Shown: positions 1 to 40,022, numbered from the stretch's first letter. The stretch: 40,022 bases of DNA from a bacterium (GCA_037127795.1 JBAXXQ010000001.1:210252-250273); one strand, 5' to 3'. The notes: generated by a model not told the origin, from the letters alone. Program-made: numbers and translations.

Positions 1-2043
1 AATATAAGAACTAATGGTGGAAGTTATACAAACGGTTTATTTAATGTAGATTTTAGTAATAAACAAGTAAGGTTAGGAGATTGGAATGGTGACAATGATA
101 ACACTTTTATAAAAATTGATGATGCATCACAAACCCAAACCTTCAATGCTAATAATGGGTTTACGTTTACAAGTTCTGGTTATCCATCATTAGGTCTTTT
201 AGGTACTTCTGGAAATGAAGGAAGGGCTTGGTTGGGTGATGATAATTATAATGGCAATGGTACAGAAATATCTATAGATGATAAAATGCAAATGGCGTTT
301 ATAGGTAATAAGAATTACCCAAATGGTTTATTAAGTTTAGATTTTAATGAAGGATTAGCAGTATTAGGAAATGGTGATTTAGATAATTTAAATAATTATA
401 TTAAAGTTGATGCTCCTAATCATATTCAATATTTCAACGCCACAAACGGCTTCCAATTCACAGGAGGTAGTACTCTATCTACTGATGGTTCTGTGTATGC
501 AAATGTTCAAGAGAATGACACTGTCTTTAATGGTGGTGCTCTATTGTGGCAAAATAAAGCAAACTTTGTCGGTAGTGCAGGATTGTGGGCTATTCGTACT
601 GCTACCGATGGTAGTATAAATTTTGATACAAACAATAATTTTTCACCACGAACTGGTTTTAAAATTGAACAGACAGGGCGAGTTGATTTTATCATGCCAA
701 ATGCTGATGATGTGTATATTTATGGTTATGGTGGTGAGGCTGGACTGTTTTCAGATAATGGAAATCAGTCAATTGCTACATTTCAATCAGGAGATCATTA
801 CAGGTATGGCAACGGTGCTATTGATATTCGTAATACAGGAAAGGTTGGTATTGGTACAACAAATCCAAATCATACTTTAGATGTAAACGGAGATATGGGT
901 ATTACGGGTAATGGTACATTTTTAGGGGGAGGAATTAGCACTTCGCAGGGTATTTTTAGTGGACAAGTATTTAATAGTCTTACTTTAAATTCTGGTAATA
1001 CTACAGGTGGAGCATCGCTTTCTTTTAATACTGCTGGAGGTGGAGGTAGTGGTTCGATAGGGTATTATGATATTAGTAGTCCAAATAGTACAGGGCTTGG
1101 CTTGATTAGTTATTCAAGTTCATTGCCATTATTTTTTAGATATGCACCAGGAGGAGTTACTTCTTATGATTGGGTGACATTTAATCCGACAAATCATTCA
1201 TCAGATTTTACTGGTAGTGTGGGTATTGGTATGACAAATCCTGCATATACACTCGACGTATATAAATCATCAACAGGTATTGTCGCTCAATTCAAAAACA
1301 CCTCAGCATCAACATGTACTATAAACCCTACAACACCAGCTTTCTCTTGTTCTTCCGACATCAATCTCAAGAAAAATATCATCACCCTCAAAGACAATAG
1401 TGTATTCACTCTCAACATTATCACCACAGCACCAACAGCTACCACACTAGACAAACTTATGACGCTTACCCCAGTAAGTTACAACTGGAAAACAGAAAAC
1501 GATACTGATAGTAAGCACACTGGATTCATCGCACAACAAGTAGAGCAGGTATTCCCAGATCTAGTAACTACAGATCCAGATACATCACTCAAGTCTCTCA
1601 ACTACATGGGTTTTGCACCATACTTGGTACAAGCAGTACAAGAAATGAATTTCAAGATGGTATCTGTAATCCCTGACAATCTTGATAGTACCGCATTAGG
1701 AAAAATAAAAACTTTCTTGCAAGGTATTGCGCAAGAAGGGAGGGCGGTAGTGGACTTGGTGGTAGCAAATAAAGTCCAGACACAACAGCTCTGTATCGGA
1801 GATAGTACAGATAGTGTATGTGTGACAAAAGATCAGCTTCGCAATTTATTACAACAAAATACTGCGCCAGTTGTGGCTCCAGTAAATACTCCAGACCCTA
1901 CCCCTGCGCCTGTGGCAGCACCAGTAGTACCAGAATCTAGTATTCCAGTAGTTACCCCAAATCCGGTACCTGCTCCAGAAATAACTCCTGTCGTTGCCCC
2001 AGCCCCAATTCCTACAACTACTACCCAAAACGCCACGCAATAA
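1..2043 (+). CDS. Tail-fibre-like surface protein with C-terminal Peptidase_S74 (intramolecular chaperone) domain and Pro-rich tail; 5'-partial
   Basis: Frame is open from base 1. G/N-rich repeats, two VGIGxTNPxxTLDV motifs, SSDINLKKNI...PVSYNWK...HTGFIAQQVEQVFPDLV...LNY (S74 pattern), then LCIGD..VCVTKDQL and a P/A/V/T tail. Confidence 0.8.
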   Translation, partial: NIRTNGGSYTNGLFNVDFSNKQVRLGDWNGDNDNTFIKIDDASQTQTFNANNGFTFTSSGYPSLGLLGTSGNEGRAWLGDDNYNGNGTEISIDDKMQMAFIGNKNYPNGLLSLDFNEGLAVLGNGDLDNLNNYIKVDAPNHIQYFNATNGFQFTGGSTLSTDGSVYANVQENDTVFNGGALLWQNKANFVGSAGLWAIRTATDGSINFDTNNNFSPRTGFKIEQTGRVDFIMPNADDVYIYGYGGEAGLFSDNGNQSIATFQSGDHYRYGNGAIDIRNTGKVGIGTTNPNHTLDVNGDMGITGNGTFLGGGISTSQGIFSGQVFNSLTLNSGNTTGGASLSFNTAGGGGSGSIGYYDISSPNSTGLGLISYSSSLPLFFRYAPGGVTSYDWVTFNPTNHSSDFTGSVGIGMTNPAYTLDVYKSSTGIVAQFKNTSASTCTINPTTPAFSCSSDINLKKNIITLKDNSVFTLNIITTAPTATTLDKLMTLTPVSYNWKTENDTDSKHTGFIAQQVEQVFPDLVTTDPDTSLKSLNYMGFAPYLVQAVQEMNFKMVSVIPDNLDSTALGKIKTFLQGIAQEGRAVVDLVVANKVQTQQLCIGDSTDSVCVTKDQLRNLLQQNTAPVVAPVNTPDPTPAPVAAPVVPESSIPVVTPNPVPAPEITPVVAPAPIPTTTTQNATQ

Positions 2044-2106
2044 CCCATTTTTTCACTTTTTACAATAGTAGCAATTACTATTTTATGCTATAATAATATA
2101 CATAAT

Positions 2107-4161
2107 ATGGCAAAAAAAGATTCAGAACACAATGGATACGGCGCTGATCAGATTTCAGTTTTAGAAGGGCTCGAGCCGGTACGTCGGCGTCCGGGTATGT
2201 ATATCGGCTCTACTGGAGTCGATGGTCTACATCACCTTGTATGGGAAATTTTTGATAACTCTCGTGATGAAGCGATGGCAGGTCATGCCACAGATATTGA
2301 AGTAGTGTTGCTTCCTAATGATGAAGTACGTGTTGCAGATAACGGTCGTGGTATCCCGACAGATATTCACCCAAAAACAAAAGTTTCTGCACTTGAAACA
2401 GTAATGACTGTGCTCCATGCCGGAGGAAAATTCGGAGGTGAAGGTTCTGGATATAAAGTTTCTGGAGGTCTGCACGGAGTGGGTGCATCTGTAGTAAACG
2501 CACTTTCTATTCGTACTCGTGCATTGGTGCATCGCGAAGGGCACATGTATTTTCAAGAATATTCTCAAGGGGTAGTAAAAGCTCCTGTGAAGAAAATCGG
2601 TACCTCAAAAGCACATGGTACTATTATTACCTTTACGCCAGACAAAGAAATTTTTAAAGAGACAACAAATTTTGATTGGAAAACAATTGTCGATCGTCTT
2701 CGTCAGCAAGCATATCTTGTAAAGAAGTTAAAGGTGACTATTATTGATGCTCGTGAAATGACTGAAAAAGTCAAAACTGATGATATCTTTTGGTTCAAGG
2801 ATTTAAAAATAGAAACACCATCAACATCATTTTATTTTGAAGGAGGACTTATCTCTCTTGTTCGTCACTACAACAAATTACAAAAACCAATTCATGATAG
2901 TATTTTTTATTGCGAAAAATGGCAAGACAATGTTGGTGTAGAAGTTGCATTGCAATACATAGACGATCTTACTCCTCGTATTATTCCTTTTGCAAACAAT
3001 ATTTACAACCCAGAAGCTGGAACACACGTGACTGGTTTCAAAATGGCACTTACTCGTTTACTCAACACCTACGCAAAGAAAAATAATTTGGTAAAAGAAG
3101 CAGATGGTGCATTCTCTGGAGATGATGTGCTCGAAGGGGTGACAGCAGTGGTTTCTGTGAAGCTTGCTGAAATTCAATTTGAAGGACAGACAAAAGCAAA
3201 ACTTGGATCTACAGAAGCGCAAGGTGCTGTAGCAAGTGTGTTCGGTGATGCATTTGGTACATTTCTCGAAGAAAATCCAGATCAAGCAAAAGCTATAATA
3301 ATGAAGGTTGTTTTGGCAGCTCGTGCTCGTAAGGCAGCAAAAGCAGCAAAAGATTCTATCTTGCGTAAAGGAGCACTCGAAGGTATGACACTTCCTGGTA
3401 AGCTTGCAGACTGTCAGAGTAAAGACGCAAGTGAGAGTGAACTCTTTATTGTAGAGGGAGACTCTGCGGGAGGTACTGCAAAAATGGGACGTGATAGACG
3501 TATCCAAGCAATCTTGCCACTTCGTGGAAAAATCTTAAACGTAGAGCGCGCACGTCTTGATCGTATGCTCGCATCACAAGAAATCAAAAACTTAGTGATT
3601 GCTATGGGAGCAAGTATCGGGGATACGTTTGATCTCAATCGTATGCGATATCACAAAATCGTGATTGCAACTGATGCTGATACTGACGGAGGACACATTA
3701 CTATTTTGATACTTACATTGTTCTATAGATATTTCCGTGAGGTTATTGATGCAGGATATTTGTATATTGCACAACCACCACTATATAAAATCAAAAAAGG
3801 AAAAGAGATTTTGTATGCATATACTGAGACAGAAAAACAGACATTGCTCGGTGGTATGGATACTCCAGAAATTCAAGAAGAAGATGGTCTAGAAGGGGAA
3901 GAAGAAATAGATGAGACACCAGAAAAAACAAAGAAGCGCGCAACAAAAGTTTCTGTACAACGATATAAAGGTCTTGGAGAGATGAATGCTGAAGAGCTTT
4001 GGGAAACAACTATGGATCCAGTGCATCGTATTATCAAGCAAGTAACAATCATGGACGCAGAAGAATCAAATAATATCTTTGATGTCTTGATGGGAAGTGA
4101 AGTTGCTCCTCGAAAATCTTTTATTCAGTCAAACGCAAAACTCGCTCGATTGGATATATAA
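2107..4161 (+). CDS. gyrB: DNA gyrase subunit B
   Basis: LEGLEPVRRRPGMYIG, DNGRGIP, SGGLHGVG, VEGDSAGG, PLRGKILNV, QRYKGLGEMN. Confidence 0.95.
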   Translation: MAKKDSEHNGYGADQISVLEGLEPVRRRPGMYIGSTGVDGLHHLVWEIFDNSRDEAMAGHATDIEVVLLPNDEVRVADNGRGIPTDIHPKTKVSALETVMTVLHAGGKFGGEGSGYKVSGGLHGVGASVVNALSIRTRALVHREGHMYFQEYSQGVVKAPVKKIGTSKAHGTIITFTPDKEIFKETTNFDWKTIVDRLRQQAYLVKKLKVTIIDAREMTEKVKTDDIFWFKDLKIETPSTSFYFEGGLISLVRHYNKLQKPIHDSIFYCEKWQDNVGVEVALQYIDDLTPRIIPFANNIYNPEAGTHVTGFKMALTRLLNTYAKKNNLVKEADGAFSGDDVLEGVTAVVSVKLAEIQFEGQTKAKLGSTEAQGAVASVFGDAFGTFLEENPDQAKAIIMKVVLAARARKAAKAAKDSILRKGALEGMTLPGKLADCQSKDASESELFIVEGDSAGGTAKMGRDRRIQAILPLRGKILNVERARLDRMLASQEIKNLVIAMGASIGDTFDLNRMRYHKIVIATDADTDGGHITILILTLFYRYFREVIDAGYLYIAQPPLYKIKKGKEILYAYTETEKQTLLGGMDTPEIQEEDGLEGEEEIDETPEKTKKRATKVSVQRYKGLGEMNAEELWETTMDPVHRIIKQVTIMDAEESNNIFDVLMGSEVAPRKSFIQSNAKLARLDI

Positions 4162-4170
4162 AAATATATT

Positions 4171-4204
4171 AAAAAAACTCTCTACACCTGTAGAGAGTTT
4201 TTTT
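4171..4204. terminator. Bidirectional intrinsic terminator
   Basis: aaaaaaactctctaca-cc-tgtagagagttttttt between convergent genes. Confidence 0.8.
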
Positions 4205-4212
4205 AATTGAAT

Positions 4213-4404
4213 TTATTTTAATTCTTTTTTAAGAAAATCTTTCATTTCTTTGAGATGAGCTTCTTTTTCTTTTGCGAGCTTGGTCCAGAATGCTTTGAGG
4301 TCTTTGTTCTTTGCTTCCTTTTGGTAATTGTTCTTTATACGCCACAAGCTTTTTGATTCTTGGGTGATTTGGTTCATCAAATTGTATATATTATTTTGTT
4401 CCAT
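4213..4404 (-). CDS. Small helical hypothetical protein (63 aa, ferritin-like half fold possible)
   Basis: MEQNNIYNLMNQITQESKSLWRIK...KEAHL; ATG 8 nt after a TGgTATACT extended -10. Confidence 0.65.
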   Translation of the reverse strand: MEQNNIYNLMNQITQESKSLWRIKNNYQKEAKNKDLKAFWTKLAKEKEAHLKEMKDFLKKELK

Positions 4405-4529
4405 ATGAAGAAAGTATACCACAGTACGGACAAAACCACTTTTTGCGTTTCGGTGCATCGCCAATACTCCACCATTTTTTGCAATGCCCACAATTGAAAT
4501 GAGTGAGCTTTTCTACAGAAACAGTATGC

Positions 4530-6275
4530 TTAATTACAGGTTCGGTCTTTATTTTCATTGGTTATTTTTGCAATACAATCTGCAATAGTGACATTTTCTA
4601 ACTTGGTATTATTGCGGCCTTCGATAGTGAGTGTATTTGCTGTCTGTTCTTTTTCTCCGACAACAATAATATAAGGGATTTTGAGCATCTTTGCTTCGCG
4701 AATACGTTTGCCGAGACTGTCTTCTCCGAGTGTTGTTACGCGGATATCTGCATTATGAAGTGCTGTCTGTACTGTATGCGCATAGTCTTTAAACTTTTCT
4801 CCTACAGGAAGAATTGCAACTTGTACTGGAGCGAGCCATACAGGGAATGCACCAGCAAAGTGTTCTATCATAACCCCCATAAAACGCTCAAGTGATCCTG
4901 ATATTGCACGGTGGATTACTACAGGGCGTTCTTTTTCGTTCTTTTCATTTATGAAAGAAAGATCAAATCTGTTTGGGAGATTGAAGTCACATTGGATGGT
5001 TGCCAATTGCCATTCACGGCCGATCGCATCTTTGAACATAAAGTCGAGTTTTGGTCCATAAAATGCAGCCTCGTCTTTTGCTGGTTTGTAAGGGAGATTT
5101 TCTTGGATACATACATCAGTAAGCGCTTGTTCTGCTGTTGCCCATACTTCGTCACTACCGAGATATTTTGTTTTGTCATCCCCACGGAGAGAGAGGCGCA
5201 CCCAATATCCATCGATCATACCCATAGTGGTATAAAATGATTTAATTATTTTTACGATAGTTTTGATTTCTTGTCCGATTTGAGAGTCACGGCAGAAGAG
5301 GTGCCCATCATCTTGAGTGATAGCGCGTACACGAGTAAGTCCGCCAAGTTGACCAGATTTTTCATCACGATATACAGTAGCTGGTTCAAAATATCTCACT
5401 GGCATATCACGGTATGAAAATTGATTGTCAGCAAAGATTTGCATATGGTGCGGACAATTCATAGGTTTCATAATAAAAGCATCTTCTTTTCCTTGTACGC
5501 GGAAAAGCTCATCACCAAATTTTGCTGCATGGCCTGATGTTTCGTAGAGGGCGATTTTTGCAATATGAGGAGTCCAGACACGAGAATATCCTTCGTTTTG
5601 GTGTAATTCCCAAAGATAGTTTTCCAACTCCTTACGAATAAGCATGCCGTTTGGTTGGAAAAGGGGGAGTCCTGGACCAACAAGCTCTGAGATAGTAAAA
5701 AGCTTCAATTCTTTACCAAGCTTTCTATGGTCTCGCTTTTTTGCTTCTTCCATTTGCCATTCATAATTTGCGAGCGCCTCTTTTGATTCAAATGCGAGTC
5801 CGTATATACGAGTAAGCATGGCATTATCTTCATTTCCTCGCCAATATGCTCCTGCAAGACGACTGAGTTTAAATGACTCTGGGTCTATAGTACTGAGATC
5901 TTCACTATGTCCTCCGCGACAAAGGTCTGTAAATCCGTCACAGGTATAAAGGGTGATTTTTTCACCACGACTTACAATTTCTTCGATAAGTTCTATTTTG
6001 TATTGATTACCGGCAAAAATTTCTTTTGCTTTTTCCGGGTCTACCTCTTCATGGGTAAATCCTTTCCAAGAGGGGAGCTTGTCTCGCATCATTTTTGTAA
6101 AAAGCTCCAAATCCTCTTCTTTTATTTTTGTGTCACCGAGATCTATATCGTAATAAAAGCCATCATCTACTGCTGGGCCGAGAGTAAGTTTTGCATGAGG
6201 ATATTTGGTGGTCACCGCTTGAGCAAGCAAGTGGGCAAGGGAGTGGCGAAGGTGGGACAATTGTTCTGTATTCAT
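4530..6275 (-). CDS. thrS: Threonine--tRNA ligase (no N-terminal TGS domain)
   Basis: HSLAHLL, DLCRGGH, RDHRKLG, KPMNCPHH, EAAFYGPKLD, HRAISGSLERF. Confidence 0.97.
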   Translation of the reverse strand: MNTEQLSHLRHSLAHLLAQAVTTKYPHAKLTLGPAVDDGFYYDIDLGDTKIKEEDLELFTKMMRDKLPSWKGFTHEEVDPEKAKEIFAGNQYKIELIEEIVSRGEKITLYTCDGFTDLCRGGHSEDLSTIDPESFKLSRLAGAYWRGNEDNAMLTRIYGLAFESKEALANYEWQMEEAKKRDHRKLGKELKLFTISELVGPGLPLFQPNGMLIRKELENYLWELHQNEGYSRVWTPHIAKIALYETSGHAAKFGDELFRVQGKEDAFIMKPMNCPHHMQIFADNQFSYRDMPVRYFEPATVYRDEKSGQLGGLTRVRAITQDDGHLFCRDSQIGQEIKTIVKIIKSFYTTMGMIDGYWVRLSLRGDDKTKYLGSDEVWATAEQALTDVCIQENLPYKPAKDEAAFYGPKLDFMFKDAIGREWQLATIQCDFNLPNRFDLSFINEKNEKERPVVIHRAISGSLERFMGVMIEHFAGAFPVWLAPVQVAILPVGEKFKDYAHTVQTALHNADIRVTTLGEDSLGKRIREAKMLKIPYIIVVGEKEQTANTLTIEGRNNTKLENVTIADCIAKITNENKDRTCN

Positions 6276-6361
6276 AGTAATAAAACTATACCAAATAATG
6301 CCAAAATACGCTTTATTGACAACGTTATTTTGTATGCTATTATTAATACAAAGTGTACACT

Positions 6362-6901
6362 ATGGAAAAGAATATTTATTGGGAAAAAAAGAGAGACACT
6401 TTAGAAAAACTTATCAGGTCAGGACTTGAATTGCGATTCCCGGGTGGAAAAAGTCTTCAGGGAAATTTTTCATCATTAGGAACAGCTTCACGGATAAATC
6501 AGTATGAAGATATTGAATTACTGATCATTCCGTATAATCCTAAAATTCAATCACTTCCTTTTAAAGAGGAAAAATTCCCCGAAAGGCCTAAGCAGACTTT
6601 TTATAGGGAGTTTTTAGAAGAGACCGGTATTCGCGCAGGGGAGATTATTTTTCTTAATTCTTTAGAAGTCAAAGATAGTTCTGGAGAAGATAAGAAGCAT
6701 AGAAAATATTCTTTTTTTGCTCGTAATATTGATGTTACCAATATAGTAACTAAATTAAAATTTGGACAACGAGTAGGAACTCCTATTTGGGTACCAATAA
6801 TTCTTTTAGAAAGATATATTTGGAGACATCATAGATGGATTTTCTTCGAAGTAAAAAAAGAGCTTCAAAAACGCCCTGTAAAAATGTTGATGCCTGCGTA
6901 A
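6362..6901 (+). CDS. NUDIX-like hypothetical protein
   Basis: Partial Nudix box ERPKQTFYREFLEETGI; own TTGACA promoter and terminator. Confidence 0.6.
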   Translation: MEKNIYWEKKRDTLEKLIRSGLELRFPGGKSLQGNFSSLGTASRINQYEDIELLIIPYNPKIQSLPFKEEKFPERPKQTFYREFLEETGIRAGEIIFLNSLEVKDSSGEDKKHRKYSFFARNIDVTNIVTKLKFGQRVGTPIWVPIILLERYIWRHHRWIFFEVKKELQKRPVKMLMPA

Positions 6902-6959
6902 TTACGACGCAGGCATTTTATTTTGCTTTTTTTATACTATCGTGATACTATATTTGTAT

Positions 6960-7199
6960 ATGGTAGTACGAATGAGACACACACGAGCGCATACGGCAAA
7001 TCGCCGATCGCATCACAAATTACAAGATCCTGCACTTTCTAAAGATGCAAGTGGCACACTTCACATTCGCCACCGCGCAACACTAGACGGTATGTATAAA
7101 GGCCGCTCAGTAATGGGAGACCCTGTAAAAAAAGTTGTTAAAAAACAAGCTAAGACTGTTAAGAAAGTAGCAAAAAAGGTAGTAGCAAAGAAAAAATAA
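6960..7199 (+). CDS. rpmF: 50S ribosomal protein L32 (no Zn cysteines, Lys-rich tail)
   Basis: MVVRMRHTRAHTANRRSHH..L...HIRHRA...GMYKGR; lies upstream of nusB-rnc. Confidence 0.85.
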   Translation: MVVRMRHTRAHTANRRSHHKLQDPALSKDASGTLHIRHRATLDGMYKGRSVMGDPVKKVVKKQAKTVKKVAKKVVAKKK

Positions 7200-7221
7200 T
7201 AGCCTAATTCTTTTTAAAAAA

Positions 7222-8133
7222 ATGGCAAATCGGCACCTTTCAAGATCAATAGTACTCCAATCACTCTTTGAGTGGGATTTCACTGGTAAACCAGAGGGAA
7301 TGAAAGAAATTGTAGATCGCAATATTGTAGAATTTGCGCCTGGTCATACAGATCATGCTTTTATGTATGCTCTTGCAGAGACAGTACAGCGTAAGCAAAC
7401 TATTCTTGACGATATTATTACAAAAGCTGCGCCAGAATGGCCAATAGACAAAATCTCTACTGTCGACCGCAATATTTTGCGTCTCGGACTTGCAGAGCTT
7501 TTGTTTGGGGACCGTGAACAAGTACCTCCCAAGGTTGCTATTAATGAAGCTATTGAGCTTGCAAAAACATTTGGTGGAGAGACTTCTAGTAAGTTTGTAA
7601 ATGGAGTTTTGGGTGCGGTATATAAAGAAATTGGAGAGCCTGGTAAAGAGCAAAGTTCAAAACCACGTGTTCCAAAAGTAAAAACTCCTGCTGAACCTGT
7701 AGATCCTGCAACTCTTCCAGTAGAAGCAAAGGCTGGTGCTATTATTTTTGCAAAAGCTGATGGGGTGCTCTATATGGGACTCGCACATGATGTCTTCGGA
7801 TATTGGACTATCCTCAAGGGTGGTGCAGAAGACGGCGAAACTGCTGAGCAAACTGCTATACGAGAAATAAAAGAAAAGGTTGCTCTTGATATTGAGATAA
7901 AAGGTGAAATCGGTAGTATCGACTATGTTGCGTCTCATCCTGAAAAAGGAAAGATTCGAAAGGTAGTAACATATTTCCTCGCGGAATCTCCATATAAAGA
8001 AATGCACCTTACTAGTTCTGGTGGTTTGGATAAAGCCGCATGGTTCCAACTTCACGAAGTGCTCGATCTCACTATTTACGATGATATATTACCGCTTATA
8101 GCAAAAGCGATAGAAAAAATTGCTACTAATTAA
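7222..8133 (+). CDS. nusB: Transcription antitermination factor NusB fused to a C-terminal NUDIX-like domain
   Basis: RHLSRSIVLQSLFEWD, DRNILRLG, PPKVAINEAIELAKTFG, KFVNGVLG; then KGGAEDGETAEQTAIREIKE. Confidence 0.92.
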   Translation: MANRHLSRSIVLQSLFEWDFTGKPEGMKEIVDRNIVEFAPGHTDHAFMYALAETVQRKQTILDDIITKAAPEWPIDKISTVDRNILRLGLAELLFGDREQVPPKVAINEAIELAKTFGGETSSKFVNGVLGAVYKEIGEPGKEQSSKPRVPKVKTPAEPVDPATLPVEAKAGAIIFAKADGVLYMGLAHDVFGYWTILKGGAEDGETAEQTAIREIKEKVALDIEIKGEIGSIDYVASHPEKGKIRKVVTYFLAESPYKEMHLTSSGGLDKAAWFQLHEVLDLTIYDDILPLIAKAIEKIATN

Positions 8134-8143
8134 GTTTTAAAAA

Positions 8144-8833
8144 ATGAAAGATATAAGTCCATTTGAAGAAAAGATAGGTGTTGTCTTTAGTGATAAAGCG
8201 CTTCTTGAACGCGCATTCACACATCGGTCATACATAAATGAAAATCCTCGTAGTGGTCTTGAGCACAATGAACGGTTGGAATTTCTTGGTGATGCTGTTG
8301 TAGAGCTCGTCGTGACAGATTATTTGTTTGCCGAATACCCAACACACAACGAAGGTGAGCTCACTGCATATCGTAGTGCATTGGTAAATGCGGTGATTAT
8401 GGGACGTGTTGCAGAGGCGCTTGGTATGAATGAATTTCTTTTGCTTTCAAAAGGAGAGAAAAAAGATACTGGTCGCGCACGACAAACAATCCTTGCAAAT
8501 ACGTATGAATCTTTTGTTGGGGCGTTATATCTCGATCAGGGGTACGATATTGCAAAAGATTTTATTTTGAAAACATTATCTCCAGAGCTCGCTGAAATTA
8601 TTTCAAAAAAAGCATGGAAAGATCCAAAATCTCGTATTCAAGAAGAAGCACAAGAGCGCGTAGGACTTACTCCCAACTATCAAGTACTTTCTGAAAACGG
8701 TCCAGACCATGACAAATATTTTACTATCGGTATTTTCTTTGGTGATACAAAAATAGCAGAAGGAAAAGGACGAAGTAAACAAGAAGGACAACAAGCAGCC
8801 GCAGAAGCAGCGTTGGTTAAAAAGGGATGGTAA
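8144..8833 (+). CDS. rnc: Ribonuclease III
   Basis: HNERLEFLGDAVVEL signature plus dsRBD (DPKSRIQE...GPDH...GKGRSK). Confidence 0.97.
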   Translation: MKDISPFEEKIGVVFSDKALLERAFTHRSYINENPRSGLEHNERLEFLGDAVVELVVTDYLFAEYPTHNEGELTAYRSALVNAVIMGRVAEALGMNEFLLLSKGEKKDTGRARQTILANTYESFVGALYLDQGYDIAKDFILKTLSPELAEIISKKAWKDPKSRIQEEAQERVGLTPNYQVLSENGPDHDKYFTIGIFFGDTKIAEGKGRSKQEGQQAAAEAALVKKGW

Positions 8834-8898
8834 AAATTCTGAAACAATATGTTTCAGAATTTTTATTTTTTATAATACTCCGTGATATACTATAAGTA

Positions 8899-11184
8899 AT
8901 GCGTTTGAAGGAAATAGAAATTTCTGGATTTAAATCATTTGCAAAAAAAGCAAGTATGCCTTTTGATGCACGAGTGACTTCTGTAGTAGGACCAAACGGC
9001 TCTGGTAAAAGTAATGTAGTAGAAGCATTTCGTTTTGTACTAGGTGAGCAATCTATGAAGAGTATGCGCGGAAAATCAGGCTCCGACCTGATTTTCCGCG
9101 GCGGCCCGACAGCTCCCAAAATGTCTCGCGCTGCTGTTTCTATAACATTTGATAATAGCGATAAAGTATTTGCATTATCTGCTGGAACTACCGATGGTCG
9201 CGCTTCAATGGACACTGCGCGACACGATCCTGCAGGATCGCCTATGTTATTCGATACTATTACATTTACTCGTGAGCTTTTTTCTGATGGTACTAGTAAG
9301 TACTCGATGAATGGTACAGAGATACGTCTCAAAACTATGGTTGAGCTTCTTGCTTCAGTAAATATTGGAACATCAACGCATCATATTATTTCTCAAGGTG
9401 AAGCTGATGGGGTGCTTCGTGCAAGCGCAAAAGAACGTCGAGAAATACTTGAAGATGCATTAGGTCTCAAGGTGATCCATACTCGTATCAAAGAAAGTGT
9501 AAACAAACTCACCAAGGCAGATACGACACTCAAAGAAGTAATGAGTCTTCGTCGTGAGCTTGCACCACATCTCGCATTTCTCAAAAGACAGGTAGAAAAA
9601 TTAGAAAAATCTCGTGCTATACGTAGCGAGCTTGAAACGGCACAAATACAATTTTTATCTAATGAGCGTATAGTTTTGCGTGATGAAAATACTGCATTAA
9701 CAGAAGCTGAAGATTTTGCGCATCGCAATAAAAAAACCTTACAAGAGCGTCTCGCATCAATGCCGGATAATACACAGCAGCTAGATACTGGATATGTACA
9801 AGGCATTCAAGATATAAAACAATCATTGTTTGAAACAGAAAATAAGCGCCGAAATATAGAACAGCAAATAGCACGATTACAAGGGGTGATACAAGCACAT
9901 CGTGATTTTCAAAAAAAAGCTCCTATTGCACACAATGCAGTATCTTTTGCGTATGATACATATATAGAAATTCTTGCTCGTATAGAAAAAATACTTTCAG
10001 CATTTGATACTGTACAAAATATAGAAGACGCAAAAAAATACATACAAGAATTGCATAACCTACACAATGAGCTTTCACAAAAAACTACACAAGAAAAAGA
10101 AGTAGCAGCAGAAGATCACAGTGCAGAGATTCATCACATTGCGCTAGATATAGAGCATTTTGAAATACAATTGCGTGATATTGTTGCTGCGCAGGCAGAT
10201 CTTTTGAATAAGCAAAAAGAGCTTGAAATACAAAGAGAAAAAGCACTTCTTGGTGCTCGTACACAAACAGAAGAGCGATATGGTATCTTGGCACAGATAC
10301 AGCAAATTGATGCTGAACTCCAGGTACTCGCTATACGTAAACAGTCATTTATAGAACGAAAAAGTTTTTTCGATACAGAGCTTAGAGAAGCAGGATTTTT
10401 GTTTGGTCCAGCATTTTTGCATGCAGTACAAAATACAACACCTACACAAGAAAATACTTCTTCTGTTGATATGCGCAAGCATATTGAAAAATTGAAAATA
10501 CGACTTGATGAGCACGCAAGTATTGGTAGCGAAGTTCTCACTGAATACGAAAGTGCTGTTGAGCGTGATACATTCCTCGCAAAAGAGGTGGTGGATATCG
10601 AGACAAGTATGCGCAATTTAGAGCTTCTTATTATAGATTTAAAAAAGACTCTTGATGATACCTTTGTGCAAGGTGTCAATAATATAAATGAAAAGTTTGG
10701 AGAATTTTTTAAGGCTATGTTTGGTGGAGGAAATGCGTTTCTTTCTATTGTGCATACAAAAAAACGTACCGCAAAAAAAGATGATGATATTGATACTGAG
10801 TCTGAAGAAGAAAATGAAGAGAATATGGAGCGGGGAATTGAGGTACATGTAAGTCTCCCGGAGAAAAAAGTAAAAGAGCTTGTTATGCTTTCTGGTGGAG
10901 AGCGCTCATTAGTTTCTATTGCATTATTGTTTGCAATATCACAAGTAAATCCGCCACCATTTCTTGTTCTTGATGAGACAGATGCAGCACTCGATGAAGC
11001 AAATGCGCGACGGTATGGCGATATGATAGAGCGCCTCTCTGCGTATTCACAACTTATAGTGGTTACTCACAATCGAGAGACTATGTCTCGCGCAAGTGTC
11101 TTGTACGGGGTAACACTCGGTGCCGATGGGGGATCAAAAGTATTGTCTATCAAGTTTGATGAAGCTGTAAAGGTTGCAAAATAG
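8899..11184 (+). CDS. smc: SMC-family ATPase, short (761 aa), no evident hinge
   Basis: GFKSF, GPNGSGKSN, ISQG, coiled coils, LSGGE, FLVLDETDAALD, VTH. Confidence 0.85.
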   Translation: MRLKEIEISGFKSFAKKASMPFDARVTSVVGPNGSGKSNVVEAFRFVLGEQSMKSMRGKSGSDLIFRGGPTAPKMSRAAVSITFDNSDKVFALSAGTTDGRASMDTARHDPAGSPMLFDTITFTRELFSDGTSKYSMNGTEIRLKTMVELLASVNIGTSTHHIISQGEADGVLRASAKERREILEDALGLKVIHTRIKESVNKLTKADTTLKEVMSLRRELAPHLAFLKRQVEKLEKSRAIRSELETAQIQFLSNERIVLRDENTALTEAEDFAHRNKKTLQERLASMPDNTQQLDTGYVQGIQDIKQSLFETENKRRNIEQQIARLQGVIQAHRDFQKKAPIAHNAVSFAYDTYIEILARIEKILSAFDTVQNIEDAKKYIQELHNLHNELSQKTTQEKEVAAEDHSAEIHHIALDIEHFEIQLRDIVAAQADLLNKQKELEIQREKALLGARTQTEERYGILAQIQQIDAELQVLAIRKQSFIERKSFFDTELREAGFLFGPAFLHAVQNTTPTQENTSSVDMRKHIEKLKIRLDEHASIGSEVLTEYESAVERDTFLAKEVVDIETSMRNLELLIIDLKKTLDDTFVQGVNNINEKFGEFFKAMFGGGNAFLSIVHTKKRTAKKDDDIDTESEEENEENMERGIEVHVSLPEKKVKELVMLSGGERSLVSIALLFAISQVNPPPFLVLDETDAALDEANARRYGDMIERLSAYSQLIVVTHNRETMSRASVLYGVTLGADGGSKVLSIKFDEAVKVAK

Positions 11185-11239
11185 TCTTTTGACAAAAGTA
11201 TTTTTGAGAGTAGGATAGAAGGAAATAAACTCGTTCTAT

Positions 11240-11887
11240 ATGAATACTCAAATTAAAAAACGCCTTTCTGAAAAAATTAGTGCTAGTGTCAAAAATCTTT
11301 CCAAGGAAGATCAAAAGAATGTTTTCTCAGTGTTACTGCTTGGAATTTATAAGAAAATTCCAGAGCACCGTTCGAAAACACTAGTTTTTGTACCAGCAGA
11401 AAATAATTTGCTGGAAATGAAACTTGCAAACGGTGCGCACATTTTTTGGCTTCATAAAAATGAGGACGAAAAAGATCTGATCACGCAAGCGCTAAAAGTT
11501 TTTTCTCAGAACCTATCTTCACAGGTTCCGAGAAGGATACACGATTGCGCTGACGTTCTTTTGAAAAAAGGAATGATGTTCCATCAGATTGAGCTTTTAT
11601 TTGAGCATTATTTGCTCAATAGCCTTCCTTTTCCGTGGGGTGTACTACCTCATAACAAGGGGAACCTTGTTACAAAAGATTTTAATCTTATTTTGCATTC
11701 GGAAGATTTTCGCACGATACAGTTAGTCTGTGCAATTTCTGGAGGAGAAATAATCAAAGAAACTCCTGAAAAAGAATTGTTGGAAGAAATTCGTTTTGGC
11801 AAGATATCTTGCACGTATTGTGCAGAACTTGCTACTACTATCGAAGATGGTAAACCAGTATGTGGAATACCAGGAAATCATGATTAG
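11240..11887 (+). CDS. Hypothetical protein with possible C-terminal Zn site
   Basis: 215-aa ORF with TTGACA promoter; CTYC...VCG...H. Confidence 0.6.
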   Translation: MNTQIKKRLSEKISASVKNLSKEDQKNVFSVLLLGIYKKIPEHRSKTLVFVPAENNLLEMKLANGAHIFWLHKNEDEKDLITQALKVFSQNLSSQVPRRIHDCADVLLKKGMMFHQIELLFEHYLLNSLPFPWGVLPHNKGNLVTKDFNLILHSEDFRTIQLVCAISGGEIIKETPEKELLEEIRFGKISCTYCAELATTIEDGKPVCGIPGNHD

Positions 11888-11922
11888 TGTTTTTTATGTA
11901 AGGTGTTACAGTGCTCTTATTT

Positions 11923-13206
11923 TTAGGATAAGGGCACTTTATTTTTTATAACAGTTTCGAGTTTTATTCCGCGAGATGCTTTTAAGAAAACATAATTATT
12001 TTCTATATCTAATTGGTCAAAATATTCTTGAGCGTGTTGCGATGTTTCAAAAAATATATAAGGAAATTCATTTTTATGAATAAAAAATCGAGGTCCTACA
12101 CAAAGGATAGTATCTCCTGCAATAGTATATTTTTGCACAATATCTAAAATATGTTTGTGCATCATATTTTCTTGTTCACCAATTTCTAGCATATCACCAA
12201 TAATTATAATTCTTTTTCCTTGTGGGCTTTGGGTAAAAAAGTCTATTAAGGCAAGCTCCATACTGGTAGGATTCGCATTGTAGCAATCAATGGCAAATGT
12301 GGTGGTGTCTTGGTGTACAATTTGAGATCGTTTTAAATTAGGAATATAGTTTTCTATTGCATTTTTTATATTTTCAAGAGAGATAGAGAAAAACTCTCCT
12401 ATAGCAATAGCCGCAAGAATGTTTGGCTCATTATAACTTCCAAAAAGAGTGCTTTGTATAGAAGTGTTGTTATATATAAGTCCTGCAAATAGTTTTGAAT
12501 TACTATGAACTTCTAGGATAGGGTAGAGGATACGATTTGTGTGTTCACTATCTGTGACTAAATCAGTAATATTTTTATTTACAAAAACAGTGCAAGGATT
12601 GTGTTGTGCCCAATCATATATTTCTTTATTTGCATAGCGAGCTCCCTCTATTGAACCAAATCCTTCGAGATGGTCTGCGCCATTATTTGTCACAAGTATG
12701 TGTGTTGGTTCAATAATATGTAAAAGCTCGGTATGTTCTAGTGGATGATTTGCGCCTATTTCTATAACTGCAATTTCTGTATCTTTTGGCATTGCAAGTA
12801 TTGTTAGTGGGACACCAATATCATTATTCAAATTTCCTTTAGTTACATGTATGTTGTATTGTGTCTGTAGTACTTGCGCGACAAGTTCTTTGGTGGTTGT
12901 TTTACCATTTGAGCCACCTATGCAAATAACTGGAATAGAAAAACTTTTTCTATAGAGATAAGCTATTTCAGAGAGAAACTTTTTTGTATCGGGGACAAGA
13001 ATACAGTTTTCATTATTACAATATGCAGCGTTATCCAAAATTACATACTGTGCACCATTAGCAAAAGCTTGCTCTGCGAAACTATTACCATCAAAAGTAT
13101 CTCCTTTAATGCCAATGTATACTGAATCATTTTTAATAGTCCGGGTATCTATAGATATAGAAAGATTTTTTTCTTGGAGTAGGGTATAGATTTGCTCGGT
13201 ATTCAT
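11923..13206 (-). CDS. murF: UDP-MurNAc-tripeptide--D-Ala-D-Ala ligase
   Basis: SIDTR, GSNGKTTTKE, GNLNNDIGVP, DCYNANPTSM, GDMLEIG, KASRG; start set at ATG 13206, 6 nt after TATACT. Confidence 0.93.
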   Translation of the reverse strand: MNTEQIYTLLQEKNLSISIDTRTIKNDSVYIGIKGDTFDGNSFAEQAFANGAQYVILDNAAYCNNENCILVPDTKKFLSEIAYLYRKSFSIPVICIGGSNGKTTTKELVAQVLQTQYNIHVTKGNLNNDIGVPLTILAMPKDTEIAVIEIGANHPLEHTELLHIIEPTHILVTNNGADHLEGFGSIEGARYANKEIYDWAQHNPCTVFVNKNITDLVTDSEHTNRILYPILEVHSNSKLFAGLIYNNTSIQSTLFGSYNEPNILAAIAIGEFFSISLENIKNAIENYIPNLKRSQIVHQDTTTFAIDCYNANPTSMELALIDFFTQSPQGKRIIIIGDMLEIGEQENMMHKHILDIVQKYTIAGDTILCVGPRFFIHKNEFPYIFFETSQHAQEYFDQLDIENNYVFLKASRGIKLETVIKNKVPLS

Positions 13207-13286
13207 ATACAAAGTATACAGGACTGAGAGTGCTTGTATATTTTGACATTTATTATTTGTAATGGTAATTTTATAAAAAAATAAAT

Positions 13287-13718
13287 ATGAATGTAGATGC
13301 TCATTTAAAGAAACTGTTCCAAAAGACTGATAGGGTAGGAGTAGCTCCAAAATTAGAGATGCTCCATGTTGCACATTGCAAGATAGAAGGGGTTAATTTT
13401 TTTGTACATAAAGACAGAGGATGGGAGTATTTGTTACTCTCTCTCTGTGCTAGTGTGCTAGATGATGCTGTTTTGCAAGAACAGCTCAAAAATAAATATC
13501 CATATAGTATTGCACTCTCTGCTATACAACCTATTGATAGGTTTATAGAAAAGAGATATTGCAGTATTTTATTAATTGATGGAGTTTTTCAAATTACGGC
13601 AGAATCAGTACATGTGGAAAACTTTAAACAAGTACCTGGTCTAAAAAAGACAACAGCAAAAGCAACCAGTCTCAGTATTGCATTTGAGGAACTTATCGAA
13701 AAATCCAAGATTTTATAA
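13287..13718 (+). CDS. Hypothetical protein
   Basis: 143-aa ORF, TTGACA upstream, terminator hairpin over the stop codon. Confidence 0.6.
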   Translation: MNVDAHLKKLFQKTDRVGVAPKLEMLHVAHCKIEGVNFFVHKDRGWEYLLLSLCASVLDDAVLQEQLKNKYPYSIALSAIQPIDRFIEKRYCSILLIDGVFQITAESVHVENFKQVPGLKKTTAKATSLSIAFEELIEKSKIL

Positions 13719-13778
13719 TCTTGGGTTTTTTTCTTGCTTTTTTTATAAAAAGGAGTAGAGTTTCAAAAAACAAACCAC

Positions 13779-14072
13779 ATGAGAGTATTTTTGTACATTC
13801 TGGTGTTTGGTGTTCTGTGCTTATGCATAAGCACAAAAAAAGTTGCTCCTGTAGTAAAAAAAGAAGCTGTGTCTCCGGTAAAAGGGGTACATAAAAATAT
13901 TGATAATCATATTTGTTTCTACCGAAATGAATATAGAGATTCAAACATTTTCTTCTATCTTCGTAAAAGAGGGTGGAAAACATTTTTTATAGATGATTCG
14001 TTCCTGTTTCCGCTGTCGTCGGAAACATGTAATGGATGTCCATTTTTAATAACTACTGGGCACCCACCTTAG
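13779..14072 (+). CDS. Hypothetical protein with N-terminal hydrophobic segment
   Basis: MRVFLYILVFGVLCLCIS; followed by a terminator at 14122-14150. Confidence 0.5.
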   Translation: MRVFLYILVFGVLCLCISTKKVAPVVKKEAVSPVKGVHKNIDNHICFYRNEYRDSNIFFYLRKRGWKTFFIDDSFLFPLSSETCNGCPFLITTGHPP

Positions 14073-14179
14073 GTGGAAACCCCACCTAGATGAAACGCCA
14101 AAACTGAAAGTTAAGCTAATGACTGCCGCCTTAAAAAAGCGGCAGTTTTTGTATATAAAAACGGTGTTTGGGAGATTGC

Positions 14180-14243
14180 TTGACTTCTTTTTTGCTTGGT
14201 ATATAATGCCCCTACTTGTTTAGAACAAGCTGTGCCTTGAAAA
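14180..14243 (+). promoter_or_regulatory. rRNA promoter and boxA-like element
   Basis: TTGACT-N16-TATAAT at 14180-14207; gtgccttgaaaa at 14232-14243. Confidence 0.6.
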
Positions 14244-14375
14244 TACAATATCAAATACAAAATAATCTAAAAATACGTTTGAAAATATAGACAAAAGAAA
14301 CGTTGCACACGGATGTGCAACATAATCGTTTTTCTTTTGTCTCGTCTTGGATATATATTATTTATAATTATATCC

Positions 14376-16056
<1,681 letters not shown>

Positions 16057-16236
16057 TTGAGATGTTTTTATTTCTGACTTTCGAGTTGGAATAAAAATTG
16101 ATACGGTTGATAATATCGTAAGATATAAAAAGGTTCTGGTGGATGACTCAATATTCACTCCTTGTACCAAGGTTACGGTACACAAACCCTTGTGCACATC
16201 ATATGAGTGCATAAGGTAAGACGAGACAAAAGAAAG

Positions 16237-16695
16237 ATGATTAAGCGTAATGTAAAAACTTTTTGTATTTGGGCACTCACAACGATCGGCATTTTAAGTG
16301 CCGTTTTTGTGCTTTATTCTCATAAAACACCCTCAAATTCATATCTCGTATATGAAGGCAAACAACTACCTGTCTCTATTGCAGATACGCCAGCACTCCA
16401 AGAACACGGCCTTTCTGATACAGCATCACTTCCTATACATACAGGGATGTTTTTTGTATTTTCAAATCCTGGTATGTATGGATTTTGGATGAAAGATATG
16501 CAATATCCGCTCGATATTATATGGCTTGATGCGCAATTCCATATTATTACTATACAAGAAAACCTTAGCCCAGAAACATACCCACACGTGTTTTATCCAG
16601 ACAGTAATGCGCAATATGTTCTCGAGATTAATACTGGTGAATCAAAATATTTACACCTCACGCTTGGAGGAACTTTCGAATTTCATAAAAAGTAA
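16237..16695 (+). CDS. DUF192 domain membrane-anchored protein
   Basis: IADTP...GLS...GMFFVF...FWMKDMQYPLDIIWLD...YVLEI. Confidence 0.85.
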   Translation: MIKRNVKTFCIWALTTIGILSAVFVLYSHKTPSNSYLVYEGKQLPVSIADTPALQEHGLSDTASLPIHTGMFFVFSNPGMYGFWMKDMQYPLDIIWLDAQFHIITIQENLSPETYPHVFYPDSNAQYVLEINTGESKYLHLTLGGTFEFHKK

Positions 16696-16711
16696 AATAG
16701 CTTTTTTGTAG

Positions 16712-16727
16712 TGACCACATATAGGGT
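16712..16727 (+). promoter_or_regulatory. Putative NrdR box
   Basis: tgaCcAcATaTaGggt resembles acaCwAtATaTwGtgt and lies upstream of RNR; no clear second box. Confidence 0.4.
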
Positions 16728-16884
16728 ACTGAAAAACTTCTCTATATAATATTATTTTGACACATTGTCTTCACAGAGACGATGTTTTATTTTTTGATAC
16801 AAATTTTCTATCATTTTCCTATGCGCATCTCTCTGTATTCGGTACAATAGGGTATTACAAATTTATACAGACAAATAGTAACGC

Positions 16885-19257
16885 ATGACACCAATCACCC
16901 TCACCAAAGCAGACTTGGCTAAAATAAAGAGTATTCGTAATCGTGACTTAGAAATAGTGCCGTTTGAAATAGAACGTATTGCGCACGCAGTGCAAAAAGC
17001 TTTTACACAGACAAATGAAGGTGGAGAAAAAGAATCTGACTGGGTAGCAAAAAAAGTATATAAAGAATTGCTTAATTTGAAAAAAGAAAGTAAGGACAAG
17101 CAATTTTTGCCAAGTGTTGAACAAATACAAGATATCGTAGAACGCGAGTTGATGGTGCTCGGCTTTACTGATACCGCAAAAGCGTATATTTTGTATCGCC
17201 AAGAACGCGCAATGATGCGTGAATCTATTGGTACTCTTTCTGTAGAAGAGCGTAAGGTGTTTACTGATTCTAGTAAGTACTTTGCTAGTTCTTATGAAGA
17301 ATTTATCTTCTATCGTACATACTCTAAGTGGCAAGACGAGATTGGTCGTCGTGAGACTTGGATTGAAACTATTGATCGTTTTATGGCGTTCATGAAAAAG
17401 CGTCTCGGAAAAGCGCTTACAGAAAAAGAATACGAAGAAGTTCGTGTTGGTATTTTGAAACAAGAGATTTGTCCTTCTATGCGTCTACTATGGTCTGCAG
17501 GAAATGCGTGCGACAAGAGTAATGTCTGGGCATATAACTGCTCATACATCGCTCCTGTGACATGGCAGGACCTTGGAGAGGTGATGTACATCCTTATGTG
17601 TGGTGCAGGATTAGGTTTTTCTGTTGAAACAGAGACTGTACAAAAATTTCCACAAATCAAACGACAAACAGGAAAGAAAATTCCTACACATGTTGTCGCA
17701 GATAGTAAAGAAGGCTGGGCAGATGCATTTGTGCTCGCTTGTAAAACATGGGCAGATGGAAAGGATATAGATTTTGATTATTCAAAAATCCGTCCAAATG
17801 GTGCTCGTCTCAAAACAGCTGGAGGACGTGCCTCAGGACCACAACCACTTATCGACTTGATTGCGTTTGCAAAGACAAAGATTCTCGCTCGCCAAGGTCG
17901 CCGTCTTTCAAATATTGATTTGCACGATATTATTTGCCAAATCGGTCTTATTGTGGTTGCTGGAGGGGTACGCCGCAGTGCACTTATTTCTCTTTCAGAT
18001 CTCGATGATGAACAAATGCGTAAGAGTAAACAAGGGCAATTCTGGGTTGAAAACGGTCAGCGTTCTATGGCAAATAACTCAGCAGTATATTTGCAAAAAC
18101 CAAGTACGGAAACATTCCTCGAAGAATGGATGGATCTTATCAAGTCAGGTACTGGGGAGCGAGGAATATTCAATCGTGGTGGCCTTCTTACACAACTTCC
18201 AAAACGTCGTATCGAAAATTGGAAAGAAGCAGGTATTATTGATGAAAATAATCACATTGTAGAAATGCCAGGATCAAACCCTTGCGGAGAGATTACGCTT
18301 CGCTCAAAGCAATTTTGTAACCTTACTTCTATCGTAGTGCGTCCACGAGACACTGTAGAAGATTTGAAACGAAAGGTAAAACTTGCAACAATCCTCGGAA
18401 CATACCAGGCAACATTGACCTTCTTCCCATATCTTTCAAAAGAGTGGAAAGAAAACTGTGATGAAGAAGCATTGCTCGGCTGTTCTATTACTGGATATTA
18501 CGATAACAAAACTATCCGCAACGATGCAGTCCTTCGTGATCTCAAAACAGAGGCTATCAAAGTAAACAAGCAATACGCAAAGAAATTTGGTATCAATGAA
18601 TCTACCTGTATCACCACTATCAAGCCGCACGGAAACTCAGGACAGCTTCTCAATGTGGGGTCTGGTATGCACCCATGGTTTGCAAAATACTATATCCGTC
18701 GCGTACGTATCGCAGTAAATGATCCACTATACAAATTGATGATGGATCAAGGAGTTCCTGCAAAACCAGAAGTAGGGTACTCAACAGCAAACTCAACAGT
18801 AGCTGTTCTTGAATTCCCAATCAAAGCTCCAGAAGGTGCTATCACCAAAGACAAGGTTTCTGCGCTCGATCTTCTTGGTGAATGGAAGCGTCTCAAAGAA
18901 AACTACATCGAACACAATCCGTCAGTGACTATTTATGTAGGACCAGATGAATGGCTCAAGGTTGCAAGTTTTGTATATGAAAACTGGGATATCGTAGGAG
19001 GACTTTCATTCTTGCCACGAAGTGAACACGTATACCAACTCGCACCATACGAAGAAATTACCAAAGAAGAATACGAAAGTCGTAAAAAAGAAATTACTCA
19101 TATCGACTTCTCAAAACTTATGTATTACGAACAAGAAGATAATACACAAGGAGCAAAAGAGTTTGCATGTGTATCTGGTGTTTGTTCTATAGATGATGTG
19201 CTCGCTGAAGAGGCAAAAAAAGATCAAGCAACAAATACTGCAACAACAAAAGAATAA
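16885..19257 (+). CDS. nrdJ: Class II (adenosylcobalamin-dependent) ribonucleotide reductase with N-terminal ATP cone
   Basis: ATP cone (VEQIQDIVERELM..AKAYILYR), RTYS..RRETW, YNC, GGVRRSA, NPCGEI, QFCNL, C-terminal CVSGVC; no beta-subunit gene adjacent. Confidence 0.85.
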   Translation: MTPITLTKADLAKIKSIRNRDLEIVPFEIERIAHAVQKAFTQTNEGGEKESDWVAKKVYKELLNLKKESKDKQFLPSVEQIQDIVERELMVLGFTDTAKAYILYRQERAMMRESIGTLSVEERKVFTDSSKYFASSYEEFIFYRTYSKWQDEIGRRETWIETIDRFMAFMKKRLGKALTEKEYEEVRVGILKQEICPSMRLLWSAGNACDKSNVWAYNCSYIAPVTWQDLGEVMYILMCGAGLGFSVETETVQKFPQIKRQTGKKIPTHVVADSKEGWADAFVLACKTWADGKDIDFDYSKIRPNGARLKTAGGRASGPQPLIDLIAFAKTKILARQGRRLSNIDLHDIICQIGLIVVAGGVRRSALISLSDLDDEQMRKSKQGQFWVENGQRSMANNSAVYLQKPSTETFLEEWMDLIKSGTGERGIFNRGGLLTQLPKRRIENWKEAGIIDENNHIVEMPGSNPCGEITLRSKQFCNLTSIVVRPRDTVEDLKRKVKLATILGTYQATLTFFPYLSKEWKENCDEEALLGCSITGYYDNKTIRNDAVLRDLKTEAIKVNKQYAKKFGINESTCITTIKPHGNSGQLLNVGSGMHPWFAKYYIRRVRIAVNDPLYKLMMDQGVPAKPEVGYSTANSTVAVLEFPIKAPEGAITKDKVSALDLLGEWKRLKENYIEHNPSVTIYVGPDEWLKVASFVYENWDIVGGLSFLPRSEHVYQLAPYEEITKEEYESRKKEITHIDFSKLMYYEQEDNTQGAKEFACVSGVCSIDDVLAEEAKKDQATNTATTKE

Positions 19258-19267
19258 TATAAAAAGG

Positions 19268-19295
19268 AAAATCCCCCTCGCGAGAGGGGGATTTT
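19268..19295. terminator. Bidirectional terminator between nrdJ and rnpB
   Basis: aaaatccccctc-gcga-gagggggatttt. Confidence 0.8.
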
Positions 19296-19301
19296 GATAT
19301 G

Positions 19302-19614
19302 TCGTGCACCATAAGCCGAATTCTGTTTAAGATAGATATTTATCTAGGTCTACAATTACTCATAGACTCAAGCAGCACTTCCGATTGCTCGGACACGGCC
19401 TTGCACACAAGTAAGGATTTAGCCGTTTCACTGTATATGTTTCCATATATGCTCATCCTTGCGGATGCCTCTGCATTTCTGCTCGGGCGTCTCTGCTCGC
19501 ACCTCTCGGTTTACCCGGATGGGAATTACCCACTACCTGTACGAATTGAATCGTTGTGTGTTCGGACTTTCCTCATACACTTCAAAAGAAATATACGCAT
19601 CTATCTGGTGCACA
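19302..19614 (-). ncRNA. rnpB: RNase P RNA
   Basis: Minus strand has GAGGAAAGTCC and AACAGAATTCGGCTTA (P4), with P1 gtgcacca/tggtgcac. Confidence 0.95.
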
Positions 19615-19742
19615 AAAGATACTGTAGCATAGATCTATATACTTGACAAATATAGCATAATATGCTAACATATATTTATAAGGTTCTTTTAAAAAGATCC
19701 TCACAAAAAACGGTTTAGGAAACCTGAGGGTCATTTAAATAT

Positions 19743-20048
19743 ATGCTATATTTTAAAACAAAGAAAAATAGCTTGATAGTTAAAATTTGTGTAGACCATG
19801 ATAAGGACGAATATGTTTTCGTTACTATCACTTGTTTGCCAAATGGATATTATCCATTTAAGGTTTCGTACGCAGGTGCGAGTGAAAGAGTTTGGAATTT
19901 TCTTGTAAAGAAAAATACACCAAATAATCTTTCTGATAATCCTAAAGACTATCAGATGTATGAAACTGCAATGGATGATCAAGATAAAATTGATCAAGAA
20001 ATAGCAGATTCAACCTGGGAGATGAGCATGGTTGTTCATTACAGGTAA
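19743..20048 (+). CDS. Hypothetical protein
   Basis: 101-aa ORF with TTGACA-N17-TAACAT promoter and a downstream hairpin. Confidence 0.55.
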   Translation: MLYFKTKKNSLIVKICVDHDKDEYVFVTITCLPNGYYPFKVSYAGASERVWNFLVKKNTPNNLSDNPKDYQMYETAMDDQDKIDQEIADSTWEMSMVVHYR

Positions 20049-20247
20049 ATCAAAAACGTTTTTTAATAATTGGTATTAAAAAACTAAGAGGCCCTTGCGT
20101 TACGCATAGGGTTTTTTATTTTGATACCTTGCATAATTTATATATTTGATATATAGTGTGTTTGTACTCTTCTGTTGCTTAGGTGGCAGGACGCGAAAAC
20201 GCAACAATTGTTGCGTTTTCTGCATTCTAGTATTATTCTTATATTAT

Positions 20248-20865
20248 ATGAAAATGAATATCTATATAGATAGTTTCAATCTTTATTATGGTGCGCTTAA
20301 AAAATCAAATACTAAATGGCTCAATATTTCACAATTGTGTTTATATCTTTTTCCTAATAATACTATTCATAAAATTAAATATTATACAGCTCCAGTAAAA
20401 CTTCGTCCGAATGATATCGATATAGATAAACCAAATAGACAACAAATATATTTTCGTGCATTGCGGACACTTCCAAATTTAGAAATAGTGTATGGAAGTT
20501 TTTTATCTCACAAGATTTCAATGAAGCGTGCTGATGGGGAGGGGTATATTACTGTTATAAAAACCGAAGAAAAAGGTACTGATGTAAATATTGCTACTCA
20601 TTTAGTCCATGATGCTCATAATCATGATTTTGAAATAGCTGTTGTTATTTCAAACGATTCTGACTTGGTTGAACCGATTAAAATAGTTACAAGAGATTTA
20701 TGCCTACCTGTAATTGTGGTCAGCCCTTTTGAACGCAACTCTATAGAATTAAAAAATATTGCAAGCTCTGTGCGACATATTCGTAAGGGTGTTTTACGAG
20801 TTAGTCAATTTCCCGATATATTAGAAGATGAAATAGGTCAATTTACAAAACCTATGAATTGGTAA
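20248..20865 (+). CDS. NYN-domain (PIN-fold, LabA/NicB-like) ribonuclease
   Basis: IYIDSFNLYYG, EEKGTDVNIA, VISNDSDL acidic motifs. Confidence 0.85.
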   Translation: MKMNIYIDSFNLYYGALKKSNTKWLNISQLCLYLFPNNTIHKIKYYTAPVKLRPNDIDIDKPNRQQIYFRALRTLPNLEIVYGSFLSHKISMKRADGEGYITVIKTEEKGTDVNIATHLVHDAHNHDFEIAVVISNDSDLVEPIKIVTRDLCLPVIVVSPFERNSIELKNIASSVRHIRKGVLRVSQFPDILEDEIGQFTKPMNW

Positions 20866-20971
20866 ATATACATTTGACAATTTCACAAATTATGATAATA
20901 TAAAATCAAAGATACACGTTGTATCAAAACAAAAACTGGCTTGGCAGTGACCAAGAAAATACATTAATAAA

Positions 20972-21553
20972 ATGGCAAATGTAAATCCACGCAAGGTATT
21001 CCAAATTCAGAACGACCTTGCAAAAGTAGTGCTTCAAAAATTTGAAGCAAATGATATTAAGTTTTTCCAAGAACTGGAAGGTTTGGTACAAAAACATGCT
21101 GTACCAGAAAGTATTGCCGATAAACTTGCAAGGTTTGGTGATATTGCTCGTAGTAAAGGTATCAAATTATATTATGATACAACTACTGGGACTGATCCAG
21201 ATATTATGAATCGGCTACCAAATGCAGTAGTATCACTAAATCCTGCACCGCAAGGAAATTGGAAAAAAGTAGATACCCAAAATGGTACTACCGAAAGCAA
21301 AATGCTTAAGACCGCTATCATAATGCTGCTTTCTTGCGCAGTTGATACATTTATTGCAGAATTGCAAAAAGGCACATTCGATACGCTTTCTACCTACCGC
21401 ATTATCTTCTTGGAAGAAAAAGATGCACAAGGTAGGGCTCTCAAGCTTGTCTGCAATCGTGACGGCGATGGCAGGCTCCGCTTGTACGTGCTTCAGGTGA
21501 ATCCTGTCAACACGTGGTACGTTGACGGCAATGCGTGGCTTCAGCAACAGTAA
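20972..21553 (+). CDS. Hypothetical protein; probable DGR target with C-terminal variable region
   Basis: C-terminus LVCNRDGDGRLRLYVLQVNPVNTWYVDGNAW; GC-rich last ~115 nt dominated by NNC/NNT codons. Confidence 0.65.
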   Translation: MANVNPRKVFQIQNDLAKVVLQKFEANDIKFFQELEGLVQKHAVPESIADKLARFGDIARSKGIKLYYDTTTGTDPDIMNRLPNAVVSLNPAPQGNWKKVDTQNGTTESKMLKTAIIMLLSCAVDTFIAELQKGTFDTLSTYRIIFLEEKDAQGRALKLVCNRDGDGRLRLYVLQVNPVNTWYVDGNAWLQQQ

Positions 21554-21678
21554 TGCTTTACACTTTTTGTAAAACTCTAGGACATGAAAATGTTTTAGAG
21601 TTTTTTTATTTTCTATACTATTTTATAAATGCAAATTGTTTGCGTTTATAAAAAATGAAGAAAAATATTTTTGTTGAG

Positions 21679-21687
21679 TTATCCACA
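21679..21687 (+). promoter_or_regulatory. Consensus DnaA box (single)
   Basis: TTATCCACA in AT-rich intergenic DNA. Confidence 0.4.
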
Positions 21688-21824
21688 GTTTTGTATAAAA
21701 AAATATTGCATGTATTTTTTTTGTGCGAGATAATAATAATACATGTGGTGATAACGCGTTCAATCACAAAAATAAAGTGGTCGATCATCACAGATGATTA
21801 TTAGAAACTAAAATAAAAATTTTT

Positions 21825-21956
21825 ATGGCACCAAAAAAGAAAGCAGTAAAAAAGGCTGTTAAAAAAGCAGTAAAGAAAGTTGCAAAAAAGGCAGTAAAAA
21901 AGACTGTTAAAAAAGTAGCTAAAAAAGCAGTAAAGAAAGTTGTAAAAAAGAAATAA
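21825..21956 (+). CDS. 43-aa histone H1-like Lys/Ala/Val peptide (absent from the ORF track)
   Basis: MAPKKKAVKKAVKKAVKKVAKKAVKKTVKKVAKKAVKKVVKKK; synonymous codon variation across repeats; UUCG terminator at 21987-22018. Confidence 0.8.
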   Translation: MAPKKKAVKKAVKKAVKKVAKKAVKKTVKKVAKKAVKKVVKKK

Positions 21957-22045
21957 TTCTTTTTTAAACTCTTAACTCTCACTTACCAAAATCGCACCTC
22001 TTCGGAGGTGCGATTTTGTGTATTTTATGGTATAGTGGGGTACTT

Positions 22046-24349
22046 ATGAATACCTTTTTTGAGCAATTATTTGAACGTGGAACACTTAATAGTTTTAAGA
22101 AAAAACTTCCTGCAATCCAAAAAGCAGGGCTTGTATATGCAGGTTTTAGTGACACTGATTTTCCAGAAGAAACAAATCGTTTGAAAGCACGTCTCGCAGG
22201 TGGCGAAAGTCTCGATGCTATTTTGCCAGAAGCATTTGCATTGGTTCGCGAAGCAAGTACTCGTGTACTCGGCAAGCGACATTATGATGTACAGCTTATT
22301 GCAGGTATGGCGCTCCACGCGGGGAACATTGCAGAAATGCGTACCGGAGAAGGAAAGACATTGATGGCTACTGCGCCAGCATATCTCCGCGCACTTACTG
22401 GTAATGGTGTACACGTAGTGACTGTGAACGACTACCTTGCTCGCCGTGATGCGACATGGATGGGAGCAGTGTATTCTTTCTTGGGGCTTTCTGTCGGAGT
22501 ACTTAATGGGCAACAAACATCTTTTGTATACGATCCAACACATGAAGCAGAAGTAGAAGAAAAAACAGACGAGGGGGTATTCCAAGTAGTAAAGCAATTG
22601 CTTCGCCCAGTATCACGTCGTGATGCATACGCTGCAGATATTACGTATGGGACAAATAGTGAATTCGGTTTTGATTACTTGCGAGACAACTTGGTAAATT
22701 CTACTCAAGAGATCGTACAACGTGGACACTATTTTGCTATTATCGATGAAGTAGACTCTATCTTAATAGATGAATCTCGTACACCACTTATTATTTCAAA
22801 TGAAACTGCTGATTCTGAGAGTATGTACACGAGCTCTCGTGATGCAGCTGCACAATTGGAAAAAGATATAGACTATACGGTAGATGAAAAAATGAAAGCT
22901 ATCAGTCTCACCGATGATGGTATTACCAAAGCAGAACGTATTTTAGGAATTGAAAATTTGTATACACAAAAAGGTATTGCATATGTGCACCACCTTGAGA
23001 CTGCAGTCCGTGCTCGTGCTTTGTATGTCAAAGACAAAGATTATGTAGTAAAAGATGGGGAAGTGGTAATCGTTGATCCATTTACTGGTCGTATGCAGCC
23101 AGGACGTCGCTGGAGTGAAGGGCTTCACCAAGCAATAGAAGCAAAAGAAGGTGTTCGTATTGAAAAAGAGACTCGCTCTGTTGCATCTATTACATACCAA
23201 AACTATTTCAAATTCTATACAACACTTTCTGGTATGACAGGTACTGCAAAAACTTCAGAAGAAGAATTTTTGAAAGTATATGGGCTTTCTGTGGTTTCTA
23301 TCCCAACACACTATCCCAACAAGCGTACCGACAATGGCGATCTCATCTTTACTACCGAAGAGGCAAAGTTCAAGGCTATTGCAACACAAGTAAAAGAACT
23401 CCATGCAAAAGGGCAGCCAGTACTTATTGGTACCGTATCTATCGAAAAAAACGAGCTTCTCTCTGCATACCTCAAGCGCGAAGGTATCCCACACCAAGTA
23501 CTCAATGCAAAAAATCATGAACAAGAAGGTAGTGTTATTGCACAAGCAGGCCGCAAAGGTTCTGTGGTTATTGCGACAAACATGGCAGGGCGTGGAGTTG
23601 ATATTATATTGGGAGGTAATCCACTTATCCCCGAAGAACATGCTTTTGTAAAAGAAGTTGGAGGTCTTGCGGTGATTGGTACAGAACGTCATGAAGCTCG
23701 CCGTATCGACAACCAGCTTCGCGGACGTGCTGGACGACAAGGAGATCCAGGGGTAACACAGTTTTTTGTGTCTCTTGAAGATGATCTTATGCGTATTTTC
23801 GGCTCAGATCGTATAAAAGGTATGCTCGACAAGCTCGGTATGCCAGAAGATCAGCCTATTCAAAACGGTTTTGTATCTCGCGCGCTTGAATCAGCACAAA
23901 AGAAAATTGAAGGATTCCATTTTGATGCTCGTAAATATACCCTTGAATACGATACTGTGCTCTCTTTCCAACGAGATGTTATCTATACTAGACGCAAAGC
24001 AATGCTTCATGGAGACCAAGGGCACATCATGGCAGCATTTCATGCACTCGGAAATAGAGAAGAAATGGATAGTTTGGCGCAATCTCGTATTGCACTTGTT
24101 GGAGAAGATGCGTTTTGGGATGCAGTACGCCGATCGATACTCTATGTGACCGATATGTTGTGGGTAGAACACATAGATACTATGGAACATATGCGTCAAA
24201 GTGTAGGTCTTCGGGCATATGGACAACGAGAACCGTTGGTAGAATACAAAAAAGAAGCAACCAGACTCTTCCGGGAGATGGAATACCGTTTTACCGAGCA
24301 AGTCTTGGGTCTAGTGAATGCAATAGGGGAAGATGTAAATAAAAATTAG
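22046..24349 (+). CDS. secA: Preprotein translocase SecA (compact, no C-terminal Zn motif)
   Basis: AEMRTGEGKT, VTVNDYLARRD, IDEVDSILID, ATNMAGRG, RRIDNQLRGRAGRQGDPG, LRAYGQREPLVEYK. Confidence 0.96.
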   Translation: MNTFFEQLFERGTLNSFKKKLPAIQKAGLVYAGFSDTDFPEETNRLKARLAGGESLDAILPEAFALVREASTRVLGKRHYDVQLIAGMALHAGNIAEMRTGEGKTLMATAPAYLRALTGNGVHVVTVNDYLARRDATWMGAVYSFLGLSVGVLNGQQTSFVYDPTHEAEVEEKTDEGVFQVVKQLLRPVSRRDAYAADITYGTNSEFGFDYLRDNLVNSTQEIVQRGHYFAIIDEVDSILIDESRTPLIISNETADSESMYTSSRDAAAQLEKDIDYTVDEKMKAISLTDDGITKAERILGIENLYTQKGIAYVHHLETAVRARALYVKDKDYVVKDGEVVIVDPFTGRMQPGRRWSEGLHQAIEAKEGVRIEKETRSVASITYQNYFKFYTTLSGMTGTAKTSEEEFLKVYGLSVVSIPTHYPNKRTDNGDLIFTTEEAKFKAIATQVKELHAKGQPVLIGTVSIEKNELLSAYLKREGIPHQVLNAKNHEQEGSVIAQAGRKGSVVIATNMAGRGVDIILGGNPLIPEEHAFVKEVGGLAVIGTERHEARRIDNQLRGRAGRQGDPGVTQFFVSLEDDLMRIFGSDRIKGMLDKLGMPEDQPIQNGFVSRALESAQKKIEGFHFDARKYTLEYDTVLSFQRDVIYTRRKAMLHGDQGHIMAAFHALGNREEMDSLAQSRIALVGEDAFWDAVRRSILYVTDMLWVEHIDTMEHMRQSVGLRAYGQREPLVEYKKEATRLFREMEYRFTEQVLGLVNAIGEDVNKN

Positions 24350-24383
24350 AACACATATTTGACGTATTGTCAAGATTTGTATC

Positions 24384-24416
24384 ATAAAATACCCTTATAA
24401 AATAAGGGTATTTTAT
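24384..24416 (+). terminator. secA terminator
   Basis: ataaaatacccttat-aaa-ataagggtattttat. Confidence 0.7.
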
Positions 24417-24588
24417 ATTTGACACTTATTTTTTTCGTTGTATAACCATTGACAATAATTCTCGTTTGTGATACTATATAGATATTCCTTACACCGTATT
24501 GGTATAAGGAATTTCGCTTCCAAGGGGTAACACTCTTACGAAACGAGATTCGCAGTTACGAAGTTCCTCCGGAGCTCAACCGGAATCT

Positions 24589-25158
24589 ATGAGTAAAACA
24601 AATACAATATTTAAATCTTTTATCGTTGTTCCAATGATTGCGACAAGTTTGTCGGTGAATACAATGACTACTTCAATGAGTTCTCTTGTATCACAAATCA
24701 CTGGTGCTCCGGTACAAGACGTATCTACCACCCAAACCCCAGAGCAGAAATTGCGAGAGGAGCATGCGGCAAAGATTGATGCATATTTTGCACAATACGA
24801 TATGCCACTTGCTGGGTATGGTATGAAAATGGTACTTGAAGCAGAGAAGCACGATGTTGACTGGCGTATGATCCCGGCTATTGCGGTTCGTGAGTCAACA
24901 GGAGGAATTCATGCATGTAAAAGTGTAAAATTCAGTCCATTCGGCTTTGGTTCTTGTCGTATTAGTTTTAAAAGCTATGACGATGCTATCGAAGTGATTG
25001 CAAAGAACTTGGGAGGTAATAACCCAAATACCGCTGCGTACTATGATGGTAAAACAAATCGTCAAATCCTTCAGAGTTACAACCCTCCTTCAGTTATTCC
25101 AAAATATGCTGATGAAGTGATGTCAATTATGAACAAGATAGATGATATGGACGCGTAA
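24589..25158 (+). CDS. Exported lysozyme-fold (glucosaminidase-like) cell-wall hydrolase
   Basis: Signal-like N-terminus; PAIAVRESTGG, PFGFG, YNPP..YADEV. Confidence 0.65.
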   Translation: MSKTNTIFKSFIVVPMIATSLSVNTMTTSMSSLVSQITGAPVQDVSTTQTPEQKLREEHAAKIDAYFAQYDMPLAGYGMKMVLEAEKHDVDWRMIPAIAVRESTGGIHACKSVKFSPFGFGSCRISFKSYDDAIEVIAKNLGGNNPNTAAYYDGKTNRQILQSYNPPSVIPKYADEVMSIMNKIDDMDA

Positions 25159-25169
25159 TACCAATACAG

Positions 25170-25200
25170 ATAAAACCCCCGACTATGTCGGGGGTTTTAT
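25170..25200 (+). terminator. Intrinsic terminator
   Basis: ataaaacccccgac-tat-gtcgggggttttat. Confidence 0.8.
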
Positions 25201-25259
25201 TGTTTCTTTGTAGTAGTGGCGAAAAAAGTTGCTAGTACTTACGTAGTAGCAACTTTTAT

Positions 25260-25583
25260 TTAGAAGTAGGTGTCCATATTGAGTCCAAGTTCAAGAACTT
25301 GTTCCAATAGGGTGTCATGTACTACCTCTGTTTTCTGTGCAGAGAATTCTTCTTTTTGCTTGGAAGCATCTTTTTGCTCTTTTTTAATTTCATTATAAAA
25401 GCGCTTAAAATCTGCTTTTGTTTTGCACCCATACAAATGACCATAGGTATTGAAGTTGTTCTCAATTACACGATCAAATAGTATGCCAAGTTTCCCTTTA
25501 ATAAAATGCTTCTGTTTTAAAGCATAATACTCCGTAGAGATTTTTTGAAGAAGTTCCTGTTTTGTTGGTGGAATTTTATCCAT
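25260..25583 (-). CDS. Hypothetical protein
   Basis: 107-aa ORF with TTGACA-N16-TATAAT promoter and a hairpin at 25226-25257. Confidence 0.6.
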   Translation of the reverse strand: MDKIPPTKQELLQKISTEYYALKQKHFIKGKLGILFDRVIENNFNTYGHLYGCKTKADFKRFYNEIKKEQKDASKQKEEFSAQKTEVVHDTLLEQVLELGLNMDTYF

Positions 25584-25636
25584 AACAAAGAATATTTATT
25601 TGTATTTATTATAGCATTGCAAAAATGCATGTCAAG

Positions 25637-28600
25637 CTATTCAAAAGTCTTTATATTTTCTATCTGTATTGAGAATCTATCGTTTCGCTCTGAAGCACTA
25701 CATTGGATGGCGATGATGGCACCTTCTACGACTTTATTGCCAATTTCTTTGAATTTTTCAGGGAAGACTACTGCTTCTGCAGAGCCAGTCTTGTCTTCGA
25801 GGGTGACAAAAGCCATACGAGTATTTGATTTGGTAATAATCATTTTGACTTCGGCAATACGAGCAACAAGGAATTTGTTTTTTACATTCTTTTCGGCAAT
25901 GAGTTTTGCAATAGTAGATCCAGCCTTGGTTATCTTGTCCGTATATATATCGAGTGGGTGTCCTGAGATATAGAAGCCGAGCAGTTCTTTTTCCCATGCA
26001 AGGACAGTATTTACCGGTGCTGGCTCTGCATCGCGCATAGTGAGAGTACTTTGTGGGGCTGCAAGGAGGCTATCAAAAAGGGAGTGTTGGTTTGCTTGGG
26101 CAAAAGAGCCTATACCTTTGTGAAATGCCAGGAGGTTGTCCATATTTTCAAAAAGTTTATTTCTTTCGCCGAATGCATCCATGGCGCCACATTTTACCAA
26201 AGCTTCGAGAGATTTTTTGTTTATATTGCGATGCTGGACTCGTTCGAGGAAGTTTTCTATAGAAGTAAATTTGCCACGATTTTTTCGCTCTGCAATAATA
26301 ATTTTTCCAATCTCTTCTCCAAAGTTTTTGATATTGTTCATTCCAAAACGGATTTTTTTTGTAGGGGCTCCATTTTCTACCACTACAGTAAATTCAGAAA
26401 AAGATTCATTGATGTCTGGGGGAAGAATATCAAATCCCATACGCTTTGCTTCAGCGATGTATAGGCTACATGTTTCTATATCACCTGATTCTGCGGTCAT
26501 ACACGCACTGAGATATTCAGGGGCATAGTTTGCTTTCAAATACGCTGTCTTGTACGCCACCATACCATAACTCGCCGCATGGGCTTTGTTGAATCCGTAC
26601 GCAGCAAATGGTTCAATCTTTTTCCAGAGATCATCTATTTGTTTTACTTCCAAGCCACCATATTCACGACAACCTTTGTAGAATTTATCTTTTTGTTCGG
26701 CCATTTCTGCAGGAATCTTTTTTCCCATGGCTTTACGGAATTTGTCGGCATCGAGCCATGTATATCCAGCAAGACGGATAGCCGCCATGAGCACGTCGTC
26801 CTGGTACACGAGCAATCCGTATGATGCTTCAAGATCGTCTTTGAGGCGTGGGTCTGGATAGTTTATATATTTAGGGTTTTGTTTACGTTTGATATATTCA
26901 GGGATCACTTCCATAGGTCCAGGACGGTACAAAGCCACCATCGCCATCAAGTCTTCAATCTTTGCAGGCTTTAGTTCTTTGAGATAGTGTGTCATACCAT
27001 CACCAGCCATTTGGAATACTCCCATAGTCTCACCACGAGAAAGCATTTCAAACACGTTTTTGTCATCAAGCGGGATAGTGTCTATATCGACATCAATACC
27101 ACGGATTTTTTTGATACGTTCTATTGCCCCAGAAATAAACTGTAGGTTTCTAATTCCCAACATATCAAATTTTGGTAGATTTACTACACCGTCACGTCCT
27201 CCGGTGAACATATCGTATTGTGTGATAATTTTATTTTCACCTTTTGGATCGTATTGGATAGGAGTGAACTCTGTGATGTCTGCAATAGGGGCTACAATCA
27301 CTCCTGCAGCGTGTACAGAGATGTGTCGGACGTTTCCTTCAATCTTTTTCGCCATGTCGATAATTTCTTTTGCACCTTGATCGGTGTCATACATTTTTTT
27401 GAGTTCAGGCTCCATTTCTATAGCGTGCTCAATAGTCATAGGGAAGCCTTGGCTACCCATAGGAATAAGTTTTGCGAGCTTGTCTCCGACAGTATATGGA
27501 TATCCGAGCGCACGAGCAACATCACGCACACTTCCTCGAGCGGCCATTGTTCCAAAGGTACAGATCTGTGCAACAGCACCTTCTCCGTATGTTGCGCGAA
27601 TATAGCCGATAAGGTCATCACGGCGGTTGTCTGCAATATCTAGGTCAATATCAGGAATACCAGGACGAAGTGGGTTCAAGAAACGTTCGAATGGAAGTTT
27701 GTACTTGAGTGGGTCTACTGTTGTAATACCTGTTGCGTATGAGACAAAAGATCCCGCAGCAGATCCTCGAGTGTTGGTATAAATACCCATACGACGCGCT
27801 GCTTGCACAATATCTGCTTCTACTAAGAAGTACGAAGGAAATCCTTTTTGGGTAATAATATCAAGCTCAAAATCAATACGTTCTTTTGCTTTTCCTTCAT
27901 ATGCATAGCCGAGCGCAGGGAGCCCATCTATAACATTTTTACGCAATACTTCGTCGTAGGTAGTACCTTCGGGGATTGGATACGTAGGGAAGCGCCATGG
28001 GGAAAATTCTATATCGATATCGACAAGGTCTGCGACTTTTTGTGTATTGTCTACTGCTTCTGGTATGTCTTTAAAAATCTCACGTGCTTCTTCTTCATTT
28101 ATAAAAGAGTAGTCTCCTTCAAATTTGAAATTACCGTTGTTGGTATTGATAGCAAGGAGGGTATTGTGTGCATCTTTGTCACCCTTGTTAAGGTAATGCG
28201 AGTCCCATGTTGCGACAATAGGGAGGTCAAATTCTTTTGCAATACTTTGGATAGTAGGGATGAGTGGTATGTACCAGTCCACATCATCGTGAATCATTAT
28301 TTCTACGAATACATGTTCAAAAATTTCTGTATATGTTTTGAGAAGTTTTTTTGCTTCGTCGATATTACCGTTTTTAATATGTTTTATAAAACGAGACCCA
28401 GGACATCCAGAAAGACAGATAAGTCCTTCGCTGTGTTGGCGAAGAAGGTCTATATCCATGCGGGGTTTGTAGTAGTACCCTTCGAGGTTTGATTTGGATA
28501 CAAGCTTCATGAGGTTTTTGTAGCCCGCATTGTTTTTTGCAAGCAAGGTGAGGTGATATCGTGGATTGTCGACACCAGATTCTTTATCAAAACGAGTACG

Positions 28601-28813
28601 CTCTGCGATATATGCCTCGACACCGATAATAGGTTTTATATCTTTTGCTTTACATGCTTTATAAAATTCGATAGCACCATACATGCCACCATGGTCGGTG
28701 AGAGCAAGCGCGGTCATATTGAGCTCTTTTGCACGATTTACCAAGTCAGGAATTTTTGATAATCCATCAAGGAAAGAGTAGTGGGAATGGGTATGTAGGT
28801 GGACAAAAGCCAT
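25637..28813 (-). CDS. dnaE: DNA polymerase III alpha subunit
   Basis: HLHTHSHYS, RGSAAGS, FERFLNP, PDIDLD, HAAGV, YGFNKAHA, C-terminal OB fold. Confidence 0.97.
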   Translation of the reverse strand: MAFVHLHTHSHYSFLDGLSKIPDLVNRAKELNMTALALTDHGGMYGAIEFYKACKAKDIKPIIGVEAYIAERTRFDKESGVDNPRYHLTLLAKNNAGYKNLMKLVSKSNLEGYYYKPRMDIDLLRQHSEGLICLSGCPGSRFIKHIKNGNIDEAKKLLKTYTEIFEHVFVEIMIHDDVDWYIPLIPTIQSIAKEFDLPIVATWDSHYLNKGDKDAHNTLLAINTNNGNFKFEGDYSFINEEEAREIFKDIPEAVDNTQKVADLVDIDIEFSPWRFPTYPIPEGTTYDEVLRKNVIDGLPALGYAYEGKAKERIDFELDIITQKGFPSYFLVEADIVQAARRMGIYTNTRGSAAGSFVSYATGITTVDPLKYKLPFERFLNPLRPGIPDIDLDIADNRRDDLIGYIRATYGEGAVAQICTFGTMAARGSVRDVARALGYPYTVGDKLAKLIPMGSQGFPMTIEHAIEMEPELKKMYDTDQGAKEIIDMAKKIEGNVRHISVHAAGVIVAPIADITEFTPIQYDPKGENKIITQYDMFTGGRDGVVNLPKFDMLGIRNLQFISGAIERIKKIRGIDVDIDTIPLDDKNVFEMLSRGETMGVFQMAGDGMTHYLKELKPAKIEDLMAMVALYRPGPMEVIPEYIKRKQNPKYINYPDPRLKDDLEASYGLLVYQDDVLMAAIRLAGYTWLDADKFRKAMGKKIPAEMAEQKDKFYKGCREYGGLEVKQIDDLWKKIEPFAAYGFNKAHAASYGMVAYKTAYLKANYAPEYLSACMTAESGDIETCSLYIAEAKRMGFDILPPDINESFSEFTVVVENGAPTKKIRFGMNNIKNFGEEIGKIIIAERKNRGKFTSIENFLERVQHRNINKKSLEALVKCGAMDAFGERNKLFENMDNLLAFHKGIGSFAQANQHSLFDSLLAAPQSTLTMRDAEPAPVNTVLAWEKELLGFYISGHPLDIYTDKITKAGSTIAKLIAEKNVKNKFLVARIAEVKMIITKSNTRMAFVTLEDKTGSAEAVVFPEKFKEIGNKVVEGAIIAIQCSASERNDRFSIQIENIKTFE

Positions 28814-28900
28814 AGTAGGGCTAAGTATACCAATTTATAGGAAGGTATGGCAGTACTTGACTTTTACATATAAAATGCTATTATTTAAAAAATATAAACG

Positions 28901-29302
28901 ATGAAAAGAGTACCTTTAATTTTATTTACAGAGTTAAAAAAGTTTTTTTCCACTGATATGGTAGAAGATATATTGCGGGTTTTTGTGTATCTACCAAAAA
29001 TATTTTTCGTAATGTTGTTTGTAGGATTTCTTTTGAGTCTTTTGCAAATCAATTTTGTACATAGAAATATTATAAATAATGTATATGTTTATAATAATTC
29101 GTATCAAAAATGGATAGAGAAACCAAAAGGTATATTTACACAAATGAAATCTTCAGAAATAGTTGGTGGTACACAATCAGATAAACCAAGTTTTGTACGT
29201 GTTTATTACATGTGTGGTAAGGGGTTTATGTCAAAAAAAGAAAAACCTACTTTCGATGATATTATTGCTTGGAAAAAAACTTTTAATAAAAAAATCCTAT
29301 AA
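28901..29302 (+). CDS. Hypothetical membrane protein
   Basis: One hydrophobic segment; TTGACT promoter; stop codon in the terminator loop. Confidence 0.55.
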   Translation: MKRVPLILFTELKKFFSTDMVEDILRVFVYLPKIFFVMLFVGFLLSLLQINFVHRNIINNVYVYNNSYQKWIEKPKGIFTQMKSSEIVGGTQSDKPSFVRVYYMCGKGFMSKKEKPTFDDIIAWKKTFNKKIL

Positions 29303-29332
29303 CACTAGGATTTTTTTTGCTATAGTAGCAAT

Positions 29333-29941
29333 GTGAAAAAAACCTCAAAAACACCACAATATATAGTCGGTATAGATGAAGTAGGGCGGGGGCCACTTGC
29401 GGGGCCTGTGACACTGTGTGCAGTGGTATGTAGTGCAGAGTTTTATAAAAAATTGGCAAGATATGAAGGACTTACCGATTCCAAAAAACTCACTGAGAAA
29501 AACCGTGAACATTGGTATACCCTTGCAAAACTTATGAAAGCTGAAGGATTGATATCGTTTGTTGTTGTATCAAAATCTAATACACATATAGACAGATACG
29601 GTATTTCTGCGAGTATCAAAACTGCTGTTGTTGCATGCCTAGAAAAGCTTGAGATTGATCCGCTACACACCAAGGTGCTTCTCGATGGAAGTCTCCATGC
29701 ACCAGCGATATATATCAATCAAGAAACTATTATAAAAGGTGATCAAAAAGAAAAAATAATTTCACTTGCGTCTATTATTGCAAAAGTAACTCGCGATAGA
29801 TACATGGTAAAAATTGCAAAAAAGTACCCGGTATATGGATTTGATATTCACAAAGGCTACGGTACAAAAATACACCGAGATGCTATCAAAAAACATGGCA
29901 TGAGCGATCTACACCGAAAAAGTTTTTGCGGAAAAATATAA
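29333..29941 (+). CDS. rnhB: Ribonuclease HII
   Basis: GIDEVGRGPLAGPV, DSKKL, KGD, ASIIAKVTRD, HKGYGT, HRKSF. Confidence 0.96.
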   Translation: MKKTSKTPQYIVGIDEVGRGPLAGPVTLCAVVCSAEFYKKLARYEGLTDSKKLTEKNREHWYTLAKLMKAEGLISFVVVSKSNTHIDRYGISASIKTAVVACLEKLEIDPLHTKVLLDGSLHAPAIYINQETIIKGDQKEKIISLASIIAKVTRDRYMVKIAKKYPVYGFDIHKGYGTKIHRDAIKKHGMSDLHRKSFCGKI

Positions 29942-29947
29942 AAACTT

Positions 29948-30286
29948 TTAATTTATACCTGGAAAATGTGGAAAAGGTGTTCCTATAAAAAAATGTTGCA
30001 GTAAAGCTATTATAAAGATAAAAATAGTTATTGCTGATAACCCAGAAATAAGAAAAGATATCAATATTGTAAATGAAAATTTTTTATTTTTTAAATAATC
30101 ACGTATTAAAAAAATACTAATTCCTAAAATACATATAAAAATAAAACTAAGTAATATAAGTGTAATAAAGCTTTTATTAGCACCAAAGCTATTCCAAAAA
30201 AGAATAGGGTATATTGATATCAGAAAAAAATAGTAAGTTATCTTTAAAAAATTAATAAAACTTTCATAATTGTTTGATTCTTCCAT
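29948..30286 (-). CDS. Very AT-rich 3-TM hypothetical protein
   Basis: Three hydrophobic stretches; TGaTATAAT 6 nt before the ATG. Confidence 0.55.
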   Translation of the reverse strand: MEESNNYESFINFLKITYYFFLISIYPILFWNSFGANKSFITLILLSFIFICILGISIFLIRDYLKNKKFSFTILISFLISGLSAITIFIFIIALLQHFFIGTPFPHFPGIN

Positions 30287-30305
30287 AATTTTATTATATC
30301 ACTTT

Positions 30306-31007
30306 TTACCGTAACACTTCGTAGCTTGCTACTATTGCTGCGGTGTCGGCTTTGAGTATACGTGCACCGAGAGATAGTACTGTAGTGTGCTCTTTGAGAT
30401 ATTCTCGCTCGGTATCGCTCCAGCCACCTTCTGGTCCTATAAAAATAATACTTTTTTCACTGTATGTAATAGCTTCTTTTTTATGCTCTGCGTGCCCGTT
30501 TAGGGTATCAAAACTATATGGTGTGTATTCTCCGTATTGGAGCAATGTCTGCTCTATAGAAAGAGGCTCGATGATATGCACGACGGTATTGCCTCCACAT
30601 TGCTCAAGTGCCTCATTGCTAATTTTTTGTAATCTATCTAAGCGAACTTCTTTTTTTATAACCCTATCACTTATGAGGGGGACGATAGTTTGTACACCGA
30701 GCTCGGTAAGTTTTTGTACTATGGTATCAAAATTATTTTTTGTAATCGCAATAGCAACAACAAGCTCTCGTGGTGGTTTTGTATAATTTCCAAATACTGA
30801 TACAACATCTCCAGTAATACCTTTTTTTGTCACGCTTGTGAGGGTGGTATGGAAGTCTGGTGATCCATTGCTAAAAAATATAACTTGCTCTCCAGGTGCG
30901 ATGCGTAATACAGAAGAAATAATATGCACTACTTCTGTATTGGTAATAGTGATATTGCCTTCGCTAGGAATATATTGATCTATAAGAAAACGGTGTATTT
31001 TTTTCAT
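30306..31007 (-). CDS. rsmE: 16S rRNA m3U1498 methyltransferase
   Basis: QKLTELGV, EALEQCG, IGPEGGWS, LGARILKADTA. Confidence 0.93.
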   Translation of the reverse strand: MKKIHRFLIDQYIPSEGNITITNTEVVHIISSVLRIAPGEQVIFFSNGSPDFHTTLTSVTKKGITGDVVSVFGNYTKPPRELVVAIAITKNNFDTIVQKLTELGVQTIVPLISDRVIKKEVRLDRLQKISNEALEQCGGNTVVHIIEPLSIEQTLLQYGEYTPYSFDTLNGHAEHKKEAITYSEKSIIFIGPEGGWSDTEREYLKEHTTVLSLGARILKADTAAIVASYEVLR

Positions 31008-31008
31008 A

Positions 31009-31662
31009 TTATATTTTTTTCAAAAAAGTATCTATACGACGAGGCTGGTTGTGAGGAATAAAAGTATAAATTCCTGTCCATACAGCGAGGATCATTACCA
31101 CAATACCCATAATTTTTTGAATACGAGCACTTTTAAAATAGGTATCACGTTTTTTATGTGCGATTGATACAAGTATCATCCACCAAGTGAATACTCCAAT
31201 AAAAAATCCTATAGCACCAAAAATTCGGGCTTCATTGTTTCGAATAAGAAATGGAGAGAGGAGTAATGCTATACCACCAAAAGAAAAATATGTTGATGGG
31301 TTGGTAAGAGATAGCCATATTGTATCGAGGAAGTGATATTGCCATCGTGATATTTTTTCTGGTGTTTTAATTTCTTTTCTTCTAAACATAGAAAAGCCAT
31401 ACCAAAAAATAATAAAACTTCCTACTATTGAAACATAATGAGGAATATGTCTGTATTGGTGGTGGGGGAGGTGTATACCAAAAAGAAGTATTGTTGCAAA
31501 AATAGTATCAATAAGTGCTATAGCAGTGCCTGCGATAACTCCCGCAGAAATACCGTGATCAGCAGTGCGCTTCATGGTGAATATTCCGTTTGGTCCAAGT
31601 GGTATAGAAACAAGGAGTCCGACAAGGAATCCTTGATATAAAGATGATAGTTGTATCAACAT
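31009..31662 (-). CDS. LysE-family translocator
   Basis: GLLVSIPLGPNG, LSLTNP, multiple TM segments; start at ATG 31662. Confidence 0.85.
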   Translation of the reverse strand: MLIQLSSLYQGFLVGLLVSIPLGPNGIFTMKRTADHGISAGVIAGTAIALIDTIFATILLFGIHLPHHQYRHIPHYVSIVGSFIIFWYGFSMFRRKEIKTPEKISRWQYHFLDTIWLSLTNPSTYFSFGGIALLLSPFLIRNNEARIFGAIGFFIGVFTWWMILVSIAHKKRDTYFKSARIQKIMGIVVMILAVWTGIYTFIPHNQPRRIDTFLKKI

Positions 31663-31685
31663 GAAGATATAGTATACTACAAAAT

Positions 31686-31988
31686 ATGAAAAAACGTACT
31701 CTGATAGGAGCATTTTTTGTAGCAATACTACTGGTTTTATTACCAGTCGGGGCTTTTGCAAAGACCTCTGCAACTAAAAAAGTGGCAGTAAAAAACACTG
31801 TACAAAACAAAAAAACTGTTGCAAAAACAAAAACAGCAACTAAAAAAACTGCAACAAAATCTACTAAAAAAACAACAAAAAAGACCACAAAGAAGGGTAA
31901 GAAGAAAAAAGTTGCAAAACATAAGGATAAAATAAACACCACTATTGCACCACTGATAGATCCTAGTAATCCACCTGGTGGACAGTAG
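31686..31988 (+). CDS. Secreted Lys/Thr-rich low-complexity protein
   Basis: Signal peptide ending AFA, then KK repeats, then IDPSNPPGGQ. Confidence 0.7.
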   Translation: MKKRTLIGAFFVAILLVLLPVGAFAKTSATKKVAVKNTVQNKKTVAKTKTATKKTATKSTKKTTKKTTKKGKKKKVAKHKDKINTTIAPLIDPSNPPGGQ

Positions 31989-32009
31989 GATATAGACAAA
32001 TACAAAAGA

Positions 32010-32048
32010 ATACGGAGTTTTTCTCAAGACTTGAGAAAAACTCCGTAT
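32010..32048. repeat. Perfect 19-bp inverted repeat overlapping the tRNA promoter
   Basis: atacggagtttttctcaag-a-cttgagaaaaactccgtat. Confidence 0.85.
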
Positions 32049-32092
32049 AATGGTATATTCTCTTTTGTATTCTTCTATACGAAGATATACGT

Positions 32093-32167
32093 TCCCCTGT
32101 AGCTCAACGGTAGAGCAAAGAGCTGTTAACTCTGAGGTTATTGGTTCGAATCCAGTCGGGGGAGCCA
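32093..32167 (+). tRNA. tRNA-Asn(GTT)
   Basis: Acceptor stem tcccctg/cggggga, anticodon loop ctGTTaa, T loop ttcgaat, G73 plus CCA. Confidence 0.95.
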
Positions 32168-33718
32168 GATAGGATGAACATCAGCGAAAGCTGGTGTTTT
32201 TCCTTTTTTAGTAAGGGTTTTTCGTGGTTCGAAAATCTTTTGAGCGTCAATCTTCTCTTGAACACGCTTTGCAAGGACTTCCACTGGTTTCTTCAACAGT
32301 GGTAACACTTTTTCGTCTTTAAGAGTGAGGTTCGAAAAAATATGAGATAAAAGTAAGCGTCGCTCCTCTGGTGTACGCTTTTCGTAGATTTCTTTTGCAC
32401 GATATGCGAGGTCAAGAATGTTAAGCCAGATTTCAAAGTACTGGGTCTCTACATTTTTTATACGCGAGATTTGTTCCTGTATTTCTGCTTGCTCCTTGTT
32501 TATTTCGGACTGTTTTTTCTCCCAAATATCAGTTCCTATTTTCTGGTCTAACCTATCGTTGTATAGAACGTCCAAACGGCTCTGTAATTGCGTATAGCGA
32601 GCATTGAGAGACTTGAGTGCAGTCTCTTTGTATTCTGTTTCCTGTGCGTGGTTCTCTTTGATTTTTGCTTTAATCGCTTCTGCCTCTTGTGGTGTTATGT
32701 TCTTAAAGAACTCAAAGACACCAAAAAGCTGTTCTTCGATTTCATTCTCTGGGGTGTATGGCTTTTGGGTGCAATCGTTGTAGTGACTGCAATGATAATA
32801 CACAATACCTTTCTGTAACTCGGCAGTTATCGTACCTTTACATTCACCACATTTCATCATCTTCTTGAACTGAAAACTGTGTTTACTATACGCAGGTGCC
32901 AGATGTCCGCGTCGAACGCTTTGCGCTTTGTCAAAGAGTTCTTTGGTGATTATTGGTTCATGCTTGCCGACAGAAAGAACATCCTTCCACTTCATAGCTC
33001 CGTAATAAAACGGCTCGTTCAGCATATTTTCAATTGCACTTTTTGCTGGCTTAAATCCTGCGCGCGTACGAAAGCCCTGCTTATAGATTTCTTGTCGTAC
33101 CGCTTCCATTGAGTGGTTACCGCTCGCGTACATTTCAAAAGCTGTCTTTATGAAAGGTGCAACGTCGCTGTCAATGACATGGATTTTATGCCCCTTATCT
33201 CCAATCGTTTTGTAACCAAGCGGAGGTTTCGTAGGAAGCCAACCTTGTGCAATCTTTTCTGCTTGCCCTTTACGGACTTCTTCAGAAAGATTGGCAAGAT
33301 ACTTTTTAGCAAGAACTATCTCAATATCCCAGCGAAACTTCTCATCCGAGTTTGCGTATTTATGAAGTAGGAGATTTTGTTTAACAAAATGTATTTTGCG
33401 TTCTTTGTCAGTATCTATCCAGTCGTTGGCAAAAACAGCTTCTTTGAGATTGCGTGTGAGACGGTCAACCTTTTCAACAATAAGATTTTTGATGTCGTGC
33501 TTTTCAATAAAAGCCATCATTTCAGCAAAGACCTTTCGTTGCTTTGCTCCACTTGCACTTTCTGCAACAGAAAATACTTTTACGATTTTGAAGTCTTTGC
33601 GGTTTGAATACTCTTTAAGCAACTTCTCTTGAGAAGGTAGAGAGTATCCTGTTTCTTCTTGTTCTTTTGAAGAAACTCGGCAATATATCACACTTGTTGT
33701 TATGTCAGCATTTTTCAT
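32138..33718 (-). CDS. Large serine recombinase (resolvase, recombinase, Zn ribbon, coiled coil)
   Basis: YCRVSS, DRLTRN, PPLGY, HEPII, CGEC...YYHC...C; ends antisense inside the tRNA (WLPRLDSNQ). Confidence 0.93.
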   Translation of the reverse strand: MKNADITTSVIYCRVSSKEQEETGYSLPSQEKLLKEYSNRKDFKIVKVFSVAESASGAKQRKVFAEMMAFIEKHDIKNLIVEKVDRLTRNLKEAVFANDWIDTDKERKIHFVKQNLLLHKYANSDEKFRWDIEIVLAKKYLANLSEEVRKGQAEKIAQGWLPTKPPLGYKTIGDKGHKIHVIDSDVAPFIKTAFEMYASGNHSMEAVRQEIYKQGFRTRAGFKPAKSAIENMLNEPFYYGAMKWKDVLSVGKHEPIITKELFDKAQSVRRGHLAPAYSKHSFQFKKMMKCGECKGTITAELQKGIVYYHCSHYNDCTQKPYTPENEIEEQLFGVFEFFKNITPQEAEAIKAKIKENHAQETEYKETALKSLNARYTQLQSRLDVLYNDRLDQKIGTDIWEKKQSEINKEQAEIQEQISRIKNVETQYFEIWLNILDLAYRAKEIYEKRTPEERRLLLSHIFSNLTLKDEKVLPLLKKPVEVLAKRVQEKIDAQKIFEPRKTLTKKGKTPAFADVHPIWLPRLDSNQ

Positions 33719-33795
33719 ATTGCTATTTTAGCATTTTTAACATCTATTTATAAATCTATTTTTTAATTCTATATAGTGGGACATTATGTCTCGTA

Positions 33796-34206
33796 TTATG
33801 GGTCGCAATTGTCCCATTGTTCAGTCTTATTTGTCCCACTGTCACGTTTCGTAGACTTTGCGTGCACGCTATGGGACAATTTGTCCCATTGAATGTCTTT
33901 CCAATCGTCCAAAAAATAATACTTGTAACCTGCCCATTTTCCGTTATGTCGATATTTTTGTTTACGGATAAGTCCAAAATCTTCGAGTATGTGTATGTTT
34001 CTTTGTACACTTTTTCGAGTAATACCTAACAACTCTGCAATTTTTTCATGAGATGGAAATACTTCATCTGTAAAATCATTGCTATATCTCCTTAAAACAA
34101 CGAACATAGAAAAAACCAACGGGTGCAAATGCTTTGCCACGTTATCAACTATGCTTCTATCGAGCTTAAACCAGCCCTTATCGTTTTTATTTTTCAGCTC
34201 ATTCAT
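33796..34206 (-). CDS. HTH protein resembling a phage replication initiator N-terminus
   Basis: GWFKLDR, FPSHEKIAELLGITRKSVQRNIHILEDFGLI. Confidence 0.7.
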   Translation of the reverse strand: MNELKNKNDKGWFKLDRSIVDNVAKHLHPLVFSMFVVLRRYSNDFTDEVFPSHEKIAELLGITRKSVQRNIHILEDFGLIRKQKYRHNGKWAGYKYYFLDDWKDIQWDKLSHSVHAKSTKRDSGTNKTEQWDNCDP

Positions 34207-34221
34207 ACAGCTCTTTTTAAT

Positions 34222-34395
34222 TTATAAATCAGCACCCAACTCCACCCCGTTAGGAGCTGAAACTAACGGAGTAGAGTTGGTTTCCGATTTAAGTTTTTTC
34301 TGGTCTTCAAAATCAAACTTGGCAAGCAAGTCGAAAAACCCAGCCAAGCCAGTTATTACTTCTGTATTTATGTTTTCTTGAGTAGGGTTATTCAT
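34222..34395 (-). CDS. Small hypothetical protein (57 aa)
   Basis: MNNPTQ...LAGFFDLLAKFDFED; ATG just after the leader terminator. Confidence 0.55.
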   Translation of the reverse strand: MNNPTQENINTEVITGLAGFFDLLAKFDFEDQKKLKSETNSTPLVSAPNGVELGADL

Positions 34396-34406
34396 TGAGA
34401 CAAACG

Positions 34407-34712
34407 AAAAAAGCGACCCCAATAGGGTCGCTTTTAAGTTTTGTACTTGAGTAAACACCAAACAAATAAATCGCCCCATTGGCATTGCTACAACAATGTC
34501 GTAGCACTAACGCGATTATCACGTTAGAAGATTTATTTGTTCATGCACTTACTTAAATACACAACTGTATTTTTCAGCTCATCAAGCCAGCTCGAATGCG
34601 TCCGTCGCCGCCTACTTGGTCATCTTGTGGGTGAAGATTTTTTTGAAAAGAGCGATTTTTACTAAACCTCTCTTCACTTTCGGCAAATGACACGCCGAGT
34701 ACTTTTTTGTAC
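34407..34712 (-). ncRNA. Putative structured leader RNA ending in a terminator
   Basis: Promoter at 34719-34746 (minus); long stems whose A-C mismatches on plus are G-U pairs on minus. Confidence 0.55.
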
Positions 34713-34775
34713 TCATATATTATATCACACTTCAACTTCATTTCAAAAGAAGTAAGTTTTTGTTATAATGACTTT

Positions 34776-34970
34776 GCTGACATAACCAATAGGATACCGA
34801 AAGACTTTGCCCAAGGTCTTTTACTGCTGATTGCGTGTAGAATGCGCGTTCTCATTGAGGAAACACAATCAGCGGCTCTCGGGCTTGTTGGTTATGTCAG
34901 CACCTCTTTGGGGGCGCGCATTTTACGTTCCACTCATGGGGTTTTATTAACTAACCAATAGACCCTATGA
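34776..34970 (+). ncRNA. Putative structured leader RNA with pseudoknot or alternative pairing
   Basis: TGtTATAAT at 34761-34769; 18-bp closing stem 34776-34793/34884-34901. Confidence 0.55.
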
Positions 34971-35140
34971 AGAAGATACTAATTAAAGTTAAAGATTTTT
35001 TATATAAAGAAAGAGGTGATATTTTTAAGCTTGTTTTACTTATTTTAGTGGTAGCGGTTATATTTTTTATTCTCCAAGTTAAACCATGCAATCCTGAATA
35101 CGACGATTGCGCACCTCGCTGTTTAAAGGGTGGTTGTTAA
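34967..35140 (+). CDS. 57-aa single-TM peptide with 4-Cys tail (absent from the ORF track)
   Basis: MKKILIKVKDFLYKERGDIFKLVLLILVVAVIFFILQVKPCNPEYDDCAPRCLKGGC. Confidence 0.6.
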   Translation: MKKILIKVKDFLYKERGDIFKLVLLILVVAVIFFILQVKPCNPEYDDCAPRCLKGGC

Positions 35141-35154
35141 GTGTCATTTTTTCC

Positions 35155-35511
35155 CTATCTTTCGCTTTGTTTCGCTAAATCAGCAAGGACTTGCCCCATA
35201 GTCATTTGGGGCTCTTCGTCTTTCTCACGCTTGAGTATTTTAAGAGCAGTATAGACAGTCCTGCGGTCTGCTGCGCCTGCTGCCGTCGGTTGCATTGCCG
35301 ACTTGATAAGAGCAGCGTTTATCTTGGGCAGGAAAGCCCCTACCTGCTGCAAGAAGCCGCTTTGCAGCAGTTCTTCACGTATGAGCTCCTTCTGCACTTC
35401 CTCGATGATTTTACGCTTTGAACGGTATGTTTTGGGACGAGAAAGATTGCCTTTCACAGAGGCTTTGCGTGCGAGGTCTCTATCTTGGAATGTGTAGGTC
35501 TTATCACTCAT
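35155..35511 (-). CDS. Hypothetical protein, possibly terminase small subunit-like
   Basis: Basic N-terminus and helical INAALIKSAM..GAADRRTVY; ATGA overlap with the upstream gene. Confidence 0.45.
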   Translation of the reverse strand: MSDKTYTFQDRDLARKASVKGNLSRPKTYRSKRKIIEEVQKELIREELLQSGFLQQVGAFLPKINAALIKSAMQPTAAGAADRRTVYTALKILKREKDEEPQMTMGQVLADLAKQSER

Positions 35512-36779
35512 AATGTTTTCATTATTGCAATGACTTGTAGATTTTCTGCCAATGCTTTTTTAACTTCCGCTTCAGAAGCATCTTTGCCTTTATGAATAAC
35601 TTTGTTTCTGGTTTCTTTATAAGAAGAACACCAGTTAGTCCATAAGGGCTGGTCTTTATTTTCGAGGGTAAATCCAGTGGCTTCCCGTAATACCTCTTTA
35701 AGTCGAGTTTTTGTTTTCCAATTATCACCTGTAGCTATAAAATCTATTGCTTCTTGTTCGGTAAGACCCTTATTTTTTTGCAGCTTATCGACAAGAAAGT
35801 TTTCAATAAAAATCTCAAGACCTTGATACGACTGGACGACAGCGAGTGCGTAGTCCTTGTTGTTATAAGAGTTTTCAGCATCGAGTAAAAGCAAATTACA
35901 GAGGTCTGGTTTTTGACCCTCTTCAAGCATTTTTTCTATTGCCTCAATTTCAAACTTTGAACGGTTTATTGTAGCTGTTTCTACGTTCATTGGAAGAACA
36001 TATAAGCCCTGATTTAATTTGGTGAAATAAATCATATTTATACTCAAAGTACCTAACCTTGTTATATATTCTTGCTTGGTGGTAAACCGATAGGTGTCAA
36101 TGAGTTTGTTCACCGCATCAAGAGCTTTTTCTTTTACGGCATTTAGAACTTTTTCTGTCCGCTCCTTGTCTTTAAGGTCTTCTTCCTTTACTTCCATATT
36201 GAATTGAATGTAAAGACGAGTAAACCGAAATACTCCGTTTGTATCTTTAATCTTTTGAAGGTTAGTGCCCGTATAGTTTTGTTCCCAGCCGTCACGAGGG
36301 TCTACAGGCATTTGAGGGGTAAGAAAAACACTATCTTTTAAATAAGTAAGTCTATCATCTGCGTAAAAGTCAGCCTCATCAGAGACCTTTCCGTCTGTGG
36401 TAGCTTTTTTTGTCCAAATCTTTTTAGGTGTCAAAAGAGCTGCATCATTGGGCGCTGTTAGCAACACTTCGAGTTCGTAATCATTAGGTATGTGGAGACA
36501 ATAAGGTAAATGTGCTTCTACAAAAACATTACCGTAGTCAAAGTCTTTCATTGCGTCTTCGTTGTCATAACTGAAAAAAGGCTGAATGATAGTAATGCCA
36601 TTTCCCATGTTAGGAGAAGTTTTTTTAATTTCTTCAAGTAAAATGGCTTTTACTTCCTCTTCACCCAACTCCTTAAAACTCTCATCTATTATGCCGTTGA
36701 AGTTTATGAACTCACCAGTTAAACCTGATTTTGCCTGCATATTAACGTGGGCTGTTTTTCGCTTGTGTGGGTCTGCCAT
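35508..36779 (-). CDS. Protein with C-terminal HEPN domain
   Basis: LAVVQSYQGLEIFIE helix and RNKVIH (Rx4H). Confidence 0.7.
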   Translation of the reverse strand: MADPHKRKTAHVNMQAKSGLTGEFINFNGIIDESFKELGEEEVKAILLEEIKKTSPNMGNGITIIQPFFSYDNEDAMKDFDYGNVFVEAHLPYCLHIPNDYELEVLLTAPNDAALLTPKKIWTKKATTDGKVSDEADFYADDRLTYLKDSVFLTPQMPVDPRDGWEQNYTGTNLQKIKDTNGVFRFTRLYIQFNMEVKEEDLKDKERTEKVLNAVKEKALDAVNKLIDTYRFTTKQEYITRLGTLSINMIYFTKLNQGLYVLPMNVETATINRSKFEIEAIEKMLEEGQKPDLCNLLLLDAENSYNNKDYALAVVQSYQGLEIFIENFLVDKLQKNKGLTEQEAIDFIATGDNWKTKTRLKEVLREATGFTLENKDQPLWTNWCSSYKETRNKVIHKGKDASEAEVKKALAENLQVIAIMKTL

Positions 36780-36841
36780 AATCTTTACATTATACCATTT
36801 TTGGGCTTAATTTTTAAGTCAAAAAATGCTAAAATCCTAAA

Positions 36842-37861
36842 ATGAATAACCCCGCGAAAGATTTATTTGATACAGTAATCAAACAAGGCATAGTATACGT
36901 TGATGACCTTGTGGCTAACAAGGTTTCGGAAAACTACTACCTTGACTTTAAGCTCACCGAAAATGAAGATTACACTGGAAAAAGAAATCTTTTTGACTCA
37001 GACAAAAAGAACTACGGGAAATGTATATCAGCTTTCGGTAATAGCGAAGGAGGGGTTATTATTTGGGGTATAGAAACAGGTGCGAGTGATACTGACTATG
37101 CTATCGGAAAAAAGGCGATAAAAAATGTCTCTAACTTTTGTAGTTTACTTGAAAGTTTTACTTCACTTCTTACGTCTCCTCCGCACCCAAACGTATCCAA
37201 CAAAATAATCTTTGAGGATGAGACAAATGATACTGGATATGTTGTAAGCTATATTCCAAAATCAAACAGACGACCATTTCAAGTATTAAATAAAGATTTA
37301 AGATACTACATAAGAGCTGGTAGCAGTTCTCAACCTGCACCTGATACATTTTTGAGAGCACTCTTCGGACAAGAGCCTCAACCAAATGCGTTTATAGTTT
37401 ATGGTACTCCACCTATTGAAGTAGACCATGAAAATACTATCAAAATTAAACTTGGTATTATTATTCATAATAAAGGAGAAAATGTTGCTAAAAACCTAAA
37501 TGGATATGTATACGTCGGAGGTGAAAGTATGGCAATAGAAATAAGTCAGAGTACTCAAAATGATTTTGCCTTTAATAAAAACTCTATTTCAGGCATGAAA
37601 ATTGGTTTTGTCGCTAAACCTCATTTTATTCTTGGTATAGAGCAAGAAGTTTGTCCACTGACCATACACCTCGAACTTAAAAAAGAACTAACCGAGCACG
37701 GCATTTTAATTGAGACTTTGGTTAATTGTGATAATCAACAAACTTACAGATTTAGTAAAAGACTTGAAAAAGCACAGCTTCAAGATATTTACAAAAAATA
37801 TATTACAGACCAAAACTTTAATATAATAGAAGCAATTATTGGTAAAGGTGAAGAGGAATAA
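36842..37861 (+). CDS. Schlafen/AlbA_2 domain protein with beta-rich C-terminal domain
   Basis: SENYYLDFK, ISAFGNSEGGVIIWGI, YIPKS..RPF..YYIRAG. Confidence 0.8.
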   Translation: MNNPAKDLFDTVIKQGIVYVDDLVANKVSENYYLDFKLTENEDYTGKRNLFDSDKKNYGKCISAFGNSEGGVIIWGIETGASDTDYAIGKKAIKNVSNFCSLLESFTSLLTSPPHPNVSNKIIFEDETNDTGYVVSYIPKSNRRPFQVLNKDLRYYIRAGSSSQPAPDTFLRALFGQEPQPNAFIVYGTPPIEVDHENTIKIKLGIIIHNKGENVAKNLNGYVYVGGESMAIEISQSTQNDFAFNKNSISGMKIGFVAKPHFILGIEQEVCPLTIHLELKKELTEHGILIETLVNCDNQQTYRFSKRLEKAQLQDIYKKYITDQNFNIIEAIIGKGEEE

Positions 37862-37869
37862 AAGTATCT

Positions 37870-38625
37870 ATGACAACTCAATTTGTAAAATCACTATCAG
37901 TCATAGATAAATACGCAAAAGAATTAAAGCCCCCAGAAGTAAGAGAGCTCAATCTTGTAAATCTTACACTTAATGAAATTAGAGTTTATTTAGGTTTTTT
38001 GGATATTATTTTTGATAGATATCTTGAAACTGGAATTGAGTGGCAAAAAGTAAGCAAAGAACTCCAAACTTCTCTACAAGGGAAAGAAGGAACAATGTCT
38101 GATGAGCAAATGACACTGTTTAATAGAAGTGGTGAATTGAGCAGTCGAATGCGCCTTGAAATAGAAAGCTTCTTTTTGTTTTGCCATATATTCCTAAATA
38201 AAATGACTAACTATCCTCAAATGTACTTCTCTCATAATTACAAAAGAGGTATAACATGTGGCTCTCACCATAAGTTTTGGAACTCGGTAAACAACAAGCA
38301 TTATTTTGACCCTATTAACGAAGAATTAAAAGAAAAAGCAGAGTGGCTTCAAGAAAAAGTTATTGGTCACAGAGACCACTTGATAACGCATACTCTTGAA
38401 AAAGAGCAGGACGCAAGAATGCTCATAAAAGGACTTTCTTTCTACCAAGAAGGAAAAGGGTTCAGTACAATGTCTACAACTCTTTATCCTGATGAAAAAG
38501 TAAATGGTCAGACAAATAGCGTACCTATTGAAGAAATCATCCCAAACATTGAAAGATACACTGAACTTTTCTTTGAGTTTTTGGAGCAAAATAAAGACAA
38601 GTCAATTTTCGCCCAAGAAACATGA
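37870..38625 (+). CDS. Predicted HEPN (Cthe_2314-like) protein
   Basis: IESFFLFCHIFLNKM helix and RDHLITH (Rx5H). Confidence 0.55.
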   Translation: MTTQFVKSLSVIDKYAKELKPPEVRELNLVNLTLNEIRVYLGFLDIIFDRYLETGIEWQKVSKELQTSLQGKEGTMSDEQMTLFNRSGELSSRMRLEIESFFLFCHIFLNKMTNYPQMYFSHNYKRGITCGSHHKFWNSVNNKHYFDPINEELKEKAEWLQEKVIGHRDHLITHTLEKEQDARMLIKGLSFYQEGKGFSTMSTTLYPDEKVNGQTNSVPIEEIIPNIERYTELFFEFLEQNKDKSIFAQET

Positions 38626-38731
38626 TATCACCCTAACTTACCAATGCTTTGATTTCGCCTAAACTTATAGTTGGATATGGGTACTCTGTTGCCCAATCTA
38701 TCGTTCGAAAATCGTCTGCCAGTGCGAGCAA

Positions 38732-38775
38732 AATGAAAAAAGTCTGCTATACAACATAGCGGGCTTTTTTCATTT
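38732..38775 (+). terminator. Terminator; probably the original tRNA-Asn terminator displaced by the island
   Basis: aatgaaaaaagtctgctat-acaac-atagcgggcttttttcatt, directly after the right GAGC core. Confidence 0.65.
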
Positions 38776-38877
38776 CTACTCTCTTGTCCTGATTCGAACC
38801 GCGGGCGATCAGTAGGTCGTGTCGGTGTATGTAAGGGCAGGGTTCGAAGATAAGTGCGAAAAATGATATAATTTACT

Positions 38878-39462
38878 ATGATGGAGGAATTTCCAAAACC
38901 TAGTTTAAATCTAGAAAAAAATCTTGAAGAAAAAGTAGTAAAGCAAGGTGTAGCAGAACTATTTGAATCTAATCCTGAATTAGCTACTATTGGAACGCAA
39001 GAACAATATTCAACATATCTTGATACGATATTTCCCGATAGTAATATAAAAGATATTGTTTATCACGGTGGTAGGGACGGCACAATAGAAAAATTTAGAA
39101 ATAATCATTTTGGTATATACCTTTCATATTCACCCATAAGGGGTGTTTTTGGGGATTGTATTTACAGAGTAATTGTAAATGCTAAAAATCCATTAATACG
39201 GCCAAAAGTAGATGCAACTATTGAAGAAAAAGTAGAATATAACAAAGAGGTGCGTGATTTTTATAGCACACATCTTTTTTCAGCTGACGAAACACCGGTA
39301 TATAAATATGATAGTGCTATAGAATCTTCAAGTACAACTAATGAAGGTGTTCAAATTAAAATTAGAAATCCTGAACAAATACACATTTTAGACTCTAAGG
39401 ATGATACTGTAAAATTTAAAGAATTTGTTTCCTCTAAAGAAGATCGTATAAAAAATAGTTAA
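38878..39462 (+). CDS. ADP-ribosyltransferase-like (ART-PolyVal-type) protein
   Basis: IVYHG..F...GIYLS...VIVNAKNPL...YDSAI...NPEQI. Confidence 0.55.
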   Translation: MMEEFPKPSLNLEKNLEEKVVKQGVAELFESNPELATIGTQEQYSTYLDTIFPDSNIKDIVYHGGRDGTIEKFRNNHFGIYLSYSPIRGVFGDCIYRVIVNAKNPLIRPKVDATIEEKVEYNKEVRDFYSTHLFSADETPVYKYDSAIESSSTTNEGVQIKIRNPEQIHILDSKDDTVKFKEFVSSKEDRIKNS

Positions 39463-39531
39463 AAATTGCCTTATATAGAGGTGGTTTTTTGATATCTTTG
39501 TAGGAGCCCAAACCTAGAGTATACTTTGCAC

Positions 39532-39999
39532 ATGAAAAGAATACGAGCTGTTGGTATTGTGGTACAAAATGATCAAGTTCTTTTAATAGAAAGAAGGAAT
39601 ACGCTTGAATACTTTGTGTTTCCAGGAGGTGGGGTAGAAAATGAAGAGACTGTAGAACAAGCTGTTATCCGAGAGTTACGAGAAGAAACAACTATTGAAG
39701 TAAAAATAAAAAAACTATTATATTGTCACATGTATGACGATGATACTGAACAATACTTTTATCTATGTGAATATATTGGTGGGGAGCCTAAATTAGCACA
39801 TGATGCTCCTGAGATAAAACAAATGGCAGAGGGTAATGATTTTTATAATCCTGCTTGGTATAAAATAGAAGATTTAAAAACCATGCTAGTGTTTCCACTA
39901 GAGATAAGAGATTTGTTACTAGAAGATATTAAAAATAATTTTAGTAATCCTGTGAATACGCTAACTATTAAAGTATCTGAATTAAGAAGAAAAATTTAA
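39532..39999 (+). CDS. NUDIX hydrolase
   Basis: FPGGGVENEETVEQAVIRELREET. Confidence 0.9.
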   Translation: MKRIRAVGIVVQNDQVLLIERRNTLEYFVFPGGGVENEETVEQAVIRELREETTIEVKIKKLLYCHMYDDDTEQYFYLCEYIGGEPKLAHDAPEIKQMAEGNDFYNPAWYKIEDLKTMLVFPLEIRDLLLEDIKNNFSNPVNTLTIKVSELRRKI

Positions 40000-40022
40000 T
40001 ACGTACATTACATAATAAAACC

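Follow-up and report, generated by a model that had tools for sequence, protein, structure and literature searches.

A large serine recombinase gene apparently split by its own attachment site at the tRNA-Asn gene of a Patescibacteria bacterium

Attachment sites within genes in described systems

The concept of an integrase gene that contains its own attP is already known for the tyrosine integrases of Mx8 and SSV1. SSV1-type (fusellovirus) integrases are tyrosine recombinases of archaeal viruses; they have attP within the int gene and target a tRNA gene, and integration leaves int in two large parts. The target of Mx8 is a tRNA-Asp gene. In the canonical large serine recombinases (LSRs) known to us, attP is outside the gene and a separate directionality factor is required. 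According to one account of Mx8 (PMC6070905), attP is placed within the integrase coding sequence and integration produces a recombinant gene whose 3' end is new and whose properties are altered (IntP/IntX). In the integration-dependent immunity of mycobacteriophages, as outlined in PMC3694055 and other reports, attP also lies in a gene, and integration alters the C-terminus of the protein and, through it, a life-cycle decision. A preprint describing the cryo-EM structure of the SPbeta integrase, and citing Abe 2021, names Int residue F532, close to the C-terminus, as important for the control of directionality. According to PMC4383910, tRNA genes were not known as targets of serine integrases, and our literature search found no serine integrase with a gene-spanning attP layout or with tRNA targets.

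The window that we analysed is a stretch of 40,022 nucleotides (GCA_037127795.1 JBAXXQ010000001.1:210252-250273; coordinates are window positions) from a Patescibacteria (CPR) bacterium with a tiny genome, and it contains an island seated at the 3' end of the only tRNA-Asn gene that ARAGORN finds in that genome. Judged from its sequence, the element resembles Mx8 IntP/IntX in that its crossover appears to lie inside the integrase reading frame and to create a new 3' end on integration. Unlike Mx8 Int, which is a tyrosine recombinase with complex att sites and a different chemistry, the enzyme is an LSR, and the element shares a 4-bp core and trades 30 residues for 2-7 (window and relatives). 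Pfam finds only serine-recombinase domains in it, and we reject membership of the Mx8 tyrosine type: the element would work like that type without being a member. The first-pass annotation had drawn an analogy with SSV1-type integrases, which is apt insofar as the att site is inside the gene; Mx8 is the closer match, however, because a 3' end is swapped here whereas SSV1 yields two large parts. The element exchanges only its last 30 codons and leaves the catalytic and DNA-binding domains undivided, so that 519 of the 549 codons, with all recognised domains, remain in one piece, and an SSV1-type split integrase is rejected on this ground. A classical tRNA-gene island with the Islander signature is likewise rejected: there is no displaced tRNA fragment, and no tRNA-Asn 3' repeat, at the distal end, which has GAGC alone in common with the tRNA gene.

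The domain set (resolvase, recombinase and zinc ribbon with inserted coiled coil) is that of phiC31, Bxb1, A118/LI and SPbeta SprA, and as in canonical LSRs the att sites seem to be short and simple and to share minimal identity. For SprA the preprint implicates the extreme C-terminus in directionality, which may by analogy be a precedent for a C-terminal role. Integration-dependent immunity differs, as far as those reports describe it, in that the split gene encodes a repressor, the removed piece is a degradation tag and the integrase is a tyrosine recombinase; the likeness between the end of the window's tail (...KALVS) and that of the host tmRNA tag (...APAFA) is not convincing.

Anatomy of the recombinase gene and its junctions

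The features on which the comparison depends are as follows.

32093..32167, plus strand: tRNA-Asn(GTT) (ARAGORN; Rfam tRNA, 63.9 bits)
32138..33718, minus strand: LSR gene, integrated (short) form, 526 aa (Pfam, PHROG and the structure model of a relative)
32138..32161, minus strand: replacement tail PRLDSNQ and stop, encoded by the tRNA gene; in reverse complement, the T loop reads as the D-S-N codons
32162..32165: putative crossover block GAGC at the tRNA-proximal junction, tRNA positions 71-74
32166..38729: island, 6,564 bp, its limits set by both junctions
32176..32209, plus strand: terminator-like hairpin with T run, in the tRNA sense (terminator scan; dG -20.6, z -4.4)
38633..38725, minus strand: detached last 30 codons and stop of the recombinase gene (homology to contiguous tails; purifying selection)
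38726..38729: putative crossover block GAGC at the distal junction
38731..38775: chromosomal hairpin with a 20-bp stem and A and T runs (dG -26.4 kcal/mol, z -8.96)

The enzyme has the hallmarks of an LSR, namely a resolvase catalytic domain with a nucleophilic serine, followed by a recombinase domain and a four-Cys zinc ribbon with an inserted coiled coil. Pfam recognises Resolvase (PF00239, 1.9e-20, residues 10-159), Recombinase (PF07508, 7.6e-16) and Zn_ribbon_recom (PF13408, 7.3e-07), and PHROG assigns it to the integrases (4.8e-74). Residues that are invariant in 24 homologues include R14 and S16 and the zinc-ribbon cysteines C290, C293, C310 and C316. Sequence similarity to solved LSRs is confined to the catalytic domain; in Foldseek, the AF2 model of P0111, a full-length relative in which long helices span 340-457, matches full-length LSR-DNA cryo-EM chains at E values of 1e-20 to 1e-15.

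The gene runs antisense into the tRNA gene, and its short form ends HPIWLPRLDSNQ before the stop. Residues 1-519 are encoded by the element, while residues 520-526 and the stop are the antisense of the tRNA acceptor and T-arm. The codon for W518 is the reverse complement of CCA and that for L519 corresponds to GAG at 32162-32164; read on the recombinase strand the block is GCTC, made up of the last base of W518 and codon L519. At the other end of the island, positions 38725..38633 of the minus strand encode ALADDFRTIDWATEYPYPTISLGEIKALVS and a stop. Joining the two pieces in silico at GAGC, as had been proposed, fuses the distal peptide in frame and gives 549 codons with no internal stop, and codons 520-526 fit the proposed swap of a 30-aa tail for a 7-aa tail encoded by the tRNA gene. 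The first-pass coordinates and sequences of the recombinase, the tRNA, the distal peptide, the shared GAGC and the GTTCGAA motifs all proved accurate. The distal peptide had also been described as having no start of its own: its 30 codons are open, but our ORF listing offers a TTG at 38729-38731, composed of flank and core and located inside the hairpin, as a possible start.

A 4-bp match with 30 open codons is, taken alone, within reach of chance; the observation exceeds chance because of the homology evidence, which consists of contiguous relatives, recurrent isolated tails and similarity among the distal peptides. The junctions of the window and of the related locus L003 share 4 bp (GCTC) and those of L002 share 6 bp (TGGCTC), values compatible with short LSR att sites, and in every case the common block is in frame. 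Three independent elements place the junction at the same GCTC/GAGC block.

The chromosome encodes the tRNA up to C74 and the island supplies C75-A76 (32166-32167); since the cut falls at positions 71-74, almost nothing of the tRNA needs restoring. The hairpin at 32176..32209 starts 9 nt after the tRNA, within the linker region of the recombinase coding sequence, and the corresponding 60 nt fold at -17.3 kcal/mol across 36 related loci, compared with -7.0 kcal/mol for a control segment. The chromosomal hairpin, which is absent from the list produced by the simple terminator scan, would adjoin the tRNA directly in the empty site, and the empty sites of relatives have similar hairpins. The reciprocal product had been predicted to keep the tRNA with a terminator restored behind it, the island completing the CCA in the integrated form; in the in-silico product ARAGORN still calls tRNA-Asn (73 nt, without encoded CCA), and the 20-bp-stem hairpin follows.

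Recurrence of the layout and selection on the detached tail

The tail is found joined to a recombinase in natural proteins. P0111 (548 aa) and P0065 (543 aa) carry it after ...LL, and each is identical to the window's tail at 21 of 30 residues; P0018 and P0084 carry variants. The consensus is A-L-x-D-D-F-R-T-I-D-W ... E-Y-P-Y-P ..., and in the P0111 model the linker that leads to it is disordered and the tail itself is of low confidence (pLDDT 52-61). All four of these proteins, which form tail class 1, derive from short Logan contigs, and the contiguous long forms that could be inspected in chromosomes sit in tandem arrays, with recX fused to the tail of a neighbouring element. Contiguous tails in databases are therefore no proof of free circles.

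Among the 120 best homologues, 105 run into tRNA antisense sequence and either stop there or continue through it: 74 end 0-3 codons past the junction and 31 read on into the T-loop antisense codons and through them. Four of the others have a contiguous D-x-F-R-T-x-x-W tail, five have a contiguous tail of a second kind (D-D-V-R / V-R-T type) and six end in other ways. Integration adds 7 replacement residues in the window element and 2-3 in most relatives. The 3' end is complete in 74 unique loci, and in 48 of them a tRNA gene on the opposite strand covers the recombinase stop codon. ARAGORN identifies these genes as Asn in 31 cases (an intron in 4), Gln in 5, Asp in 2 (an intron in 1) and Leu, Ile, Val, Tyr and Ser in one case each, together with 5 other intron-type calls of uncertain identity.

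An iterated HMM of the tail gave 35 matches at E<1e-3, every one of them on the strand of the recombinase. In agreement with the prediction that homologous islands would conserve the peptide at their distal ends, 27 of the matches are isolated ORFs, 4.5-16 kb upstream of a recombinase, in 24 of 91 unique loci. LSRs occupy 3 of the 18 tRNA-Asn loci called in the genus. In 12 unoccupied loci the gene ends ...GGGGGAGC, that is, in GAGC; an A and then a hairpin follow in 10 of the 12, so that these empty sites agree with the junction deduced from the window.

Purifying selection was assessed in eight detached tails (28 pairs; the sequences are related and the counts are not independent). Codons 3-11 gave pS 0.74 and pN 0.13, and codons 12-31 gave pS 0.80 and pN 0.30; between the window and L003, codons 12-31 differ by nine synonymous changes and one non-synonymous change. 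From these sequence comparisons the detached tails are under purifying selection at the protein level, and it follows that the long form must be produced and be important. Together, the contiguous relatives, the conserved distal tails and the in-frame junctions support the original proposal that the recombinase gene would be split by its own att site and would have different termini in its two forms.

A proposed cycle, its alternatives and the rest of the island

We consider it probable, in a judgement that covers the whole of the following explanation, that segment 32166-38729 is an integrative element moved by its LSR. Strand exchange would occur within GAGC, with the element's copy of the block inside the recombinase frame at L519, 30 codons before the stop. 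In a free circle the gene would be whole and would encode a 549-aa enzyme with the conserved tail on the linker; integration would part the tail from the gene and fuse the body to tRNA antisense sequence. The tRNA would stay intact, as the element would provide C75-A76 and a replacement terminator hairpin encoded in the linker region of the recombinase. The long form is taken to be the integration-proficient enzyme because only that form exists when attP exists, and the short form would be what the integrated element expresses. With the long form confined to the circle and the short form to the integrated element, the rearrangement may therefore act as a latch on activity or direction; the first-pass annotation had suggested that the swap of tails could govern directionality or protein stability. 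Target recognition may operate mainly through the tRNA half-site, since unoccupied sites show no conservation in their flank half and occupied ones serve again as targets when tandem arrays are built.

A more ambitious joint reading, which we think rather unlikely, makes the 30-residue tail a built-in directionality switch and has T-loop DNA read as the zinc-domain motif. The long enzyme, made only from the circle, would be limited to attP x attB and the short enzyme to attL x attR; recombination would then rewrite its own catalyst, and a separate directionality factor would be replaced or gated. Within its own 3' coding sequence the family would also carry copies of TTCGAAC that are maintained at the nucleotide level, and a large clade of serine integrases would in this way gain natural landing sites in tRNA genes, which are universally conserved.

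The motif in question, GTTCGAA, starts at 32144, 18 nt before the core, and at 38703, 23 nt before it. The first-pass annotation connected this offset with the zinc domain, and it does fit the 5-bp shift of the zinc-domain motif in the published model, as that model is given in PMC3783163; it is only consistent with it, because exact TCGAAC occurs in 11 of 32 tails and coincides with the conserved F-R-T codons. The same offset would be expected if attP within the gene were real but functionally neutral, the tail being conserved for the DNA of the P' half-site, with its T-loop-like motif, and having no protein role. The Arg codon of F-R-T, which is CGA in 16 of 28 tails, AGA in 11 and CGT in 1, points the same way: the share of CGA is 57%, against 17% for Arg codons elsewhere in these genes, and conservation of the motif may therefore be partly at the DNA level. 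We nevertheless find a neutral tail improbable, because synonymous sites are near saturation while the amino acids are kept, also more than 27 nt from the core, and because AGA retains Arg in those 11 tails yet breaks the DNA motif. That the distal peptide is instead the relic of a second, decayed recombinase gene from an old tandem element, with the true attachment site elsewhere, is very improbable. Tandem arrays and multiple tail relics do exist (L051, L060, L099, L106, L119), and two further GGTTCGAA motifs lie in the right flank of the window, where the recombinase motif at about residues 453-468 also has a weak match (16 residues, E 2.5). In the window, L002 and L003, however, tail similarity begins precisely at the block that the tRNA junction shares, in frame and with no recombinase body upstream; most isolated tails are in short ORFs of 32-86 residues, purifying selection would be unexpected in a decaying relic, and the empty site predicted from the junctions matches the unoccupied sites of relatives.

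The architecture could also be right and the window copy fixed, no longer able to excise, with the short recombinase as a remnant or put to another purpose; we regard this as unlikely but as a possibility of some weight. The Logan contigs of four runs from two studies contain only the integrated junction and neither a circle nor an empty-site junction, there is no circular contig among the related loci examined, and the island annotations (Pfam, PADLOC, PHROG) include no recognisable directionality factor. Contigs drop rare variants, however, and rare excision products cannot show in them; moreover, all ORFs of the island are intact, the detached tail has no stop within it and keeps its identity to contiguous tails, and recombinases that are 74-89% identical are present at other loci and in other genomes. 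It is by inference that we favour a window copy that still excises. Excision by the short form would probably need a helper from the conserved genes upstream of the recombinase, which precede the cargo in the following list.

33796..34206, minus strand: 136-aa HTH_36 protein (Pfam, 4.5e-10; PHROG replication initiation, 9.4e-15)
34222..34485, minus strand: 87-aa protein that belongs to no known family and is conserved directly upstream of the HTH gene
35155..38625: four ORFs that make up a variable cargo (Pfam; PADLOC gave weak matches only)
35155-35511, minus strand: cargo, 118-aa ORF
35508-36779, minus strand: cargo, 423-aa protein with a weak HEPN_Apea-like C-terminus (Pfam/PADLOC)
36842-37861, plus strand: cargo, 339-aa Schlafen AlbA_2 protein (Pfam)
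37870-38625, plus strand: cargo, 251-aa ORF

The HTH_36 protein resembles the winged-helix N-terminus of phage replication initiators, and its gene is part of a conserved module upstream of the recombinase, with homologues at the same place in 8 loci. The 87-aa protein had no match in Pfam, PHROG or PADLOC searches; tblastn matches it in 14 related loci, each time just upstream of the recombinase, and the protein may be a regulator or a directionality factor. Three of the cargo ORFs had no counterpart in the other related loci searched, and the 118-aa ORF is also present in L007.

A recombinase gene divided by its own attachment site

Sequence comparison gives good support for an architecture in which the recombinase gene is split by attP. 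The island measures 6,564 bp between its junctions and lies in a 682-kb genome (5 contigs, 37% G+C) whose close relatives are called Nomurabacteria, Paceibacterota or Patescibacteria in public records. On re-check all of the coordinates in the first-pass annotation proved correct.

Features of the island and its junctions
32093-32167, plus strand: tRNA-Asn(GTT), the sole tRNA-Asn gene of the genome
33718..32138, minus strand: recombinase ORF, 526 aa, with three Pfam large serine recombinase (LSR) domains and a match to a PHROG integrase family at 4.8e-74
38725..38633, minus strand: detached tail of 30 residues (ALADDFRTIDW...KALVS) and stop, by translation
32162-32165 and 38726-38729: the two copies of the GAGC core, by sequence
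32176-32209, plus strand: hairpin with a T run in the tRNA sense, a putative replacement terminator, by scan and fold

In the integrated state the recombinase ends in HPIWL followed by PRLDSNQ and a stop. The W518 codon is the reverse complement of CCA, L519 corresponds to GAG at 32162-32164, and codons 520-526 with the stop are the antisense of the tRNA acceptor stem and T arm. Scripted joining of the island ends at GAGC yielded the anticipated in-frame fusion, a 549-aa frame with no internal stop, and in the reciprocal product ARAGORN still called tRNA-Asn (73 nt, no encoded CCA), as had been proposed. As to the accompanying proposal that a terminator is restored behind the tRNA, a hairpin with a 20-bp stem (38731-38775; dG -26.4 kcal/mol, z -8.96) directly adjoins the empty-site tRNA; a strict terminator scan did not list it. 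While the island is in place the tRNA seems to receive a replacement terminator from the element. Across 36 related loci the 60 nt just past the tRNA fold with a mean of -17.3 kcal/mol versus -7.0 for a control segment (Wilcoxon 9e-11), and this segment codes for part of the recombinase, its variable linker region (K-R-Q-K-D-S-F-E-S-L). An Rfam Thr_leader match at 38711-38773 (31.8 against a required 55 bits) and other matches in the region, all below their gathering scores, were read as the flank hairpin or as chance. Just 5' of the tRNA and outside the island is a 100-aa ORF (31686-31988) with a very high content of Lys and Thr, short repeats of the K-K-T-(A/T) type and an N-terminus that resembles a signal sequence.

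The island ends share no direct repeat beyond the 4-bp core. A 4-bp match and 30 open codons are not in themselves above chance, so the case rests on comparison.

Conservation of the detached tail

A protein search returned 2,226 relatives, the best 120 of which were read. Two of them carry the tail contiguously: P0111 (548 aa) ends in ...HPALL followed by ALADDFRTIDWVREYPFPTIALKEIRDLLIAT, and P0065 (543 aa) in ...LL followed by ALVDDFRTINWAHEYPYPSIELKQIKLLLS; the detached tail of the window is identical to each at 21 of 30 residues. Together with P0018 and P0084, which have variant versions, these proteins are contiguous counterparts of the predicted fusion.

C-terminal classes from a rule-based sort of the best 120 relatives
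Stop 0-3 codons past the junction (LLRG*, LLPR* and alike): 74
Read-through via D/G-S-N codons (T loop read backwards): 31
Class-1 tail (D-x-F-R-T-x-x-W): 4
Second tail class (D-D-V-R / V-R-T): 5
Other C-termini: 6

We gathered 7 genome, 80 metagenome and 25 viral-collection loci, amounting to 91 unique loci, 74 with a complete 3' end. An opposite-strand tRNA lies over the recombinase stop in 48 of the 74 (ARAGORN, introns allowed): 31 are Asn (4 with an intron), 5 Gln and 2 Asp (1 with an intron), Leu, Ile, Val, Tyr and Ser occur once each, and 5 are intron-type calls of uncertain identity. The 26 loci with no tRNA call comprise 8 relatives from the viral collection that differ at the C-terminus (34-36% identity), 8 with a contiguous tail, 6 whose sequence stops at a contig end or whose interrupted tRNA escaped calling, and 4 other cases. 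The distant phage-collection relatives L128, L131, L132, L135 and L137 (IMG/VR contigs, 34-36% identity), with no tRNA at the end, finish in ...ALDLAA, ...SFDFAA or ...IFKNAV, which we take to resemble ssrA-type degradation tags. Many relatives' tRNA-Asn genes are interrupted and missed by plain ARAGORN: the halves stand about 600 nt apart in three related genomes (G013:C10:20040-20666, G062:C13:13144-13809 and G009:C29:29498-30151), and the tRNA sequence breaks off beside the anticodon in L048, L049, L053, L062, L070, L071, L095 and L118.

The suggestion that the tail would be conserved at distal island ends was borne out by a tail profile, iterated twice and run on all stop-to-stop ORFs of both strands at E<1e-3. 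All 35 matches are on the recombinase strand. Of these, 27 stand alone as ORFs upstream of the recombinase start and come from at least 24 of the 91 unique loci, a lower bound given that some of the 91 may hold too little upstream sequence to show a tail. The isolated tails lie 4.5-9.7 kb upstream of the recombinase start (15-16 kb in L119), most in ORFs of 32-86 residues. In the genus, 31 of 50 other genomes hold relatives of the recombinase at E<=1e-20; a single genome of 0.7 Mb has as many as 7 matches, a large number for its size.

Nei-Gojobori counts over 8 isolated tails (28 pairs, which are related, so that the counts are not independent) gave pS 0.74 and pN 0.13 for tail codons 3-11, and pS 0.80 and pN 0.30 for codons 12-31. 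Between the window and the related locus L003, codons 12-31 differ by 9 synonymous changes and 1 non-synonymous change, and the Arg of F-R-T is encoded among the tails by CGA (16), AGA (11) and CGT (1). These patterns indicate that the tail acts as protein, beyond being a DNA site. DNA that lacks a start and in most loci lies in a short ORF can hold on to its amino acids only through regular translation, and hence regular re-joining to the gene; selection on the tail is thus the strongest indirect evidence that excision recurs and that the long form has a function.

An AF2 model of P0111 (35-row alignment, mean pLDDT 76) has a catalytic domain, a recombinase domain, a zinc ribbon, long coiled-coil helices (340-457), a disordered linker (492-513) and three short tail helices of low confidence (pLDDT 52-61). 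Foldseek matched it to full-length serine integrase-DNA cryo-EM chains (9y66, 9dxd, Bxb1 9iu2 and phiC31 9rah) at E 1e-20 to 1e-15; at the sequence level only the catalytic domain matches solved structures. Complex prediction with body residues 1-490 and a tail alignment scored 0.00, 0.40 and 0.00, which counts neither way for binding. Comparison of the tail's end with the genome's tmRNA tag revealed no clear likeness.

Crossover position, possible target re-use and the T-loop-like motif

In the window and the related loci L002 and L003 the recombinase body runs into the tRNA on one side and the flank runs into the tail on the other, always with the frame kept. The block common to both junctions, read on the recombinase strand, is GCTC in the window and L003 and TGGCTC in L002; other isolated tails have TT-, TG-, GG- or AA-GCTC in front. 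The shared GCTC and the varied bases before it place strand exchange within GCTC (GAGC, tRNA positions 71-74), a resolution that stops short of the dinucleotide.

Three of the 18 tRNA-Asn genes called in the genus are followed by an LSR gene running in (the window, L017 and L023), and 12 have at least 1.4 kb downstream free of LSR genes. In 10 of these 12 the GAGC end is followed by A and usually then by a hairpin, which is the empty site predicted for the window; the 20 nt past GAGC are otherwise dissimilar from one site to another. The right-flank protein (38878-39462) has partial relatives only, in 5 of 60 relatives searched, and none adjoins a tRNA-Asn, so a same-flank empty site was not found and the comparison rests on the other tRNA-Asn loci of the genus.

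Head-to-tail arrays of 2-3 recombinase genes in the same orientation occur in L051, L060, L106 and L119, and array loci also include L005, L067, L099 and L124. Within an array every upstream recombinase reads in frame into the next element's tail, the last recombinase of the array is joined to tRNA-Asn in L106 and L119, and 2-3 tail relics stand in a row in L060, L099 and L119. Arrays and dissimilar empty-site flanks together suggest that the tRNA half-site is enough as a target and that an occupied site can serve again. As the chromosomal contiguous long forms sit in arrays, contiguity in a database is no proof of free circles.

Excision was sought in Logan contigs of 4 DNA runs from 2 studies; one of the runs may be where the window comes from. 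The tRNA-recombinase junction was present in all 4; neither the circle joint 38729->32166 nor the skip 32165->38730 appeared in these contigs, an absence that says nothing on excision because contigs lose rare variants. Joints at 33396/33627, 33763/37903 and 36034/33744 have short sides and lie at other positions. Among the related loci examined for it, no circular contig was indicated by a terminal direct repeat of 20-299 nt.

The first-pass annotation set GTTCGAA 18 nt before the core in the tRNA arm and 23 nt before it in the element arm, and named a 5-bp offset of the zinc-domain motif as the mark that tells attB from attP. With the centre set inside GAGC, our own count puts the motif at about positions 14-20 on the tRNA side and 19-25 on the element side. 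Rutherford 2013 (PMC3783163) places the zinc-domain motif of attB 5 bp closer to the centre than that of attP (bp 11-19 versus 16-24), and an SPbeta preprint gives a shift of 4 bp. The spacing fits the former, but exact TCGAAC occurs in only 11 of 32 tails (CGAAC in 16), where the motif overlaps the F-R-T codons; a zinc-domain role for GTTCGAA is consistent with these data.

Copies of the T-loop-like motif
32143-32150, 32226-32233, 32329-32336, 38793-38800 (minus strand) and 38841-38848: GGTTCGAA
38703-38709: further related site

The 40-kb window has 5 copies of GGTTCGAA, where 0.82 would be expected and none of 100 shuffles reached 5, and each copy stands no more than about 200 nt from one or the other island junction. 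Two of them encode the conserved recombinase motifs F-S-N and F-E-P, with conservation at the nucleotide level in related genes: Ser is TCG in 12 of 13 F-S-N motifs versus 10% of Ser codons elsewhere in the same genes, and Phe is TTC in 14 of 14 F-E motifs versus 34% elsewhere. Coding use of TTCGAAC, the T-loop-like heptamer, thus extends to all three frames, as F-E-P, F-R-T and x-S-N. The right flank (38780-38860) has two more T-loop-like motifs, and on its minus strand 16 residues weakly resemble the recombinase motif S-H-I-F-S-N-L (50% identity, E 2.5, not significant), perhaps as a remnant of an earlier element.

A possible integration cycle, its precedents and the island's cargo

We propose that the free circle would make the long enzyme and integrate at the tRNA end, and that integration would strip the tail and leave the resident element making the short enzyme. 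Selection on the tail implies that the long form has an ability missing from the short one, in the simplest case integration, and the tail's persistence implies that the short form still permits excision, possibly helped by the conserved small proteins. As a precedent for a C-terminal element in directionality, the SPbeta preprint names F532 of the SPbeta integrase and cites Abe 2021. The tail may instead have a role in protein stability.

One-way insertion of large DNA relies mainly on large serine integrases as tools. As far as is known, only the att-site type and a separate directionality factor determine their direction. A widespread natural family whose integrases have the C-terminus edited by integration itself would represent a new layer of control.

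In SSV1, attP lies inside the integrase gene, which acquires a new 3' end on integration. The same arrangement is described for Mx8 in the review PMC6070905 and resembles that of the element in the window. In integration-dependent immunity attP is inside the repressor gene, according to PMC3694055, whereas here it is inside the recombinase gene. Mx8, SSV1 and the integration-dependent immunity phages employ tyrosine recombinases; the element in the window has a serine recombinase. The open-access papers searched describe no serine integrase with attP in its own gene or with tRNA targets; the word 'tRNA' is absent from the main text of Durrant 2022 (PMC10083194), whose supplements could hold cases. 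A tRNA-targeting LSR runs against PMC4383910, which states that no serine integrase is known to use a tRNA gene as its target. The finding points to enzymes with a conserved tRNA end as the target half-site, attractive for engineering organisms that lack landing pads. In CPR genomes of 0.5-0.9 Mb much of the gene flux appears to pass through such islands, which often form tandem arrays.

The recombinase is preceded by an 87-aa ORF and a 136-aa HTH_36 protein, conserved there in 14 and 8 loci, respectively. The variable cargo consists of a 118-aa ORF (common only to L007 among the loci compared), a 423-aa protein with a weak HEPN_Apea-like end, a 339-aa Schlafen AlbA_2 protein and a 251-aa ORF with no family match. 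PADLOC, searching this cargo for defence systems, gave weak CARF/HEPN-type matches only. The related island in L007 (1181-4716), whose recombinase is without its N-terminal third, has different cargo, and its 598-aa and 578-aa ORFs look by eye like an OLD/AAA-kind ATPase and a UvrD-like helicase, a Gabija-like pair.
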